In this document: positions 1 to 64,000 of the stretch, piece by piece | Numbering within the stretch: the stretch's first letter is position 1 | Layout of the letters: every line of letters begins with the position of its first letter | Origin: a virus | Taxonomy: Duplodnaviria > Heunggongvirae > Uroviricota > Caudoviricetes | Virus record (IMG/VR): IMGVR_UViG_3300045988_010208 | Length of the DNA stretch: 64,000 nucleotides | Strand: one strand, 5' to 3' | Notes under the pieces: model-generated | Databases searched by the model: none | What the model saw: only the letters and a program-made list of their open reading frames with translations | Told to the model about the DNA's origin: nothing | Position numbers and translations under genes: made by a program

Positions 1-6589: not shown

Positions 6590-6671
6590 CGGGGCGTATC
6601 TCAGCTGTCTTCTAAACAGCCGTTAACCGAGTAAGTGGAGTATGCGGGTTCGAGTCCTGCCGCCTCGACCA
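6590..6671 (+). tRNA. Atypical tRNA-like gene (anticodon TCT, Arg?), D-arm apparently truncated
   Basis: Acceptor CGGGGCG/CGCCTCG, T-arm GCGGGTTCGAGTCCTGC, CCA and stem-loop GCTGT/ACAGC with loop CTTCTAA are clear, but only ~7 nt lie between acceptor and anticodon stem. Confidence 0.45.
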
Positions 6672-6685
6672 ATTTTGGAGAAATC

Positions 6686-7033
6686 ATGAAAACTTGTATT
6701 AGGTGTAAACTTAGCAAGGATGAAAATGATTTCTACATGAAAGATGGTAGGAGAACTCATTCATACTGTAAAAAGTGTGTTAATGAGCAAACCATAGAAA
6801 GACAAAGAGCACTTAAACTCTCAGCTATTGAGTACAAAGGTGGGGTTTGTCATGATTGTGGTAAAAAGTATCATCCAGCAGTGTATGACTTCCATCATTT
6901 GAATCCTTCAGATAAAGATTTTAACATTGGTCATAGGAAAAGCCTTAAGTTCTCTCAAGAACTAAAAGATGAGCTTGACAAATGTGTTTTGCTATGTTCA
7001 AATTGCCATAGGGTAAGACATGCAAAGTATTAG
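6686..7033 (+). CDS. HNH endonuclease (zinc-binding), embedded in tRNA array
   Basis: ATG at 6686 preceded by GGAG; Cys pairs and HNH signature (DFHHLNP ... CSNCHRVRH). ORF-track start at 6635 lies inside the tRNA and is rejected. Confidence 0.7.
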   Translation: MKTCIRCKLSKDENDFYMKDGRRTHSYCKKCVNEQTIERQRALKLSAIEYKGGVCHDCGKKYHPAVYDFHHLNPSDKDFNIGHRKSLKFSQELKDELDKCVLLCSNCHRVRHAKY

Positions 7034-7170
7034 TTAGCAGATTACTTAGACGACCTAAGCGGGTCTTCCTGTAGGGAGGTGGTCTGTATCTCATGTTTTC
7101 CAGAACATGTAAATAATCTGAGAAGGGGCTTTACAGTGTTGAGATAATACGGTAAGCTTCGAATTATAGT

Positions 7171-7253
7171 ATGGGACGATGTTAAGACTCTAAGGCATGA
7201 GCAACGGCCTCCAAAACCGTTTCAAAGGGGTTCAACTCCTCCGTCCCATGCCA
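7171..7253 (+). tRNA. tRNA-Trp (anticodon CCA), atypical expanded D region
   Basis: Acceptor ATGGGAC/GTCCCAT perfect, T-arm AGGGGTTCAACTCCTCC, anticodon loop CTCCAAA, CCA; D region ~7 nt longer than canonical. Confidence 0.5.
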
Positions 7254-7266
7254 AAGTCTTATTAGG

Positions 7267-7354
7267 GGTAGGTAGCGGCTAATGGTAGCCAAACTGTCTT
7301 GAAAACAGTTGCCACTGTAGAGATACGGTGAGGGTTCGACTCCTTTACTTACCG
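7267..7354 (+). tRNA. tRNA-Ser (anticodon TGA), long variable arm, CCA not encoded
   Basis: Acceptor GGTAGGT/ACTTACC, anticodon stem ACTGT/ACAGT loop CTTGAAA, long variable arm, T-loop GGGTTCGACTCC. Confidence 0.65.
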
Positions 7355-7512
7355 CCTAATAAGATTTTAAAGCCAAGCTTCATTCGGATGTTGCTTTGGT
7401 ATCCCTCGTGTATTGTCGTACACACTGATAAAACACCTAGTAGGTGTCACGGAGAAGAGATAATATCAAGCTCTCCAAAGGTTCTAGTCACCGGATTAAA
7501 CAAGACTATGCA

Positions 7513-7533
7513 AAGACCAATTTAGGTCTTTTT
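7513..7533 (+). terminator. Hairpin with U-tract (AAGACC-AATTTA-GGTCTT-TTT)
   Basis: 6-bp stem, 6-nt loop, followed by T run; inside tRNA array. Confidence 0.4.
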
Positions 7534-7612
7534 AGAGGGCTTCTAAGGTTATTACAGCTTGTTGTGGAACCTTGTTGCTTAGGTTCTTAGAAGTTCTCTA
7601 AAAAGATTTAAT

Positions 7613-7690
7613 GGGAGATTGACGGTAATTGGTAAACCTACCATCCTTAGAAGTTGGTGTTTGAGGGTTCGAATCCCTTGTCTCCTACCA
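7613..7690 (+). tRNA. tRNA with anticodon TAG (Leu?), short variable arm
   Basis: Acceptor GGGAGAT/GTCTCCT, anticodon stem CCATC/GTTGG loop CTTAGAA, D-loop TAATTGGTAAA, T-loop GGGTTCGAATCCC, A73, CCA. Confidence 0.55.
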
Positions 7691-7697
7691 AATTAAT

Positions 7698-7773
7698 GCA
7701 GGTGTAGCAAAATGGTTATGCGGCTGACTCTTAATCAGTAAGACGATGGGTTCAATTCCCTCCACCTGTACCA
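7698..7773 (+). tRNA. tRNA-Lys (anticodon CTT), paralog of the TTT tRNA at 6019
   Basis: Near-identical backbone to 6019..6094 with anticodon loop CTCTTAA; acceptor GCAGGTG/CACCTGT, T-loop GGGTTCAATTCCC, CCA. Confidence 0.6.
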
Positions 7774-7779
7774 AATATT

Positions 7780-7855
7780 GGGGTCATAGTTTATATGGTT
7801 AAAATTCGAGTTTTGCAAACTTGGGAACTGAGTTCAATTCTCAGTGACTCCACCA
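7780..7855 (+). tRNA. tRNA-Ala (anticodon TGC)
   Basis: Acceptor GGGGTCA/TGACTCC with G3-U70 wobble (Ala identity element), anticodon loop TTTGCAA, T-arm CTGAGTTCAATTCTCAG, CCA. Confidence 0.7.
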
Positions 7856-7861
7856 ATTAGT

Positions 7862-7936
7862 GCATCCATAGTTTAAACGGGAAAATTACAGTCTTCCAAA
7901 CTGAGGTTGAGGGTTCGATTCCCTCTGGATGCTCCA
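7862..7936 (+). tRNA. tRNA-Gly (anticodon TCC)
   Basis: Acceptor GCATCCA/TGGATGC, anticodon loop CTTCCAA, T-arm GAGGGTTCGATTCCCTC, CCA. Confidence 0.7.
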
Positions 7937-7942
7937 AACAAT

Positions 7943-8019
7943 GCTGCTTTCGTATAATTGGCTATTACACATCCCTTGTAAGGATGGAAATGCAGGTTCG
8001 AGTCCTGTGAGCAGCACCA
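7943..8019 (+). tRNA. tRNA-Thr (anticodon TGT)
   Basis: Acceptor GCTGCTT/GAGCAGC, anticodon stem CATCC/GGATG loop CTTGTAA, T-arm GCAGGTTCGAGTCCTGT, CCA. Confidence 0.7.
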
Positions 8020-8022
8020 ATT

Positions 8023-8109
8023 CAGAGGTCAAGTGAAAGACCGCTGGTGTCAACTGAAGACCGTAACAAATTCCACGGAGTTGAGTTAGCGGCACAACTT
8101 CAGACCTCT
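8023..8109. repeat. Inverted-repeat-bounded spacer F (AGAGGTC ... GACCTCT) containing GAAGACCGT
   Basis: 7-bp inverted repeat encloses ~73 nt directly after tRNA-Thr; interior shares GAAGACCGT with elements B and D. Confidence 0.4.
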
Positions 8110-8114
8110 TTCAT

Positions 8115-8189
8115 ACTCGCTTAGTTTATATGGTAAAACATCACCCTTACAAGATGAAGAAAAAGGTTCAAGTCCTTTAGTGAGTACCA
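8115..8189 (+). tRNA. tRNA-Val (anticodon TAC)
   Basis: Acceptor ACTCGCT/AGTGAGT, anticodon loop CTTACAA, T-arm AAAGGTTCAAGTCCTTT, CCA. Confidence 0.6.
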
Positions 8190-8190
8190 T

Positions 8191-8268
8191 GTTCCAGTGT
8201 CCCAATTGGCAGAGGATGCAAGCTCAAACCTTGTACTAGTGACGGTTCGAATCCGTCTTGGAACACCA
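8191..8268 (+). tRNA. tRNA with anticodon CAA (Leu?), Leu-like D-arm, short variable arm
   Basis: Acceptor GTTCCAG/TTGGAAC, D-arm TCC-CAATTGGCAGA-GGA, anticodon stem GCAAG/CTTGT loop CTCAAAC, T-arm GACGGTTCGAATCCGTC, A73, CCA. Confidence 0.55.
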
Positions 8269-8273
8269 ATTTT

Positions 8274-8349
8274 GCAGGATTAGTTCAAATGGATAGAGCA
8301 ACAGTCTACGAAGCTGTTAATAGGGGTTCGAATCCCTTATCCTGCACCA
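8274..8349 (+). tRNA. tRNA-Arg (anticodon ACG)
   Basis: Acceptor GCAGGAT/ATCCTGC, anticodon stem ACAGT/GCTGT loop CTACGAA, T-loop GGGGTTCGAATCCC, CCA. Confidence 0.65.
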
Positions 8350-8368
8350 ATTTAAAGAGGCTATTTAG

Positions 8369-8926
8369 ATGAGATATTTGAAGTATGCTTCATGGATTTT
8401 CCTAGCTTTGTTAGACCCATTGGCAGCAACCTTAGCAGTTATCTTAGCACCTTTTGTAGTTCCATTCTATAGTGAGAAGAAAGGGCATCTACCTTTCGGA
8501 TTCAGATGGATGGAGACATATGACAACCCAATTGATGGTGATGAAGGTCACGTTAAACGATGGGCTAAGATTAGAAAGATTGGTAAGCTAGGTGTCTATT
8601 TGCAGAGAGTTGGATGGCTCTGGAGAAACAAAGCTTATAACTTCTCTTACCATGTGTTAGGAAGAGATATAAAAGATGTTACTAAGTGGAAAGGTAATAT
8701 CAACGTAAGCTCTGACCCTGAAGATAATCAGACAGGTTATCTCCTAATGTGGAACAGTAATGCTTGGGGATTATTCGCTTTTATCCCATCAATTAAAGTC
8801 TTTGGTAAACAATTCTACTGGAGAATTTATGTTGGGTGGAAACTAAAAAGTGTTGTCCCAGAAGAAAGAGCATTCTCAAGGGAAAGAGTTATGTTGGCAT
8901 TCTTTATTCATCCACTGAGAAAGTAA
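8369..8926 (+). CDS. Hypothetical membrane protein encoded within tRNA array
   Basis: 185-aa ORF with AGAGG upstream; hydrophobic N-terminus (WIFLALLDPLAATLAVILAPFVVPF). Confidence 0.5.
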   Translation: MRYLKYASWIFLALLDPLAATLAVILAPFVVPFYSEKKGHLPFGFRWMETYDNPIDGDEGHVKRWAKIRKIGKLGVYLQRVGWLWRNKAYNFSYHVLGRDIKDVTKWKGNINVSSDPEDNQTGYLLMWNSNAWGLFAFIPSIKVFGKQFYWRIYVGWKLKSVVPEERAFSRERVMLAFFIHPLRK

Positions 8927-8934
8927 AGATTTAA

Positions 8935-9010
8935 AGGGGATTAGTTTACAAGGTTAAAACCTCGGTCTTTGAAATCGAAGAAGTTGGTTCAATTCCAACA
9001 TCCCCCGCCA
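8935..9010 (+). tRNA. tRNA-Gln (anticodon TTG)
   Basis: Anticodon stem TCGGT/ATCGA loop CTTTGAA, T-arm GTTGGTTCAATTCCAAC, acceptor pairs with ATCCCCC, CCA. Confidence 0.6.
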
Positions 9011-9012
9011 AT

Positions 9013-9091
9013 GCTCCATTACTCCAATTGGCAGAGAGGCCAGACTTAAAATCTGTGTTATGTATCGGTTCGAATCCGATATGGAGTACCA
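9013..9091 (+). tRNA. tRNA with anticodon TAA (Leu?), Leu-like D-arm, short variable arm
   Basis: Acceptor GCTCCAT/ATGGAGT, D-arm CTC-CAATTGGCAGA-GAG, anticodon loop CTTAAAA, T-arm ATCGGTTCGAATCCGAT, A73, CCA. Confidence 0.55.
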
Positions 9092-9096
9092 AATTT

Positions 9097-9172
9097 AGCG
9101 GTATAGCATAACTGGCAATGCAGCAGTCTCTGAAGCTGTCCTATTAAGGTTCAAATCCTTATGCCGCTGCCA
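9097..9172 (+). tRNA. tRNA-Gln (anticodon CTG)
   Basis: Acceptor AGCGGTA/TGCCGCT, anticodon stem GCAGT/GCTGT loop CTCTGAA, T-arm TAAGGTTCAAATCCTTA, CCA. Confidence 0.6.
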
Positions 9173-9203
9173 CTTCTAAGGATTCTTACGAGAGTCCTTA
9201 AAT

Positions 9204-9279
9204 GTGGCCTTATCATAAATGGTAATGACCCATGCTGTGAACATGGTCTATACGGGTTCAACTCCCGTAGGTCACCCCA
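9204..9279 (+). tRNA. tRNA-His (anticodon GTG)
   Basis: Acceptor GTGGCCT/AGGTCAC, anticodon stem CCATG/CATGG loop CTGTGAA, T-arm ACGGGTTCAACTCCCGT, CCA. Confidence 0.7.
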
Positions 9280-9285
9280 ATTTAT

Positions 9286-9361
9286 AGTCCAAGTAGCTTA
9301 TATGGTTAAAGCGCGTGTCTGAAAAACATGAGAAGAGGGTTCAAATCCCACTGGACTACCA
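9286..9361 (+). tRNA. tRNA-Phe (anticodon GAA)
   Basis: Acceptor AGTCCAA/CTGGACT, anticodon stem CGTGT/ACATG loop CTGAAAA, T-loop GGGTTCAAATCCC, CCA. Confidence 0.65.
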
Positions 9362-9377
9362 ATTTCAAAGGTGCTTA

Positions 9378-10112
9378 ATGAAAGAGATGACAGAACAAGG
9401 TAAGGAGATTTTTAATCTCTTAAAAACCGGTAGAGGGTTTTCTAATCCCCTTATTACTGGTGCAGCAGTTCTAGGTGGAACCGTAGCTGCCTCTACATCA
9501 CTTGTAAGCTCTATTAGCTCTGTAACAGACCCTACAATGAAGGAGAAGCTTGTTGCTGCTGGACTCACAACAGTCCTTCTAAACAGCTTTACAACAAGCC
9601 TGACAAGCACTACAGCAACTACTAAGACCCTAACAGACTATGGTCAAAAATCTATTGATGAGTTTTCATCACGTATGCAGGTAGCAAAGGGGTATTCCAA
9701 TGTTATGGGTGCAGCAGGAGAACAAGTTGGTTGTACACCATTTAGTGGTATTATGGGTGTTGCTACAGAGTATGGCCAGCAAGCTATTGACACGATTAAC
9801 AGCACACTAGACAGTGTTAACGGTGTGTTAAGTGACTTACAAGACGCTATTGATAAGGGTCTTGGTACTGTTTCTGATTTAGCTAATCAGGCTGTTAGTA
9901 AGATTAATGAAGGTATCTCAAAGATTACAGCTTATGCAGATGAAGTTGTGCAGATGATTGAAGAAGAAGCTGCCCTTATTGCAGAGTACCTTAAAACGAA
10001 TATCAATGGGTTCTTAGCAGGTATCTTACCAGACTGGTTTGATGATGCTTGCAAAACTGGTGTAATCGACACTATTGCAACACCAGAAATGAAGAACGCA
10101 TTACAGAAATAA
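9378..10112 (+). CDS. Hypothetical Ser/Thr-rich protein encoded within tRNA array
   Basis: ORF-track frame 9315..10112; start placed at first ATG after the upstream tRNA (MKEMTEQ...); Ser/Thr/Ala-rich, coiled-coil-like C-terminus. Confidence 0.5.
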   Translation: MKEMTEQGKEIFNLLKTGRGFSNPLITGAAVLGGTVAASTSLVSSISSVTDPTMKEKLVAAGLTTVLLNSFTTSLTSTTATTKTLTDYGQKSIDEFSSRMQVAKGYSNVMGAAGEQVGCTPFSGIMGVATEYGQQAIDTINSTLDSVNGVLSDLQDAIDKGLGTVSDLANQAVSKINEGISKITAYADEVVQMIEEEAALIAEYLKTNINGFLAGILPDWFDDACKTGVIDTIATPEMKNALQK

Positions 10113-10113
10113 T

Positions 10114-10206
10114 GGAAGATTAACCCTAAAAGGTAAGGGAGCAGTTTGCTAAACTGCCAGTAGCTGAGAAATCGGTGTACCAGTTCAAGTCTGGTATCTT
10201 CCTCCA
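10114..10206 (+). tRNA. tRNA-Ser (anticodon GCT), long variable arm
   Basis: 93 nt; acceptor GGAAGAT/ATCTTCC, anticodon stem GCAGT/ACTGC loop TTGCTAA, long variable arm, T-arm ACCAGTTCAAGTCTGGT, CCA. Confidence 0.7.
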
Positions 10207-10210
10207 ATTT

Positions 10211-10286
10211 GAATCCGTGACAGAAATGGCTATGTGCCTGTCTGCAAAACAGGTTTATAAGGGTTCGAGTCCCTTCGGATTCTCCA
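10211..10286 (+). tRNA. tRNA-Cys (anticodon GCA)
   Basis: Acceptor GAATCCG/CGGATTC, anticodon stem CCTGT/ACAGG loop CTGCAAA, T-arm AAGGGTTCGAGTCCCTT, CCA. Confidence 0.7.
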
Positions 10287-10323
10287 ATTTATTTTACTCT
10301 CTCTCAATTAAAATAATAATAAT

Positions 10324-10383
10324 GCCCTGCTATAAGTATTCTTCCTTTCGCTACCGAAGAGTATTTTTAGACAGGGCTTTTTT
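10324..10383 (+). terminator. Hairpin terminator closing the tRNA array (GCCCTG...CAGGGC + T6)
   Basis: 6-bp outer stem with structured interior followed by TTTTTT. Confidence 0.5.
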
Positions 10384-10448
10384 ACAGAGTTATACTTTAT
10401 AGGAAGACTTATACAGTATGTCTCTGACGTACATTGTGGTTTCTCCTT

Positions 10449-10473
10449 GACGGTCTCTGTGCCGTCTTTTTTT
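10449..10473 (+). terminator. Rho-independent terminator (GACGG-loop-CCGTC + T7)
   Basis: 5-bp GC-rich stem, 8-nt loop, seven Ts. Confidence 0.6.
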
Positions 10474-10509
10474 AAGGGGAAACAAGATTAATTATTTGGA
10501 GAAAACATA

Positions 10510-10710
10510 ATGAGCGAGAACGTTTATAAAGAACTTTATGAAGCTAACAAGAAGTTAGAGTTTATGCAGAATACTATCATGGCAATTGCAGATAGATTAT
10601 CTGTAGCAACAGGTATTGATATTAAAGAAGCATCTATGGATGCACTTCTTGATGCTGTTGATGCAAAGTTCGAAGTTAAGAAAGAAGAGACTGCTACAGA
10701 CTCTGAATAA
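10510..10710 (+). CDS. Hypothetical protein (first gene of morphogenesis operon; small terminase candidate not supported)
   Basis: 66-aa ORF with GGAG-like RBS directly upstream of the large terminase gene. Confidence 0.45.
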   Translation: MSENVYKELYEANKKLEFMQNTIMAIADRLSVATGIDIKEASMDALLDAVDAKFEVKKEETATDSE

Positions 10711-10731
10711 TTCTATTTGCGGAGGCGCTTA

Positions 10732-12333
10732 ATGGACTTAAATGCTGTTAAGCAGAAGCGAGTGGAAGATGTTAGGAAAGTCCTAGCTGGAGAGTTGGGG
10801 CTTTCTGATGAAGTAAAAGAAATTATTAAATCATTCGGCAAAGACCCCTCTAAATTCCTTCCAACTCAAATTCTGACTTTATTAAGATACACACCAGACC
10901 AAGTTCGCCTCATCTTTAAATTGATGACTGATAAGAACTATGTAGCTCCTCAGCCGGGTTCTCAAGAGGTCTTTTTAAACACTAATGCTGACTTGGTTCT
11001 CTATGGTGGTGCTGCTGGTGCTGGTAAGACTGCTGCATTGTTAATGGACTCTTTAAGATTCATTGAAGACCCTAACTATAATGCTGTGTATTTCCGTCGA
11101 AACACAACACAGCTACAAGGTGGTTTATGGCCTGCTGCAAAGAAACTATTTGGTAAGTTTGGTGGGATTCCTCACGAGCAGAAAATGACTATCACATTCC
11201 CTTCTGGGGCGACTATCAAGTTTACCTATCTAGAACTTGAAAAGCACGCTGAAGGTCATCAGGGTATTGAATACTCAGCTATTTACTTTGACGAAGGTAC
11301 ACACTTCTCTGCTTCACAGATTTCATACCTACAAACCCGTCTACGTTCTGGTGCTGAAGGTGATTCATACATGAAGATTTCCATGAACCCAGACAGAGAC
11401 CACTTTATTTATGATTGGGTAGAACCATTCTTAGATGAAGAAGGTTATCCAGACCCTGAAAAGTGTGGCCGCATTCGTTGGTATGTAATGAATGATGGTG
11501 TGATGGTTTCTGATTGGGAGAGAGACAAGATTCTTGAAATGTTCCCTCTTGAGATTCCTCAAACATACACCTTCATCTCTGGTACGATTGATGATAACCC
11601 AATTCTTGACTTCTTAGAACCTAAGTACCGTGGTAAGTTGGAAAACAACACCCCTGTAAACGTTGCAAGACTTCGTTTCGGTAACTGGAAGGCTCGTGCA
11701 GAAGGTTCAAACTATTGGCAAAGACAATGGTGTGAAATTGTTGATTCACTCCCAGAGGATGTATTTGATGTTAGAGCATGGGACTTAGCAGCAACTTTAC
11801 CATCTGAAATTAACCCTAATCCAGACTGGACAGCAGGTGTTAAGATGGGTAAATCTAAAAAAGACGGTTGCTATTATATCATTGATGTAGTAAGATTTAG
11901 AGATAGACCCTCTGGAGTCGAAACACAAATTAATTTGACTGCTGAAAGTGACGGTAAGCGAACTGGTATTTTTATCCCTCAAGACCCAGGCGCTGCTGGT
12001 AAATCCTACGCAACATCCCTCATCAGGAAACTTGCCGAGAAAGGCTATCGTGCAAGAGCTAAACCAACAAATAAAGATAAAGTTACCCGCTTTGCGGGAT
12101 TTTCTGCTGCTTCTGAAGCTGGACTTGTAAAAGTTTTGAGAGGTAGTTGGAACGAAGCTTATTTCCAAGAGCTTGAAGGCTTTTGTGGTGATGGCAAAAC
12201 TAAAGATGACCAAGTGGATGCTACCAGTGATGCTTTCAACAGTCTTAACGAAGTTAAATTATTCAAGCCACCATCAATGGGTGCTCACACAGACTTAGTG
12301 AGAGGAAATCCATATGAGGGGCTTAGACGTTGA
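10732..12333 (+). CDS. terL: Terminase large subunit
   Basis: Walker A-like GGAAGAGKT, Walker B-like IYFDEG, C-terminal nuclease-like region; ATG at 10732 follows GGAGG by 6 nt (track start 10717 is a TTG). Confidence 0.85.
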   Translation: MDLNAVKQKRVEDVRKVLAGELGLSDEVKEIIKSFGKDPSKFLPTQILTLLRYTPDQVRLIFKLMTDKNYVAPQPGSQEVFLNTNADLVLYGGAAGAGKTAALLMDSLRFIEDPNYNAVYFRRNTTQLQGGLWPAAKKLFGKFGGIPHEQKMTITFPSGATIKFTYLELEKHAEGHQGIEYSAIYFDEGTHFSASQISYLQTRLRSGAEGDSYMKISMNPDRDHFIYDWVEPFLDEEGYPDPEKCGRIRWYVMNDGVMVSDWERDKILEMFPLEIPQTYTFISGTIDDNPILDFLEPKYRGKLENNTPVNVARLRFGNWKARAEGSNYWQRQWCEIVDSLPEDVFDVRAWDLAATLPSEINPNPDWTAGVKMGKSKKDGCYYIIDVVRFRDRPSGVETQINLTAESDGKRTGIFIPQDPGAAGKSYATSLIRKLAEKGYRARAKPTNKDKVTRFAGFSAASEAGLVKVLRGSWNEAYFQELEGFCGDGKTKDDQVDATSDAFNSLNEVKLFKPPSMGAHTDLVRGNPYEGLRR

Positions 12334-12349
12334 TAGCTAGGTGAGAAGA

Positions 12350-13816
12350 ATGGCAGATATTACAGAAACACAAGAAAGCTTACCACCATTTAGAATGGGT
12401 GAAGTAGGTTCTTTGGGTCTGAAGGTTAAGAATGGAAGAATCTATGAAGAACCTCGTCAGGCACTAAGGTTCCCTGAAAGTATTAAAACTTTCCAATTAA
12501 TGATGCGTGACCCTGCTGTAGCAGCATCTGTAAATATTATTAAGATGTTTGTCAGAAAAGTCAACTGGAGATTCGTACCTCCAAATGGAAAAGAGCAAGA
12601 CCCTAAAATGCTTGAAAGAGCAGACTTCTTTAATTCTTTAATGGATGACATGGAGCATGATTGGGCAGATTTTATTAACTCTGTAATGTCATTCTGCACT
12701 TATGGATTCTGTGTTAACGAAAAAGTTTATAAGAAGCGTCAGGGTAAGAAAGGAAAGTACCAATCGAAATTCGATGATGGTTTAATTGGATGGGCTAAAT
12801 TACCAATCAGAAACCAATCAACACTTGATAAGTGGTACTTTGACGAAGACTTTAGAAAAGTTACTGGTGTTAGACAGAATCTGAGAAATGTTTCACATAT
12901 TGCTGGAGCAATTAATCTTGGAGAAAGACCACTAACAAGAAAACTTCCACGAGCTAAATTCATGCTGTTTAAGTATGATGATGAATATGGAAACCCAGAA
13001 GGTCGTTCACCATTACTTAATGCTTATGTGCCGTGGAAGTATAAAGTACAGATTGAAGAGTATGAAGCTGTTGGTGTTTCAAGAGACTTGGTTGGTATGC
13101 CAAAGATTGGTTTACCACCGGACTATCTGGATGAAAATGCAGAACCTGAAAAGAAAGCTTTCGTACAATACTGCAAAACTGTTGTTAATGATATGATTGC
13201 AAATGACAGAGCAGGTTTAATCTGGCCTAGATATATCGACCCAGATACTAAAGAGGATATTTTTGAGTTCTCATTAGTTTCTAGACAGGGTGCTAAAGCA
13301 TACGATACAGGTTCTATTATTGACAGATATTCCAAGCAGATTATGATGGCATTTATGTCAGATGTTCTTGCTATGGGTCAGTCAAAATACGGTTCATTCT
13401 CTCTTGCAGATTCTAAGACAAGCTTACTAGCGATGTCGGTAGATATTCTACTGAAGCAAATTAAGAACGTAATTAACCGTGATTTAGTTGCACAGACTTA
13501 TGCTCTTAATATGTGGGACGATGAAGAACATGTACAAATCACATATGATGATATCGAAACTCCAGACCTTGAAGCAATTGGTTCTTATATCCAGAAGACT
13601 GTTGCAGTAGGTGCTTTGGAAGTTGACAAAGAGCTATCTAACAAGCTTAGAGAGCATATTGGTCTTCCTCCTGCTGATGAGTCTCAGCCAGTATCTGAAA
13701 AGCTTTCTCCAAATAGCCAAAGCCGTTCAGGAGATGGTTATAAGACCGCTGGAGAAGGTACTGCAAAGACACCTTCAGCGAAAGACCCAAGCACAGCAAA
13801 TAAGGCAAATAAATAA
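12350..13816 (+). CDS. Portal protein (putative)
   Basis: ~490-aa ORF immediately after terL, acidic/basic C-terminal tail; assignment by position and size; ATG at 12350 (track frame from GTG 12341). Confidence 0.6.
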   Translation: MADITETQESLPPFRMGEVGSLGLKVKNGRIYEEPRQALRFPESIKTFQLMMRDPAVAASVNIIKMFVRKVNWRFVPPNGKEQDPKMLERADFFNSLMDDMEHDWADFINSVMSFCTYGFCVNEKVYKKRQGKKGKYQSKFDDGLIGWAKLPIRNQSTLDKWYFDEDFRKVTGVRQNLRNVSHIAGAINLGERPLTRKLPRAKFMLFKYDDEYGNPEGRSPLLNAYVPWKYKVQIEEYEAVGVSRDLVGMPKIGLPPDYLDENAEPEKKAFVQYCKTVVNDMIANDRAGLIWPRYIDPDTKEDIFEFSLVSRQGAKAYDTGSIIDRYSKQIMMAFMSDVLAMGQSKYGSFSLADSKTSLLAMSVDILLKQIKNVINRDLVAQTYALNMWDDEEHVQITYDDIETPDLEAIGSYIQKTVAVGALEVDKELSNKLREHIGLPPADESQPVSEKLSPNSQSRSGDGYKTAGEGTAKTPSAKDPSTANKANK

Positions 13817-14316
13817 TGGCTGAAGTTATCTCTATTTCAAATGCTACACGAGTGCATTCGTATAGAGGTGTTCTTATCATTACTGACAAATTATCTGTAG
13901 AGGCTGGCTCAAGGGTCAGCCTTTCAGGTTATGTAAGTGATGGTGGAACCTCTGACGTTTTCACTATTTGTAGGTTACTTGATGCACCAATGAGTGGAAA
14001 ACCGTTTATTTCAGGAAATTGTAGTGAAATTGTTAAAATTCCATTTGACAGTTCATGCCTTTTGGGTGTAAAGTTATATAACTGCGAGAATAAACGTATC
14101 AATGTTAATAGCATTGAAGCCGCTTTCATTACCCTCGACACTGCATTTCAATCTCCAATGACAGTTAATAAAGAAACAAACAGGCTTGAGTACATTTTTT
14201 CACAAAATGATTACAAAGTACTTGTCAAAGGTAAAGTATATGATATGATTGTAAATGTGGTAGATGAATCTGGTAACCATTCAACAGTCCTTAAACAAAA
14301 AGTAAGGTTTAATTAA
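13816..14316 (+). CDS. Hypothetical head-module protein
   Basis: 166-aa ORF between portal and protease genes; ATG overlaps upstream stop. Confidence 0.45.
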   Translation: MAEVISISNATRVHSYRGVLIITDKLSVEAGSRVSLSGYVSDGGTSDVFTICRLLDAPMSGKPFISGNCSEIVKIPFDSSCLLGVKLYNCENKRINVNSIEAAFITLDTAFQSPMTVNKETNRLEYIFSQNDYKVLVKGKVYDMIVNVVDESGNHSTVLKQKVRFN

Positions 14317-14648
14317 TGGGAACATTAACTATTGATGGTAAGAATAAAATCCTCGCCACGCTAACCCCAACGACTATTATTTTACACAATGTAGACCCAA
14401 CGGCAGACCCTACAGCAAATAAGGTTACTCAGCCAGTGGCTATTTATTTTTCTGAACCGGATAATGGCTTAATTGCCTCAGAAGACACAGTTAACATTAC
14501 TGTCCCAGCTTCTGCAACGGTCTCACACTATAGCTTGTGGGATGCTAACGATAAATGCGTGGCAACTGGTGCTCTTAGCAAACCTCAATTCTTTGCTGAA
14601 GAAGGTATCTATGTTATCTCTTCAGTCTCTGTAGATTTAAACAAATAG
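14316..14648 (+). CDS. Hypothetical head-module protein
   Basis: 110-aa ORF, overlapping start/stop with neighbour. Confidence 0.45.
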   Translation: MGTLTIDGKNKILATLTPTTIILHNVDPTADPTANKVTQPVAIYFSEPDNGLIASEDTVNITVPASATVSHYSLWDANDKCVATGALSKPQFFAEEGIYVISSVSVDLNK

Positions 14649-14659
14649 GGTGAGTAAAA

Positions 14660-16006
14660 ATGAGTTCGAATATCTTCAGACTTGCTGATAGATTATTCAA
14701 CCAACCTTTACTAGCCACTGAATCATTAGCTCACTCAGCAGCAACTTATGTGAATAACAGATTGCTGGGTGATGTCCAAGCAGCAGTAAACTTTGATAAA
14801 CCCAAAGGTGAAGCAAGAAGTCTTTTAAAAGTAAAAGATGACATTGCTATTATTCCTATTATGGGTGGTTTAACCCATCGTATGACATTCATTGATGCAA
14901 TGTGTACAGGTGGATTAAGCTCTTATGAAGGTTTGCGTAGAGGCTTTGACGAAGCTTTAGCAGATGAGTCAATCAAGACTATTGTTCTGCACATTGATTC
15001 TGGTGGTGGTGAAGCTTCAGGTTGCTTTGAATTAGCACGTCACATTATGGCTTCAAGAGGCCAAAAGAAAATTATTGCTTATGTAGATGAGTTCGCTTGT
15101 TCCGCTGCATACGCTCTTGCATCTTCTGCTGAAGAAATTATTGCATCACCAGATGCAGATGTTGGTTCTATTGGTGTAATTATGGTTCATCAGGAATTAA
15201 CTAAAGCATTTGAAAAGAATGGCGTGACAATTAACGTCATCAAAGCTGGTGAGTTTAAAGGTATGGGTTCACCATTCCAAGCACTTTCAGAAGAAAGCAA
15301 AGAAAGACTTCAAAAGAGAATTAATGATACCTACGCAACCTTTACAGGTTTTGTAGCCGAATCTCGTAATCTCTCTGAAGAAGCTGTAAAGAATACTGAG
15401 GCGAATGTTTATTCTGCTCAGGAAGCTCTTGAACTTGGTTTAATTAACTCAATCATGTCTCAAGATGATTTCTTAAATTACTTACAAGGTTCTGAAGAGG
15501 CTCCTGTAAGTTTAAACGTTAACAATTCAGGTGAAGAAATGACTGAACAAGAAAAGCAAGAACTAGAAGCTTTGCGTCTTCAGGTTGCTCAAATGAAAGC
15601 TAAAGAACAGGAAGCTGCTTTGTCAGATTTGACTAATAAGATTTCTGCTTCTGCTGAAGCTTTTGGATTTGATGCAAAAGAAGCTGCAACGACTATTTTA
15701 GGTGCTGGTCTTGATAACCCTCTGAGTGTTCTGTTTATGAATGCTATGGAAGGTGCTAACCAGAAACTTAATGAAACTATCGCGTCCCACGCTTCTGCAA
15801 TGGAAGAAAAAGAATCAGAAATTACCAAGCTGAAAGAAACTGCTGGTGCTGTTCTTGAACATTCCAACGCTATGGAAGAAGTGGGTAATGACGGCGAAGC
15901 TGATTTGGTTGAAGAAGAAAAAGAACCAGCTAAAAATGCTTCCGAAGACACCGCTGAACAACGCAAACTGGCTCTCCAGAATGCTCTAAAATCTCTTATC
16001 AAATAA
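14660..16006 (+). CDS. Prohead protease (S49/ClpP-like) fused to C-terminal scaffold-like coiled coil
   Basis: N-terminal half has S49/SppA-like motifs (HIDSGGGEASG ... AYVDEFACSAAYALAS); C-terminal 150 aa is an acidic Ala/Glu-rich coiled coil. Confidence 0.75.
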   Translation: MSSNIFRLADRLFNQPLLATESLAHSAATYVNNRLLGDVQAAVNFDKPKGEARSLLKVKDDIAIIPIMGGLTHRMTFIDAMCTGGLSSYEGLRRGFDEALADESIKTIVLHIDSGGGEASGCFELARHIMASRGQKKIIAYVDEFACSAAYALASSAEEIIASPDADVGSIGVIMVHQELTKAFEKNGVTINVIKAGEFKGMGSPFQALSEESKERLQKRINDTYATFTGFVAESRNLSEEAVKNTEANVYSAQEALELGLINSIMSQDDFLNYLQGSEEAPVSLNVNNSGEEMTEQEKQELEALRLQVAQMKAKEQEAALSDLTNKISASAEAFGFDAKEAATTILGAGLDNPLSVLFMNAMEGANQKLNETIASHASAMEEKESEITKLKETAGAVLEHSNAMEEVGNDGEADLVEEEKEPAKNASEDTAEQRKLALQNALKSLIK

Positions 16007-16017
16007 GGAACACAATA

Positions 16018-16395
16018 ATGGCATATCAAGGTTTTACTAAGTTAGGTAACAGAGAACCTCTGAATGATATCATTCTTTGGGAACAGATTACCCCAACAGG
16101 CCACTCTCGTAAAGAGTACACTCCACAGGCATCTACAGAGTATCGTGTAGGTGAAGTTCTGAAAGCAGATGGTACTAAGGTACAAGCTGGAGAAGAAGCA
16201 CAAGCAGATTCTGTATGTATCGTTAATTTCTACGCAGACCTGCAACTGTCTTATCATGGTCAGTTGAAAGTAGTAGGTATCCACCGTGATGCAGAACTGA
16301 AAGACCTGCTAACTCTTGAATCAAGCGTTGATGCTACTGAAGTCAAGAAAGCTCTGGCTGCTAAAGGTATTGATTTCGTACCAACTGGCCTGTAA
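16018..16395 (+). CDS. Hypothetical protein (head decoration candidate)
   Basis: 125-aa ORF between protease and major capsid genes, high-expression codon usage. Confidence 0.4.
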   Translation: MAYQGFTKLGNREPLNDIILWEQITPTGHSRKEYTPQASTEYRVGEVLKADGTKVQAGEEAQADSVCIVNFYADLQLSYHGQLKVVGIHRDAELKDLLTLESSVDATEVKKALAAKGIDFVPTGL

Positions 16396-16428
16396 TAACA
16401 ATAATAAGACATTCTGGAGAATTTTACA

Positions 16429-17535
16429 ATGTTGACTAATTCTGAAAAAAGCAGATTTTTCCTTGCTGACCTGACTGGTGAAGTCCAGTCTATCCCAAAT
16501 ACTTATGGGTATATTTCCAACTTAGGTCTGTTCCGTTCAGCACCAATCACCCAAACTACTTTCCTTATGGACTTGACTGATTGGGATGTTAGCTTGCTTG
16601 ATGCGGTAGACCGTGATAGCCGTAAAGCAGAGACTAGCGCACCTGAGCGTGTTCGTCAAATCAGCTTCCCAATGATGTACTTCAAAGAAGTTGAAAGCAT
16701 TACTCCTGATGAGATTCAGGGTGTACGTCAGCCAGGCACTGCAAACGAACTGACTACTGAAGCTGTAGTACGTGCTAAGAAGCTGATGAAGATTCGTACC
16801 AAGTTCGATATTACTCGTGAGTTCCTGTTTATGCAAGCTCTGAAGGGTAAAGTTGTTGACGCTCGTGGTACTCTGTACGCTGACCTGTACAAGCAGTTCG
16901 ACGTTGAGAAGAAGACTGTTTACTTCGACCTTGACAACCCTAATGCTGACATCGACGCTTCTATTGAAGAACTGCGTATGCACATGGAAGACGAAGCTAA
17001 GACTGGCACTGTAATCAACGGTGAAGAAATTCACGTAGTTGTTGACCGTGTATTCTTCAGCAAACTGGTTAAGCATCCTAAGATTCGTGACGCTTATCTT
17101 GCACAGCAGACTCCACTGGCTTGGCAACAGATTACTGGTTCTCTGAGAACTGGTGGTACTGACGGCGTTCAGGCTCATATGAACACCTTCTACTACGGTG
17201 GTGTTAAGTTTGTCCAGTACAACGGTAAGTTCAAAGACAAGCGTGGTAAGGTTCACACTCTGGTGAGCATTGATAGTGTAGCAGCAACTGTTGGTGTTGG
17301 TCATGCCTTCCCTAACGTATCTATGCTGGGCGAAGCTAACAACATCTTCGAAGTGGCATATGGCCCATGTCCTAAGATGGGTTATGCAAATACACTTGGT
17401 CAGGAACTGTACGTATTCGAATACGAAAAAGACCGTGACGAAGGTATTGACTTCGAAGCTCACTCTTACATGCTGCCATACTGCACTCGTCCTCAGTTGC
17501 TGGTAGATGTTCGCGCTGACGCTAAAGGTGGCTAA
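16429..17535 (+). CDS. Major capsid protein (HK97-fold type, putative)
   Basis: 368-aa ORF after protease/scaffold, strong RBS GGAGA, marked bias toward CTG/CGT/GGT codons. Confidence 0.7.
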   Translation: MLTNSEKSRFFLADLTGEVQSIPNTYGYISNLGLFRSAPITQTTFLMDLTDWDVSLLDAVDRDSRKAETSAPERVRQISFPMMYFKEVESITPDEIQGVRQPGTANELTTEAVVRAKKLMKIRTKFDITREFLFMQALKGKVVDARGTLYADLYKQFDVEKKTVYFDLDNPNADIDASIEELRMHMEDEAKTGTVINGEEIHVVVDRVFFSKLVKHPKIRDAYLAQQTPLAWQQITGSLRTGGTDGVQAHMNTFYYGGVKFVQYNGKFKDKRGKVHTLVSIDSVAATVGVGHAFPNVSMLGEANNIFEVAYGPCPKMGYANTLGQELYVFEYEKDRDEGIDFEAHSYMLPYCTRPQLLVDVRADAKGG

Positions 17536-17555
17536 TAAACTTAGGAGGGTTATGA

Positions 17556-18005
17556 ATGTGTTATACAGGCGACCCAGCCAATAACCCTCTTGATAGAGTA
17601 AGAATCCTCTGCACAGACACTAATAATGATGAAATTCTTATTGAGCAGTCTGTGCTAGAGTGGTTCTATCTAGAATCTGGAAAGGATGAAAAGAAAGCAG
17701 CCATCAAAGCTCTTAAATATTTACTCTTTCAAGTAGCCAAGATGGGAGATGAGAAGGTTGGTGGTGTTTATTTACGTAACTCTTCCAGATTCAAATCTCT
17801 GAAAGCTGTTTATGATGACCTTGTTAAAAGCTCTGTTTCAGGACTACCCTATGCAGGTGGTATTAATCAGTGTGATATTGACATGCGTCGTCAGAATCCT
17901 TGCTCTGTCAAGAAATACACAGAATATGGTGATGCTGCCAGATACGAAGGCAGAGATTACTGCAACCGTGTTAATGGCGTATTTATTATCGAGCGAGATG
18001 AATAA
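17556..18005 (+). CDS. Head completion / head-tail connector protein (putative)
   Basis: 149-aa ORF directly after capsid gene. Confidence 0.4.
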   Translation: MCYTGDPANNPLDRVRILCTDTNNDEILIEQSVLEWFYLESGKDEKKAAIKALKYLLFQVAKMGDEKVGGVYLRNSSRFKSLKAVYDDLVKSSVSGLPYAGGINQCDIDMRRQNPCSVKKYTEYGDAARYEGRDYCNRVNGVFIIERDE

Positions 18006-18487
18006 TGGTTAAAAGGGTTATTCACCCCGCTAGAGCAAAATTAGTCGGGGCTATGAAGAACTTGCAAACGGCTAATGCTCAAGTTGGGTATTTTCAAGAA
18101 CAAGGTCAACATAGCTCTGGTTTTTCTTATCCTGCTTTAATGTATTTACAAGAAGTTATTGGGGTTCCTTCAGCTTCTGGTAAAGTATATCGTAGGTTGT
18201 TTGAAATCACTATGATGCTAAACAAACAGACCTTGTTAGAGCAGACTAAGAAGAATCTATATAAGCAACTTAGCAGTCTCAACACAGACCCTTCAAATAC
18301 CTTAGAAGCATTTGCAAAGAATGCTCAAAAGGCAATTAAAAGAGGTTTTGGTAACTCTGCTATACTCCCTCCTAACGCACCTTCCACAGTCAAGAAAAAA
18401 GGCTTTAACGCACCTCTTGTTGAGACAGGTGACTTAAGAGATAACCTTGCTTATAAAATTTCTACTAAGAAGGGTATTAAGAAATGA
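18005..18487 (+). CDS. Head-tail joining protein (putative)
   Basis: 160-aa ORF with ATGA overlap; positional assignment. Confidence 0.4.
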   Translation: MVKRVIHPARAKLVGAMKNLQTANAQVGYFQEQGQHSSGFSYPALMYLQEVIGVPSASGKVYRRLFEITMMLNKQTLLEQTKKNLYKQLSSLNTDPSNTLEAFAKNAQKAIKRGFGNSAILPPNAPSTVKKKGFNAPLVETGDLRDNLAYKISTKKGIKK

Positions 18488-18885
18488 GACTCTTAAACAG
18501 ACACAGCTTTGTAGTAAAGCGTAAAGTCTCTGAAGACGGTTATTATAATGATGATGGTGATTGGGTAGCTTCACAAGATATTGTAGAGGTTAACTGCAAA
18601 GGTAATATCCAGCCATATATCAAAGGTTCTGTAAAGAATGGTACACAGATTGCTTTACCGGAAGGTATCAGACTTACCGATACAAGAATCCTGTATACTA
18701 CCTATAAACTTAGAACTTCAGATGATGTAGAGTGGAATGAGTCTGATATTGTTATGATTGACGGTCATGAGTATGAAGTATTTATGACTATGGATTGGTT
18801 ACAGCAATTAGCCCATACGTCCCATTATGAATATATCATTATTAGAAGGGATAAAATGAATGCAGTTAGAAACAGCAGAACTTGA
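18484..18885 (+). CDS. Tail completion / neck protein (putative)
   Basis: 133-aa ORF, overlapping start; positional assignment. Confidence 0.4.
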   Translation: MRLLNRHSFVVKRKVSEDGYYNDDGDWVASQDIVEVNCKGNIQPYIKGSVKNGTQIALPEGIRLTDTRILYTTYKLRTSDDVEWNESDIVMIDGHEYEVFMTMDWLQQLAHTSHYEYIIIRRDKMNAVRNSRT

Positions 18886-19459
18886 AAAAGGTCTAGTTAG
18901 AACCTTAGTGGATGTTATTGGTCACAGATTAGCTCGTGATAAAAATAATAGGCCAAACGTAATTAGAGCTTACCCTTCTGATAACTCAAATGACAAAGGT
19001 TTAAAACCTGACCAGCCATTTATTACCGTATATTGTCAAGATGCTGCAACACCTTATGGTTGGGTTCTTGATAAGTTTGTTGAGGATGATGTAGTTTGCT
19101 ACAGAATTGCTTTTCAGATTCCTGTATTGATTACGGTGAATGGTAAAGGTGCTCACAGTATTATGCTTGAGCTTAAACAACGATTAGAGATGAGTTCAGT
19201 CAGGGATTTAATCCTTGAAGAAACAGGAGCTACAGTACTGGACACTGGAGCTATCCCGAATGACTATACTTATCTCAATACAGATTTCGAAAATTCTGCG
19301 CCTCTTGTTGTAACTCTTGTAAAAAACTCAGTCCTGAAAGATGAACGTGGAAGTATTATTGAGCGTGTCATTGTTGATGGTGAGTTGGTTTATGAAGAAG
19401 GACAAGAGCCACCAGAATATACTATCCATCTAGATGTAGACTCCAAAGGGGTAAAATAA
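18860..19459 (+). CDS. Tail terminator / neck protein (putative)
   Basis: 199-aa ORF immediately upstream of sheath gene. Confidence 0.4.
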   Translation: MQLETAELEKGLVRTLVDVIGHRLARDKNNRPNVIRAYPSDNSNDKGLKPDQPFITVYCQDAATPYGWVLDKFVEDDVVCYRIAFQIPVLITVNGKGAHSIMLELKQRLEMSSVRDLILEETGATVLDTGAIPNDYTYLNTDFENSAPLVVTLVKNSVLKDERGSIIERVIVDGELVYEEGQEPPEYTIHLDVDSKGVK

Positions 19460-20812
19460 ATGTGGAATCCAATTGTTAATGTAGATATTACATTGAACAC
19501 CGCAGGAACTACAAGAGAAGGTTTTGGTTTGCCACTATTCTTAGCTTCAACAGATAACTTTGAAGAAAGAGTGCGTGGTTACACTTCCTTAACTGAAGTT
19601 GCTGAAGATTTCGATGAGAATACTGCTGCATATAAGGCTGCTAAACAACTTTGGAGTCAGACTCCTAAAGTAACTCAGCTTTATATCGGTAGACGCGCTA
19701 TGCAGTACACTGTATCAATTCCTGATGCCGTTACCGAAAGTACAGACTACTCAATTACTGTAGCTGCTGGCGGTGGAATTTCTCAACCATTCCAGTATAC
19801 AGCACAAAGCTCAGACACTGCTGAGACAGTGTTGCAACAGTTTAAAACACAGATTGAAGCTGACCCAACAATCAAAGACAAGGTTTCTGTGAATGTAACT
19901 GGTAGTGCTGGTTCTGCCACAATGATTATTACCAAAGCTGGTGATAATGACTTTGTGAAAGTAACAACCACAGCACAGACTGTATATATTGCAAGTACAA
20001 CTGCCGATACAGCAGCAACTGCTCTGGCAGCTATCGAAGCTTATTCTACCGACTGGTATTTCATTGCAGCAGAAGACAGAACCCAACAGTTTGTCTTAGC
20101 AATGGCTTCTGAGATTCAGGCTCGCAAGAAAATCTTCTTTACAGCTAACTCTGATGTAACAGCTCTACAAGGGACAGAATTAGCCAGTGCAAATGATGTT
20201 CCAGCACAGCTTGCTAAGAATATGTACACTCGTACAGTTTGCTTGTGGCATCACGCAGCAGCAGAAGATTACCCAGAGATGGCATACATTGCTTATGGTG
20301 CTCCATATGATGCAGGTTCAATTGCTTGGGGTAATGCTCAGCTAACTGGTGTAGCAGCTTCTCTACAACCATCTAATCAGAGACCTCTGACAAGTATTCA
20401 GAAGTCTGCTTTAGATGCACGTCACTGTAACTTTATTGACCTTGATGGTGGTGTTCCAGTGGTTCGTAGAGGGATTACTTCTGGTGGGGAATGGATTGAT
20501 ATCGTCCGTGGTGTTGACTGGTTAGAATCAGACCTGAAAACTTCTCTGAGAGACTTGCTAATTAATCAGAAGGGTGGTAAGATTACTTATGATGATACTG
20601 GTATTACCCGTATTCGTCAAGTCATTGAAACCTCTCTGCAAAGAGCAGTCAACAGAAACTTCCTGTCATCTTACACAGTTAATGTTCCTAAAGCCTCTCA
20701 AGTTGCTTTAGCAGACAAGAAAGCTCGTATCCTGAAAGACGTTACCTTCGCAGGTATCTTAGCAGGGGCTATCTTGGATGTTGACTTGAAAGGTACAGTG
20801 GCTTACGAATAA
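19460..20812 (+). CDS. Tail sheath protein (putative)
   Basis: 450-aa ORF followed by a ~150-aa tube-like gene and a strong terminator; assignment from canonical sheath-tube-chaperone-TMP order. Confidence 0.6.
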   Translation: MWNPIVNVDITLNTAGTTREGFGLPLFLASTDNFEERVRGYTSLTEVAEDFDENTAAYKAAKQLWSQTPKVTQLYIGRRAMQYTVSIPDAVTESTDYSITVAAGGGISQPFQYTAQSSDTAETVLQQFKTQIEADPTIKDKVSVNVTGSAGSATMIITKAGDNDFVKVTTTAQTVYIASTTADTAATALAAIEAYSTDWYFIAAEDRTQQFVLAMASEIQARKKIFFTANSDVTALQGTELASANDVPAQLAKNMYTRTVCLWHHAAAEDYPEMAYIAYGAPYDAGSIAWGNAQLTGVAASLQPSNQRPLTSIQKSALDARHCNFIDLDGGVPVVRRGITSGGEWIDIVRGVDWLESDLKTSLRDLLINQKGGKITYDDTGITRIRQVIETSLQRAVNRNFLSSYTVNVPKASQVALADKKARILKDVTFAGILAGAILDVDLKGTVAYE

Positions 20813-20827
20813 TAGAGGTAAATTGGA

Positions 20828-21274
20828 ATGGCTATGTATCAGCAATATTCCCCTAAAGACGTTGTATGTAGCTGGAATGGTATTGCCATTGAAGGCTTTG
20901 CCCCAGACTCATTCTTGCGTCTACAGAGAACATCACCACTCGTGACACCAGTTGTTGGTGCAGGTGGTCAGGTTGCTCTGACACGAAATGCAGACAAGAC
21001 AGGTACTATTGAGATTGAGTTAATGCAGACTTCTCTCTCTAACCAGATGCTTTCTGCAATTCAAGCTAAACAAGACAATATGGAACTTGAAGAAGATATC
21101 TCTTCTAACTTCGTAATCTACGACCCATCAGGCTCTGTTCTGGCAACTGGTATTAACGCTTGGTTGCAGGAGTTACCACAGATTGAACTTGGTCGTGACC
21201 AGAACTCTAAAACTTGGATTTTTGGTTGTGAGAAGTTAGACTACACTTCTACAATTCCAGCGTCAAGTGTTTAA
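20828..21274 (+). CDS. Tail tube protein (putative)
   Basis: 148-aa ORF after sheath gene, followed by hairpin terminator. Confidence 0.6.
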   Translation: MAMYQQYSPKDVVCSWNGIAIEGFAPDSFLRLQRTSPLVTPVVGAGGQVALTRNADKTGTIEIELMQTSLSNQMLSAIQAKQDNMELEEDISSNFVIYDPSGSVLATGINAWLQELPQIELGRDQNSKTWIFGCEKLDYTSTIPASSV

Positions 21275-21285
21275 TAAATCCTATA

Positions 21286-21318
21286 AGGGGGAGACTTTAA
21301 AAGGTCTTCCCCTTTTTT
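21286..21318 (+). terminator. Rho-independent terminator after tube gene
   Basis: GGGGGAGAC-TTTAAAA-GGTCTTCCCC followed by TTTTTTG. Confidence 0.6.
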
Positions 21319-21347
21319 GTTTCTTTTAAAAGTATTAAGGAATCACA

Positions 21348-21746
21348 ATGAAAACAGAATTTAGAGTAATTAATGGTAAGAAAGTAAATATCGTTCTGCT
21401 TGGGGCAAGAGATGGTATTAAGATGTCTATGAAGTTGGGTAAAATTGTTGTTCCAACCTTTGCACAGATGCTATCAAGTCTGACTGACAAGGGTAAGAAA
21501 GAAGCTCCAATGGTTCCATTTAAAGAGCTTGTTGAAGCTTGTTTTGACAGAATTGAAGAAATTAACCTTGAAGAAATGGCAACTCTGTTATTTCAAGGGG
21601 CAACTGTTGACGACTTCCCACTTAATATTGATACGTACTTCCAAGCAAACTACGGTGAATTTATTGATTACTTAGCATTTGCGCTGGAGGCAAACTTCGG
21701 AAGTTTTTTCGAAGCAAGCATTTTCAAAAGCCTAACTTCTCAGTAA
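21348..21746 (+). CDS. Tail assembly chaperone (G-like), upstream frame
   Basis: 132-aa ORF between tube and tape measure genes; contains slippery heptamer near its 3' end. Confidence 0.55.
   Translation: MKTEFRVINGKKVNIVLLGARDGIKMSMKLGKIVVPTFAQMLSSLTDKGKKEAPMVPFKELVEACFDRIEEINLEEMATLLFQGATVDDFPLNIDTYFQANYGEFIDYLAFALEANFGSFFEASIFKSLTSQ
21704..21710 (+). other. Putative programmed -1 ribosomal frameshift site T_TTT_TTC
   Basis: X_XXY_YYZ heptamer in the 0 frame of 21348..21746; the -1 frame is open from here to 21988. Confidence 0.5.
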
Positions 21747-21987
21747 ACATGGGTAACACTCTACAGACACCACTAACTGATGCTGCTGTAGAGGCAACCT
21801 ATGAAGAAGCAGACGAGATGAAATTTGTGCTTGCTATTTATGGTATGGAAGGGTGTAAAGAAACACTTGACCAACTCTTTGCTATGACATTCTCTGATTT
21901 ATTATCATTGAGACAATTTCTTGAGATTCAGAGGTCGTATAAAGAGGAAATTGCTTACAACGAACTTAGAAGAGCAGGAAAAATGTA

Positions 21988-21988
<1 letters not shown>
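21710..21988 (+). CDS. Tail assembly chaperone -1 frame extension (GT-like product with 21348..21709)
   Basis: -1 frame open from slippery site to stop at 21986-21988 (includes track ORF 21749..21988); stop overlaps tape measure ATG. Confidence 0.45.
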
Positions 21989-30004
<8,016 letters not shown>

Positions 30005-30006
30005 TA

Positions 30007-31173
30007 ATGGCAGTAGGTGAAATTCAAATTAGTGCCTTGCCTCAAGCAGCCTTACCAATTGACCTTAGTGATATCTTCCATCTTAAGCAGGGTATTGAGG
30101 ATAAGAGATGCACTCTTGAGCAATTACTTGCTCCACACTCAAGCCTAAGAAATAACCCTCACGGTGTTACTAAAACACAAATTGGTTTAGATAACGTTAT
30201 CAATGCTCTTCAGTTAGTTGCTGCAAATAACTTATCAGATGTTACTAATGTCACTGAGGCAAGGGCAAATCTACAGATTATGTCTTCAGAAGAGGTTAAT
30301 AGCCTTGTCCAACAGCATATTAATGATAAGAGTAATCCACACAATACAACTAAAGCACAGGTTGGTTTAAGTAATGTTCAGAACTGGACAACATCCAACC
30401 TTTATAATGAAGATGCAGATAAGTACGCTACAGCAAGAGCAGTAAATAACTTGTACAAGGCTGTTCAGGCTTCTTATCCAGTAGGTACTATCCATCTCTC
30501 TATGAATCCTGCAAACCCTTCTACATATTTAATTTGTGGAGGTACTTGGGAGTTAGTTTCAAGAGGAAGAGCACTTGTAGGTTATGATAGTGCTTCTAGG
30601 CCAGTTGGTAGTAACTTTGGCTCAAGTAGTATTAGTTTATCTAGTAACAACCTACCATCACATAGCCATTCAATCTATCTAACTGGTGGTGGGCATACTC
30701 ATGGTGCTACTATTACTATTGATGGCTTTGATTACGGCAATAAGAGCACAAACAGTTTCGATTATGGAACAAAGACCACTAATAGCACTGGTGCTCACAC
30801 CCACTCAGTGAGTGGTTCAACAAATACCACAGGTAATCACACACATACTGTAGGTGGTCGTTACGGAGGTGACTCTATTGGTGGTAAACAACGTGTTCAG
30901 GTCTCAGGGACTGCTCAGGTTTCCAGTGTAGCTGGTGACCACTCACACACTATTAGCGGTTCAACAAATACCACAGGCAATCACCAACACACTGTTGCAA
31001 TTGGTGCTCACACGCATACTGTTGCAATTGGTGCTCATACCCATAAAGGCACAGTAACTTTGCAGTCATCTGAGCATACTCACTCAGGTACTACAGGCAC
31101 TACAGGTGCTGGTCAAGCATTTAGCGTTGAACAACCATCCTTTGTGGTTTATGTATGGCAAAGAACCGCTTAA
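30007..31173 (+). CDS. Tail fibre protein with collar-like domain and His-box repeats
   Basis: 388 aa; collar-like segment (YPVGTIHLS...LPSHSHS) and repeated HxH motifs (GAHTHSVSG, GNHTHTVGG, GDHSHTISG, GAHTHTVAIGAHTHK). Confidence 0.7.
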   Translation: MAVGEIQISALPQAALPIDLSDIFHLKQGIEDKRCTLEQLLAPHSSLRNNPHGVTKTQIGLDNVINALQLVAANNLSDVTNVTEARANLQIMSSEEVNSLVQQHINDKSNPHNTTKAQVGLSNVQNWTTSNLYNEDADKYATARAVNNLYKAVQASYPVGTIHLSMNPANPSTYLICGGTWELVSRGRALVGYDSASRPVGSNFGSSSISLSSNNLPSHSHSIYLTGGGHTHGATITIDGFDYGNKSTNSFDYGTKTTNSTGAHTHSVSGSTNTTGNHTHTVGGRYGGDSIGGKQRVQVSGTAQVSSVAGDHSHTISGSTNTTGNHQHTVAIGAHTHTVAIGAHTHKGTVTLQSSEHTHSGTTGTTGAGQAFSVEQPSFVVYVWQRTA

Positions 31174-31224
31174 AAAATTCTTTTACAGGGGGCTGTATAG
31201 CCCTCTTTCTAGAGGACAAAAATA

Positions 31225-33576
31225 ATGGCAGATTACAAGTTGAGTGAATTAAACTCAATCGATACAATCCGTTCAGATGACCTTCTTCATGTCAGGGTTA
31301 AAAAGAGACCTGAAATGCTGGGTGATGAAGACCGTCGAATGACCTATCAAGATTTCTTAGCATCTTTTAAGCTTGAAAGATTTGTTCAGATTGCTGGTAG
31401 CACTATGACGGGTGACTTAGGGATTGTTAAGTTACTTTATGGTGGTAAGGCAGTCTTTGACCCTACAGGCTCTTCTGAGATTAATATTGGGGATGTTTTA
31501 AAGACTTTTAAAATTAACGCAAATGGTCTTAAACTAACTATTGCAGATGCTTCGAGGTCAGCAACTGTTTATCATACTCTGAATAAACCAAGTCCTAATG
31601 AACTTGGGATGAGAACTAATGAAGAGAATGATGCAAGATATGCAAAACTGGCTAACTCGAATACGTTTAAAGCCAAGCAAACTATTACATCGAATGGTGA
31701 GATTTTAACGCTAGTCACCCCTGCGGAGGCGAGTTCAGCGTACTGTGCCCTTGTAGGTAGAGACGCGAGTAATGAAAAGAATTGGGCTATTGGGAACCTA
31801 ATTAGAGGCAGCTTTGATGTTCAAATCAAGAGTAGACAAGGTTCCATCCTCACTCTAGGTACAACTGTAACGATTAATAAGACCCTTGCTGTTGTTGGTC
31901 AGGTCAAACCTTCTGACTTCTCTAACTTAGATGCTAGATACTTTACTCAGACAGTTGCTAATCAGAGATTTGCACAGTTAGCTGGCAATAACACATTTAG
32001 TGGTTCTAATATTTTCACTAATAATTTTGTTATTAAGAAGAATGCTAATGCTATTACTATTCAAAATGTAGATACAACTACGGCTTTGTATATCCAAGCA
32101 AGAAAATCAGATGGAGCTAATAAGTGGTACATTGGCAATGACGGTGATGAGAGTATTGTAAACATCTATAACTATTTAGCAAAAACACAAATCTCACTAG
32201 GCAACACCATTACTATGAGCAAAACAGTCCAAATTGGTGGTCAAGTTCAACCTTCTGATTGGACTAACATTGACTCTAGATATATTCCGGCAGCAACATT
32301 AAGTACAATTGCAAGAACTAATGCACAAAATACTTTTAATGGTGTACAGAAAGTTGTTACTGATGCTGAAGCCCTAATTGTGAAAAACTATACTCAGAAC
32401 AGACCATTGTATATCCGTGGTGTGGACACTGCTAATGTGTCAAGGTGGTGGGTAGGTGTTGGTGGGGCAGATACTAATGATGTAACACTAAATAACAGTT
32501 TTTCTGGCACTCAGTTAGTTTTAGGTAACTCATCTGCAAGTATCAATAAGACATTAACCCTAGCAGGGCAGATTCAACCCTCAGATTTCTCTAACTTAGA
32601 TGCCAGATACTTTACTCAATCAGCAGCTAATCAGGAATTTATGTATGCAGGTTCCACAGGTACTGGTAGTGAAGTAGGTGATAGTGATGGCATTGCTTGG
32701 AATGCTAAAACTGGTCTGTATAATGTTACAGGTTATGGTGGAGGCTCAACACAACTTGTTTTCCAAATGTATCAGGGTGCAAGCTCTACTCCCTCTGCTC
32801 AATTAAAATTCAACTACAGGAATGGGGGTTTTTGGTATAGGTCATCAAGGGATGGTTTTGGTTTTGAAGAGGACTTCACACAAATTTATACAGAGAAGTA
32901 TAAACCAACTCCTTCAGCTATTGGTGCATACACTAAAGCAGAGACTGACCAGAAGATTGCAGAAGCGATTAGTGACTCTACAGACCTGAATAAAATCTAT
33001 CCAGTAGGGATTGTGACATGGTTTAACAGTAATGTTAACCCTAATACAGCACTCCCTGGGTTAACTTGGACGTATCTGAACAATGGTGTTGGTAGAACTA
33101 TTAGAATTGCAGCAGCAAACGGTTCAGATGTTGCTACAACTGGTGGTTCAGATTCTGTAACGTTATCTGTTGGTAACTTACCTTCACACACTCATAGCTT
33201 CTCTGCGACTACTTCATCATTTGACTATGGTACTAAAACCACTAACACTACTGGTGCTCACACCCACTCAGTGAGTGGTTCTACTAACAACACTGGTGCT
33301 CATACACATACAGTTGGTGGTCGTTATGGTGGTGACTCTATCGGTGGTAAACAACGTGTTCAGGTATCTGGTACAGAACAGGTATCTAGCTCTGCTGGTG
33401 CTCACGCTCACACTGTATCTGGTACTGCTGCCTCTAACGGAAACCATGCTCACACTGTTGGTATTGGTGCTCACAGTCATACAGTTAGTGGTAACACTGG
33501 TGGTACAGGTTCTGGTTCAGCATTTAGTGTAACTAACCAGTTCTATAAGCTGATGGCTTGGGTAAGAACTGCTTAA
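31225..33576 (+). CDS. Long tail fibre protein with three internal repeats and His-box C-terminus shared with 30007..31173
   Basis: 783 aa; three ~100-aa repeats with GQ(V/I)(K/Q)PSD(F/W)(S/T)N(L/I)D(A/S)RY; C-terminal ~100 aa near-identical in protein to the tip of the preceding fibre. Confidence 0.7.
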   Translation: MADYKLSELNSIDTIRSDDLLHVRVKKRPEMLGDEDRRMTYQDFLASFKLERFVQIAGSTMTGDLGIVKLLYGGKAVFDPTGSSEINIGDVLKTFKINANGLKLTIADASRSATVYHTLNKPSPNELGMRTNEENDARYAKLANSNTFKAKQTITSNGEILTLVTPAEASSAYCALVGRDASNEKNWAIGNLIRGSFDVQIKSRQGSILTLGTTVTINKTLAVVGQVKPSDFSNLDARYFTQTVANQRFAQLAGNNTFSGSNIFTNNFVIKKNANAITIQNVDTTTALYIQARKSDGANKWYIGNDGDESIVNIYNYLAKTQISLGNTITMSKTVQIGGQVQPSDWTNIDSRYIPAATLSTIARTNAQNTFNGVQKVVTDAEALIVKNYTQNRPLYIRGVDTANVSRWWVGVGGADTNDVTLNNSFSGTQLVLGNSSASINKTLTLAGQIQPSDFSNLDARYFTQSAANQEFMYAGSTGTGSEVGDSDGIAWNAKTGLYNVTGYGGGSTQLVFQMYQGASSTPSAQLKFNYRNGGFWYRSSRDGFGFEEDFTQIYTEKYKPTPSAIGAYTKAETDQKIAEAISDSTDLNKIYPVGIVTWFNSNVNPNTALPGLTWTYLNNGVGRTIRIAAANGSDVATTGGSDSVTLSVGNLPSHTHSFSATTSSFDYGTKTTNTTGAHTHSVSGSTNNTGAHTHTVGGRYGGDSIGGKQRVQVSGTEQVSSSAGAHAHTVSGTAASNGNHAHTVGIGAHSHTVSGNTGGTGSGSAFSVTNQFYKLMAWVRTA

Positions 33577-33655
33577 TCCCTTATTGACTGATTGTTAAGA
33601 TGGTGTTAATATTCTTTATGGGTATTCTCACCATCTTGGCTGATGAGGTGATTAA

Positions 33656-33850
33656 ATGCCTACAATCCTAGCAATTCTTCTAAAAAATCTAGGTAGTTTC
33701 TTCTGGAAACTCATTTTATCCCTTCTAAGTGAATACATGATTGAGAAAGTGTTCTTTAAGCTTGCAAGATACCTTGCGAGTAAAACAGACACACCTATTG
33801 ATGATGAGTTCGTAGATAACTTAGAAAAAGCTTTTAAGGGGGAGAAATAA
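33656..33850 (+). CDS. Small membrane protein (holin-like candidate)
   Basis: 64 aa with hydrophobic N-terminal segment and charged C-terminus. Confidence 0.35.
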   Translation: MPTILAILLKNLGSFFWKLILSLLSEYMIEKVFFKLARYLASKTDTPIDDEFVDNLEKAFKGEK

Positions 33851-34222
33851 ATGAAGTGGCTAGAGGAAGCTTTTAAAAATAATATTGGTGCAATTGTAGT
33901 TGGTATTTTTAGTGTTATTGGGATGTATACCACCATGCAAGTTTCGGATGGTAAACAAGAAGTGTCTATCACAACAAAGTTACAGCAGTTAGATAATTAT
34001 TCCAAAAGTAATTATTCAGCTATTCGTGATTTACAGTCTGATATGAGGCTGCTTCAGCTAGGGATGGAGAACCAGAAAGTCCAGTTAGAGAATGTTAAGG
34101 GTGAGAACGCAAAACTTACTAAGACTCTTGATAAATTCTCTGATAGTGTGAACAATCTGGCTCAATCAGTATCAGCCCTCCAAGCTATTACTGAAAAGAA
34201 CACAAAGAATACTGAAAAGTAA
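33851..34222 (+). CDS. Membrane-anchored coiled-coil protein
   Basis: 123 aa, one predicted TM segment (IGAIVVGIFSVIGMYTTM) followed by heptad-rich region. Confidence 0.4.
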   Translation: MKWLEEAFKNNIGAIVVGIFSVIGMYTTMQVSDGKQEVSITTKLQQLDNYSKSNYSAIRDLQSDMRLLQLGMENQKVQLENVKGENAKLTKTLDKFSDSVNNLAQSVSALQAITEKNTKNTEK

Positions 34223-34227
34223 AGTTT

Positions 34228-34256
34228 AAGGCTCCTTTTTACGGGAGCCTTTTTTG
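34228..34256. terminator. Bidirectional hairpin terminator between convergent late and early units
   Basis: GGCTCC-loop-GGAGCC stem flanked by T/A runs; between plus-strand 33851..34222 and minus-strand thyA. Confidence 0.6.
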
Positions 34257-34258
34257 TT

Positions 34259-35158
34259 TTATTTACCTACTGACAAAGGTGCTTCAATCTTTCCTGCATG
34301 TTGGTAATTGTAAATGCCACCAATAAAATCACTTGCAGTGAGATGTTTTAAGTCACTTAAAGTGTTAAGTGGGATACCAATCTCAAAAGTTGGTGCATGG
34401 AACTCTTCATTGTTCATCAGTTCATAAACCTGCTTCATATGATTCTGATAAATCTGAGTATCTCCAAAGACACCTATCAAGTACCGTGGAGTGTATCCAG
34501 TCATCTTACAAAGAACTTCCAGAATAAAACCATAAGATGCAATATTAAACGGGAGTCCTAAAAAGGTGTCTACTGAACGCTGATACCATTGTAAGTCAAC
34601 TTCACCCTCGTTAGTGATATAAATCTGAAACAGAACATGACAAGGTGCTAAAGCCATCGAGTTGGATGCAATATCTGCTGCATTCCAAGCATTAACAAGC
34701 ATGTAGCGGTCTGTAATATCACCCTTCATCTTCGTTACTAAGGTCTCTAACTGGTCTACAACACAACCATTATGACCTTCAAAGTTTCTCCACTGAACCC
34801 CGTAGATTCTCCCACCTGCGTCATCTAACCAGTCTTGTTCAGAAGAATAATTAGAGCTTAACCAGCGTTTAAAATCATCTGACCAGATAGTCCAGCGTTC
34901 TCCATCATTTTCATCCCAAGTGCGGTAACGGAGTTCACCCAGTTTATTCTCACCATTCAGGAACCATAAAGCTTCCCCAATAACTTGCCGTGTAAACACC
35001 TGTTTAGATGTTAAGAGCGGGAAACCAGTTCGCATATCAAAACGAAACTGAGGTGGAGCAAAAGCAGAGATAACATCTCCAGTTCGTGTAGTACGCAGTT
35101 CACCAACGGATAAAACATGGTTCAAGATATTTTTGTAACTTGTATCTGCTTGTGACAT
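34259..35158 (-). CDS. thyA: Thymidylate synthase (ThyA family)
   Basis: ThyA signature around catalytic Cys: LAPCHVLFQIY ... YQRSVDTFLGLPFNIASY; DHFR gene adjacent. Confidence 0.85.
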   Translation of the reverse strand: MSQADTSYKNILNHVLSVGELRTTRTGDVISAFAPPQFRFDMRTGFPLLTSKQVFTRQVIGEALWFLNGENKLGELRYRTWDENDGERWTIWSDDFKRWLSSNYSSEQDWLDDAGGRIYGVQWRNFEGHNGCVVDQLETLVTKMKGDITDRYMLVNAWNAADIASNSMALAPCHVLFQIYITNEGEVDLQWYQRSVDTFLGLPFNIASYGFILEVLCKMTGYTPRYLIGVFGDTQIYQNHMKQVYELMNNEEFHAPTFEIGIPLNTLSDLKHLTASDFIGGIYNYQHAGKIEAPLSVGK

Positions 35159-35159
35159 A

Positions 35160-35705
35160 TCAAAAGTGTCCTTTTACTTGTGGAACATAAATTTCAAAAG
35201 TTGCTTTACCATCCTCTGATGGTTTTGACTGTACCTTTGTAAACACACGGTTATCATACAGCTTCTCAAAGAAGTTTTCAAAAGGTAAATGCACAGTGGC
35301 CTCTTCAGTAACTTTATGGAAAACAGTATGGAACACCACACTAGCATACGGTAAAGCATTGACAAGGATACCTGCACCACCAATTACAAAGACATCTTCA
35401 TCAATAGAGCTATCAAGATACTTCAAAAATGCTCCAAATGACTCTTTACTGGCTTTAGCATACATTACATCATCTTTGCCAAAGTCTATGCCTAAGTATG
35501 GTACAGAATTTGTTAAGACGAGGTTTGCACGTTCTGGTAATGGTTTACTACCCAGAGTCTTAAAAGTCTCATTACCCATCACTACTAAATTATCTTTAGT
35601 GAGTCTCTTAAACTCTTGCATATCCTGTTTATGTCGAGGCCACGGCATACCAGTTGGAGTACCAAACTCCCCATTTTCACCACTTGCAAAGATTAATTTA
35701 ATCAT
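35160..35705 (-). CDS. frd: Dihydrofolate reductase
   Basis: N-terminal DHFR motif (MIKLIFASGENGEFG...MPWP) and LVVMGNETFKTL ... PLPERANLVLT. Confidence 0.8.
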   Translation of the reverse strand: MIKLIFASGENGEFGTPTGMPWPRHKQDMQEFKRLTKDNLVVMGNETFKTLGSKPLPERANLVLTNSVPYLGIDFGKDDVMYAKASKESFGAFLKYLDSSIDEDVFVIGGAGILVNALPYASVVFHTVFHKVTEEATVHLPFENFFEKLYDNRVFTKVQSKPSEDGKATFEIYVPQVKGHF

Positions 35706-35962
35706 TTTGTAAACCCTTTCTTAATGAACCAGTTGATAACATTCTTCACAGCTTTATTGCTATGGTAGATTAAGTGTGGCGTGGGTTGGTATGAACCATA
35801 AGCCCAGAATGATAACTGCTCACCACAACCAACACATGTCGTACTCTCTTCAGCTATATGACCATTAACAATCACATGAACTTCACCTTGTAAATCTGTA
35901 CACCCACAATGTGGACATCGGATAGGTGTTCCATCAGACTCATAGCAGTGTTCAATTTTCAT
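35702..35962 (-). CDS. Zinc-ribbon protein, hypothetical
   Basis: 86 aa with CPHCGC ... CVGCG cysteine pairs. Confidence 0.45.
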   Translation of the reverse strand: MKIEHCYESDGTPIRCPHCGCTDLQGEVHVIVNGHIAEESTTCVGCGEQLSFWAYGSYQPTPHLIYHSNKAVKNVINWFIKKGFTK

Positions 35963-36478
35963 CTATTTAACCTCAAAAACTGGCTCAAGAACCAATATAA
36001 AGTCTACACAATCATCTTCTTCATCCAGAATACCGTCAAAGTTCTTAGGTACAAAGTCGAAGAGGTTCATAGAATATCGGTCAGAAGTAACCCTGATAGT
36101 GTTCCCTATATTCTCTACAGTTAATATTGTACGGCTTTCTGTTACCTCACTTAGAAGATTACTCACAAAGTCATCTAAGAAGTGTTTCATCAGTGACTTG
36201 AAGCCTTTAGGGTAATCTGTACCAGAGTATGTTTCAATCTGAGGCACAAGCTTAACATTTATACTAGTCTTTGTTAAGAATGTGCTAGAGAACATGCTAT
36301 CAGGTAACTTACAAACAGTCTTTCCAGTACCTTCATGTTCAATCTCAACAAAACCAGCTTCGTCGCCACATGTGACTATTTTAAAAGATGCTTCATTCTC
36401 ATACTGTGAAGCCATAAACTTTTTAAGCATCTCTTTAAGGAAATCTGCATGAGCATCTTGTAAGTAGACATCAATCAT
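35963..36478 (-). CDS. Hypothetical protein
   Basis: 171-aa ORF in minus-strand early operon. Confidence 0.45.
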   Translation of the reverse strand: MIDVYLQDAHADFLKEMLKKFMASQYENEASFKIVTCGDEAGFVEIEHEGTGKTVCKLPDSMFSSTFLTKTSINVKLVPQIETYSGTDYPKGFKSLMKHFLDDFVSNLLSEVTESRTILTVENIGNTIRVTSDRYSMNLFDFVPKNFDGILDEEDDCVDFILVLEPVFEVK

Positions 36479-36491
36479 AGTTAATCACCTA

Positions 36492-36851
36492 TTATGGGAA
36501 CAGACACTTAATGTCATCGTTTTTGAAAACAAAACTTGTGTAGTTATGACCATCAACATCCAGCCAAACAGCCTGAACATCTACACCATCAAGATTCTGG
36601 TAAAGCTCTTTGATGAAGTGGTCTTTTACAATCTGACTGCTAGTTGTTTCCAACTTAATGTTCGAGATTGCTGAACCTACAGCCATATAACCCATGACAC
36701 GTTTCTTCTCAGTATGCTTAATCTTACCATCTTTGTAAGCCATAATGAGATTGGAAAGAATCTTTACACCATAATACTTTTCAAGGTGAGTAGGTACACC
36801 ATAAAAGCCTAATGCGAAGTTTTCAGAGTGGATAATGTTTTCACGTTTCAT
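36492..36851 (-). CDS. Hypothetical protein
   Basis: 119-aa ORF. Confidence 0.45.
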   Translation of the reverse strand: MKRENIIHSENFALGFYGVPTHLEKYYGVKILSNLIMAYKDGKIKHTEKKRVMGYMAVGSAISNIKLETTSSQIVKDHFIKELYQNLDGVDVQAVWLDVDGHNYTSFVFKNDDIKCLFP

Positions 36852-36852
36852 A

Positions 36853-37182
36853 TTAATCTGCCAACCTTAAATTGAAATTAACACCAAATTTTTCACATAC
36901 TTCCAACATATACTCAAGGGAAACATTACCAGTGAGGTGGATTATGTTGGATACACGAGCCTGAGAGATACCACAAATTTTAGCAACTTGCTCTTGAGAA
37001 AGACCTCTTGATTTAATCTCTCTCTTAAAACGATGTGCAACGAAGTCTCTCATTTCGTCTACATCCATTGGACAAATATAACTCTCCATTTCAGCCTCTC
37101 TATCAGCCTCCCAATCATCTTGTGGGGCATAAGGGTCAAAAAACTCATTCATCTTTCTTCTTCCGTTTGCGTGAAGTGTCAA
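36853..37182 (-). CDS. HTH (XRE-like) domain protein, putative transcriptional regulator
   Basis: C-terminal helix-turn-helix segment LSQEQVAKICGISQARVSNI. Confidence 0.5.
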   Translation of the reverse strand: MTLHANGRRKMNEFFDPYAPQDDWEADREAEMESYICPMDVDEMRDFVAHRFKREIKSRGLSQEQVAKICGISQARVSNIIHLTGNVSLEYMLEVCEKFGVNFNLRLAD

Positions 37183-37357
37183 TCAATGAATCTATGTTTG
37201 TAGCCCTAACCTTTTCACGTTCATCGTTAAGATAATCATCAAGAGCCTTTTCAATCTGTGAATCATCTTGACAGATAACTGTAAAGACTGTAAAGCCGTC
37301 TGTATCGTCAATTATCTTACCATAACCGCTTCTGGGATGTAACTTTTTAAGAGCCAT
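37145..37357 (-). CDS. Hypothetical protein
   Basis: 70-aa ORF overlapping neighbour. Confidence 0.3.
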   Translation of the reverse strand: MALKKLHPRSGYGKIIDDTDGFTVFTVICQDDSQIEKALDDYLNDEREKVRATNIDSLIDTSRKRKKKDE

Positions 37358-37358
37358 A

Positions 37359-37742
37359 TCAAATACCTGTGCAGCTTCTGTTTTCTAAGAAATATTCAAC
37401 ACCGTACATAGCTTTTTGCATCAAATCTTCTTTAAACTGGATACGATGGTTGAGCATAGCCTGTACATCAATATCATCATGGTGCTTTTCTTTAATATTT
37501 GCAGATTGCAGGAAATACTCTGCAAGAACACGATATTGATAGTCAGTTACCTTATCAGTCATCTCTGTTAAAGACTCTTCAGAGATTGGTTTAAGTAGCT
37601 CACCATTCGCTAGAGCAACCCCTTTAACAATCTGGCAAGTGTCTTCTGGAACACCTGATAAATCCACATTTGGAAGTTCTGTTGCACTGACTGGTAAATT
37701 CATTGCCATAACCATTGCAGCAGCTAATAAAATCTTTTTCAT
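37359..37742 (-). CDS. Secreted/periplasmic hypothetical protein
   Basis: N-terminal signal-peptide-like MKKILLAAAMVMAMNLPVSA. Confidence 0.5.
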   Translation of the reverse strand: MKKILLAAAMVMAMNLPVSATELPNVDLSGVPEDTCQIVKGVALANGELLKPISEESLTEMTDKVTDYQYRVLAEYFLQSANIKEKHHDDIDVQAMLNHRIQFKEDLMQKAMYGVEYFLENRSCTGI

Positions 37743-37962
37743 AATGACCTCAAAGTTATATTAAATTTTGTATTACATTGAGTATAAAAATAAGCTATAA
37801 CACCTGACTTGTCAACAGATTTTATAGCTTATTTGGCAGATTTTTTATAAGGCTACTGCCATCCTTCCATACATTACCTAACCAAGCCGAACATCACACA
37901 ACCAGACCGAGCCGCACCCCGCCTTATTAAAAGACCCTCTTTAAAGGCCTTTTAAAAAGGTG

Positions 37963-37988
37963 AGTCTCATTTTAATGTAGTTGAGACT
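37963..37988. repeat. Hairpin with conserved loop ATTTTAATGTAG (copy 1; stem AGTCTC/GAGACT)
   Basis: One of three hairpins with identical loop and flanking AACTACCCA but different stems. Confidence 0.55.
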
Positions 37989-38088
37989 AACTACCCACAC
38001 CTTACCTCACCTGACCTGACCTGACCCTACCTAACATTACCGTGCCGCACCTCACTTAAAAACCTTCTTAGAAGACTCTTAAGTGATG

Positions 38089-38116
38089 TAATCGAATTTT
38101 AATGTAGCTCCGATTA
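38089..38116. repeat. Hairpin with conserved loop ATTTTAATGTAG (copy 2; stem TAATCG/CGATTA)
   Basis: Same loop and downstream AACTACCCA as copies 1 and 3, stem sequence replaced by a different complementary pair. Confidence 0.55.
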
Positions 38117-38196
38117 ACTACCCATACCTGACCAAACCTTGCCAAACCTTACCTCACCCAACTACACCGAACCTTATTAAAAGACCCTCTTAAAGA

Positions 38197-38227
38197 CCTT
38201 TTAAAAAGGAGCCTCCGAAGAGGCTGC
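38197..38227 (-). terminator. Hairpin terminator downstream of 38237..38677 (minus strand)
   Basis: GGCAGCCTC-TTCG-GAGGCTCC stem-loop followed on the minus strand by a U-tract. Confidence 0.5.
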
Positions 38228-38236
38228 CTAGTCAAC

Positions 38237-38677
38237 TTAGAAAGGTTTTCTACGTTGCTTGTTAATGTTAGCTTTCATAGCAGCTAAATGGTTTTGCTGT
38301 TCAATTAGTCGTGAACGTTCTTGATGGCTAAGTGCCATAGTGTTCACATTCTCAATTGCTTGAGTGGCTTGCTTTAAAGCTCGACCAATCTTACCAGACA
38401 TTTTACGTTTTGCAATAGTTGCTTGATGCTTAGGTTCAACCACACGATAACCAACACCCATTGAAGCAACCAGATAAATCTTCTCTTCTTTAAGAAGCTT
38501 CTCAATAAACTTCTCAAGTCGGTTTAGACGTGTAAGCGCATAAGCCTTCATTTCATCTTCGTACTTAACAATGTCACCTTGATAAGTTGGCTTCACAATA
38601 CCTAAGAAGGTGTCCATCTCAGAATGTGATACAGTGTCACCGTAACTAAACTTTGCTGCTAATGCTTTCGTATTCAT
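38237..38677 (-). CDS. Hypothetical protein (cassette gene 2)
   Basis: 146-aa ORF; flanked by composite repeats. Confidence 0.5.
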   Translation of the reverse strand: MNTKALAAKFSYGDTVSHSEMDTFLGIVKPTYQGDIVKYEDEMKAYALTRLNRLEKFIEKLLKEEKIYLVASMGVGYRVVEPKHQATIAKRKMSGKIGRALKQATQAIENVNTMALSHQERSRLIEQQNHLAAMKANINKQRRKPF

Positions 38678-38679
38678 AA

Positions 38680-39285
<606 letters not shown>

Positions 39286-39359
39286 TTAGTTGATTGTTAA
39301 GTTGTTTGTAAAGAACCCTCAACAGAAGACTCTTTAGAAACTTGGTAGATTTTTAACGT

Positions 39360-39603
39360 GGCTACTACCATCCACCCATACCAGACCAGACCAGACCAAG
39401 CCAAGCCCAACACTACCGAACCGGACACGACCAGACCTTATTAAAAGACCCTGTTTAAAGACCTTTTAAAAAGGTAAGTCTCATTTTAATGTAGCTGAGA
39501 CTAACTACCCACACCAAACCATAGCATACATCGCATTACCGGACAGAACCATACTTTACCAAACATCACTTAAAAACCCTCTTAGAAGACTCTTAAGTGA
39601 TGC
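39360..39603. repeat. Composite intergenic repeat, copy R
   Basis: Same block order as copy L: GGCTACT(A/G)CCATCC, CCAGACC x3 tract, TTATTAAAAGACCCT..TTAAAG..CCTTTTAAAAAGG, hairpin, CA-rich tract, CACTTAAAAACCCTCTTAGAAGACTCTTAAGTGATG. Confidence 0.65.
39477..39502. repeat. Hairpin with conserved loop ATTTTAATGTAG (copy 3; stem AGTCTC/GAGACT)
   Basis: Identical loop and flank to copy 1. Confidence 0.55.
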
Positions 39604-39817
39604 TGGTGAGTACCCGTTGGTTTATGCTGCTCAGTATACTCACCAAATTTTCTATGTCAACAACTTTTTATATAAAAGTCCTGATAGCTATATGTGTTAC
39701 AAAACAGAAGATTGTGAACAAGACACCCATTGCAAAGGATGTGTTCAAAAGTTTACTTGTTATGTAAGACAATACAAAGACAACTAATGCAAACAGAATG
39801 ATTGTGCTTAACATAGT

Positions 39818-40957
39818 TTACTCATAATCCCTAATAACTAGCCCAACAGGAAACTGTAAAGAACCCTTACGAGTCATCTTCTGGAACTGTACTGTTAAAG
39901 GTTTCCCGATAAACTCTTCAGGGTGCTCAGCAAGATACTGTTTCTTCTCATGAGTAGTCTTCCATGAAACATCTACAAAGACGTTAGGGAGAGTCTCTAC
40001 AACGAACTTACCATGACCACGTTTATCGGTCTTGACACCAGTCACTTTAAACTCTTCAGTGTGCATCTTCTTGTGCTTAATCAAGAAGTATGAACGGTGA
40101 CCACACTCGTAGAAAGATTCTTCAGAGATTGAGCGGTACATTGCACCTTCAAACTTAGCTTCAACCCACTTATCATGAGCTTCATCAAACTCTTCCCAAG
40201 AGTTAACACGACGAGACTTAACAGGGACAACTCTACAGCCGTCTCTAAAGTCATTCAATGGTGAAGTCTCAATAATATCTCTACGCTCAGGCCAAGTCTT
40301 AGTGCTGTCACAGATATCATACCAGTAAAACTTGAGTAAATGTCGGTCAGGATTGTCTTCATTTTTAATCATGGAGACAATATCTTCTAAATCCAACCCA
40401 TGAGCATAGATTTCACCATCAAATTCATCAACGTCTTTATGGAGCCTCAACATTGCCATAATGTCAGGTATTAGTTCAGTAGGAATTTTATAAATAGTGT
40501 TCTCACGAGAATATGCTGTAAATACACTGCCAATACTTAAGTGTCTTGAAATTCTACAACGTACACCATCCAGTTTTGGTTGAGCGTCAGCAGGGAACTT
40601 CAGATACTTTGCATGGCTAACCTTTGCAGCATCATGAGCAAGCTGTACACCTACCTTCTCAGTATTCTGTGCAGACTCTTTTGTGTAAGCATAACCTTTA
40701 CGGTCAACTTGCTTTTTATACTTAGCAGCAACTTCAAAGAGAGCTTGCTGTTCAGCGTTACGCTCATTCTTTTTACCGATGTTTTTAGGTTCTGCTGTGT
40801 ACTCTTCAAACATCATCTTGCCATTTTCTTTACCGTAGGTTGTGATAACTTTATCACCTACAGCAACACATGACCAGACGTTAAAGGAGCCATCTTTATT
40901 TTGTTTGTACAGAATTGTCATTTTATTCCTCTGAGTGATACCAAGTATTGCAAGCAT
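39818..40957 (-). CDS. ATP-dependent DNA ligase
   Basis: Nucleotidyltransferase motifs: KLDGVR (motif I lysine), FDGEIY (motif III), EGAMYR (motif IV), LIKHKK (motif V-like). Confidence 0.7.
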   Translation of the reverse strand: MLAILGITQRNKMTILYKQNKDGSFNVWSCVAVGDKVITTYGKENGKMMFEEYTAEPKNIGKKNERNAEQQALFEVAAKYKKQVDRKGYAYTKESAQNTEKVGVQLAHDAAKVSHAKYLKFPADAQPKLDGVRCRISRHLSIGSVFTAYSRENTIYKIPTELIPDIMAMLRLHKDVDEFDGEIYAHGLDLEDIVSMIKNEDNPDRHLLKFYWYDICDSTKTWPERRDIIETSPLNDFRDGCRVVPVKSRRVNSWEEFDEAHDKWVEAKFEGAMYRSISEESFYECGHRSYFLIKHKKMHTEEFKVTGVKTDKRGHGKFVVETLPNVFVDVSWKTTHEKKQYLAEHPEEFIGKPLTVQFQKMTRKGSLQFPVGLVIRDYE

Positions 40958-41114
40958 TACATGCGTAAAGCTCTAAGTCATTTTTATCCGGTTTATGAAA
41001 ACAATTTGCTCCGCAGTGGCAACGGAATGGCTTTCCACCAACTGTTAGGGTGAATGATTGAATCTTCCCATCAGGAGTTCGTACAGCATTTTTGTGCTTG
41101 TCTTCTTTGTTCAT
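40923..41114 (-). CDS. Small zinc-finger protein, hypothetical
   Basis: 63 aa with CHC ... CNAC cysteine/histidine cluster. Confidence 0.4.
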   Translation of the reverse strand: MNKEDKHKNAVRTPDGKIQSFTLTVGGKPFRCHCGANCFHKPDKNDLELYACNACNTWYHSEE

Positions 41115-41416
41115 TTTCTCTTACCACCAATCTCTACGTCGATAACTTGAACATCGCCAGCAACATCAAACTTATGAATGATGCTTTCCACAGTGTAAGT
41201 CCAACCATCAATGCGAACCAACTCGCCTTCTCGTGGGACGATTGGATTACGTTGAGCTACGGTTGTGGTGGAGTGAACAACATCATAACGATAGGTATAG
41301 TTTACTAATACTTCCATCGTGAAAACCTCACTCAATAACCGTGGTATGTGATTGACCATTTTTTCCATAGCTATAAGATGTTGTTGTTTGAGAGTTTGGA
41401 CATCTGACAACAACAA
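41111..41416 (-). CDS. Hypothetical protein (start probably internal)
   Basis: Track ORF overlaps 41328..41588 by ~90 nt; an internal Met would remove the overlap. Confidence 0.35.
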   Translation of the reverse strand: MLLSDVQTLKQQHLIAMEKMVNHIPRLLSEVFTMEVLVNYTYRYDVVHSTTTVAQRNPIVPREGELVRIDGWTYTVESIIHKFDVAGDVQVIDVEIGGKRK

Positions 41417-41588
41417 TATCCCTACTTATAGCATCACCATGTAACTTGTATACTCTGCAATCTTGCATTTCTGGTGGGAGGCTGTAAGAAGCATTTTTAT
41501 CTTCATAAGAAGGGTTGCAGCCAGATAGAAAAATAACACCAAGCGCAATTACTGCTTTCCACATAACACTTCTCCTATTACTGTTCAC
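41328..41588 (-). CDS. Putative lipoprotein
   Basis: Signal peptide plus lipobox-like LSGC (AVIALGVIFLSGCNPS). Confidence 0.45.
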   Translation of the reverse strand: MNSNRRSVMWKAVIALGVIFLSGCNPSYEDKNASYSLPPEMQDCRVYKLHGDAISRDIVVVRCPNSQTTTSYSYGKNGQSHTTVIE

Positions 41589-41823
41589 GATGTTCTACTT
41601 CTCTGTATGTTCGTCGATAGTTTATAATAAGCTGTGCTAACTCGTTGCTTTTAACATCTGAACGTAGCAGTTGCCAGTCAAAACCTTTACCGACTCTTCC
41701 ATACAAACTAAATAATTTTACTTTGCGTTTCATTTTGGTGTCCCCCCAATACTCAGAGGTCAATACTAATACGTTCGCCCTTAAGGACTCCTGTGCGGTC
41801 TCTTGCAATCTTACCGTCAACAA
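41578..41823 (-). CDS. Hypothetical protein
   Basis: 81-aa ORF. Confidence 0.35.
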   Translation of the reverse strand: MLTVRLQETAQESLRANVLVLTSEYWGDTKMKRKVKLFSLYGRVGKGFDWQLLRSDVKSNELAQLIINYRRTYREVEHREQ

Positions 41824-41980
41824 TAAGGATGTGTGCAGTCCTTAAAGAGTCATGATTAAAACCTTTTACGAACTTGCTAGGCATGACTACAATGGACATC
41901 TCCTGAATTAACTCTGGAGTGTAGCAGTTATCATGAAGTTGCTGAATAACGTCTGCAAGTGTCATTTTTGATGTCTCCAA
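41753..41980 (-). CDS. Hypothetical protein
   Basis: 75-aa ORF overlapping neighbours. Confidence 0.3.
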   Translation of the reverse strand: METSKMTLADVIQQLHDNCYTPELIQEMSIVVMPSKFVKGFNHDSLRTAHILIVDGKIARDRTGVLKGERISIDL

Positions 41981-42171
41981 TATTCAATATCTACAAGCTC
42001 TTGTGCAATGCTTTTCAGATTACCTTTCAAGAAAACCTTCTCAGAACCTGAAAGAGATGAATTGTCAATTAACCTGTTCATTCTCTCAAACAACTTCTGC
42101 TTACGATTTTTGATAGTCTCCTTTGAAGCACCTTTCATCATCGCTGCATGGGTTCTTCCACGATGGCTCAT
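41962..42171 (-). CDS. Hypothetical protein
   Basis: 69-aa basic ORF. Confidence 0.35.
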   Translation of the reverse strand: MSHRGRTHAAMMKGASKETIKNRKQKLFERMNRLIDNSSLSGSEKVFLKGNLKSIAQELVDIEYWRHQK

Positions 42172-42222
42172 AAGCCCTCCTATATAAGATATAGTATAAG
42201 GTACTCTTCCATGAGCACCTTG

Positions 42223-42738
42223 TCAACTTAGTTTTGCAAACTCTCCGTGGAGTTTAATAGCAGCTTCACAGTAAGCTTTATGGGCTTCTTCTTCTGTTGT
42301 GTATGTCCCTATATGTATAGTCTTGCCATTATGGTTAATCTGGGCTATCCACTTACCAGACTTACTTCTACTTGTGCCTTTTAAGTTTTTTGATGTTCTA
42401 GGTTGTCTCCTATTAGACATGTTCTGTTCTTTTGTGGCCTCTCTTAGATTGTCCCAAGCGTTATTCAAACCATCTCCATCTTTGTGGTCAATGTGTTTAT
42501 CAGGCCACTTGCCTGTCATCCAGAACCAAGCAATTCGGTGATTGCCTGTCCTGTATCCTAAAATCTGTGTGTGCATATACACACCAGACCTTGTGCGCTT
42601 AATTGCTCCGGCTGGGCTTCCAATAACCACCCTACTACTGTGTGGAGGTCTGCCAATCCATGTTAAGACCCCTGTTTCGGGGTCATAATCTAACCAAGAT
42701 TTTAACTGTTCATGTGTGAATCCACAATCTCTCATCAA
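42223..42738 (-). CDS. HNH homing endonuclease (HNH_3-like with AP2-like C-terminal region)
   Basis: HNH motif KHIDHKDGDGLNNAWDNLREAT; start overlaps stop of the DNA polymerase gene. Confidence 0.7.
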   Translation of the reverse strand: MMRDCGFTHEQLKSWLDYDPETGVLTWIGRPPHSSRVVIGSPAGAIKRTRSGVYMHTQILGYRTGNHRIAWFWMTGKWPDKHIDHKDGDGLNNAWDNLREATKEQNMSNRRQPRTSKNLKGTSRSKSGKWIAQINHNGKTIHIGTYTTEEEAHKAYCEAAIKLHGEFAKLS

Positions 42739-45464
42739 TGCACCTCATACCAGCTCTTACCAACCTTACCTGTGCCAGTTACAAGCGTCTCACTCTTCAA
42801 ACCTAAATTCTTAGATGCCTGACCATACATCCAGTCAGTTATGGCTTTAACTTCTTGAGTCATACTTTCTGGGCATTCCCAACTGTTTTCATCGTGGTAT
42901 GCCAGCAAAAGCCTAGCACCGATTGCTGGTTTTCGTCCATTTAATTTTGTCAATCCTTCTTCACATGCTCTTCTACAAGCAAGGTTAATTGCCTCATTTT
43001 GAATCTGAGCCTCTGAACCCATGAGCAAATAATTCAATAACTTATGTGGAGATTTACACCACAACCAAGCTCCAGCAACCTTTACAAAACCCCCTTTAGA
43101 GATTGCAGCAGTCTTACCAAACACCTCTTCAAGTGCCTTTTTAGTTGCTTTGTAGTCAGCTTCCAAGTCATCTAGCAGCTTCTTAATTTTAGGCAAACGA
43201 ATAAAGTAAGTCTGTTTAGTCAGCGCACCTTCCTGAGTAGTTGCAGCTTTAATCGTCTTAGCAAACTTCTCATCACCTGCACCGAACAGCAGTGCATAGA
43301 TACCATTCTTAGCTTTCTTACGACCTTTGCTAATCTCATGAAGAAGATTCTCATCCTGAGTAGCTCGACAAGTCAAGATGTCCTGCTCATCATTCAAGCT
43401 AAAGTAAATGCTATTCAGTGTATGCGCATCAGTCCCTGAATAGACAACGTACAGGTCATTCTCAGAGTCATAGCGAAGGTACTTATCAATTTCTGGGTTG
43501 AGGTACTCATCAAAGTGTTTGCAGTAATAGCGTCCATCTTCTTGACGAATAAACTCAATCTCTTCTTTACCTTGCGTTACCGCTTTGGTGAAGTCTTTAT
43601 CACCCATAAAGTTACAAAGCAGAACTAGCTGGGCTGAGTTCATATCTACAGAGACAACGTTAGTACCTTCCTCACAAATCCACACTGCCCTCATTGGTTC
43701 CCCATAGACAGCAGCCCCAGACGGTACGTTTACAATACCATATTGTGTCATACGTCCAGTTGAAGTACCAAACACCATTGCACCAGCACTAAGGCGACCA
43801 TCAGGACGAATCTGGTTCAACCAACCTTTTTCATCATCCTTTGAGTTCTCAATAGTTCTGCGTCGGTGCATCAAAGTATAGTACTTAGCAATCTTCTGTC
43901 CAAGCTCACCTTCAATCGTATCATAGGATGATTCGGTAAGTTTTGGTGAAGTACGGATTAAGCAAGGCTCAAGCAAATCTGTGTATTTCTTCACAGACCA
44001 GTTATGCTCAATGTACTGGACACCTTCATGTTCAACATAACTCAAACCACACCGCTCAACCATTTCCTGCCACTTAGGATGTTTTGTAATCATCTTTTTA
44101 TTGTCTTTGAAACGACAAACTTTGACAGGACGACCATCTGAGTCTTTCTTGTAGTTCCAGTCATCTGGAATCCAACCAACTGATTTCAAGTAGTCTTTAA
44201 CAACTGCTACCTGAGTCATACGAGAAACTTCAAACTCAATTGGTGTATACGGTGCATCAATCAAACCTGTGTAGCGACTTGACTCAAGTTCAAAGTGGTT
44301 AACAACGTGACTGTTATAGTACTTCACAGTTTTAACTGTTTTTACTGGCTTCCAGTCTTTGCATTTCTTACCAATCTTTGCGTTCAACTCATTGCAAATT
44401 GCACGAGCATCCTTCATTGCTACAAAGCCTTCCTTGTACTCTTCACCAGTTACAGTGTTGGTTGGTGTATAGCAATTTCTCTTTTCAATGTTAAAAATCT
44501 TTGTAGTTGGCTTACCAAATGGCTTGATTTCATATGTTTGCATCTCACCATTACGTACCTGCTGACGATACTTTGTCTTAGGGTACTTGGTAATTCTTTT
44601 CAGTCCATCTGCATGACCAAATGTTTCAACATACTCATTCCAAGCTTTTGCAAACTCTTCTCCAGTGACTTTACCTTTGGTCTTAATAGTTGGAGGAAGA
44701 TGTGGTTCAACCTCTGAAGCAAGCTCATTAGTCAACTTGTCAAGTTCCTTTACATGGAACTCCATAAGCTCTTTATCAGCTTTCCAACCATTAATAGCTT
44801 GTTGACTCATCCAGAAAGATGTTTCTTTAGCTCGCATGTAGGTTTCATAAGTGTCTATACCACACTTCTTAAGCTTGAGATACTCATTATCAAGTGCCCG
44901 TTTAGTTTTGGCGTTAATACGGATATCTTCTACAACACGAGTGAAGATTTCTGCATTCCACACACCCCAATGTTCAATCTCTGGTTTACGGACACCAACA
45001 CGAGCACCCCATGCAGCCAAGCCATGAGCACCTTTATAACCCTTTGGAGTTGGTCTATCCATCCACTGAACACGAGACTGGATAAGAGAGTCCTGAAAGA
45101 AATTACTCCACGGTTTACACTTTGGATTATCAAAGTTCCATAAATCAGGTGCAATGTGATTGAAAACCCACCAGTCATAACCGAGACCATTATGGATGCA
45201 AAGACGTTTTGCCTTTAACGCAAATTCAACACCTTCACGTAAACCACCTTTGATGTACTTAGTGTACTTGTGACCGAGGATAGGCTCATCTGTAAAGACC
45301 CATACAGGTGGCTCTTCATCGTCAGATTTATAGTCTGCGAAAGCCATTACGTGAACTTTAGTGAACTCAAGGAGTAAACCATCAGTTTCTGTATCACCAA
45401 CCAAGTGTAAGTTTTTAAAATCTACGTTTTCCATTTTTACTCCCTCTAAAATCATTAACCTCAT
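42735..45464 (-). CDS. DNA polymerase, family A with 3'-5' exonuclease domain
   Basis: 909 aa; Exo I motif DTETDGL near N-terminus, Pol I-like palm/fingers regions; RBS GAGGGAG. Confidence 0.85.
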   Translation of the reverse strand: MRLMILEGVKMENVDFKNLHLVGDTETDGLLLEFTKVHVMAFADYKSDDEEPPVWVFTDEPILGHKYTKYIKGGLREGVEFALKAKRLCIHNGLGYDWWVFNHIAPDLWNFDNPKCKPWSNFFQDSLIQSRVQWMDRPTPKGYKGAHGLAAWGARVGVRKPEIEHWGVWNAEIFTRVVEDIRINAKTKRALDNEYLKLKKCGIDTYETYMRAKETSFWMSQQAINGWKADKELMEFHVKELDKLTNELASEVEPHLPPTIKTKGKVTGEEFAKAWNEYVETFGHADGLKRITKYPKTKYRQQVRNGEMQTYEIKPFGKPTTKIFNIEKRNCYTPTNTVTGEEYKEGFVAMKDARAICNELNAKIGKKCKDWKPVKTVKTVKYYNSHVVNHFELESSRYTGLIDAPYTPIEFEVSRMTQVAVVKDYLKSVGWIPDDWNYKKDSDGRPVKVCRFKDNKKMITKHPKWQEMVERCGLSYVEHEGVQYIEHNWSVKKYTDLLEPCLIRTSPKLTESSYDTIEGELGQKIAKYYTLMHRRRTIENSKDDEKGWLNQIRPDGRLSAGAMVFGTSTGRMTQYGIVNVPSGAAVYGEPMRAVWICEEGTNVVSVDMNSAQLVLLCNFMGDKDFTKAVTQGKEEIEFIRQEDGRYYCKHFDEYLNPEIDKYLRYDSENDLYVVYSGTDAHTLNSIYFSLNDEQDILTCRATQDENLLHEISKGRKKAKNGIYALLFGAGDEKFAKTIKAATTQEGALTKQTYFIRLPKIKKLLDDLEADYKATKKALEEVFGKTAAISKGGFVKVAGAWLWCKSPHKLLNYLLMGSEAQIQNEAINLACRRACEEGLTKLNGRKPAIGARLLLAYHDENSWECPESMTQEVKAITDWMYGQASKNLGLKSETLVTGTGKVGKSWYEVH

Positions 45465-45504
45465 ACATTACTGCAAAAAATTATAAAAAGCAAGTTGACA
45501 ATGC

Positions 45505-45517
45505 ACTTGACAAGGTG
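45505..45517 (+). promoter_or_regulatory. Conserved 13-mer ACTTGACAAGGTG (copy 2 of 3)
   Basis: In the AT-rich divergent region between the DNA polymerase gene and the plus-strand early operon. Confidence 0.5.
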
Positions 45518-45691
45518 TTAATCTTTGCGAAGTGGGTTTTTACTTAAAAGGTTACTTAACAGTTTAACTATACAGATACTTTAAAACTCTTAAAAGATTA
45601 TTTAATAGCTTTTAAAAAGCTTTAAAGTATAACGTATAGAATACGTTAAGATAAAAGATTAAAACTTAATAGTTACTTAAAAGAGGCTTAC

Positions 45692-46114
45692 ATGCAGAAA
45701 ATGTTTGTTCACCCAGACATAGCTGACTTTGTTAGAGCTTTGCAGAAGTTGGAAGAACTTGACATTGCTGCTCAACGGGAATATGTTCACCATCACAGGA
45801 GAATGGTTGATATACAACATGAAATAGAGTTATCTGAAAACTATGAAGATGACTTAAAATGCTCTGTATTTGAGCATATGAAAGATGTTGCTACAGCGAG
45901 ACGTAAAGCTAAAGACACAGTTGCTTTACTAGATTCTCTTAAAAAGAGGTTGCAAAGTGGTACAGACCTGTGTAATCTAGCGTCACTGATTAACGATGTT
46001 GAAACTTCTTGGGATAGGCACTATTATCCACGTTCTGAAAAGACACTTGACTTTTCTTCATCAGAAAACTTAAAATGTTCTAGAAAGAAGCTTAACCAAC
46101 TGAGAGAGAAATAA
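45692..46114 (+). CDS. Hypothetical protein
   Basis: 140-aa ORF, first gene of plus-strand unit. Confidence 0.5.
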   Translation: MQKMFVHPDIADFVRALQKLEELDIAAQREYVHHHRRMVDIQHEIELSENYEDDLKCSVFEHMKDVATARRKAKDTVALLDSLKKRLQSGTDLCNLASLINDVETSWDRHYYPRSEKTLDFSSSENLKCSRKKLNQLREK

Positions 46115-46115
46115 T

Positions 46116-46916
46116 ATGAATATCGATGTAGAAAAGATGCTTGAAGAAAAAGGTATTGACGAAGCGTTCTTAATCAATGCCGTAGAAAGCATGGCTATGA
46201 TTCTTCGTGGCAACAACTACACAGAACAGTTTATGCCTGCAAGTTATAACTTGCCTGAAGACAAGTCTGATAACGGTGCTTTTGCAGAACAGGTCAACAT
46301 GATGCTTTGCGACAAAACACTCGCTTTAGCATCTATCGTTGTAGGTGTTGATGCTCTTGCAGAGTTCATTTTTTATGAGATGCAGAAAAATGACTATATT
46401 GCCATGACCACTGAAGAAAAAGACTTGCTACTACTCGCAGGTAATGATGAACTAATTGACCTGTTAATTTCATCAACAAGTGCTGTTATGGCTGCTCTTG
46501 AGAAGCGTATGGAAGAGAAACTTTCACGATATGAAAAACTTGATTGGGGCGTAGAAGAACTAAACCCACGAATCAAGGAGATTATCCAGCAAACTAAAGA
46601 GTCTTTGGAAGAAGCTGTTGAAAATGACTCTGTAGCTGATATAGAACCACTTCAGGTGAAAGTTGCACTGATGATTCCAGCTATCTCTACGATGATGAAT
46701 ATCGTTGCACTAATCCAGCTTTCACAGATGATGGGTGTGAGTATTGAGTTCATTGAGGAGATGACTGGCGGTGTCAGTATGCAAGCAATCAATGATGTTT
46801 TGGTGAACATTGGTGCTTCAATCATTGAAGAGAAACTGCGCATTAACTTCGGTGATGATTTTGTGAAGCAAATCTCAGCTATGGCTGAAAAAGAGTCTGC
46901 TGAGCAACTGCACTAA
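46116..46916 (+). CDS. Hypothetical acidic protein
   Basis: 266-aa ORF. Confidence 0.5.
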   Translation: MNIDVEKMLEEKGIDEAFLINAVESMAMILRGNNYTEQFMPASYNLPEDKSDNGAFAEQVNMMLCDKTLALASIVVGVDALAEFIFYEMQKNDYIAMTTEEKDLLLLAGNDELIDLLISSTSAVMAALEKRMEEKLSRYEKLDWGVEELNPRIKEIIQQTKESLEEAVENDSVADIEPLQVKVALMIPAISTMMNIVALIQLSQMMGVSIEFIEEMTGGVSMQAINDVLVNIGASIIEEKLRINFGDDFVKQISAMAEKESAEQLH

Positions 46917-46977
46917 GCCTTTATAAATCTTACAAGCCTCCTTAGTTGGGGGCTTTTTAGTAATTAATGGAGATAAA

Positions 46978-47721
46978 ATGAGTAAAATCATCGCATTTAC
47001 TGGAAAGGCACGTTCTGGAAAAGACACCTCATGTTCTATTGTGAAGAACATCTTAGAAGATGAGTACGGCTACAATGTTGAAGTAATGGCCTTTGCAGAC
47101 AACCTTAAACTATCTGCATCAAAGATATTTGACTTGACTTGGAATGACCTGTACGGTGAAACTAAAGAGACTCCACAGGTTTTTGACTTATCATATCCTG
47201 AACTGATGTCAAAAGTTACGGAAGCTATGGAGTTCACCTTCAGAGATGAACGTTACCATATGGACTTCAAGCTTATGTCAGAGTTAACCGGACGACTAAT
47301 CATGGAGCTTAAGAAGGTTGCTAAACCGACTCTATTGACACGTCTGGGGTTTAGCAAAAAGTATAAATTCTCATCAAGACAAATTCAACAGATTTGGGGT
47401 ACTGAAGTTGTCCGTAAAGTAATGGGCGACAAGTTCTGGTCTAAAGACCTTGAAAAAAGAATGGTTATATTCCATGAAATGTGCTCACTTAGAAATCAAT
47501 ATGGTTTTGTCTTAATCAGTGATTTAAGATTTGACTCTGAAGCTGAATGGCTGAGTAGATTTGCACACCAAACTATTGAAGTAAAAAGAGACAATGTGGA
47601 CAAAGTTTCATCACATGTTTCAGAAAATGGGATTTCTACAAAATATGAGCGTGACATTATTCATAATAATGGTACTCTTGCAGACCTTGAGAACAAGCTA
47701 AGAGCCATCATTAAAGTTTAA
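46978..47721 (+). CDS. Deoxynucleoside monophosphate kinase-like P-loop protein
   Basis: N-terminal P-loop IAFTGKARSGKDT resembling phage dNMP kinases. Confidence 0.6.
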   Translation: MSKIIAFTGKARSGKDTSCSIVKNILEDEYGYNVEVMAFADNLKLSASKIFDLTWNDLYGETKETPQVFDLSYPELMSKVTEAMEFTFRDERYHMDFKLMSELTGRLIMELKKVAKPTLLTRLGFSKKYKFSSRQIQQIWGTEVVRKVMGDKFWSKDLEKRMVIFHEMCSLRNQYGFVLISDLRFDSEAEWLSRFAHQTIEVKRDNVDKVSSHVSENGISTKYERDIIHNNGTLADLENKLRAIIKV

Positions 47722-47729
47722 AAGAGAGA

Positions 47730-47930
47730 ATGAAGATGAGAGTAAAAGACAATTTTAAAGTTATTGACCACCGTTTAGTGGAACTCTCATCTCTTTCCAA
47801 TGAGGTAATGATTGAACGTCTTAAGAGAGTTGAATCACGAAGGAAAGAGATTGCAGATGAAATTCATGAACTGGACAAGATTGAAAATGGATTAAAAGCA
47901 GAACTACAACGAAGAGGTGCTAATGTCTAA
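47730..47930 (+). CDS. Hypothetical coiled-coil protein
   Basis: 66-aa ORF. Confidence 0.4.
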   Translation: MKMRVKDNFKVIDHRLVELSSLSNEVMIERLKRVESRRKEIADEIHELDKIENGLKAELQRRGANV

Positions 47931-49908
47931 AGGTCGTAAATTGAAAGAGGCTGGTCAGTTTATTGGTCATTGTGCATGTCCACGTTGTGGTTCATCAGAT
48001 GCTGGTTCAATCTATCATCATGACGATGATTCTTATTCGATGACTTGCTTTAGCTGTAACAAAGGTTTCCCAGAGTGGGATTTTGATAAAGGGCAAATCG
48101 TGAGCACTTATTCTACTGGTTCAGACAATAAAAACCGTACTTTCCGTGGAATGGATTTAGTCGATGTAAAAGAAAACCTTGAAGCAATGGACTTGAAAGA
48201 CAGGAAGATTCCTGCAAAAGTTCTTGAGCGTTTGGGTATTAAGGTTGACATTGACAGTGATGGTGAAATTGATGCGCATTTCTATCCAACTTACAAACGT
48301 AATGAAGATGGTAAGCTAGAGCACGTCGGTTACCGTGTACGTCATCGTTATCCAGAAGACCATCCAAAAGAGCACCTACGCGGTAAGCTAAAAGACTTCT
48401 CAGGTGGTGTTGGAGACATTAAAGGTGAACTGGCAATGTTCGGTTCATGGATTGCTCCAGAAGGTGGTAACCGTCTATTCATCTGGGAAGGTGAGATGGA
48501 ATGTGCGACAGCAATCTATATGACTTCTCTTGCGATTAAGGACAAATCTCGTCGTAAGAATTACTGTCACGTATCTGTTCCATCAGGTGCAAACATTAAG
48601 TCTATCAAAGACAACTATCAGTACATCACATCATTTGACGAGATTTACTTGTGCTTTGATAACGATGAAGCAGGTGCTAAAGCTACTAAAGAGGCTGCTG
48701 GCATCCTCCCTATCGAAAAGGTTCGTTTGTTCCAGTATCCAGAGGGTGTAAAAGACCTTAACGAATGGTGGACAAAGTTCTATAAAGAGAAAGATACAGT
48801 TCTGGAAGGATTTAAGCAGCGTATCTACAATGCACCCCGTTACTGCCCTGCTGGTATCAAGAACTTCGCAGATGGTTTTGAGGCAATGAAGAATCGTGGT
48901 CAGATTCCATTGATTCCTTTCCCAGAATCTTTCGGAGATTTGAACAGACTGACTTATGGTGGTTATGGTCTAGGTGAGATTACAACTCTGGCAGCACCAT
49001 CTTCAGTGGGTAAATCAGCATACACTCGTGAAATGATTTACACTGCTTGGAAAGATACCGATTACAATATTGGTGTAATTCCTGTAGAGGATACCTATGA
49101 AGAGTTGATGGAGATGCTCTGTGCAATCCACCTGAGCAAGCAGATTTCTGAGATTCCTTATGACGAACGTGATTGGGATGAATTGAAGGAAGCACATGCA
49201 GAACTGTCTAAAGGTCGTCGTATCCACATCGTTGACCATCAAGGGGCAATTGACCAAGATAACTTGCTGGAATTTGTTGACTATCTTGTTAACAGTTTAG
49301 ACTGTAAGATTATTATTCTTGACCCTATTACGTTGGCTCTGTCACGTTCAGATACGGATGAAGAGGAAGTTTTGTCTGAGCTATTGCGTCGTTGCAAACG
49401 CTACCAGTATGCACAGGTGAACGTCTGTCACGTTCGTAAGAGTGCAGGTGGTCAGAAGGCTAACTCTGAAGGTGGAGATATCTCTGAAGAGGATATTAAA
49501 GGTTCTGGTGCGTATTTCCAGATTTCTATGAACAACATCCTGTTAATGCGTAACAAAGTTGACCCAGACCCTGTTAAGAAAAACTTGACAAAAATCAAGC
49601 TAACTAAATGTCGTCGTCACGGTAAGTCAACGGGTATTGCTGGTCATACTTGGTACAATCCAGATACAGGACGCCTCATCAAAGCATCTGGTTGCGGAGT
49701 TGACATTGATGGTGCAGCAGAAAATATTCGCCAACAGTTTGGTATTGGTGAAGCTGAAGACCATTACGATGACTCTTTGCCACATTATGAGGATGAAGTA
49801 TTTGACCGTGAGACTGGTGAAGTCTATACTGAAGAGCAGCGCCAAAGCTCAACGATTCCACCTGTATTAAGTGAGGATGCAGATGACTGCCCATTCGAAA
49901 CTGAGTGA
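47917..49908 (+). CDS. Primase-helicase (T7 gp4-like bifunctional)
   Basis: N-terminal zinc-binding CPRCG ... CFSCN, central TOPRIM-like region, DnaB-like helicase Walker A (AAPSSVGKSAYT) and Walker B (IIILDP). Confidence 0.8.
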   Translation: MLMSKGRKLKEAGQFIGHCACPRCGSSDAGSIYHHDDDSYSMTCFSCNKGFPEWDFDKGQIVSTYSTGSDNKNRTFRGMDLVDVKENLEAMDLKDRKIPAKVLERLGIKVDIDSDGEIDAHFYPTYKRNEDGKLEHVGYRVRHRYPEDHPKEHLRGKLKDFSGGVGDIKGELAMFGSWIAPEGGNRLFIWEGEMECATAIYMTSLAIKDKSRRKNYCHVSVPSGANIKSIKDNYQYITSFDEIYLCFDNDEAGAKATKEAAGILPIEKVRLFQYPEGVKDLNEWWTKFYKEKDTVLEGFKQRIYNAPRYCPAGIKNFADGFEAMKNRGQIPLIPFPESFGDLNRLTYGGYGLGEITTLAAPSSVGKSAYTREMIYTAWKDTDYNIGVIPVEDTYEELMEMLCAIHLSKQISEIPYDERDWDELKEAHAELSKGRRIHIVDHQGAIDQDNLLEFVDYLVNSLDCKIIILDPITLALSRSDTDEEEVLSELLRRCKRYQYAQVNVCHVRKSAGGQKANSEGGDISEEDIKGSGAYFQISMNNILLMRNKVDPDPVKKNLTKIKLTKCRRHGKSTGIAGHTWYNPDTGRLIKASGCGVDIDGAAENIRQQFGIGEAEDHYDDSLPHYEDEVFDRETGEVYTEEQRQSSTIPPVLSEDADDCPFETE

Positions 49909-50164
49909 TAGTTATAAAAGAGAGGGGTTCACACCCTTCTTTGAAGAAAAAAGTTTAAATAAATTTCAGGAAGAGTGTTTGACAAAGATTGATAGGTTCT
50001 ATAGAATGCTCCTTATGAAATGCGATGGGGAAGTTGAGATAAAAGAAGATTTCCACCAAAGCATGATTACAGTCATCATTGCGCTGCCTCAGCATAATAT
50101 TAGCTGGCTGTTTATAATTAAAGAAAATGTGTTTGAATATCAAGTATATCGGAGAATATCATGA
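49871..50164 (+). CDS. Hypothetical protein
   Basis: 97-aa ORF overlapping end of primase-helicase gene. Confidence 0.35.
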   Translation: MRMQMTAHSKLSDSYKREGFTPFFEEKSLNKFQEECLTKIDRFYRMLLMKCDGEVEIKEDFHQSMITVIIALPQHNISWLFIIKENVFEYQVYRRIS

Positions 50165-50310
50165 AACACTCTAAAGCATTTGAAAAAGTTTTTGGGGATT
50201 CCTTAAAAGCCACTGCTGGAAAACCAGCAAAATACTATGAAGAGAAACGTGTAAGAACTGGAAAAACTGCACGTAAAGCAGCTTCTAAAGATAAGCACAA
50301 CTTCCAGTAA
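50161..50310 (+). CDS. Small basic protein (not in ORF track, <60 aa)
   Basis: 49-codon ORF MKHSKAFEKVFGDSLKATAGKPAKYYEEKRVRTGKTARKAASKDKHNFQ with GGAG RBS and ATGA overlap with the upstream gene. Confidence 0.3.
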   Translation: MKHSKAFEKVFGDSLKATAGKPAKYYEEKRVRTGKTARKAASKDKHNFQ

Positions 50311-50317
50311 TTAGTAT

Positions 50318-50346
50318 TTGACAATAGAGTATCAACAAATTAGAAT
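50318..50346 (+). promoter_or_regulatory. Strong sigma70-like promoter (TTGACA, 17 nt, TAGAAT) upstream of SSB-like gene
   Basis: Consensus -35, 17-nt spacer, near-consensus -10; downstream gene has strong RBS GAGG. Confidence 0.6.
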
Positions 50347-50382
50347 TGGTACTCTTCATAAATTGAGATAGAGGTTTAAATA

Positions 50383-51240
50383 ATGTCTAAAGTTGTTAAA
50401 ATGAAAGCTCCGGTAGAGAAGTACAACGGTACTGAACGTCAAACTCTGCGTTACCTGCTGAAAGATGTCTGGTTTTATTACCTGAACACTTCACCACGTC
50501 CGGGGAAAGGTAAGTCTATTGATAAAAAATTCCCAGGAAAAGATTGTAACTACAGCGTATCAATTCTGGCAGAGGACGGTAACAAACTGTTTAAAGAGTT
50601 TACTAAGTCTAAGAAAAATCCAGAAGGCTGGGATAAAGTTACTACTGAAGCAGTTGATGCAGATGACTTCGAAGAGAAGTTTGGTTGTAAACCACCTTTT
50701 GAAGCAGATACTTACTACATCTTGAAAGTAAGTCGTGCAGCAGCTTATAAAGATGGTGCTGTATGGACAGCTAAACAGTCATTCCCTGTAATGCTGATTG
50801 AAGAAGTAAATGGTAAGCGTGTAGCTGTTAAGCAGCCGATGAAGAAAATCAAAGCTCAAGCATCTGATAAACATGAAGATGACAAGAACTATGACGTAAT
50901 TCATCCAGATATCGCAGTTGGTAACGGTTCTTTTGGTAGTGTGATTCTTTCTACTCACTTCTACACTTTTGAGAACAATGTTCTGACAAAACCTATTCAG
51001 GAACAGTTTATCATTGATACTCTTGTACCTTACACTGGTGGCAACGGTGCTAACGGTGAGCCTGAACTGGATGAAGATGAACTGGCTATGCTTGGTCTTG
51101 ATGGTGTTGAAGATAACGGTGAAATCACTGAAGAAGACGCAACAGACCATAAATCTTCGAATGCTTCTGATGATGGTGATGATGAAGATTTGCCAGACCC
51201 AGATGACGAAGAAGATGAAGACTTCGATACAGAAGACTAA
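50383..51240 (+). CDS. Single-stranded DNA-binding protein-like, with acidic C-terminal tail
   Basis: 285 aa; C-terminal 60 aa highly acidic ending DFDTED, typical of phage SSBs; high-expression codon usage. Confidence 0.55.
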   Translation: MSKVVKMKAPVEKYNGTERQTLRYLLKDVWFYYLNTSPRPGKGKSIDKKFPGKDCNYSVSILAEDGNKLFKEFTKSKKNPEGWDKVTTEAVDADDFEEKFGCKPPFEADTYYILKVSRAAAYKDGAVWTAKQSFPVMLIEEVNGKRVAVKQPMKKIKAQASDKHEDDKNYDVIHPDIAVGNGSFGSVILSTHFYTFENNVLTKPIQEQFIIDTLVPYTGGNGANGEPELDEDELAMLGLDGVEDNGEITEEDATDHKSSNASDDGDDEDLPDPDDEEDEDFDTED

Positions 51241-51302
51241 TCTCTAAAAGTTACTTTAAAGCCCTGTACTTAGTATGGGGCTTTTTCATATGGAGAGCCA
51301 TA

Positions 51303-52349
51303 ATGGAGAAGTACACATTAACAAAACTTCCCGATTCAGTTACACATGTTTTTATTGACTCTGACAGCATTGCCTATAAAGGTGCTTGTGTAGTTGAGAA
51401 AGCAAAATATAAATATGTCAATAAACTCACAGCAGAAGAATCTGATTCGTTTGATAATGCAAAAGATGCTGCAAGATGGTTAGCAGACCAGAGAATCCTT
51501 GTGGAAGAGCTTGGTCTGACATTTGATGAAGATGAATGGGAAAGACAGACTTGGAAAGAAGCTAAGAGTGAAAAAGAAGCTATCATGGCTACTCAACAGG
51601 TGCTTCAGGAATGGCTTAAGGTTGTTGGTAAAAAAAGAACTTGGGTAGGTTATTTAACAGAGAAAGGTGTGCATAAACATAAAGACATTAAAGGTCTTGA
51701 GCACCAATATCAAGGTAACCGTAAAGATGCTGTCACACCAACACACTTAGTTGCTTGTCGTGAATATCTTCTGTCAAGACCAGAGTTCAAATTGATTCTT
51801 GATGGATTTGAAGCTGACTCTATCGTTATTGCTAAAGCTGAAAAGATGGGTAAAAAGGCTGCCTTAATGAGTATTGATAAAGACCTTCGCCAAGCTGAAG
51901 GGACTTACTGCATTGATATGACCTATGAAAAGTCACCTTTGATTTTCATTGCTGACAACAACGTAGGTGAAATTTGGGATTGCCCAATAAAATCGACACC
52001 AAAAGCTAAGAAGACAGTTGGGGTAGGTTTTAAATTTCTTTGCTATCAAGCCGTGGCTGGTGATAATGCGGATAATTATTTTGGCTTAAAAGGTGTTGGC
52101 AAGGTTACTATAATGAAAGCCCTTGAGGGTAAAACCACTTACAAAGAGTGTCTTGATGCAATTTATGAGCTTTATGCTAAGAAAGAGTCATACACTTATG
52201 TCTCGTGGGATGGTCAAACAATTACCAGAACACCTTTAGAGTTAATGCAGCAACACTTTTTCTTAGCTTATCAGGAAAGAAACAAGAAAGACGATTTCAC
52301 TTTTGATAAGTATGGGTGGACACCAAATGTTAACTCAACAAACTCTTAA
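51303..52349 (+). CDS. 5'-3' exonuclease / flap endonuclease
   Basis: H3TH-like motif GDNADNYFGLKGVGKVTIMKAL and acidic N-terminal catalytic residues. Confidence 0.7.
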   Translation: MEKYTLTKLPDSVTHVFIDSDSIAYKGACVVEKAKYKYVNKLTAEESDSFDNAKDAARWLADQRILVEELGLTFDEDEWERQTWKEAKSEKEAIMATQQVLQEWLKVVGKKRTWVGYLTEKGVHKHKDIKGLEHQYQGNRKDAVTPTHLVACREYLLSRPEFKLILDGFEADSIVIAKAEKMGKKAALMSIDKDLRQAEGTYCIDMTYEKSPLIFIADNNVGEIWDCPIKSTPKAKKTVGVGFKFLCYQAVAGDNADNYFGLKGVGKVTIMKALEGKTTYKECLDAIYELYAKKESYTYVSWDGQTITRTPLELMQQHFFLAYQERNKKDDFTFDKYGWTPNVNSTNS

Positions 52350-52827
52350 AGAATACCTGCACTATGACCCCGAAACAGGGGTCTTTACTTGGTTAGTTGG
52401 TAGAAAAGGTAAGGCCAAAGCTGGCTCAGTAGCAGGTCTTAAACATCATAGTGGTTATATCTATATAAAACTCTTCGGAAAAAGATATGCAGCACACAGA
52501 CTGGCATTCTTGTATATGAAAGGATACCTCCCAAAATTTGTTGACCACAAGAATGGTATCAGGCACGACAACTGGTTCGACAATTTGAGAGAGTGTAGCA
52601 GGTCAGACAACAACTGCAATGCAGTCAAAAGAAAAGATAATAAGTCTGGTGTGAAGGGTGTATATTACCACAAGCAAAGAGGTAGATGGGCTGCACAAGT
52701 CAAGCATAATAAAGTATGCTACCATCTAGGTTTATTTGACTCTATCACTGAGGCTGAATCAGTTGTCAAAAAGAAAAGAGAAGAACTCCATAGAGAGTTT
52801 ACAAATCACGGAGAAGCTCATGAATGA
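52303..52827 (+). CDS. HNH homing endonuclease (paralog of 42223..42738)
   Basis: Shares YDPETGV(L/F)TW and HNH motif VDHKNGIRHDNWFDNLRE with the endonuclease downstream of the polymerase gene. Confidence 0.65.
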   Translation: MISMGGHQMLTQQTLKEYLHYDPETGVFTWLVGRKGKAKAGSVAGLKHHSGYIYIKLFGKRYAAHRLAFLYMKGYLPKFVDHKNGIRHDNWFDNLRECSRSDNNCNAVKRKDNKSGVKGVYYHKQRGRWAAQVKHNKVCYHLGLFDSITEAESVVKKKREELHREFTNHGEAHE

Positions 52828-53324
52828 TTAAAGTTAAAGGTTTTGGGAGTTGCCCCACTTATGGTCACTGGATTTCACTATGTGGTGAAGTTGACCCAGC
52901 AAAGCACTTTGGTTTTGTCTACCTAGTGTACTGCAAAAAGACTGGACAGTACTATTTGGGTAAGAAACAGCTTAACAGTGTGACCAAAAGAAAAGTTGCT
53001 GGGAAGACTCGGAAGAAGGTAGTCACTAAGGAAAGTGATTGGATGACTTACGAGACTTCTTCTGAGTATATTAAAAAAGATATTGAGAGCTTTGGAAAAG
53101 AATTTTTTGACTTTTACATTATCCAAACCTACTACACAAAAGGTGGTCTAGTTTATGGTGAAGCAAACCTTCAACATAAGTTCGATGTAATGACAAAAAG
53201 GATTGACTCGAAGCTCAGACTCTTCTACAATGCCAATATTGCAGCAATTAAGTTTATTACTAAAGAAACTTATGAAGATGCTGAAAAAAGAATCCATAAG
53301 GTAATGAAAGCAAATTGTGCTTGA
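52824..53324 (+). CDS. GIY-YIG-like endonuclease (putative)
   Basis: N-terminal FVYLVYCKKTGQYYLGKK resembles GIY-(10-11)-YIG module; directly follows HNH gene with ATGA overlap. Confidence 0.45.
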   Translation: MIKVKGFGSCPTYGHWISLCGEVDPAKHFGFVYLVYCKKTGQYYLGKKQLNSVTKRKVAGKTRKKVVTKESDWMTYETSSEYIKKDIESFGKEFFDFYIIQTYYTKGGLVYGEANLQHKFDVMTKRIDSKLRLFYNANIAAIKFITKETYEDAEKRIHKVMKANCA

Positions 53325-53330
53325 TAACTA

Positions 53331-53594
53331 TTGAGAGAGAATAAAATGTTTAACAAAAGTAAAGCTGTGAGTCATGTAGCAAAAGTTGACAGCAAGATTG
53401 AAGAACTTGAGCGCATTCTTGCAAATGCTAGAGAGTCAATAATTAAAGAAGTTGAAGCTGTTGAATCTCAAATGCAGCACCTAATGCTGAAACGTCAAGA
53501 ACTACGTGAGCATCTAGAATATATTGAAACACGAGAGCTAAAGGTTAACAAATATTTTAAGGAGTCCGAATGTTTAACTCAAGAGAATCAGTAA
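53331..53594 (+). CDS. Hypothetical coiled-coil protein
   Basis: 87-aa ORF. Confidence 0.4.
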   Translation: MRENKMFNKSKAVSHVAKVDSKIEELERILANARESIIKEVEAVESQMQHLMLKRQELREHLEYIETRELKVNKYFKESECLTQENQ

Positions 53595-54325
53595 AAAACT
53601 GGAACCTTCGTTGTGGAAACACTCAAAAGCAACCTTACAGTGATGAGTATTGGGAATCTTTAAAATCTCAATCTCTGTGTATGCTTGAAGAAGCAAAAGA
53701 GCTTGTAAAAGCAATTGAAGAGAAAGACCCCATTGAGACACTGGATGCTCAGGCGGATTTGCAATATGTTCTTGACGGATTGATTTATCTGTCACAACAT
53801 GACCATAACGGTGCTATGAAAGCTGTTTGCCATAATAATGACCTGAAGTACACAGATGACTACGAAGAAGCTTTAAAACGTCTTGCAGACATTGAAAAGC
53901 GTACTGGTCAAGAGTGTATTATCAGAATGTCAGTAGTTGATGGTAAAGAGTGGTATGCGATTGTTCGTGCAGCCGATGGGAAGATTATGAAGCAATCAAA
54001 TCTCCCTAAAGTACAGCTTGGTGAATACATTGTAGAGCTTGAAAGCCAAGAACTTTTTGTGGTAGTATCTGAGACATGCGTTATCTGCAAAGGTATTGTA
54101 GGTAGCTTAAAGGATTTGGGTGTAGATGGTTTTGTAGAAGTTAATCCAATTACCTCTAAAGCAGATAAAGACTTCTGTAAAGAGAACGGACTATGGATTG
54201 CAGATATTGTCTACTATGATGGTGAGCAGTTCCATGTAACCTCATACCCGAAACTGAATTATGATGCTAATAACCTGAAGTGCTGGTTAAAAGGGGTTGG
54301 TTATAATGGATTCACAGAACATTAA
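53570..54325 (+). CDS. MazG-like nucleotide pyrophosphohydrolase domain protein (putative)
   Basis: N-terminal EE..E....D..D motif (LEEAKELVKAIEE ... AQADLQYVLDG) as in MazG/HisE-like folds. Confidence 0.4.
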   Translation: MFNSRESVKNWNLRCGNTQKQPYSDEYWESLKSQSLCMLEEAKELVKAIEEKDPIETLDAQADLQYVLDGLIYLSQHDHNGAMKAVCHNNDLKYTDDYEEALKRLADIEKRTGQECIIRMSVVDGKEWYAIVRAADGKIMKQSNLPKVQLGEYIVELESQELFVVVSETCVICKGIVGSLKDLGVDGFVEVNPITSKADKDFCKENGLWIADIVYYDGEQFHVTSYPKLNYDANNLKCWLKGVGYNGFTEH

Positions 54326-54629
54326 TAAAGAGTGTGTGGCTCAGAAGAGCCACTTCTCAAACTACAATATTTCTATGACGGTGTTTATGTATGACCCGTT
54401 ACTTGAGAAGTATGGTGAGACTCCAGATACACTTCTGGACAATGAACAAGTTTTAAAAGCAGTCCTGTACAAATACGGGATTGATATTGAGAAAGAGTAT
54501 TCCTTTGAAATCTGCCAACACAGGAATACTTTCGGTAAAGTTGTGATGGCTCCACTCTTTATGGGTGTAGAAAGGACTGACTATGGTTGGTTGTATCTAA
54601 AAAGAAACTTGGAGAAATACCGTGTCTAA
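54297..54629 (+). CDS. Hypothetical protein
   Basis: 110-aa ORF. Confidence 0.4.
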   Translation: MVIMDSQNINKECVAQKSHFSNYNISMTVFMYDPLLEKYGETPDTLLDNEQVLKAVLYKYGIDIEKEYSFEICQHRNTFGKVVMAPLFMGVERTDYGWLYLKRNLEKYRV

Positions 54630-54957
54630 AGCAAAAAAGCTATCTTATGATGACATTATCTCAGGTGCTAAATTAGGTGTTGATAGTATCGGACAAGATG
54701 TTAAGCACGGGGACACAGTTATGTACTGTGATGACCGAAGAGGCAGAAGTGCAATCTTGTTTGGAAGAATTGTTTGCAAGATACGAGGTAATTACGTTGT
54801 TGCAGACATGGATGAGAGCACTGCACAAGAACTTGAAGCAATTATGAATGGCAATACACCATCGTGGTTCCTAAATTGTATGCACACTTCTTCAGTCACA
54901 AAAGTAAGTGATAAGTTTTACGATATGTGGCAGAATGAGCAAATTTTCAAGATTTAA
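54622..54957 (+). CDS. Hypothetical protein
   Basis: 111-aa ORF followed by terminator. Confidence 0.4.
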   Translation: MSKAKKLSYDDIISGAKLGVDSIGQDVKHGDTVMYCDDRRGRSAILFGRIVCKIRGNYVVADMDESTAQELEAIMNGNTPSWFLNCMHTSSVTKVSDKFYDMWQNEQIFKI

Positions 54958-54962
54958 ACTAT

Positions 54963-54986
54963 GGAGCCTCTTCGGAGGCTCTTTTC
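54963..54986 (+). terminator. Rho-independent terminator with TTCG tetraloop
   Basis: GAGCCTC-TTCG-GAGGCTC followed by TTTT. Confidence 0.6.
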
Positions 54987-55003
54987 ATCTGTAGGATTCA
55001 AAA

Positions 55004-57238
55004 ATGATTAAGACAATTAAAAAATCAAACGGTACAGTAGTAAGCTTTGACCCAGAAAGACTGAACAAGTGGGCATCATGGGCAGATAAGCGTGGAATTA
55101 TCTGGTCAGAAGTCACTATGGAAGCTATGAAACGTGTCTATGAAGGATGCACTACAAAAGAGATGCACCAAGCCATGATTGATGTTTGTGTTGATAAACA
55201 AACTCAAGAGTACTCAGACATGGCTGGACGGCTACTTTTGGGTATTATCTACAAAGAAGCTTTTGGAGGCTTTACTAAGGTTCCTACACTGATTACCTTC
55301 GTTAAAAATATGGAGAGAGCAGGACTTTGGGAGAAGATGGACTATTCACAGGAAGAGCTTGAATACCTGCAAGGTTACATCGTACACTCAAAAGATATCT
55401 CTTACGGTTATGCAGTCTTGAAACAGTTCAGAGACAAGTACGGTATCCGTGATATTAAAACTGGAAGACTTTTTGAGTCACCACAGTTTATGTTTATGGG
55501 TATGGCTATGAAAGCCTTTGAGAAGCAACCAAAGCACCGTAGACTGCAAGATGTTATCAAGCTGTACACTTACCTGTCTGACCTGAAGATTAATGCTCCT
55601 ACACCTTATTTAAACGGTTTAAGAGCCACCAAGTCAGGCTATGCGTCATGCTGTTTGATTAAGGCAAATGATACTGCTGAGTCTCTCGGTATTGCTGCAA
55701 AGGTTGCTTATGATATGACCACAAAGCAAGCTGGTATTGGTATGCTGATGGAGACACGTACTATTGGTGATGGTATCCGTCAAAATACGATTGAGCACAT
55801 GGGTAAGCTACCTTATTACAAGCTTGTACGTTCATCTGTAGAGGCAAACAAACAGAAGAGCCGTGGTGGTTCAGCTAATAACTTCTACACTGCTCTAGAC
55901 CCGCAGATTGAAGATTTACTGCGTTTGAAGCACCCTACAACGGTTCCTTCTAAACGTATTAATGAGATGGACTACTCATTCGGCACAAATGATTATTTCT
56001 GGCAGTGTGTTCAGTATGATACAGATTGGTTGCTATTCTCTTACAAAGATGCACCAAAACTCTATGACATGTTCTACACAGCATCTGCTGATGAGTTTGC
56101 TATGGCAGTTGGTCACGCAGTACATTCAGGAGTTAAGCACAGACGAGTAAAGGCTCGTGAAATTGCTAAGCTGTTTATTCAGCAGCGTTATGCTACAGGT
56201 CGTGTGTATCCATTCTTCACTAACAATGCAAACACACATACACCATTTAAAGAGCCTTTGAAGATGTCAAATCTTTGTATGGAAATTGTGTTGCCAGTGT
56301 ATGGTTTTGAGAAAGAGACAGACCTTTACAGAGACGATGCTGTGAAAGAGGATGGTGAGGTGGCTCTTTGCTTCCTAGCTAGTTTGGTTGCAGGGAGAAT
56401 TTCAGAAGATGAATACGCTGACGTTGCTTATTATGCTCTTGCAATGGTTGACTCCGTTATTGACCTTATGGATTATCCGTATCCGTCGATGCGTAACCAT
56501 GTTCAGAAGCGTCGTTCTGTTGGGATTGGCCTTACAAATGTGGCTCATTACCTTGCGAAGAACTACGTGAACTACTCTTCACGAGCAGGTAAAACGAAAC
56601 TTCATGAACTTGCAGAGATGCACTCTTACTATCTGCATGAAGCCTCTCTGAGACTTGCTAAAGAGCGTGGTGTTCCAGAGTACATGAAGTTCACTAAGTA
56701 TCCTGAAGGCTGGGTTCCTCCAAAGACAGCTAACAAGAAGATTGATGAAAAGCATGATGCAAAACTACGATATGATTGGGATGACTTAGCACAACGTATC
56801 AAAGAAAATGGTGGAATCCGAAACTCTGTATTAGAAGCTTACATGCCTAATGAGAGTTCTTCACTAGCAACTAATACGACAAACGGCTTGTACCCAATTC
56901 GTGACTTTATTTTAACTAAAAAGTCTGCAACTGGTAACGTGCTGTTTATTGTTCCAGATTATGAAGAGTTGAAGTATGTCTATGAGATTGCTTGGGATAT
57001 TGGCACATTTGATATGATTGATTGTTATGCAATTGTTCAAAAGTTCACTGGTCAAGCTATCTCTTCAGATTTCTATGTTGACTATGCAAAGTCTAAGAAG
57101 GTATCATTGGCTCAAGCTTTGAAGTACATGATTTATGCCAACTCGGTAGGTATGAAAACCATGTACTACCTTAACAGTCGCATTGGTGTAGGTAAGTCTG
57201 CACTGCAAGATGCTTATTGCGAGGGTTGTGGTGTTTAG
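55004..57238 (+). CDS. nrdA: Ribonucleotide reductase class Ia large subunit
   Basis: 744 aa; N-terminal ATP-cone, catalytic NLCMEI motif, C-terminal Cys pair (CEGCGV). Confidence 0.9.
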   Translation: MIKTIKKSNGTVVSFDPERLNKWASWADKRGIIWSEVTMEAMKRVYEGCTTKEMHQAMIDVCVDKQTQEYSDMAGRLLLGIIYKEAFGGFTKVPTLITFVKNMERAGLWEKMDYSQEELEYLQGYIVHSKDISYGYAVLKQFRDKYGIRDIKTGRLFESPQFMFMGMAMKAFEKQPKHRRLQDVIKLYTYLSDLKINAPTPYLNGLRATKSGYASCCLIKANDTAESLGIAAKVAYDMTTKQAGIGMLMETRTIGDGIRQNTIEHMGKLPYYKLVRSSVEANKQKSRGGSANNFYTALDPQIEDLLRLKHPTTVPSKRINEMDYSFGTNDYFWQCVQYDTDWLLFSYKDAPKLYDMFYTASADEFAMAVGHAVHSGVKHRRVKAREIAKLFIQQRYATGRVYPFFTNNANTHTPFKEPLKMSNLCMEIVLPVYGFEKETDLYRDDAVKEDGEVALCFLASLVAGRISEDEYADVAYYALAMVDSVIDLMDYPYPSMRNHVQKRRSVGIGLTNVAHYLAKNYVNYSSRAGKTKLHELAEMHSYYLHEASLRLAKERGVPEYMKFTKYPEGWVPPKTANKKIDEKHDAKLRYDWDDLAQRIKENGGIRNSVLEAYMPNESSSLATNTTNGLYPIRDFILTKKSATGNVLFIVPDYEELKYVYEIAWDIGTFDMIDCYAIVQKFTGQAISSDFYVDYAKSKKVSLAQALKYMIYANSVGMKTMYYLNSRIGVGKSALQDAYCEGCGV

Positions 57239-57293
57239 TTTTAACAACTATGAGGGTCGTAAAAGACCCTCTAAAAATAACTTTGGAGAGACC

Positions 57294-57551
57294 ATGAAAG
57301 ACTTAATAGAAAAACATGAGCGACCTATATACTTGCTCCACAAGCCTCGGAAAACGATGTACTATGTAAGTAGCACAGGCATGATGATAAAACAAAAGGA
57401 TGACTCATGGGTTGCTGGTATCTCTTACATCTCTACAGCAGATGGTAAAATCTATGCAAGACCTTATGAGATGTTTAACAAAGAAAATTGGGAAGTTTTA
57501 GACAGAAAACAAGCCTCAGAAATGATAAAGAAAGGAGAAATCACGCTATGA
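57294..57551 (+). CDS. Small hypothetical protein between nrdA and nrdB
   Basis: Track ORF 57210..57551 overlaps nrdA; ATG at 57294 follows a hairpin and GGAGAG RBS; stop overlaps nrdB start (ATGA). Confidence 0.35.
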   Translation: MKDLIEKHERPIYLLHKPRKTMYYVSSTGMMIKQKDDSWVAGISYISTADGKIYARPYEMFNKENWEVLDRKQASEMIKKGEITL

Positions 57552-58621
57552 TTAACCAGCACCCAATCTTTTTAGGTGGTGAGAGAAAAACTTTTGACTC
57601 ACTTAATAAACACTACCCAAAAATCTTTGAACTTTATAAACAACAAAAAGCACAAGACTGGTCAGAAGATGAGTTTCCTTTTGAACAATCACGTCTTGAT
57701 TTTGAGAGTGTGCCAGCATCAATGTCAGGTGTAATGCTTGAGATTCTGAAGTGGCAGTGGGAAGCAGATACTCAAGTTGCTAAGAGCTTGGCATTTGCCT
57801 TTGCACCATTTATCTCTGATGACATCTATGCAACTGCAATTATGAAGCAGTCTGAGATTGAAAACCTTCATGCTCTTACTTACTCAGAGATTGTAAGGCA
57901 ATGTATTAAAAACCCTGAAACAATCTTAGATGAGATTAACCAGAATGTTGCTGTGCAAGACCGATTAAAAACTGTGAATCGTGTTCTTGAAGAATTACTG
58001 GATGAAGGTATAAACTATCGTCTGAGTTATGTGCGTGATTCACTTCTGGACAAAGACCCTTTACACTTCCATAAAGTGATTCTGAAAGGGCTGTTTGCAG
58101 TGACTGCACTTGAAGGTATATCTTTTATGGCATCCTTTGCATGTACCTTTGCACTTGATGCTCAAGATAAATTTCAGGGTATTGCTCAAGCTGTCCAGAA
58201 AATTATGCTTGACGAAATCCTTCACACTAAAATTGATATTGAAGTTTTAAAAGAAACTTTAAGAGATGATGAGTGGCAGAAAGCTTTTCAACAAATCCTT
58301 CCAGAGATTAAAGTAATCTTAGATGAAGTAGTTGAAAGTGAAGAGAAATGGTCGTATTATATCTTCTCCGAAGGACGTGCTGTAGTTGGCTTAAATACAA
58401 AGCTTCTTCATGAGTGGGTTTACTATAATGCTGCCCCACTGTATGATATGTTTGGCATTCCCAGAGATTTTGTAGCTCCTAAAGAACCACCTTTGAAGTA
58501 CATGATTAAGAAGATGGAAATTGATAAAGAGCAGAATGCTAATCAGGAGCAACAGAACGGTGCGTACCTATTGAATACTGTTGTAGATGATTTGAGTAGT
58601 GGATTTTTAGAGGTTCCTTAA
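57548..58621 (+). CDS. nrdB: Ribonucleotide reductase class Ia small subunit
   Basis: Di-iron ligand motifs (EALHA-like LEGISF ... E..H) and C-terminal tail; start at ATG 57548 with AAAGGAG RBS. Confidence 0.85.
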   Translation: MINQHPIFLGGERKTFDSLNKHYPKIFELYKQQKAQDWSEDEFPFEQSRLDFESVPASMSGVMLEILKWQWEADTQVAKSLAFAFAPFISDDIYATAIMKQSEIENLHALTYSEIVRQCIKNPETILDEINQNVAVQDRLKTVNRVLEELLDEGINYRLSYVRDSLLDKDPLHFHKVILKGLFAVTALEGISFMASFACTFALDAQDKFQGIAQAVQKIMLDEILHTKIDIEVLKETLRDDEWQKAFQQILPEIKVILDEVVESEEKWSYYIFSEGRAVVGLNTKLLHEWVYYNAAPLYDMFGIPRDFVAPKEPPLKYMIKKMEIDKEQNANQEQQNGAYLLNTVVDDLSSGFLEVP

Positions 58622-58863
58622 TGACTTATGTAATTTACTCCAAAACTGGATGCCCTCAGTGTGAGACTGCAAAGAATTTTGCAAAAGCTCGTGGTATTGA
58701 CCATGTTGTGAGGATGTTAGGGCAGGATTATGAGCTATCAGAACTAATGGATATTGCACAGATGCCAGTTCGTCAGATGCCATTCATCATGAAAACTGAT
58801 GGACAAAACCTAAAACCTGTTGGGACGCTACAGAATTTTATGACAGAGGTGAATAATGCTTAA
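58621..58863 (+). CDS. nrdH: Glutaredoxin-like protein (NrdH-type)
   Basis: 80 aa with CPQC redox motif near N-terminus, located between nrdB and nrdD. Confidence 0.75.
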   Translation: MTYVIYSKTGCPQCETAKNFAKARGIDHVVRMLGQDYELSELMDIAQMPVRQMPFIMKTDGQNLKPVGTLQNFMTEVNNA

Positions 58864-59062
58864 ACGCATTTGGGAAGGTTTGGTTGTTGATGCACCAGCT
58901 ATTGTGATTGGTATGCTTATTGTTAACCTATTTACTGACTTTGAACAAGGTTCATTGTTTGGAGCCATGTTACTATGGGTTATCTTCGAAATATTAGAGA
59001 TACAGTTAGGTATCACTGAAAAACTAAGAGAACTCTTTGCGAAGTTTTCTAAAAAGATTTAA
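58856..59062 (+). CDS. Small membrane protein, hypothetical
   Basis: 68 aa, hydrophobic (LVVDAPAIVIGMLIVNLF ... AMLLWVIFEIL). Confidence 0.35.
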   Translation: MLKRIWEGLVVDAPAIVIGMLIVNLFTDFEQGSLFGAMLLWVIFEILEIQLGITEKLRELFAKFSKKI

Positions 59063-59068
59063 AATGAA

Positions 59069-59091
59069 AGGGTCTCTTCGGAGACCTTTTT
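59069..59091 (+). terminator. Rho-independent terminator with TTCG tetraloop
   Basis: GGTCTC-TTCG-GAGACC followed by TTTTT. Confidence 0.6.
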
Positions 59092-59110
59092 AGCATGTAA
59101 AGGGGCAATA

Positions 59111-61255
59111 ATGAACAAAGTACAGATTATTAAAAAGAATGGCTCACTCGAAGAACCTGATATCAAAAAAGTTTTAGCAGCAGTCACAAAGTCAGCTAAT
59201 AGGGTTGGGTATAAAGAACTCCCACCAGATGTTACCCAAGCTCTTGAGTCAGCATTTATGAGGATTCTGGTAAAATCCACTAAGCAGAATAATTTGCTAA
59301 TTTCTGTAAATGATATTCACAGTATTGTTGAGGGTGCTTTGGCAGAAGTCAATCACGAGATTTATGAATCTTACTCAACATATAGAAATTACCGTAAAGA
59401 AGTTGCTCAAAATTGGGATGAACTCTACCAGAAGACCAGAGATACACTCTTCTTAGGTGACAGAGAGAATGCTAACTTTGACAGCAGTTTAATTTCTACA
59501 AAAGGTTCAATTATTCGTGGTTACCTGACTAAAGAAATCTTTAAACAGTACCATTTAACACCAGAGGAACTTGAAGCCATTGAAAAAGGGTTTATCTATA
59601 TCCATGATTTAAGAGACCTAATTTTTGGTGGTATCAACTGTTGCCTGTTTGACATTGGTAAAGTACTGAAAGGTGGCTTTGAAATGTCTGGCATTGAATA
59701 TTGTGAACCAAAGTCTGTGCTATCAGCCTTACAGGTTATTGGTGATGTAGTTCTTTCAGCAACTGCACAGCAATTTGGTGGCTTTACTTTAGCAGAGATT
59801 GATAAGGTACTTGTACCGTATGCTAAGAAGTCTCTACATTACCATGCTGAAAAAGCAGCGTCTTACGGTATTCCTAAAGAACATTACCACAATTATGTCA
59901 TGGAGCAGCTACAGATTGAATTAACTCAAGGTTTTCAGTCTCTTGAAATGAAGCTCAATACTGTACCTTGCAGCCGTGGGGATTTTGCATTCACAACTTT
60001 GACATTCGGGTTACTTGACTCAGATATGTCCAATGAAGATAACCGACTGCAATACATGATTGCAAGTACTCTCCTAGATGTTCGTATGAATGGACAAGGT
60101 AAGAGCAAGAAGCCTGTTGTATTCCCTAAACTGGTTTATATTTATGACCAGAAGAGACACGATGAGAATATCTGTCAAGGCCACCTGTACAGTAAAGCTA
60201 TTGAGTGTTGCTCTAAAGCAATGTATCCAGATTTCTTAAGTGTATCTGGTCATGGTGCTGTAGCAGAGGCTTTTGAGCGTTCTGGCAAGGTAATTTCACC
60301 GATGGGTTGCCGAGCGTTCTTATCACCATATCTTAACGATAATGGGGAAGAGTTCTATGTTGGTCGTGCTAACATTGGTGCTGTATCTTTGAACTTACCA
60401 ATGATTTACCAGTATTCTAAAGAGAATGGCTTAGATTTCTGGAAAGAGCTTGATAAGTACCTAGAAATGATTCGCAGCTTCCACAAGAAACGTTACGAAA
60501 TGATTGCTAATATGCCAGCAAGTTCTAACCCTCTTGCATTCACACAAGGTGGTCTGTATAAAGGAACTAAGAAGCCTACTGACAGGGTTGGTTGGGATAT
60601 TGTGAAGTCTTTCACAGCTTCTTTTGGGGTTACTGCGCTTGATGAGCTGTCTGTTCTTGCTGAAGGTAAACGACTTCATGAAGTTGGAAGCTGTAGTTTT
60701 GCATACGATGTGCTGGAATATATCAACATGAAGACTGAAGAGTTTAAAAATGAAGATGGCTTCTTATATGCAGTCTATGGCACTCCAGCAGAATCACTTT
60801 GTGGAACTCAGCTAAAACAGTTCAGAGATATGTTTGGAGTTATCAAGGGTGTTTCTGATAAGGAATACTTTACAAACAGTTTCCATATGAATGTTGCAGC
60901 AGACATCTCACCATTTGAGAAGCAGGACTTAGAAGAGCCATTCTTCCATATCTGTAGAGGCGGCAGAATCCAGTATGTAAGAGTAGCTAACCCAGAAAAC
61001 TTAACAGCACTTAAAAGTTGTATTACAAGAGGGATGTTGAAAGGTTTCTATCAGGGACTTAACTTTGACTTAGCAATCTGTGAACATTGTGGTAACAGAC
61101 CAAAGGCTGATGTTGAAGAATGTGAGGTTTGTCATTCACACGATATCTCTGTGATTAACAGGGTGTGCGGGTACTTGTCATTCACAAAAATTAAAGGTCA
61201 GTCTCGAATGAATGACGCTAAGATGGCAGAAATTAAGGATAGGGTTTCTATGTAA
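59111..61255 (+). CDS. nrdD: Anaerobic ribonucleoside-triphosphate reductase (class III)
   Basis: 714 aa; N-terminal ATP-cone, C-terminal zinc ribbon CEHCG ... CEVCHS and glycyl-radical motif RVCGYLS. Confidence 0.85.
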   Translation: MNKVQIIKKNGSLEEPDIKKVLAAVTKSANRVGYKELPPDVTQALESAFMRILVKSTKQNNLLISVNDIHSIVEGALAEVNHEIYESYSTYRNYRKEVAQNWDELYQKTRDTLFLGDRENANFDSSLISTKGSIIRGYLTKEIFKQYHLTPEELEAIEKGFIYIHDLRDLIFGGINCCLFDIGKVLKGGFEMSGIEYCEPKSVLSALQVIGDVVLSATAQQFGGFTLAEIDKVLVPYAKKSLHYHAEKAASYGIPKEHYHNYVMEQLQIELTQGFQSLEMKLNTVPCSRGDFAFTTLTFGLLDSDMSNEDNRLQYMIASTLLDVRMNGQGKSKKPVVFPKLVYIYDQKRHDENICQGHLYSKAIECCSKAMYPDFLSVSGHGAVAEAFERSGKVISPMGCRAFLSPYLNDNGEEFYVGRANIGAVSLNLPMIYQYSKENGLDFWKELDKYLEMIRSFHKKRYEMIANMPASSNPLAFTQGGLYKGTKKPTDRVGWDIVKSFTASFGVTALDELSVLAEGKRLHEVGSCSFAYDVLEYINMKTEEFKNEDGFLYAVYGTPAESLCGTQLKQFRDMFGVIKGVSDKEYFTNSFHMNVAADISPFEKQDLEEPFFHICRGGRIQYVRVANPENLTALKSCITRGMLKGFYQGLNFDLAICEHCGNRPKADVEECEVCHSHDISVINRVCGYLSFTKIKGQSRMNDAKMAEIKDRVSM

Positions 61256-61262
61256 CATCGAA

Positions 61263-61820
61263 ATGAATTACGAACTAATATATAATGCAATTATTAAGAA
61301 GGCACATTCTGAAAGGGGTGTGCCTCTTACATACTACAAATGTCAAGGTAAGGGGTATGAAAGACACCATATCGTACCAGTATGTCTAGGTGGCGATAAA
61401 ATTAGTGGAGATAATATTGCTTTACTTACACCTAGAGAACACTATATAGCTCATAAATTACTGGTTAAGATGTATCCAAACAATCATAAGTTATGGTTTG
61501 CATGGAACAGGTTAGCTCATGATGGTTTAGATAGGAAAATATCATCCAGAGACTATGAAAAGGTAAGGGCTTTAAACTCGAAAGCTTTATCTATTGTGAA
61601 TAAAGGCAGGGTTTTCACTGAAGAGCATCGAAGACGATTAGGAGAATCCCAAATAGGCAATACAAAGTCAAAAGGTTGTAAAAGGTCTATAGAAACAAGG
61701 AAGAAGATGTCAGAAGCCGGAAAAAAGCCAAAGAAAAAGAAAACTTGCCCTCATTGTGGCATGACTGGTGGTGCTGGTAACATGACTCGATATCATTTTG
61801 ACAATTGTAAGAAAAAATAA
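61263..61820 (+). CDS. HNH endonuclease inserted between nrdD and nrdG
   Basis: HNH motif ERHHIVPVCLGGDKISGDNIALLTPREHYIAH; start at ATG 61263 (track frame begins 61212 inside nrdD). Confidence 0.65.
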   Translation: MNYELIYNAIIKKAHSERGVPLTYYKCQGKGYERHHIVPVCLGGDKISGDNIALLTPREHYIAHKLLVKMYPNNHKLWFAWNRLAHDGLDRKISSRDYEKVRALNSKALSIVNKGRVFTEEHRRRLGESQIGNTKSKGCKRSIETRKKMSEAGKKPKKKKTCPHCGMTGGAGNMTRYHFDNCKKK

Positions 61821-61831
61821 CCTTATGTAAA

Positions 61832-61844
61832 ACTTGACAAGGTG
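61832..61844 (+). promoter_or_regulatory. Conserved 13-mer ACTTGACAAGGTG (copy 3 of 3)
   Basis: Immediately downstream of the HNH gene, upstream of 61985 gene. Confidence 0.5.
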
Positions 61845-61984
61845 GTGTGGGTCTTGATAGGCTTACATCACCTTTTTTATTGGATGTTAGATATGGCAGA
61901 GAGTATTATTGGGTTGTTCATAGGTTCTGTCTTACTAGGGTTCTTTTTAGGACTCTCTTATTGTGAATTGAGAGATAAGTTAAA

Positions 61985-62185
61985 ATGTTTAAAATATCAA
62001 AAACGTTGATATACATACTCCACATTCTAATCTTCTTCTTTGGGGTTAGTGTTATGGTATGGGGTTTTTCAGACCCACAATGGAGTTTATCATATCATGG
62101 ACAAATGGATTTATGGTCATGCTTCAAACCATTTTTAGGGTTAGCTATAGCATTCAGTGCATTACCAACTAGGGTGAAATTATGA
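61985..62185 (+). CDS. Small membrane protein, hypothetical
   Basis: 66 aa, hydrophobic (LIYILHILIFFFGVSVMVWGF). Confidence 0.35.
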   Translation: MFKISKTLIYILHILIFFFGVSVMVWGFSDPQWSLSYHGQMDLWSCFKPFLGLAIAFSALPTRVKL

Positions 62186-62577
62186 TTAAGTTGAACCAAA
62201 AACAGTTAGAGTGGGTTAAAGACTACGCCTCAGAGTGCGGCTCTTGCGAAAAGAATCACGTAAAATACTCAACATTCCATACAGTCTTCACATTGTACAT
62301 CAGCGACAACGTTCTAAGCGATTCCGTAGAAGATAGTGTAGCATTACCTAATGAATTACTTGATAAACTAGCTGTAGTCTCTGGAACTTGGTCTGAAGAA
62401 GATGGTCACAAACTATCTGACGATGTTGTCTTCTACACCCTTGAAAACATCATGAATCCAGAGTACATTATGCTAATGACTTGCGCACAAGATTGTGTAC
62501 CATTACAAAACTTTATTAAAGAGCACTGTGAAGAGTTTATTACTAAACAGGTTCCTTGTCAGGTGGTGTTTGAATGA
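62182..62577 (+). CDS. Hypothetical protein
   Basis: 131-aa ORF with ATGA overlaps. Confidence 0.4.
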   Translation: MIKLNQKQLEWVKDYASECGSCEKNHVKYSTFHTVFTLYISDNVLSDSVEDSVALPNELLDKLAVVSGTWSEEDGHKLSDDVVFYTLENIMNPEYIMLMTCAQDCVPLQNFIKEHCEEFITKQVPCQVVFE

Positions 62578-62873
62578 GTAAAACAATTCGAAGAAAAGGT
62601 TTAAAGAACGTTCATGGGCTTTATGAGTGGAGAAATGAGGTACGTAACAGAGAAAACGCTTCAGATGTCTACTTCCATTCTGATATGATGTCCAGAAAAG
62701 GTGGCTCTTATGACTTTACAAGCCAACCTTGTAGAGAGATTAAGAAGGCTACTAAACGTCTTACAAGAACACAAATAAGGCAGCTTTCTAAGACATCTTT
62801 CTTAGATGAAGACTTTGACATTGATAGTAAGTCCCCAAAGAAAGCTGCTAAGAACACTTATATGTATTGGTGA
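62574..62873 (+). CDS. Hypothetical protein
   Basis: 99-aa ORF. Confidence 0.4.
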   Translation: MSKTIRRKGLKNVHGLYEWRNEVRNRENASDVYFHSDMMSRKGGSYDFTSQPCREIKKATKRLTRTQIRQLSKTSFLDEDFDIDSKSPKKAAKNTYMYW

Positions 62874-62882
62874 GGTAACTAG

Positions 62883-63368
62883 ATGAATTACATGGAGATT
62901 AGACCATTTGATACAGCTAATGGTGAAGGGGTTCGTGTAAGCCTCTTCGTAGCTGGTTGTAAGCATCACTGTGAAGGCTGCTTTAACAGGGAGTCTTGGA
63001 AGTTTAATGCTGGTAAAGAGTTCACTTATGCAAACCTCTATGGAATCATCCAGTTAATGGGTGACGATGCTGTCAGTGGGTTGTCAATACTTGGTGGAGA
63101 ACCTCTGGATGATAGAAATATTCAAGAGGTTACCAACATATGCAAACGTATTAAAACTGTTTATCCAGAGAAGTCTATATGGTTATGGACGGGTTTTCAA
63201 CTACACGAAAAAATTCACCTAGATGTGATGAAATATGTTGACGTGGTGATTGATGGTAAGTATGATTCATCTAAACCAACAGTTAAACCGTATCGTGGTT
63301 CTGATAACCAAAACCTCTGGAGAAAAGAGTATGGGTGGCAAGGCGATTGTCAGTGGAGAGCCGAGTAA
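62883..63368 (+). CDS. nrdG: Anaerobic ribonucleotide reductase activating protein (radical SAM)
   Basis: CxxxCxxC radical-SAM cluster motif (CKHHCEGC) near N-terminus, ~160 aa. Confidence 0.8.
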   Translation: MNYMEIRPFDTANGEGVRVSLFVAGCKHHCEGCFNRESWKFNAGKEFTYANLYGIIQLMGDDAVSGLSILGGEPLDDRNIQEVTNICKRIKTVYPEKSIWLWTGFQLHEKIHLDVMKYVDVVIDGKYDSSKPTVKPYRGSDNQNLWRKEYGWQGDCQWRAE

Positions 63369-63434
63369 GTCTCGTCGTAAAGTAGGTTATCGGTAAAGGC
63401 CACTTTACAATGCTCTACAGAACAAACTTAGCCG

Positions 63435-63752
63435 TTGGTGTCACTGAAGAAGAACTTAAAACATTTTGTGAAAAGATTGAGAGAGAGATACGAAATGGGA
63501 ATCTGGAATAGTTTTAAAGCAAAAGTAAAAGCAGCACTAGCTTCATTAGGTATGCTCACTGGGGTTGATGTGACTCATCTTATGCAGAACTTTAAGATGG
63601 ATGAGAAGCTGGCTAATGAGATTATGAAAAGTATCTATGTAGGCCGTGGTAAAGGTGGTAAGAAACAAGCCCACCGTCCGTCTGGTGCAGCAGCTATTAA
63701 ACGAGCAGCTAAGAAAGCTCGTAACCGTAAACGTAATAAGAAGGCTAAATAA
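63435..63752 (+). CDS. Hypothetical protein with basic C-terminal tail
   Basis: 105-aa ORF; C-terminus KRAAKKARNRKRNKKAK. Confidence 0.4.
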   Translation: MVSLKKNLKHFVKRLRERYEMGIWNSFKAKVKAALASLGMLTGVDVTHLMQNFKMDEKLANEIMKSIYVGRGKGGKKQAHRPSGAAAIKRAAKKARNRKRNKKAK

Positions 63753-63755
63753 TCA

Positions 63756-64000
63756 TGAGCAAAGTTTATAACACTCGCAAATTACAGATTTTCGTACTGT
63801 GTCAGTTTATGGCTAAAGAATACAATTTCTACTATTGTGGTACAGGTTTCATTAGCGACGATGATGGCTCATACCTCCCATTCAAAGAAGCTGTAAAGCT
63901 CTTTAATGGAGAGGAAAGCTCTAAGAAAGATATTGAAAAGGTTAAGCTAACCTACAGCAAGAAAGATAAGAAGATTATCTGCCTAGATAACTTTGTAAAA
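63756..64000 (+). CDS. Hypothetical protein, 5' partial (continues beyond window end)
   Basis: ATG at 63756 opens a frame with no stop before the window end. Confidence 0.4.

What the first reader, a model, noticed from the sequence alone, without database searches (positions are those of the whole stretch)
6590..6671. tRNA-like gene with clear acceptor, T-arm and anticodon hairpin but no room for a D-arm
The 7-bp acceptor helix, T-arm, CCA and a hairpin with loop CTTCTAA are unambiguous, but only ~7 nt separate the acceptor from the anticodon stem and ~23 nt follow it. This resembles D-armless tRNAs or a tRNA-like element rather than a canonical tRNA. The adjacent HNH gene starts 15 nt after its CCA, so it may be a damaged tRNA at an endonuclease insertion site.
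Basis: seen in the sequence. Interest (0 to 1): 0.45.

Follow-up and report, generated by a model that had tools for sequence, protein, structure and literature searches.

The report
Rewired phage arginine tRNA without D-arm
This is an intact, strongly conserved phage gene for an arginine tRNA (anticodon UCU) whose D-arm hairpin is replaced by a short helix closing around the anticodon arm; the design is shared by phages of many bacterial phyla, is rarely annotated, and did not turn up in the literature I could search.

Summary
Window 6590-6671 has a 7-bp acceptor stem, a 7-nt connector, an anticodon arm with loop CUUCUAA, a 23-nt segment, a canonical T-arm, A73 and CCA. The HNH ORF starts 15 nt later.

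It is not a damaged tRNA. HNH-less Felixounaviruses carry the same element. Homologues occur in more than 100 viral metagenome contigs and in cultured phages of Enterobacteria, Pseudomonas, Agrobacterium, Streptomyces, Microbacterium and Bacteroides. It is absent from 5,426 E. coli genomes and nearly absent from 185,579 species genomes.

Covariation supports four helices. The new one, helix S (6600-6602 with 6629-6631), encloses the anticodon arm. The strand after it (UAAnUGGA...) resembles a D-loop and runs into the T-arm.

Of 67 aligned members, 66 carry arginine anticodons (UCU, CCU, ACG). Sister genera have a canonical tRNA-Arg(UCU) at the same locus. AGA is the window's commonest arginine codon.

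Best reading: a functional AGA/AGG-decoding tRNA-Arg with a rewired core. Expression, charging and 3D fold are untested. The 3D equivalences are inferred.

Unexplained: a G3·U70 pair in the enteric-phage copies, CCA-less long-stem variants, and a recurring HNH neighbour.

The parts
6590..6596 (+). Acceptor stem, 5' strand (CGGGGCG); pairs with 6661-6667. Includes G3 (6592) paired with U70 (6665).
   Evidence: All 7 pairs show changes on both sides across 49 and 67 family members; 98.5-99.4% of cells are paired.
6597..6599 (+). Linker UAU (positions 8-10). U8 and A9 are invariant, as in canonical tRNA.
   Evidence: Invariant columns T8, A9 and T10 in alignment A2. T8 and A9 are kept in all subtypes in A4.
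6600..6602 (+). Helix S, 5' strand (CUC); pairs with 6629-6631. A6603 follows unpaired; in some relatives it forms a 4th pair.
   Evidence: Compensatory variants seen: CGC/GCG, CUU/AAG, CAC/GUG, CAG/CUG, CAU/AUG, CGG/CCG, CCC/GGG, ACC/GGU. Pairs 12-41 and 13-40 have no unpaired cell in 49 sequences. Helix S is 99.5% paired in 67 sequences.
6604..6620 (+). Anticodon arm: stem GCUGU/ACAGC and loop CUUCUAA. Anticodon UCU is at 6611-6613 (reads AGA/AGG, arginine).
   Evidence: All 5 stem pairs covary. The loop is near-invariant. Family anticodons are UCU 53, CCU 8, ACG 5, UAU 1.
6621..6628 (+). Conserved bulge CGUUAACC between the anticodon stem and the 3' strand of helix S.
   Evidence: C32, U34, U35, A36 and A37 are invariant in subtype A. 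Other subtypes have shorter bulges (YGAAA, AGYC, UCA).
6629..6631 (+). Helix S, 3' strand (GAG).
   Evidence: Same evidence as for 6600-6602. This first GAG is kept in variants that lose the second GAG (L125, L156).
6632..6643 (+). D-loop-like strand UAAGUGGAGUAU running into the T stem. It contains the invariant GG (6638-6639) followed by A (6640).
   Evidence: U43, A44, A45, G48, G49, A50, G51, U52, A53 and U54 are invariant in A2. UAAnYGGA is kept in almost all members of the three subtypes, with a few variants (UAG, UAU, and GGU in the Kehishuvirus copy). Its resemblance to the canonical D loop (AAACGGA in Moogle tRNA-Arg) is my inference.
6644..6660 (+). T arm: stem GCGGG/CCUGC and loop UUCGAGU.
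   Evidence: Matches the Rfam tRNA T arm. Three to four of the five pairs covary.
6661..6671 (+). Acceptor 3' strand CGCCUCG, discriminator A73 (6668), and encoded CCA (6669-6671).
   Evidence: N73 plus CCA is present in 50 of 70 distinct family versions.
6686..7033 (+). Free-standing HNH endonuclease gene (115 aa) inserted 3' of the tRNA. It is a neighbour, not part of the RNA.
   Evidence: Weak Pfam HNH hit (17.5 bits). Present or absent among Felixounaviruses with the tRNA unchanged. A homologue with 56% identity (E 1e-43) lies 15 nt after the rewired tRNA in PAK_P2, and another abuts it in L233.
6268..6296 (+). Near-consensus sigma-70 promoter-like site (TTGACA-17-TATAGT) that could drive the transcript containing the element.
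   Evidence: 11 of 12 consensus matches. This is a consensus match only; transcription was not shown.

Best explanation
The element is a functional gene for an arginine tRNA (anticodon UCU, reading AGA and probably AGG) with a rewired core.

The acceptor stem, T arm and anticodon arm are canonical. The D-arm hairpin is missing. In its place, three nucleotides just 5' of the anticodon arm (CUC, 6600-6602) pair with three nucleotides 8 nt after it (GAG, 6629-6631). This forms helix S, which encloses the anticodon arm.

**Inferred fold**
- S would stack on the anticodon stem and give a limb of about 9 layers. That is close to the 10 layers of a canonical D stem plus anticodon stem.
- The strand leaving S (UAAGUGGAGUAU) looks like a D loop that is never closed. 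Its GG would dock on the T loop as G18 and G19 do.
- The A after GG would sit where A20 sits. A20 is the D-loop identity nucleotide for E. coli ArgRS.
- U8 with A44, and A45 with U54, could reproduce the 8-14 and 15-48 tertiary pairs.

**Inferred life cycle**
- It is transcribed within the tRNA cluster.
- Its 5' end is cut by RNase P at 6589/6590.
- It is charged by host ArgRS through C35, U36 and the A after GG.
- It is carried by EF-Tu through its normal 12-bp acceptor/T branch.
- It supplies the phage's very frequent AGA codons, for which the host tRNA is scarce.

**Shown here:** the four helices, the invariant strands, the arginine-restricted anticodons, the syntenic replacement of a canonical tRNA-Arg(UCU), the AGA-rich codon usage, and the phage-restricted distribution.

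**Inferred only:** transcription, processing, the 3D equivalences, charging and decoding.
For: **Structure**
- On 49 distinct 82-nt members, 94.8% of cells are paired against 65% in shuffles (0 of 500 shuffles reach this). Helix S pairs 12-41 are UA 37, AU 9, GC 3; pairs 13-40 are CG 43, GC 3, UA 3. Neither has an unpaired cell.
- On 67 members of three subtypes, S is 99.5% paired and all three pairs show changes on both sides.
- The search patterns that found these variants did not include the 5' strand of S, so the covariation was not imposed by the search.

**Arginine identity**
- Anticodon loops in 67 members: UCU 53, CCU 8, ACG 5, UAU 1.
- C35 is shared by all 66 arginine anticodons and position 36 is U or G. 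By established knowledge these are E. coli ArgRS identity elements.
- GGA is kept in almost every member. The one copy with an Ile GAU anticodon has GGU instead.

**Homology to canonical tRNA-Arg(UCU)**
- Moogle and SunLIRen, from sister genera, carry a canonical 77-79-nt tRNA-Arg(TCT) in the corresponding place in the cluster. In Moogle the flanks are also the same. SunLIRen's anticodon arm is identical to the window's.
- Members L012, L025, L044 and L049 keep the acceptor stem GCACCC/GGGUGU plus G73 of the canonical phage tRNA-Arg.

**Need for the tRNA**
- The window has no other tRNA-Arg(UCU).
- AGA makes up 41% of arginine codons in 41 window ORFs, at 17.2 per 1000 codons.
- The Felix O1 genome paper noted AGA over-representation and that a tRNA for it was expected but not found (PMC3185647).
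- Most phage tRNA clusters carrying the rewired gene lack a canonical Arg(TCT).

**tRNA-like ends:** 50 of 70 distinct versions end in N73 plus CCA, mostly G73 or A73.

**Not decay:** the element is unchanged with or without the HNH gene. The family separates cleanly from canonical tRNAs: members score at least 43 bits, and the window copy and other subtype-A members 85 bits or more, while canonical tRNAs score at most 37.
Against: - There is no evidence here of expression, 5'/3' maturation, aminoacylation or decoding.
- The minimum-free-energy fold of the single sequence is no better than shuffles (z = -0.14) and pairs CUC with the second GAG rather than the first.
- RNAalifold does not predict helix S. 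Its support rests on covariation counts for only 3 bp.
- The 3D equivalences (U8-A44, A45-U54, GG with the T loop, A50 as A20) are inferred from sequence resemblance. Only anecdotal covariation supports them: L156 has UAG...C, but L243 has UAA...C.
- Eight members lack CCA and sit in a 19-24-bp helix extended by their flanks (12-17 bp beyond the 7-bp acceptor stem), although the canonical tRNAs checked in three of those phages have CCA and unpaired flanks.
- One of these, L033, lies next to a canonical tRNA-Arg(UCU). That fits a non-decoding role for at least that subset.
- The window copy and other enteric-phage copies have G3·U70 with G2-C71, G4-C69 and A73. By established knowledge that is the AlaRS identity set, so the charged amino acid is not certain.
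Confidence: 0.7

Rival explanations
1. It is a non-decoding tRNA mimic, such as a decoy or sponge. The RNA would present a tRNA-Arg anticodon arm and a tRNA-like elbow to a host factor, for example an arginine-tRNA-directed anticodon nuclease or another tRNA-targeting defence, or to a phage factor. It would titrate that factor rather than serve the ribosome.
For: - Eight family members have no CCA and a 12-17-bp extension of the acceptor helix, unlike the canonical tRNAs checked in the same phages.
- L033 has a canonical tRNA-Arg(UCU) immediately beside the rewired copy.
- The anticodon loop is identical to the host-type CUUCUAA, and the conserved single strands suggest protein recognition.
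- Phage tRNAs are documented as counter-measures to tRNA-cleaving defences (PMC10264068 and PMC11555353, listed).
Against: - A decoy does not need a covarying 7-bp acceptor stem with N73 and CCA, which 50 of 70 versions have.
- In Felixounavirus it replaces the canonical tRNA-Arg(UCU) of sister genera rather than adding to it.
- The phage is AGA-rich and has no other UCU tRNA.
- The family spans three different arginine anticodons, all with C35. That fits synthetase identity better than mimicry of one target.
- I found no known tRNA-Arg-specific phage defence.
Confidence: 0.15
2. In the enteric-phage copies, including this window, the RNA is charged by AlaRS through G3·U70. It would then act either as an AGA-to-alanine missense tRNA or as the alanine-accepting partner of the tmRNA-like tag template encoded just upstream (6434-6469).
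For: - The window's acceptor end has G2-C71, G3·U70, G4-C69 and A73.
- G3·U70 is kept in four different acceptor contexts in phages of Enterobacteria: CGG/UCG, CCG/UGG, GAG/UUC and GCG/UGC.
- A tag-like ORF, ANDNVFLAVA**, lies on the same predicted transcript.
Against: - G3·U70 occurs in only 8 of 49 members and 4 of 67. It is absent from rV5-like E. coli phage copies.
- G-U pairs are scattered over positions 1-5 in the family.
- Moogle has the same tag region next to a canonical tRNA-Arg without G3·U70.
- The E. coli prophage homologue of the tag region has no tRNA-like gene beside it.
- Alanine at AGA, the phage's commonest arginine codon, would be highly deleterious.
Confidence: 0.07
3. It is a degenerate tRNA remnant. 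A tRNA-Arg gene lost its D arm through the neighbouring HNH endonuclease insertion or a local rearrangement and is no longer functional.
For: - ARAGORN does not call it.
- Many GenBank records leave it unannotated or label it tRNA-OTHER or tRNA-TERM.
- An HNH gene starts 15 nt downstream.
Against: - The element is identical in HNH-less relatives.
- It is conserved across unrelated phage groups and host phyla, with compensatory substitutions in four helices and invariant single strands.
- The insertion point of the HNH gene lies after the CCA, outside the RNA.
Confidence: 0.02

Closest known systems
Canonical phage and bacterial tRNA-Arg(UCU), for example the Moogle or SunLIRen tRNA-Arg at the syntenic locus, or E. 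coli argU
   Same: - Same anticodon loop CUUCUAA, 5-bp anticodon stem, T arm, 7-bp acceptor stem, G/A73 and CCA.
- Same place in the tRNA cluster (with the same flanks in Moogle).
- Some rewired members keep the same acceptor sequence, GCACCC.
   Different: - There is no D-arm hairpin.
- The D-stem-like helix S is formed by strands on either side of the anticodon arm.
- The D-loop-like strand follows the anticodon arm and replaces the variable loop.
- Length is 82 nt instead of 77 nt.
- It scores only 31 bits on the Rfam tRNA model, against 40-63 bits for its neighbours.
D-armless mitochondrial tRNAs, such as metazoan mt-tRNA-Ser(AGY) and nematode mt-tRNA-Ser (reviewed in PMC7609411 and PMC4013460)
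   Same: - The D-arm hairpin is absent, with a short connector between the acceptor and anticodon stems.
- The anticodon limb is thought to be lengthened by pairing between the connectors.
   Different: - The mitochondrial tRNAs are miniaturised, AT-rich and flexible, with weakened or absent D-loop/T-loop contacts. They work with adapted organellar factors.
- This RNA is longer than a normal tRNA. It keeps a canonical T loop and a GG-containing strand.
- It would have to work with ordinary bacterial ArgRS, EF-Tu and ribosomes.
- The 2020 review of non-canonical tRNAs mentions no phage case and describes D-armless tRNAs only in mitochondria.
Class II tRNAs, tRNA-Sec and allo-tRNAs (long variable arm; 8/4, 9/3 or 8/5 acceptor/T branch; PMC5389517)
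   Same: - There are extra nucleotides between the anticodon arm and the T arm.
- The Rfam tRNA-Sec model gives a weak hit of 23 bits.
- Allo-tRNAs and 8/4 tRNAs also occur in phage tRNA clusters.
   Different: - The acceptor/T branch here is the standard 7/5.
- The 23-nt segment does not form its own hairpin. It pairs with the 5' connector.
- Those tRNAs keep a D arm.
Permuted and split tRNA genes of algae and archaea (PMC3218864)
   Same: The order of tRNA segments along the gene differs from the canonical order.
   Different: In those cases the mature tRNA is a normal cloverleaf after processing and ligation. Here the mature RNA itself would have changed connectivity, and no circularisation or splicing signals are evident.
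tRNA-like small RNAs from phage tRNA regions, such as T4 species 1 and 2 (band C/D) RNAs and PAK_P3 sRNA2 (PMC4933390)
   Same: They are encoded among phage tRNA genes, contain T-arm-like sequence, and have unknown function.
   Different: PAK_P3 sRNA2 does not match the family model. Those RNAs have no defined anticodon arm. This family has a perfect anticodon arm and, mostly, an encoded CCA.

Membership tests
Bacterial-type elongator tRNA (Rfam RF00005, cloverleaf) | 7-bp acceptor stem closed by a discriminator base and a 3' CCA | tested here: met
   6590-6596 pairs with 6661-6667, followed by A73 and CCA. All 7 pairs covary.
Bacterial-type elongator tRNA (Rfam RF00005, cloverleaf) | T arm with a 5-bp stem and a 7-nt loop GUUCRAN | tested here: met
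   GCGGG-UUCGAGU-CCUGC at 6644-6660.
Bacterial-type elongator tRNA (Rfam RF00005, cloverleaf) | Anticodon arm with a 5-bp stem and a 7-nt loop having U33 and a purine at 37 | tested here: met
   GCUGU-CUUCUAA-ACAGC at 6604-6620. All 5 stem pairs covary.
Bacterial-type elongator tRNA (Rfam RF00005, cloverleaf) | D-arm hairpin (stem 10-13/22-25 closing a D loop) between the acceptor and anticodon stems | tested here: not met
   Only 7 nt lie between the stems. The Rfam alignment deletes the D arm. Covariation instead supports helix S around the anticodon arm.
Bacterial-type elongator tRNA (Rfam RF00005, cloverleaf) | Detected by standard tRNA finders above their thresholds | tested here: inconclusive
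   ARAGORN gives no call. Rfam tRNA gives 31.2 bits against a gathering score of 29, but only on a short stretch. On 6 kb only a 23-bit tRNA-Sec hit is listed. GenBank annotators label homologues tRNA, tRNA-OTHER or tRNA-TERM, or nothing.
Bacterial-type elongator tRNA (Rfam RF00005, cloverleaf) | Aminoacylated and used by the ribosome | not testable with these tools
   No expression or charging data are available. The AGA-rich codon usage and the replacement of a canonical tRNA-Arg are indirect support only.
tRNA-Arg (E. coli ArgRS identity set: C35, U36/G36, A20, A/G73; established knowledge) | C35 with U or G at position 36 | tested here: met
   The anticodon is UCU in the window. Across the family the anticodons are UCU, CCU and ACG in 66 of 67 members.
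tRNA-Arg (E. coli ArgRS identity set: C35, U36/G36, A20, A/G73; established knowledge) | A20 in the D loop, directly after G18 and G19 | tested here: inconclusive
   An A follows the GG (6638-6640) and is kept in almost all members. The Ile-anticodon copy in Kehishuvirus has U there. Whether it occupies the position of A20 in 3D is inferred. Several search patterns required GGA.
tRNA-Arg (E. coli ArgRS identity set: C35, U36/G36, A20, A/G73; established knowledge) | Discriminator A73 or G73 | tested here: met
   A73 in the window. G or A in most of the 50 CCA-bearing versions.
D-armless mitochondrial tRNA | D arm replaced by a short connector | tested here: met
   The connector is 7 nt.
D-armless mitochondrial tRNA | Miniaturised length (about 55-65 nt), organellar genome, reduced elbow contacts | tested here: not met
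   The element is 82 nt and lies in a phage genome. It keeps a canonical T loop and a conserved GG strand.
tmRNA tRNA-like domain | G3·U70 in the acceptor stem with an ACCA end | tested here: met
   G6592 pairs with U6665, and the end is A73-CCA. In the family G3·U70 occurs in only 8 of 49 members.
tmRNA tRNA-like domain | No anticodon arm; the acceptor strands are separated by the mRNA-like domain and pseudoknots | tested here: not met
   A complete anticodon arm lies within an 82-nt self-contained unit. The tag-like ORF lies outside it, upstream.
tRNA-Sec / allo-tRNA | An 8/5, 9/4, 8/4 or 9/3 acceptor/T branch and a long variable-arm hairpin | tested here: not met
   The branch is 7/5. The 23-nt segment has no covarying hairpin of its own.
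Free-standing HNH homing endonuclease (the neighbouring ORF 6686-7033) | HNH catalytic motif | tested here: inconclusive
   Pfam HNH scores 17.5 bits, below the 21.4 cut-off, with E 0.0047. Homologues are annotated as HNH endonuclease.
Free-standing HNH homing endonuclease (the neighbouring ORF 6686-7033) | Presence/absence polymorphism at a fixed intergenic site among close relatives | tested here: met
   Felixounaviruses occur with and without the ORF, with the same flanks. A homologue occupies the same position relative to the rewired tRNA in PAK_P2.
Free-standing HNH homing endonuclease (the neighbouring ORF 6686-7033) | Cleaves the endonuclease-free allele near the insertion site | not testable with these tools
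   This needs an enzyme assay.

The most novel reading that the evidence does not exclude
Phages of many bacterial phyla share a private, alternative tRNA architecture used almost only for arginine tRNAs.

In this reading the D stem is re-formed around the anticodon arm, and an open D-loop-like strand feeds into the T arm. It would be a topological isomer of the cloverleaf that still makes an L shape. It would be charged by ordinary bacterial ArgRS and would decode on ordinary ribosomes.

That would make it the first D-armless elongator tRNA family outside organelles. It may be maintained because the altered core escapes something that acts on canonical tRNA-Arg or its gene, such as a host tRNA-directed defence or the homing endonuclease that repeatedly sits next to it.
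Probability: 0.5. Interest if true: 0.85.

Novelty: new variant of a known kind. Interest (0 to 1): 0.72.

Why it matters
**For tRNA biology.** The cloverleaf with a D-arm hairpin is treated as universal for cytosolic-type translation. Exceptions are known essentially from animal mitochondria, where the partner proteins have co-evolved. A widespread, strongly constrained phage family that drops the D hairpin yet keeps the acceptor/T branch, the elbow nucleotides and arginine identity would show two things:
- bacterial ArgRS, RNase P, EF-Tu and the ribosome tolerate a differently wired core;
- there is a natural scaffold for studying which tertiary contacts really matter, and possibly for orthogonal tRNA engineering.

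**For annotation.** The gene fills the "missing" AGA tRNA noted for Felix O1 in 2010. It is unannotated in most of the several hundred GenBank phage records that carry it, so phage tRNA repertoires and codon-compensation analyses are systematically incomplete for arginine.

**For phage biology.** The restriction to phages and the repeated linkage to one HNH family raise a testable question: does the rewiring protect the tRNA, or its gene, from a nuclease?

Tried and rejected
1. **A canonical fold by alternative alignment.** None exists. ARAGORN is silent, and the Rfam alignment needs the D arm deleted plus a 20-nt insertion.
2. **Pairing CUC with the second GAG (6639-6641), as in the single-sequence minimum-free-energy fold.** Rejected. 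The second GAG is lost in L125 and L156 while the first is kept, and all compensatory changes involve the first.
3. **A hairpin inside the 23-nt segment (UUA/UAA or CC/GG).** No covariation supports it.
4. **Suppressor tRNA, suggested by the tRNA-TERM label on phage 7t3.** The 7-nt loop with U33 and A37 puts UCU at positions 34-36. The label probably comes from reading CTA out of register.
5. **Y-RNA/YrlA-like module bound by the upstream DUF2828/DUF7788 protein.** There is no Rfam hit. The protein matched only these DUF families in Pfam, not a Ro/TROVE domain, and most family members end in CCA. Not pursued further.
6. **tRNA-like domain of a tmRNA made with the upstream tag-like region.** Unlikely. 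The element is self-contained; Moogle pairs the same tag region with a canonical tRNA-Arg; and the E. coli prophage homologue has no tRNA beside it.
7. **The HNH gene and the tRNA as one cassette everywhere.** Only partly true. The HNH ORFs after the element in Roth49 and 7t3 are unrelated to the window's HNH. PAK_P2 and L233 do carry the same family.
8. **Expression evidence from PAK_P3 RNA-seq.** sRNA2 is tRNA-like but not a family member.
9. **Literature searches.** I searched for D-armless or non-canonical phage tRNAs. No description of this family was found. Subscription-only papers were not searchable.
10. **The same architecture in other long tRNAs of the same phage clusters (Ile-UAU, Trp, Gln, Asn and others).** These have normal D arms plus long variable arms, which is a different oddity.
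Full report
**1. Where we are**

The window is a Felixounavirus (Felix O1-like myovirus). Positions 6200-7300 match 282 phage records, the best at 98% identity, including Salmonella phage FelixO1 at 93.6%. The finding lies in a tRNA cluster at 4864-10286, where ARAGORN tRNAs, all on the + strand. ARAGORN calls nothing at 6590-6671, and the only arginine tRNA it finds has anticodon ACG.

**2. The observation**

- acceptor 6590-6596 with 6661-6667, 7 bp, with G3·U70;
- a 7-nt connector, UAUCUCA;
- an anticodon arm, GCUGU-CUUCUAA-ACAGC;
- 23 further nucleotides;
- a T arm, GCGGG-UUCGAGU-CCUGC;
- A73 and CCA;
- the ATG of the HNH ORF at 6686, 15 nt after the CCA.

Rfam's tRNA model reaches 31.2 bits (gathering score 29) only when a short stretch is searched. 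Its alignment deletes the D arm and inserts 20 nt in the variable region. In a 6-kb search only a 23-bit tRNA-Sec hit is listed. The single-sequence fold is not more stable than shuffles (z = -0.14). The case therefore rests on comparative data.

**3. It is not a casualty of the HNH gene**

Many Felixounaviruses lack the HNH ORF. In them the identical element is followed by ACCAATTTAGTTAGCAG..., the sequence that in the window follows the HNH stop codon at 7031-7033. The HNH gene is thus an insertion downstream of an intact element.

**4. A large, phage-restricted family**

A distant BLAST with the element finds 84-88% identical copies in unrelated phage groups:
- Asteriusvirus jumbo phages such as PBECO4 and 7t3;
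- rV5-like Vequintavirinae;
- Klebsiella phages Sugarland/Roth49 and KB57.

Annotators there left it blank or called it tRNA, tRNA-OTHER or tRNA-TERM.

Pattern scans of IMG/VR returned 53, then 66, 81 and 112 loci with progressively looser patterns. The counts for the looser patterns include some chance matches.

Queries from other subtypes found copies in cultured phages of Streptomyces, Microbacterium, a crAss-like Bacteroides phage, Pseudomonas, Agrobacterium and Limnohabitans. Almost none of these were annotated.

By contrast, a subtype-A pattern found only four true members among one genome each of 185,579 bacterial and archaeal species. All four are on MAG contigs. The element has no match in 5,426 complete E. 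coli genomes. The genome scan used a subtype-A pattern only, so subtypes B and C are untested there.

**5. Structure from covariation**

A gap-free alignment of 49 distinct 82-nt members (A2) shows invariant single strands:
- U8 A9 U10;
- C32, U34, U35, A36, A37;
- U43 A44 A45 . U47 (90% or more) G48 G49 A50 G51 U52 A53 U54.

The stems vary freely.

The key result came from a scan whose pattern did not include the 5' connector. Whenever the triplet or quartet before UAAnUGGA differs from GAG, the 5' connector differs in a complementary way:
- CGC/GCG
- CUU/AAG
- CAC/GUG (CACA/UGUG)
- CAGC/GCUG
- CAUC/GAUG
- CAGU/GCUG
- CUCA/UGAG
- later CGGU/GCCG, CGGU/ACCG and CCC/GGG
- ACC/GGU

Counted formally on A2, the four-helix structure has 94.8% of cells paired against 65% in shuffles (0 of 500). 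Slid controls give 32-46%. In helix S, pairs 12-41 and 13-40 have 12 and 6 double changes and no unpaired cell.

On 67 members of three subtypes aligned to a covariance model, helix S is 99.5% paired and all three pairs covary. That alignment is fitted to the model, which favours the structure.

RNAalifold recovers the acceptor, anticodon and T helices but not the 3-bp helix S.

The alternative pairing of CUC with the second GAG is excluded. Variants L125 and L156 lose the second GAG but keep the first.

**6. The resulting architecture**

acceptor (7 bp) - UAU - S 5' strand (3-4 nt) - anticodon arm - bulge (3-8 nt) - S 3' strand - UAAnUGGA plus 4-9 nt - T arm - acceptor - N73 - CCA.

This is a three-way junction. 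Its third arm is helix S stacked on the anticodon stem.

My inference is that this preserves a tRNA-like L shape:
- S (3 bp), A14 and the anticodon stem (5 bp) give about 9 layers. A canonical D stem, nucleotide 26 and anticodon stem give 10.
- The strand after S reads like "D-stem strand + A14 R15. Y G18 G19 A20". Compare GUUC-AAACGGAUA in the Moogle canonical tRNA-Arg.
- The last nucleotide before the T stem is almost always a pyrimidine, as Y48 is.
- U8 and A9 are invariant.

In effect the D stem survives, but the chain passes through it in a different order. The anticodon arm emerges where the D loop used to be, and the D-loop-like strand takes the place of the variable loop.

These 3D equivalences are not tested. 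One variant, L156 (UAG...C), fits a 15-48 covariation and another, L243 (UAA...C), does not.

**7. Identity and function**

*Anticodons.* Among 67 aligned members the anticodon loops give UCU 53, CCU 8, ACG 5 and UAU 1. That is 66 arginine anticodons, all with C35 and with U or G at 36. By established knowledge these, with A20 and A/G73, are the E. coli ArgRS identity set. An anticodon-agnostic scan for subtype A found only UCU. The A after GG is kept almost throughout. The one copy with an Ile GAU anticodon, in Kehishuvirus, has U there and a poor acceptor stem.

*Homology.* The element is homologous to canonical tRNA-Arg(UCU). Mooglevirus Moogle and Kolesnikvirus SunLIRen have a canonical 77-79-nt tRNA-Arg(TCT) at the corresponding place in the cluster. 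In Moogle the upstream flank is also the same. SunLIRen's anticodon arm is identical to the window's. Several rewired members keep the canonical acceptor GCACCC.../...GGGUGU-G-CCA.

*Need.* The phage needs such a tRNA. AGA is its commonest arginine codon, at 41% of arginine codons and 17.2 per 1000 in 41 ORFs. The Felix O1 genome paper remarked that a tRNA for the over-represented AGA was expected but not found by tRNAscan-SE (PMC3185647). Most clusters carrying the rewired gene have no canonical Arg(TCT). Fifty of 70 distinct versions end in N73-CCA.

I therefore take it to be a working AGA/AGG-decoding tRNA-Arg (confidence 0.7).

**8. What does not fit neatly**

(a) Eight members lack CCA, and their flanks extend the acceptor helix by 12-17 bp. 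Yet canonical tRNAs of the same phages have CCA and unpaired flanks (flanks checked in three of the eight phages). One of these, L033, lies next to a canonical tRNA-Arg(UCU). These may be processed differently or may not be decoders at all. This keeps a decoy or mimic reading alive (0.15).

(b) The window copy and other enteric-phage copies carry G3·U70 with G2-C71, G4-C69 and A73. By established knowledge that is the AlaRS identity set, and here it is maintained in four different acceptor contexts. It is not a family trait: 8 of 49 members have it. I cannot exclude some alanine charging.

(c) The HNH neighbour recurs. A 56%-identical protein (E 1e-43) starts 15 nt after the rewired tRNA of Pseudomonas phage PAK_P2, whose tRNA belongs to another subtype. 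A 47%-identical one abuts the tRNA in L233. Unrelated HNH genes follow it in Roth49 and 7t3. The conserved tRNA gene may be the landing site of these homing endonucleases. Whether rewiring relates to endonuclease resistance is speculation.

**9. Comparison with what is known**

It works like a tRNA-Arg and is evidently derived from one. It fails the defining D-arm feature of the cloverleaf.
- The nearest structural precedent is the D-armless mitochondrial tRNA-Ser. Those are miniaturised organellar molecules with adapted partners.
- It is not a class II, Sec or allo-tRNA. Its branch is 7/5 and it has no variable-arm hairpin.
- It is not a tmRNA tRNA-like domain, because it has a full anticodon arm.
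- It is not a permuted gene that matures into a normal cloverleaf.

A 2020 review of natural non-canonical tRNAs lists no phage case and describes D-armless tRNAs only in mitochondria (PMC7609411). The allo-tRNA paper describes other phage oddities but not this one (PMC5389517). Eight further full-text searches found nothing. Subscription journals were not searchable, so prior description cannot be excluded.

**10. Verdict**

The feature is real and strongly conserved, and it is misread by standard finders. It is best filed as a new structural variant of tRNA, specific to phage arginine tRNAs.

Interest is 0.72. A tRNA specialist would be surprised by a phylum-spanning family with this connectivity, and every step of the proposed mechanism is directly testable.

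Noticed in passing
window 6399-6588 (tag-like ORF 6434-6469); also L158 2830-2965 and L263 2501-2620: - A tmRNA-like mRNA-like segment lies just upstream of the element. GCAAACGACAATGTTTTTCTGGCAGTAGCTTGATAG encodes ANDNVFLAVA**, compared with the E. coli ssrA tag ANDENYALAA.
- Rfam tmRNA gives only a partial 16-bit hit. ARAGORN reports this tag in Moogle.
- Between Felix and Moogle the tag has only synonymous and stop-to-stop changes. A following hairpin (about 6483-6505) has three compensatory pairs.
- A homologous ~125-nt stretch (81% identity, tag ANEEMYLAVA*) sits unannotated between the Q antiterminator and the holin in lambdoid prophages, and on plasmids, in 338 of 5,426 E. coli genomes.
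- No tRNA-like domain is evident next to it.
   Followed up: partly
window 7171-7253: - A second odd tRNA-like gene with a Trp anticodon: ...AACGG-C-CUCCAAA-A-CCGUU....
- It has an 8-bp perfectly complementary acceptor (AUGGGACG/CGUCCCAU), a 4-bp T stem and a GCCA end.
- ARAGORN does not call it here but calls tRNA-Trp (71 nt) in VpaE1_ev78. Rfam gives only 23 bits, to the tRNA-Sec model.
- A promoter-like site lies at 7139-7167.
- It is possibly an 8/4-type tRNA.
   Followed up: partly
L019, L011, L160, L033, L182, L022, L013, L035 (IMG/VR loci): These rewired tRNA-Arg copies have no CCA, and their leader and trailer extend the acceptor helix by 12-17 bp. In the three of these phages that were checked, the canonical tRNAs have CCA and no such pairing. 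In all eight the first trailer base after N73 is C.
   Followed up: partly
L238 3580-3659; L262 395-474 (Kehishuvirus 'tikkala'); L061 2689-2766; L234 10186-10349: - There are rewired-architecture copies with non-UCU anticodons: UAU (Ile/AUA) in L238, GAU (Ile) in a crAss-like phage, and ACG (Arg) in L061.
- The crAss-like copy has GGU instead of GGA, a mismatched acceptor stem and no CCA.
- L234 carries a tandem CCU + UCU pair.
   Followed up: partly
L041 6269-6364, L044 1612-1702, L167 4163-4256 and others listed: Phage clusters that hold the rewired tRNA-Arg also hold tRNAs with normal D arms but long variable arms, for amino acids that normally have short ones: Ile-UAU at 91-96 nt, and Trp, Gln, Asn, Lys, Cys and Met at 83-89 nt.
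   Followed up: no
L158 (Moogle) 3107-3226: A roughly 120-nt tRNA-like element lies between the canonical tRNA-Arg and the Trp-like gene. It has the acceptor GGUCAAG/CUUGACU, a G-CCA end and the T arm GUAGG-UUCAACU-CCUAC, and it contains CGAGUAAGU. It is not annotated and is absent from the window.
   Followed up: no
L261 396-473 and hits H219-H228: The 78-nt rewired tRNA-Arg of P. aeruginosa phage PAK_P2 is 100% identical in P. putida phages (Amme-3, KoPa-4 and others) and 98.7% identical in P. syringae phage phiPsa397. This suggests recent horizontal spread, possibly together with the adjacent HNH gene.
   Followed up: partly
window 3283-4698: A 471-aa ORF directly upstream of the tRNA cluster matches DUF2828 and DUF7788 and has a DVSSSMS (MIDAS-like) motif. 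Its Moogle orthologue is annotated as an RNA-binding protein. It could be related to the cluster's odd RNAs.
   Followed up: no
L264 (PAK_P3) 41345-41478 and 40820-41160: The abundantly expressed sRNA2 of PAK_P3 (PMC4933390) contains a T-arm-like AGGAGGUUCGAUUCCUC, and neighbouring intergenic DNA holds further T-arm-like motifs. It does not match the rewired tRNA-Arg model.
   Followed up: partly

Follow-up and report, generated by a model that had tools for sequence, protein, structure and literature searches.

The window analysed here, a stretch of 64,000 nt from a Felix O1-like myovirus (Ounavirinae; Salmonella/E. coli phage), carries three tRNA genes with leucine anticodons and a short variable loop (Table 1). 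With a probability of roughly 0.8, these are functional phage type I tRNA-Leu which would be charged by the host leucyl-tRNA synthetase (LeuRS) and would serve the codons TTA, TTG and CTA/CTN, as judged from sequence comparison. Textbooks and a recent primary paper describe bacterial tRNA-Leu as class II and E. coli LeuRS (EcLeuRS) as an enzyme that charges type II tRNA-Leu only (PMC6614811), whereas this well-known Salmonella/E. coli phage has three conserved armless tRNA-Leu genes.

The ARAGORN calls agreed exactly with the initial annotation, which had proposed this check, in the presence of three tRNAs, their coordinates and their anticodons (TAG, CAA and TAA). Independently of ARAGORN, all three genes exceeded the 29-bit gathering score of the Rfam RF00005 tRNA covariance model. 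The cloverleaf parse gave unpaired variable loops of 5, 6 and 7 nt for the UAG, CAA and UAA genes, respectively, which is the range of 5-7 nt claimed initially. A class II variable region (more than 10 nt with a stem-loop) was found in none of the three, and each combined a Leu anticodon and a short unpaired variable loop with a Leu-like body, as in a type I tRNA-Leu. The anticodon loops were canonical with 7 nt and U33 in both predictors, and the CCA end was encoded in all three genes. The UAG gene showed irregularities in two stems, as its D-arm (...CGG T AATTGG TAA A CCT) has one additional nucleotide and a C.T mismatch and its anticodon stem (CCATC/GTTGG) has one U.U mismatch. When the three tRNAs and two homologues were folded thermodynamically, the z values ranged from -0.3 to -1.6 and the fold of lowest energy was in some cases no cloverleaf, a result that is uninformative for AT-rich unmodified tRNAs. 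Some annotation pipelines tag the UAG gene or its homologues as 'tRNA-OTHER' or 'Pseudo', labels which the short-arm form explains.

Table 1. Positions (nt in the window) of the three short-arm tRNA-Leu genes, the class II tRNAs of the same array and the sites around it.
Feature	Position	Strand	Parts	Evidence
Promoter-like sites flanking the array	4717-4745, 4808-4837			Weak hints
Array of 25 co-oriented tRNAs, including three Leu	4864-10286	+		ARAGORN
tRNA-Tyr(GUA), class II	5419-5506	+	15-nt variable arm	ARAGORN; below Rfam gathering score
tRNA-Ser(UGA), class II	7267-7356	+	20-nt variable arm	ARAGORN; Rfam 33.2 bits
tRNA-Leu(UAG), type I, 78 nt	7613-7690	+	anticodon 7648-7650; variable loop TGTTT 7658-7662; A73 7687; CCA 7688-7690	ARAGORN; Rfam tRNA 40.0 bits
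tRNA-Leu(CAA), type I, 78 nt	8191-8268	+	anticodon 8225-8227; variable loop ACTAGT 8235-8240; A73 8265; CCA 8266-8268	ARAGORN; Rfam tRNA 42.3 bits
tRNA-Leu(UAA), type I, 79 nt	9013-9091	+	anticodon 9047-9049; variable loop GTTATGT 9057-9063; A73 9088; CCA 9089-9091	ARAGORN; Rfam tRNA 47.5 bits
tRNA-Ser(GCU), class II	10114-10206	+	21-nt variable arm	ARAGORN; Rfam 46.2 bits
Terminator-like site after the array	10449-10466			

The identity elements of E. coli tRNA-Leu, as listed in PMC9976931 and PMC6614811, were present in all three genes. A73, which the initial annotation had also reported, was found in each of them together with T8, A14, A15 and the T closing the variable loop (the U8-A14 pair and the A15-U48 Levitt pair), and the T-loop TTCGAAT shared by the three supplies the G18:U55, G19:C56 and U54:A58 contacts. 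The claim of a Leu-type D-arm with a 3-bp stem held for the CAA gene (TCC-CAATTGGCAGA-GGA) and the UAA gene (CTC-CAATTGGCAGA-GAG), both with an 11-nt loop; these arms (xCC-CAATTGGCAGA-Gxx) are in register with the E. coli arm GCG-GAATTGGTAGA-CGC and place G18G19 and A20a. The UAG gene fits this form only approximately because of its additional nucleotide and its mismatch. The D-arm type and A15-U48 are Leu-specific and common to the class II Leu tRNAs of the same viral contigs. G3:U70, the Ala determinant, was found in none of the three genes. The identity of E. coli tRNA-Leu depends neither on the long arm nor on the anticodon (PMC9976931). That source describes E. coli minimalist tRNA-Leu without the variable arm for which EcLeuRS needs A73 and the tertiary core, citing Larkin et al. 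2002, Asahara et al. 1993 and 1998 and Tocchini-Valentini et al. 2000. Those variants are laboratory constructs whereas the phage genes are natural, conserved and represent three isoacceptors.

The tRNA array itself provided internal comparators. The long arms noted initially for two Ser tRNAs and one Tyr tRNA were recovered, and these three tRNAs retain 15-21 nt in comparison to 5-7 nt in the Leu tRNAs. The tRNA-Leu(CAA) gene lies 1 nt 3' of a tRNA-Val gene, and tRNA-Leu(UAA) lies between tRNA-Gln(UUG), 2 nt upstream, and tRNA-Gln(CUG), 5 nt downstream. CCA is encoded by nearly all tRNAs of the array. Since many of the spacers are only 1-8 nt, the array tRNAs are presumably made as multi-tRNA precursors. 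Promoter-like sites in the window were not above chance, with 15 sites found and 14.4 expected from shuffled sequence. The six window ORFs of at least 650 aa and the two ORFs at the tRNA array included no LeuRS, with approximately 23 kb of the phage lying outside the window; these eight ORFs encode a tape measure protein, a tail fibre protein, DNA polymerase A, a primase-helicase, two ribonucleotide reductases and two DUF proteins.

The short-arm genes were strongly conserved. The UAG gene sequence recurred at 100% identity in 71 GenBank phage records, Mooglevirus phages among them, and the sequence of the UAA gene was identical in Felix O1 and mistaenkt. Homologues of the CAA gene were located at the same place of the array in Felix O1 and mistaenkt, and a type I Leu(CAA) is present in Erwinia phage M7 as well. 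Only type I Leu was found in all the Ounavirinae genera examined (Felixounavirus, Suspvirus and Kolesnikvirus). Where sequences differed, the stems changed in a compensatory way; the Felix O1 anticodon stem TCTCG/CGAGA differs from the CCATC/GTTGG stem of the window by compensatory changes, and the acceptor and anticodon stems change compensatorily among the window, Felix O1 and phage BF23. An alignment of 99 type I Leu tRNAs (91 from viral metagenome contigs and 8 from the window and GenBank phages) showed pairing in 98.4% of the helix cells compared to 36-46% when the partners were slid, with double changes in all 20 helix pairs, and A15:U48 was kept in 97 of the 99. In the first scan, A73 and U48 were each present in 151 of 158 short viral Leu tRNAs among the matches listed. 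Because the short-arm Leu cloverleaf was found again in hundreds of phage records and showed this strong compensatory covariation, its architecture is, on comparative evidence, not due to chance.

Comparison with E. coli showed that leuW (UAG), leuX (CAA) and leuZ (UAA) have the same anticodons as the three phage genes. Both sets share A73, U8-A14, A15-U48, a 3-bp D-stem with an 11-nt loop (xAAUUGGyAxA), G1.U72 or G1-C72 and a T-loop of the TTCRANT type. The phage tRNAs are colinear with leuW, leuX, leuZ and the tRNA-Leu of T4 and T5, with a sole gap of 8-10 nt at the variable arm. The E. coli Leu tRNAs are 85-87 nt long with a variable stem-loop of approximately 13-15 nt, whereas the phage tRNAs are 78-79 nt long with 5-7 unpaired nucleotides. 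In addition, position 37 is A in the phage UAG tRNA but G in leuW, and the two sets differ in their stem sequences.

A homologue was also found in T5-like phages. BF23, which belongs to the unrelated family Demerecviridae, encodes tRNAL1 (GenBank AJ604530), a type I Leu(UAG) tRNA of 77 nt with 84% identity to the window UAG gene. The two agree fully in the T-arm and the anticodon loop, and their acceptor stems differ by compensatory changes. The 3-bp D-stem of tRNAL1 is clean, and the additional D-arm nucleotide of the window gene is absent from it. At the array place of this BF23 gene, T5 has an 85-nt class II Leu(UAG). According to the AJ604530 record, BF23 tRNAL1 with a CUA anticodon is an 'effective amber suppressor' in E. 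coli, the inserted amino acid not being stated, and BF23 tRNAL1 is therefore expressed, charged and used in E. coli.

Two further natural systems have armless tRNA-Leu. The type I tRNA-Leu(CAA) of S. coelicolor, characterised by Fan et al. 2019 (PMC6614811), is a natural bacterial tRNA whose variable loop has 5 nt. The solitary actinobacterial type I Leu tRNAs found here have the D-arm motif CCCAATTGGCAGAGG and variable loops of the xCAGT type in common with the CAA and UAA genes of the window, although the loops of the latter have 6 and 7 nt compared to 5 nt in Streptomyces. For the Streptomyces tRNA, the charging enzyme is a LeuRS with an adapted leucine-specific domain (PMC6614811), whereas the window tRNAs face the enterobacterial enzyme. 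Animal mitochondrial tRNA-Leu(UUR) is likewise type I and takes its identity from A73 and A14 (PMC9976931), but it has a dedicated mitochondrial LeuRS, a floppy reduced core and no evolutionary link to the phage genes.

The frequency of short-arm Leu in viruses was estimated from viral contigs sampled via other tRNAs, with Arg(TCT), Thr(TGT) and Asn(GTT) tRNAs that have the GGTTCGAATCC T-arm serving as anchors. Among the matches listed, 49 of 158 tRNA-Leu were short-armed compared to none of 94 tRNA-Ser; the share among those matches is approximate, with one sample giving 5/42 and the remaining two 44/116, and a small number of the 'Leu' calls made by ARAGORN in the anchored samples were doubtful. 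Type I tRNA-Leu was also found as a chromosomal gene in many Actinomycetota among the matches listed. The proposal of the initial annotation that the phage encodes Leu tRNAs of unusual architecture was thus supported as to the type I form, but this form stands out only when compared with the enterobacterial host, accounting for approximately one third of viral tRNA-Leu in the samples, and in Felix O1 and relatives the genes already carry a tRNA-Leu annotation. No description of short-arm tRNA-Leu in phages was met in the literature searched, where absence is no proof, and 'type I tRNALeu' and like phrases led there only to Fan et al. 2019. Among phages, short-arm tRNA-Leu is a common form that has hardly been described.

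A mechanism consistent with these findings would start with transcription of the three Leu tRNAs together with the rest of the array and trimming by RNase P and the 3' processing enzymes of the host, with CCA already encoded. The host LeuRS would then leucylate the three tRNAs by reading A73 and the elbow and core (U8-A14, A15-U48, the placement of G18G19, A20a and the D-loop/T-loop contacts), and would ignore the anticodon and the long arm. The arm would be dispensable for identity in the phage tRNAs because all the elements read by LeuRS are retained. SerRS and bacterial TyrRS require the long arm, which would explain why Leu alone has become armless in this array. The phage Leu tRNAs may supplement the decoding of TTA, TTG and CTA/CTN, which are the codons of minor Leu isoacceptors in the host. 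CTG makes up approximately half of the Leu codons in E. coli. In the window ORFs, Leu codon usage was 27% TTA, 26% CTT, 15% CTG, 13% TTG, 12% CTA and 7% CTC; the phage has a GC content of 39%, and TTA, CTA and CTT are well above the host frequency while TTG is approximately at the host level.

A further explanation also takes the three genes as functional Leu tRNAs but attributes the loss of the arm to counter-defence and not to neutral streamlining, so that the tRNAs would escape nucleases or nucleotidyltransferases which recognise or cut class II variable arms. Septu/PtuAB-like nucleases and AbiEii/MenT-like nucleotidyltransferases would be candidates, and sparing of the armless Leu tRNAs would allow Leu decoding to continue during infection. 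Phages and mobile tRNA arrays would convert Leu in particular to type I because LeuRS is the only synthetase of the class II tRNAs that tolerates arm loss. The enrichment of type I Leu in phages and mobile tRNA arrays among the matches listed fits with this explanation, as does the presence of type I Leu(UAG) in BF23-type phages at the array place where T5-type phages have a class II tRNA. However, arm loss is also predicted by neutral decay for Leu, the single class II tRNA with a synthetase that needs no arm, and type I Leu is an ordinary chromosomal gene in many Actinomycetota. A defence system acting on the tRNA-Leu variable arm in Enterobacteria was not found in the literature searched, and we know of no enterobacterial defence system that targets it. 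Counter-defence is a rather unlikely cause of the arm loss.

It is far less probable that the three genes are not charged by the enterobacterial LeuRS and represent decaying pseudo-tRNAs or tRNA-like decoys, processing signals or regulators. This would agree with the failure of EcLeuRS to charge S. coelicolor type I tRNA-Leu(CAA) in vitro (PMC6614811), and also with the stem mismatches of the UAG gene and the 'Pseudo' and 'OTHER' annotations in its family. The EcLeuRS failure, the non-canonical D-arm, the U.U mismatch and these annotations also count against the preferred reading, as do the crystal contacts of the EcLeuRS C-terminal domain with the variable-arm nucleotides 47f-47i (PMC6614811) and the small Leu margin of the UAG counterpart in the related phage Sf14. 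Nevertheless, pseudo-tRNAs would not be expected to show strict sequence conservation across genera, fully compensatory stem changes, or retention of A73, A15-U48 and the Leu anticodons; moreover, the BF23 homologue works as a suppressor and the anticodons fit codons heavily used by the phage. The least probable explanation, to which we attach almost no weight, is that the anticodons are mis-phased, as the initial annotation had considered for all three, or that the tRNAs are of a different isotype and receive their amino acid from a different synthetase, recoding Leu codons. The type I architecture is that of most non-Leu tRNAs, and in the Sf14 counterpart of the UAG tRNA the margin of the tRNAscan-SE Leu score over Ile2 and Lys was small, with Arg not far below (PMC12482277). 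On the other hand, Leu was the top isotype score for all three Sf14 counterparts (67.4, 49.1 and 60.2; PMC12482277), and mis-phasing was dismissed as ARAGORN and the Rfam model gave the same anticodons in unambiguous loops. Another isotype is opposed by the missing Ala pair, by the absence of the long arm required for Ser, by the lack of the anticodon bases that most other synthetases read, and by the Leu-specific D-arm and Levitt pair shared with class II Leu.

The three genes offer natural substrates for the question whether the enterobacterial LeuRS accepts type I tRNA-Leu. If the counter-defence explanation were true, this enzyme would charge natural type I Leu efficiently in vivo, contrary to the in vitro claim, and a link to defence systems acting on class II variable arms would be possible. 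Finally, the phage genes are compact natural Leu tRNA scaffolds for synthetic biology, with one close relative already an amber suppressor in E. coli.

ARAGORN called 25 tRNA genes in one orientation at 4864-10286 of the window, and three of them carried the leucine anticodons UAG, CAA and UAA at exactly the coordinates reported in the initial annotation. The Rfam tRNA covariance model, independent of ARAGORN, matched each of them with a score exceeding the 29-bit gathering threshold. The cloverleaf parse confirmed the variable regions of 5-7 nt and the discriminator A73 that had been read from the sequence, and a CCA end was encoded in each gene. The long arms ascribed to the two tRNA-Ser and the single tRNA-Tyr of the array were also recovered. 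A 3-bp D-stem had been proposed for all three tRNA-Leu; it was present in the CAA and UAA genes with a D-loop of 11 nt (CAATTGGCAGA) and was only approximated in the UAG gene, whose D-arm has one additional nucleotide and a C.T mismatch. The anticodon stem of the UAG gene also contained a U.U mismatch. The feature is real. Wrong anticodon phasing and Leu tRNAs of unusual architecture had been offered as alternatives, and the latter was correct.

Features in and beside the tRNA array of the window
Feature	Position	Length	Variable region	Call or match
ORF directly upstream of the array	3283-4698 (+)			DUF2828, DUF7788
tRNA-Met(cat)	5116-5192			ARAGORN; below Rfam tRNA gathering score
tRNA-Tyr(gta)	5419-5506		15 nt	ARAGORN; below Rfam tRNA gathering score
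tRNA-Ser(UGA)	7267-7356		20 nt	
tRNA-Leu(UAG)	7613-7690	78 nt	5 nt (TGTTT)	ARAGORN; Rfam tRNA model, 40.0 bits
tRNA-Leu(CAA)	8191-8268	78 nt	6 nt (ACTAGT)	ARAGORN; Rfam tRNA model, 42.3 bits
DUF7338 protein	8369-8926 (+)	185 aa		
tRNA-Leu(UAA)	9013-9091	79 nt	7 nt (GTTATGT)	ARAGORN; Rfam tRNA model, 47.5 bits
tRNA-Ser	10114-10206		21 nt	

The identity set of E. coli tRNA-Leu comprises A73, A14 (with U8), the A15-U48 Levitt pair, the placement of G18G19, A20a and D-loop/T-loop pairs, while neither the anticodon nor the long arm is needed (PMC9976931, PMC6614811). T8, A14, A15, T48, A at 20a and A73 were all present in the three window tRNAs, with G18G19 in the E. coli register and a T-loop of TTCGAAT. 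They were colinear in alignments to leuW, leuX and leuZ of E. coli and to T4 and T5 tRNA-Leu, and the sole gap, of 8-10 nt, fell precisely at the variable arm. A G1.U72 wobble was found in 45 of 99 aligned short-arm Leu tRNAs, including the window UAG and UAA genes (alignment A1, columns 1 and 76); it also occurs in E. coli leuZ and leuU and is thus another retained Leu-like trait. In the anticodon loop, tRNA-Leu(UAG) has A37 (CTTAGAA, 7646-7652) where E. coli leuW has G37 (TTTAGGT), the m1G37 site in CUN-reading tRNAs. In the CAA tRNA, C38 (CTCAAAC) interrupts A36-A37-A38, a motif that serves i6A37 and TrmL modification.

The region shared 97-98% identity with Felix O1, a Salmonella phage, and with about 300 related phages (Ounavirinae), in which these genes are already annotated as tRNA-Leu. 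Each Ounavirinae genus examined had only short-arm Leu tRNAs, namely UAG, CAA and UAA in Felix O1 and in mistaenkt (Suspvirus), and CAA, AAG and UAA in Erwinia phage M7 (Kolesnikvirus). The window UAG allele was found at 99-100% identity in 71 GenBank phages, among them Mooglevirus Sf15 and Mordin. Its anticodon stem, CCATC/GTTGG (7641-7657), carries the U.U mismatch, whereas that of Felix O1, TCTCG/CGAGA (L360:3914-3991), is wholly complementary; the two stems have nothing in common, even though identity between the phages is about 97%. Both alleles were widespread, with many records at 88-90% identity. A type I tRNA-Leu(UAG) of 77 nt, 84% identical to the window gene and with compensatory acceptor-stem changes, is carried by T5-like phages (BF23, DT57C and VEc33, among others) and by Yersinia phage phiR2-01. 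In BF23 it lies downstream of tRNA-Ala(UGC) (L001:8997-9073), a place occupied in T5 by an 85-nt class II tRNA-Leu(UAG) (L002:31624-31708). Since the BF23 gene is nearer the Felix O1-type gene (84%) than that of T5, comparison of these genes suggests that tRNA genes are exchanged between unrelated phage families.

A pattern specific for short-arm Leu tRNAs matched at least 120 contigs in IMG/VR. In the 120 listed contigs ARAGORN called 158 short and 49 long tRNA-Leu, while long forms made up 95/96 tRNA-Ser and 33/36 tRNA-Tyr. The short Leu tRNAs among the matches listed carried A73, U8 and U48 (151/158 each) and A14A15 (142/158) and kept a 19-nt D-arm segment; the long Leu tRNAs of the same listed contigs shared all of these. 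Ninety-nine short-arm Leu tRNAs were aligned, 91 of them taken from listed viral contigs and the other 8 from Felix O1, mistaenkt, M7, BF23 and the window. In this alignment helix cells were paired at 98.4% compared to 36-46% in slid controls, double substitutions occurred at 20/20 helix pairs and A15:U48 was present in 97/99. Further viral samples were drawn by picking contigs via the unrelated tRNAs Arg-TCT, Thr-TGT and Asn-GTT. Among the matches listed there, approximate counts gave 49/158 short-armed tRNA-Leu (first sample 5/42, remaining two together 44/116), 0/94 short tRNA-Ser and 5/67 short tRNA-Tyr. The wider pattern, a sizeable minority of short-armed tRNA-Leu and no short-armed tRNA-Ser in the sampled viral contigs, is apparently under-described and directly testable.

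Among the prokaryotic genome matches listed, the pattern occurred in two settings. Many Actinomycetota (Nocardia, Mycobacterium, Gordonia, Rhodococcus, Arthrobacter, Rothia and Bifidobacterium, among others) had a solitary type I tRNA-Leu, with anticodon UAA or CAA and nearly invariant in sequence, of consensus GCCCCCrTAGCCCAATTGGCAGAGGC...CAGTGTCGGTTCGAGTCCGAC, while cyanobacteria, Acidobacteriota and Myxococcota had type I Leu genes in dense arrays of 10-27 tRNAs. The literature searched yielded one treatment of bacterial type I tRNA-Leu, in S. coelicolor (Fan et al. 2019, PMC6614811), and no description of phage short-arm tRNA-Leu. The actinobacterial form extends far beyond the one Streptomyces case described. 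Type I tRNA-Leu is already known from mitochondria and Streptomyces, and the phage genes are further examples in an unexpected host context.

The window genes are likely (probability about 0.8) working tRNA-Leu isoacceptors charged by the host LeuRS via the arm-independent identity set. For the matching Sf14 tRNAs, in the same gene order, tRNAscan-SE isotype models placed Leu top for all three, with modest margins for UAG (PMC12482277); assignment to another isotype is poorly supported and scarcely credible. The UAG gene is omitted or flagged in some records (in MK965969 as 'tRNA-OTHER', marked pseudogene), and the explanation that the genes are pseudogenes or non-charged tRNAs is likewise poorly supported and very improbable. 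For BF23 tRNA-Leu(UAG), GenBank AJ604530 states that 'replacement of the anticodon with CUA sequence converts this tRNA into effective amber suppressor'; this means that the tRNA is produced, aminoacylated and used in E. coli, although the record does not name the amino acid inserted. No LeuRS was found among the six window ORFs of at least 650 aa, and charging is therefore presumed to fall to the host LeuRS. Leu codons in the window ORFs (39% GC) were TTA 27%, CTT 26%, CTG 15%, TTG 13%, CTA 12% and CTC 7%, while CTG makes up about half of E. coli Leu codons. The three anticodons thus match codons served by minor isoacceptors in the host, and three of these codons (TTA, CTA and CTT) are overused by the phage.

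The main caveat on host charging is experimental: E. coli LeuRS failed to charge Streptomyces type I tRNA-Leu(CAA), and its C-terminal domain touches arm nucleotides 47f-47i in the crystal structure (PMC6614811). That suitable type I substrates may be accepted in vivo is supported by the BF23 suppressor and by the conservation of three such genes in phages of enterobacteria. The long arm is required by SerRS and bacterial TyrRS and not by E. coli LeuRS, which fits its loss in Leu alone. Arm loss could also have been selected by removing the target of defence effectors against class II tRNAs. [quoted passage not shown] This explanation is compatible with working tRNA-Leu and is rather unlikely; we know of no class II-directed, arm-targeting effector for tRNA-Leu in Enterobacteria.

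Elsewhere in the array, tRNA-Ser(UGA) was the sole tRNA without a full encoded CCA, its called sequence ending in CC. The Tyr and His tRNAs of Felix O1 are flagged as pseudogenes in RefSeq. The ORF directly upstream of the array is annotated as 'RNA-binding protein' in Felix O1, and its location beside the array hints that it may take part in handling RNA or tRNA. The DUF7338 gene lies between Arg(ACG) and Gln(UUG), and a portion of its DNA showed about 70% identity to sequences from Klebsiella, Salmonella and Enterobacter phages, large T4-like ones and others. The Felix O1 array is interrupted by HNH endonuclease ORFs, e.g. between Gly and Thr (L360:4252-4665); these were absent from the window, where the Gly-Thr spacing is 6 nt (7936-7943).

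Follow-up and report, generated by a model that had tools for sequence, protein, structure and literature searches.

Genomic context and domain structure of the two tail fibre genes

The window analysed here (the whole stretch of 64,000 nucleotides) derives from a Felixounavirus: its DNA is 95% identical to that of Felixounavirus AN17P8, and further members of the genus are 93-95% identical. Two adjacent open reading frames lie on its plus strand: one of 388 aa (30007-31173), which matches PHROG 2097 'tail fiber protein' over nearly its full length (E 3.8e-138), and one of 783 aa (31225-33576), which matches PHROG 4277 full-length (E 0). Both genes carry a tail fiber annotation in related genomes (the shorter one in Felixounavirus genomes of 93-95% identity), and both contain the Pfam Phage_fiber repeat PF03335 with scores above the gathering cut-off of 20 bits (41.8 bits in the longer, 20.9 bits in the shorter protein). 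Upstream of the pair are baseplate J (Pfam, E 2e-16), PHROG 4017 and PHROG 4141, so that two adjacent fibre genes follow baseplate wedge genes, as is typical of the fibre pair in this genus. Because of the annotations of 95% identical Felixounaviruses, the full-length PHROG matches and the baseplate genes immediately upstream, the pair can be assigned, at the sequence level, to the short (STF) and long (LTF) straight tail fibres of a Felix O1-like Salmonella phage (myovirus). From genus membership and gene order, both the same here as in the described Felixounavirus fibres (Felix O1, PMC3185647; Bas63, PMC12609058), the STF is the counterpart of Felix O1 gp76 and Bas63 gp26, and the LTF that of Felix O1 gp77 and Bas63 gp27. 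The order STF-LTF is common to all related loci, and the fibre tips of Felix O1 (L096; genes of 1167 and 2349 nt) are near-identical to those of the present phage. A PHROG search of the window revealed no gp38-like chaperone gene 3' of the fibre genes.

The LTF shaft comprises three tandem repeats of ~110 aa (aa 116-251, 252-365 and 366-474; 31570-32646, plus strand) with anchor motifs at aa 226, 340 and 449. Self-alignment gave pairwise identities of 31-42% (z 19-28 versus shuffles) and Pfam gp37_trimer matched the LTF three times (E 3.5e-60), which bears out the three internal ~100-aa repeats of the original prediction. A domain of the gp37_C / Mu-P1 tail fibre S type follows (aa ~469-586; 32629-32982, plus strand; Pfam gp37_C, E 3.7e-33), of which aa 469-579 match 'Tail fiber protein S/S'' (PDB 8JU3, E 3.7e-23).

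Both fibres end in a T4 gp37-type tip

The crystal structure of the T4 gp37 tip (2XGF) is matched by STF aa 146-359 (E 8.5e-26) and by LTF aa 649-762 (E 8.4e-14), with significant homology over collar and needle, and HxH motifs recur along the outgoing as well as the returning strands. In the STF, the outgoing motifs at 230, 264 and 278 and the returning motifs at 312, 326, 335 and 344 are in register with the seven motifs of T4, and extra motifs are found at 219 and 357; the LTF has six, three outgoing (655, 679, 693) and three returning (727, 741, 750). The collar of the STF (aa ~154-228; 30466-30690, plus strand) is of the T4 gp10 C-terminal / gp37 collar type, as indicated by Pfam Gp10_C (aa 154-270, E 8.9e-17), by the gp10 chains 5HX2/2FKK (E 3e-7 to 4e-7) and by 2XGF. 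The LTF collar (aa ~589-662; 32989-33210, plus strand) matches Gp10_C weakly, below the cut-off (E 0.0015), and aligns to the STF collar with 39% identity.

The HxH repeats had originally been predicted to coordinate metal ions in receptor-binding tips like those of T4-type fibres. Homology to 2XGF at E 1e-25 answers the question of the tip fold, and the C-termini of both fibres appear to be histidine/metal needle tips of the T4 gp37 type; that part of the prediction, a T4-type receptor-binding tip on tail fibres, stands, and by analogy with T4 both fibres may be trimeric and their tips may bind metal. The T4 gp37 tip is a homotrimer with axial metal ions (Fe2+), six histidines contributing to each site (described in PMC12609058). 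For the congeneric phage Bas63, a cryo-EM study reports a collar, an HxH needle and a head in the STF and in the LTF, with fibre models that are AlphaFold fits into low-resolution density (PMC12609058).

A near-identical core with diverged synonymous sites

The C-terminal parts of STF and LTF share 55% identity over 185 aa (E 2e-51), far beyond chance. The similarity culminates in a core of 62-66 aa with 90-93% amino-acid and 80-81% nucleotide identity, which was delimited by codon alignment, dN/dS and the alignment to needle and head of 2XGF: STF aa 251-316 (30757-30954, plus strand; HxH 264 and 278, head, HxH 312) and LTF aa 666-731 (33220-33417, plus strand; HxH 679 and 693, head, HxH 727). 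Judged by this alignment, the core would consist of the last two outgoing HxH motifs, a 29-aa apical head and the first returning HxH motif. Its flanks are merely 39-63% identical between the fibres, and beyond it follow 72 aa in the STF and 52 aa in the LTF, 52-63% identical and with a 20-aa indel. The near-identity that had been ascribed to the C-terminal ~100 aa is real, then, only over 62-66 aa, and it does not reach the extreme end of either protein.

The prediction that the DNA differs at third positions was confirmed. Over 62 codons we counted 26.3 synonymous versus 8.7 non-synonymous differences (dS 1.02, dN 0.065), and an omega of 0.064 indicates purifying selection. The 39 nucleotide differences in 198 nt are mostly synonymous and distributed along the full core; the longest identical run between the two genes is 32 nt (P=0.019), a marginal signal of conversion, and there is another patch of ~23 nt. 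At identical core residues, 33 of 56 codons are identical, against an expectation of 25.5 if codons were drawn independently according to the phage's own usage (P ~0.02), and the synonymous sites are therefore near-randomised, not fully. For comparison, baseplate J gives a dS of 0.22-0.86 between this phage and four other Felixounavirus loci, and of 1.33 when the most divergent locus (L024) is compared; the core dS of ~1 exceeds the values of 0.2-0.9 that separate the backbone of this phage from those of other members of the genus. Since the ascending needle is 74% identical even to that of T4 gp37, part of the protein identity of the core reflects structural constraint and says little on history.

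Between the paralogues the dN of the collars is 0.81, despite their conservation among orthologues (omega 0-0.03 for the LTF, with dN 0-0.013, and 0.09-0.35 for the STF). The far greater divergence of the paralogous collars suggests, from sequence comparison and assuming like constraint before and after the split, that the core cassette was put in place only once the two fibres had already diverged and is no relic of one duplication.

The apical head as part of an exchangeable cassette

In the STF the apical head loop occupies aa 282-310 (VGGRYGGDSIGGKQRVQVSGTAQVSSVAG; 30850-30936, plus strand), between HxH 278 and 312 and at the position of the T4 head, and is the putative receptor-contacting apex; the corresponding LTF loop, assigned in the same way, occupies aa 697-725 (33313-33399, plus strand). 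The two heads are identical at 27 of 29 residues, the differences being A303E and V308S (STF numbering, as below). Amino-acid variation among relatives is concentrated at 285, 295, 300, 303 and 308, and at these hot-spots the same alternative residues recur in both paralogues. The near-identical stretch corresponds to the distal needle plus the 29-residue head, the presumed specificity-determining apex; by analogy, contact with the receptor would be made through the head loop.

The stretch behaves as a discrete cassette of ~75-90 aa between the conserved His-box segments 'SSFDYGTK' and 'GIGAH(S/T)HTV', which we infer to be homology arms for recombination. The 3' arm comprises STF aa 317-339 (30955-31023, plus strand; HxH 326 and 335), ending in AIGAHTHTV, and LTF aa 732-754 (33418-33486, plus strand; HxH 741 and 750), ending in GIGAHSHTV, as placed by alignment and by the boundary at GIGAHTHTV of the cassette that phage GRNsp7 shares with a Felixounavirus LTF (see below).

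Genus-wide, the head is the most variable segment: 29 IMG/VR Felixounavirus loci contain at least eight unrelated head sequences, which argues against an intrinsic constraint on it. Only the Salmonella-type group among these loci has a common head on STF and LTF. Most other Felixounaviruses, including E. coli-type relatives, carry unrelated heads on the two fibres, and the head is therefore a replaceable unit. In a BPS17W1-type genome (L020), only the STF carries the Felix-type head, and five further records gave a single match to this head in a tblastn search of 50,697 phage records. Because the head type is the same on both fibres of the Salmonella-infecting subgroup, STF and LTF presumably bind a common ligand, which in Felix O1 is probably LPS; according to the BASEL paper, the host recognition of Felix O1 remains elusive. 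Exposure to Felixounaviruses has been seen to select Salmonella LPS-core mutants, rfaK and rfaB among them (PMC6669636).

Exchange between the STF and LTF tips of related phages

In a comparison of 23 Salmonella-type relatives, the STF and LTF tips proved to be mosaics of one another. The PHI statistic was 0.361, against 0.565 +/- 0.022 in permutations (P=0.0002), and painting of the 39 diagnostic sites revealed contiguous tracts of the other paralogue's haplotype in relatives; the present genome's pair was the reference for the painting and looks 'pure' by construction. Long intragenomic identical runs were found in Seyj1-1 (141 nt), PMBT20 (115 nt) and UAB_Phi87 (113 nt; permutation P=0.0002 each). 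These three tracts are identical only to the paralogue of their own genome; all other STFs differ from them at a minimum of 2-6 positions, and all other LTFs at a minimum of 4-8. Felix O1 has an STF-type tract within its LTF, whereas VSe102 and Sl26 have an unmixed pair like the present genome. In the relatives, non-allelic gene conversion has repeatedly carried sequence from one copy into the other. An assembly artefact is unlikely to have produced the mosaics, as breakpoints differ among independent genomes and the Sanger-era sequence of Felix O1 is mosaic, too. Neither a Felixounavirus paper (PMC10612097) nor the accounts of Felix O1 (PMC3185647) and Bas63 (PMC12609058) describe exchange between the two fibre genes, and the latter two do not mention the occurrence of the same head on both fibres in Salmonella-type phages.

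The cassette in a T4-like Salmonella phage

The gp37 of GRNsp7, a Salmonella-infecting Tequatrovirus, contains the cassette with ~98% identity over ~223 nt to the LTF of one Felixounavirus locus (L003). Its flanks are T4-type and differ very little from 2XGF (E 5.8e-100 for the match as a whole), the boundaries of the cassette are sharp, the 3' one lying at GIGAHTHTV, and a T4-like gp38 gene is found downstream. Among the 50,697 phage records, this was the only occurrence of the Felix-type head beyond the Salmonella-type Felixounaviruses, which number ~80 genomes in that search. It appears from these sequences that the cassette has been transferred between the LTF of a Felixounavirus and the gp37 of a Tequatrovirus, GRNsp7 being a single Illumina/SPAdes assembly for which a chimera is possible.

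Discussion

We consider it probable that the locus encodes the STF and LTF of a Felix O1-like phage, with gp37-type tips whose apex cassette is exchangeable, long-separated in the present genome and patched in relatives. Each fibre would be a homotrimer with a C-terminus folded like the receptor-binding tip of T4 gp37: a collar and then a six-stranded needle, in which every chain would run to the apex and return, the HxH motifs of the three chains would stack octahedral metal sites along the axis, and the small head loop at the turn of the chain would touch the receptor. The present genome would hold unmixed 'STF-type' and 'LTF-type' alleles that diverged long ago (dS ~1), and purifying selection (omega ~0.06) would keep both alike in protein; in related genomes, non-allelic gene conversion would repeatedly patch the copies, and the cassette may also have entered a T4-like phage.

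The original prediction had explained the two tips by an old duplication rather than gene conversion. This holds for the present genome, in which dS is ~1 and higher than in the backbone and no identical run exceeds 32 nt, but it fails as a general account. If a single old tandem duplication of the tip had been followed by independent evolution, with likeness maintained by purifying selection alone and without any exchange, the synonymous divergence, the omega of 0.06 and the 32-nt limit on identical runs seen here would be expected, and so would the unmixed pairs of VSe102 and Sl26. We nevertheless regard such a history as quite improbable: mosaicism is clade-wide (PHI, P=0.0002), with tracts of 113-141 nt identical only to a genome's own paralogue, the cassette has apparently been transferred to or from GRNsp7, the flanking collars differ at dN 0.81 though conserved among orthologues, and the two fibres of most other Felixounaviruses bear unrelated heads. 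That the two fibres independently received diverged alleles of one head cassette from other phages, through horizontal transfer rather than a duplication in this lineage, is unlikely as well, if less so. It would agree with the mobility of the cassette between families (GRNsp7), with an inter-copy dS that is at least as high as the backbone dS across most of the genus, and with the records that have the head once, among them the BPS17W1-type genome with its head on the STF only; yet no external donor pool is visible, GRNsp7 being the sole carrier outside the clade, and both alleles fall inside the diversity of one clade.

Exchange in relatives does not extend to a recent homogenisation of both tips by gene conversion in the present genome, which is very improbable. 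The slight excess of identical codons (33 versus 25.5) and the patches of 32 nt and ~23 nt would be in its favour, but synonymous divergence along the entire core is too high, and with 39 differences the present pair is among the most divergent of 21 genomes (17-45 differences per pair, at least 40 in six pairs); we therefore rejected it. Convergence on the same protein sequence from unrelated starting points is harder still to credit. Both fibres presumably face the same receptor, and the recurrence of the same alternative hot-spot residues in both paralogues could be read in this way; 81% nucleotide identity together with the excess of shared codons, collinear homology through collar and needle, and mosaic tracts that reflect shared descent of segments led us to dismiss it.

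The shared tip is an ordinary though neat case of modular tail-fibre evolution, since relatives swap the apex cassette between fibres and, once, with a T4-like phage. For this genus, the genes, their relationship to the T4 gp37 tip and the needle with its HxH motifs have been described before, with T4 gp37-like HxH tips on record for both fibres (PMC3185647, PMC12609058), so that the original observation as stated adds little. Added here are the exact limits of the exchangeable apex cassette, the presence of the same head on both fibres of Salmonella-type Felixounaviruses, and the evidence for patching between the copies and for the occurrence of the cassette in a T4-like Salmonella phage as well. 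We lean, with some reserve, towards a broader proposal: that 'SSFDYGTK ... GIGAHxHTV' (~75-90 aa) is an actively circulating, self-contained host-specificity cassette, matched on both Salmonella-type fibres by recurrent intragenomic conversion and transplantable from an Ounavirinae LTF to a Tequatrovirus gp37, retargeting a T4-type fibre to Salmonella. If so, its borders would offer splice points, already validated in nature, at which gp37-type tips could be engineered for host range, and Felix O1 would present the same receptor-binding head on two fibres of different lengths; the cassette findings lead to a testable idea on the broad Salmonella specificity of Felix O1.

Comparison with known systems

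The T4 gp37 tip (2XGF; Bartual et al. 2010, as cited in PMC12609058) has the same order of collar, HxH needle and head, all seven of its HxH motifs align in the STF, and its ascending needle 'SSFDYGTK.TNSTG.HTHS.SGST' is ~74% identical to that of the present phage (a count from the 2XGF alignment); as in T4, the chain would double back at a small head. Differences from T4 are a head loop that is shorter and unrelated in sequence, the two extra HxH motifs of the STF (219, 357) and the presence of only six in the LTF. Felixounavirus fibres, moreover, join the baseplate directly, with no gp34-36 chain between (PMC12609058). Bas63 has seven HxH motifs in its STF and six in its LTF, compared with nine positions, including the two extras, and six in the present phage. 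The Mu/P1-type tail fibre protein S (8JU3) is homologous to LTF aa 469-579, but the Felix-type LTF has this domain internally, outside the shared module, and a gp37-type tip after it.

Tetart et al. (1998, J Mol Biol) reportedly found that recombination at His-boxes or conserved motifs swaps adhesin specificity in T-even gp37/gp38, and Haggard-Ljungquist et al. (1992) are said to have described cross-family transfer of tail fibres; our literature search on His-box recombination in gp37 found no paper. In the T-even gp37/gp38 system, hypervariable specificity segments likewise lie between conserved His motifs, breakpoints fall in these motifs and tips are mosaic, whereas the exchange described here links two paralogous fibre genes within a single genome and, in addition, members of the Ounavirinae and the Tevenvirinae.

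Identity and genomic context of the two tail fibre genes

The two adjoining plus-strand ORFs at 30007-31173 (388 aa) and 31225-33576 (783 aa), whose coordinates are exactly those of the original prediction, encode the short (STF) and the long (LTF) tail fibre of a Felixounavirus. This identification follows from the identity of the region 29700-33700 to Felixounavirus AN17P8 (95%) and to many Salmonella Felix O1-like phages (93-95%), from the annotation of both ORFs as tail fibre proteins in those relatives, and from PHROG matches (STF to PHROG 2097, E 3.8e-138; LTF, along its whole length, to PHROG 4277). Judged by genus membership and gene order, they correspond to Felix O1 gp76/gp77 (PMC3185647) and Bas63 gp26/gp27 (PMC12609058). 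Genes for a baseplate J-like protein (Pfam E 2e-16), for a baseplate protein assigned to PHROG 4017 and for a conserved protein of 100 aa (PHROG 4141) lie 5' of both fibre ORFs. Directly 3' of LTF lie two small plus-strand ORFs, 33656-33850 (64 aa; PHROG 402) and 33851-34222 (123 aa; PHROG 4038), the latter hydrophobic at its N-terminus and coiled-coil-like in the rest, with a weak match to Rz-like spanins; in a PHROGs scan neither matched a tail-fibre assembly family, whereas in T4 and in the Tequatrovirus GRNsp7 gp38 follows gp37. Two ORFs overlapping the LTF His-box region, one antisense (33268-33480, minus strand, 70 aa) and one out of frame (33275-33532, plus strand, 85 aa), are most likely spurious, a product of the repetitive ACN/GGN/CAY codon composition. 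The GC skew of the window changes from positive to negative near 34 kb, coinciding with a block of minus-strand ORFs from 34259, and returns to positive near 46 kb. The first two ORFs of this block resemble, by eye, thymidylate synthase and dihydrofolate reductase, two enzymes also reported for Felix O1 (PMC3185647).

Architecture of the fibre tips and the shared core

That both fibres end in T4-type HxH tips, as originally proposed, is supported by homology: STF 146-359 and LTF 649-762 matched the sequence of the T4 gp37 receptor-binding tip crystal structure (2XGF; E 8.5e-26 and 8.4e-14, respectively), and seven of seven T4 HxH motifs aligned to those at STF 230, 264, 278, 312, 326, 335 and 344. 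STF has extra motifs at 219 and 357, and LTF has six motifs (655, 679, 693, 727, 741 and 750). Just 5' of the needle of HxH strands, STF matched the C-terminal, collar-type domain of T4 gp10 (Pfam Gp10_C, E 8.9e-17; PDB 5HX2/2FKK). In the T4 tip the chain ascends a six-stranded needle, folds back through a small receptor-contacting head and descends again, with the HxH motifs coordinating Fe ions; the same needle/head architecture was described for both Bas63 fibres, from AlphaFold fits into weak density in which metal is not seen (PMC12609058). We infer from this homology that both tips are trimeric and bind metal.

BLASTP aligned STF 157-339 to LTF 592-754 at 55% identity (E 2e-51), and similarity along this alignment is very uneven. 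Amino acid identity is 39% in the collar-like part (STF 157-226; dN 0.81, dS 0.84), 90% in the core (STF 251-312; 93% for 251-307), 63% in the segment after it (STF 313-339) and 52% in the C-terminal tail (STF 360-388), which is preceded by a 20-aa insert present in STF only. The core is 81% identical in nucleotides (dS 1.02, dN 0.065, omega 0.064) and its synonymous sites are nearly, but not wholly, randomised, with identical codons at 33 of 56 conserved residues, where the codon usage of the phage itself predicts 25.5 (P about 0.02). The original prediction, which described the C-terminal ~100 aa of both fibres as near-identical, quoted the consensus correctly, but the near-identical stretch spans 62-66 aa (STF 251-316, LTF 666-731) and is not at the extreme C-terminus. 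Mapped onto the T4 tip, it comprises the last two outgoing HxH motifs, a 29-residue head (STF 282-310, LTF 697-725) and the first returning HxH motif.

The three internal repeats also claimed for LTF are present (anchors at aa 226, 340 and 449; identity 31-42%; z 19-28), and Pfam gp37_trimer matched LTF three times. A domain that follows the shaft repeats and precedes the gp37-type collar (LTF aa 469-586, window 32629-32982) shows homology to tail fibre protein S of the Mu/P1 type (PDB 8JU3, E 3.7e-23; Pfam gp37_C), so LTF is a mosaic drawn from three or more fibre lineages. In the N-terminal part of STF (window 30007-30440, aa ~45-130) the motif NPH(G/N)xTKxQ(I/V)GLxNVxN occurs twice (aa ~50-66 and ~109-126).

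Distribution of head types

The sequence between the HxH motifs was of at least eight unrelated types in 29 IMG/VR Felixounavirus loci, and in the E. coli-type members the STF and LTF heads were unrelated to each other. Only the Salmonella-type subgroup carried the same head on both fibres (22 of 23 genomes, the window and Felix O1 counted). The head is thus a replaceable unit. The exception, L020 (IMGVR_UViG_2974591419, 87,609 nt), has the Felix-type head on STF only, while its LTF has a shorter, unrelated head (QFGGYINSFYGDSSHTSFQPGGGAWTQAAG) and fewer HxH motifs in the tip. A single tblastn match to the head in five further records, including ph2-2, RPN213, P219, SLAM_phiST56 and BPS17W1, suggests that they share this arrangement. 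In several deposited genomes (L002, Si3; L010; L083, ST11) LTF is broken into 2-3 ORFs by frameshifts; intact LTFs measure 777-849 aa, with a ~60-aa length polymorphism in Sl26, Mushroom, FG1m and the locus L003. A 147-kb record, GU169904.1 ('Staphylococcus phage SA1', UNVERIFIED_ORG), contains a Felixounavirus STF/LTF region at ~90% identity and is probably a mixed or mislabelled assembly.

Exchange between the fibres and age of the copies

We painted the 198-nt core of 43 STF and LTF sequences at the 39 sites where the two window copies differ, with the window pair as reference. Contiguous tracts of the other paralogue's haplotype were present in many genes: 17 consecutive sites in the LTF of UAB_Phi87, 10 in the LTFs of Mushroom and PMBT20, 25 in the STF of L020, and 9-11 in the STFs of Si3 and PMBT20; in Felix O1, a Sanger-era sequence, the 3' half of the LTF core includes an STF-type tract. 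A PHI-type test gave 0.361 vs 0.565 +/- 0.022 for permuted site order (P=0.0002). Within genomes, STF and LTF were identical over runs of 141 nt (Seyj1-1), 115 nt (PMBT20) and 113 nt (UAB_Phi87; permutation P=0.0002 each), the longest run in the window pair being 32 nt (P=0.019). In these three genomes the LTF tracts are identical only to the STF of their own genome, with at least 2-6 mismatched bases to any other STF and at least 4-8 to any other LTF, as intragenomic, non-allelic gene conversion predicts. Within the clade, STF and LTF copies have been recurrently patched from one another.

The baseplate J gene of the window phage differs from that of other Felixounaviruses by a dS of 0.22-0.86 (1.33 for the most divergent locus, L024), and the STF and LTF cores differ by about 1.0; both alleles therefore date back at least as far as much of the diversity within the genus. 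The original reading of an old duplication, not conversion, thus stands for the window genome, in which this dS excludes recent wholesale conversion, but not for the clade, where the copies have been patched. The collars diverged far more than the cores (39% identity, dN 0.81), despite their conservation among orthologues (LTF dN 0-0.013, omega 0-0.03; STF omega 0.09-0.35). The collars would have split long before the cores, provided that constraint stayed constant and did not change drastically once they had separated; this suggests that the shared core reached one fibre from its partner, or from an outside source, when the two had already diverged.

Across 45 sequences, piN/piS in the cassette, i.e., the ~75-90 aa apex unit from 'SSFDYGTK' to 'GIGAH(S/T)HTV', was 0.14-0.25, and selection is therefore purifying overall. 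Amino acid changes cluster at a few positions of the head (285 R/H, 295 Q/H/P/L, 300 S/F/Y/E, 303 A/E/N/V and 308 V/S/T/Y), with the same alternatives in both paralogues, which fits equally well with exchange or with parallel selection at putative receptor-contact sites.

The cassette in a Tequatrovirus

A tblastn search of 50,697 phage records found the 80-aa core almost only in Salmonella-type Felixounaviruses, the sole exception being GRNsp7, a 169-kb Tequatrovirus isolated on Salmonella. The collar, proximal needle and C-terminus of its gp37 are of the T4 type, with flanks nearly identical to 2XGF (overall E 5.8e-100), and a T4-like gp38 gene follows; T4 DNA matched the region as two flanking pieces only (91.5% identity), and the middle is a Felix-type cassette. 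Identity to the LTF of L003 rises from ~40% to ~98% at 'SSFDYGTK', holds for ~223 nt, continues at 83-87% through 'GIGAHTHTV' and is then lost. The evidence for transfer across families is carried by this single record with a Felix/T4 junction, assembled from Illumina reads with SPAdes, and the junction might formally be an assembly chimera.

Discussion

We propose that each fibre is a homotrimer whose terminal tip is of the gp37 type and held together by metal sites along its axis, that the shared segment would be its specificity-determining apex, and that the two strongly conserved His-box segments flanking this apex may serve as homology arms. Since STF and LTF of Salmonella-type Felixounaviruses carry the same head, they probably share a ligand, for which LPS is the likely candidate: Felix O1 targets LPS, and resistance has been mapped to genes of the LPS core. 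The window copies are alleles that separated long ago and are held alike by purifying selection.

The similarity of the Felix O1 fibres to T4 gp37 was published in 2010 (PMC3185647), and for Bas63 the collar/needle/head architecture of both fibres followed in 2025 (PMC12609058). The functional proposals of the original prediction had thus all been published already. That tail-fibre tips are exchanged as modules at conserved motifs is a classical idea, reportedly going back to Haggard-Ljungquist 1992 and Tetart 1998. One head type on both fibres of Salmonella-type members, mutual conversion of STF and LTF, and a Felix-type cassette in a Tequatrovirus were not found in the searchable literature; these three points are incremental refinements of a known framework.
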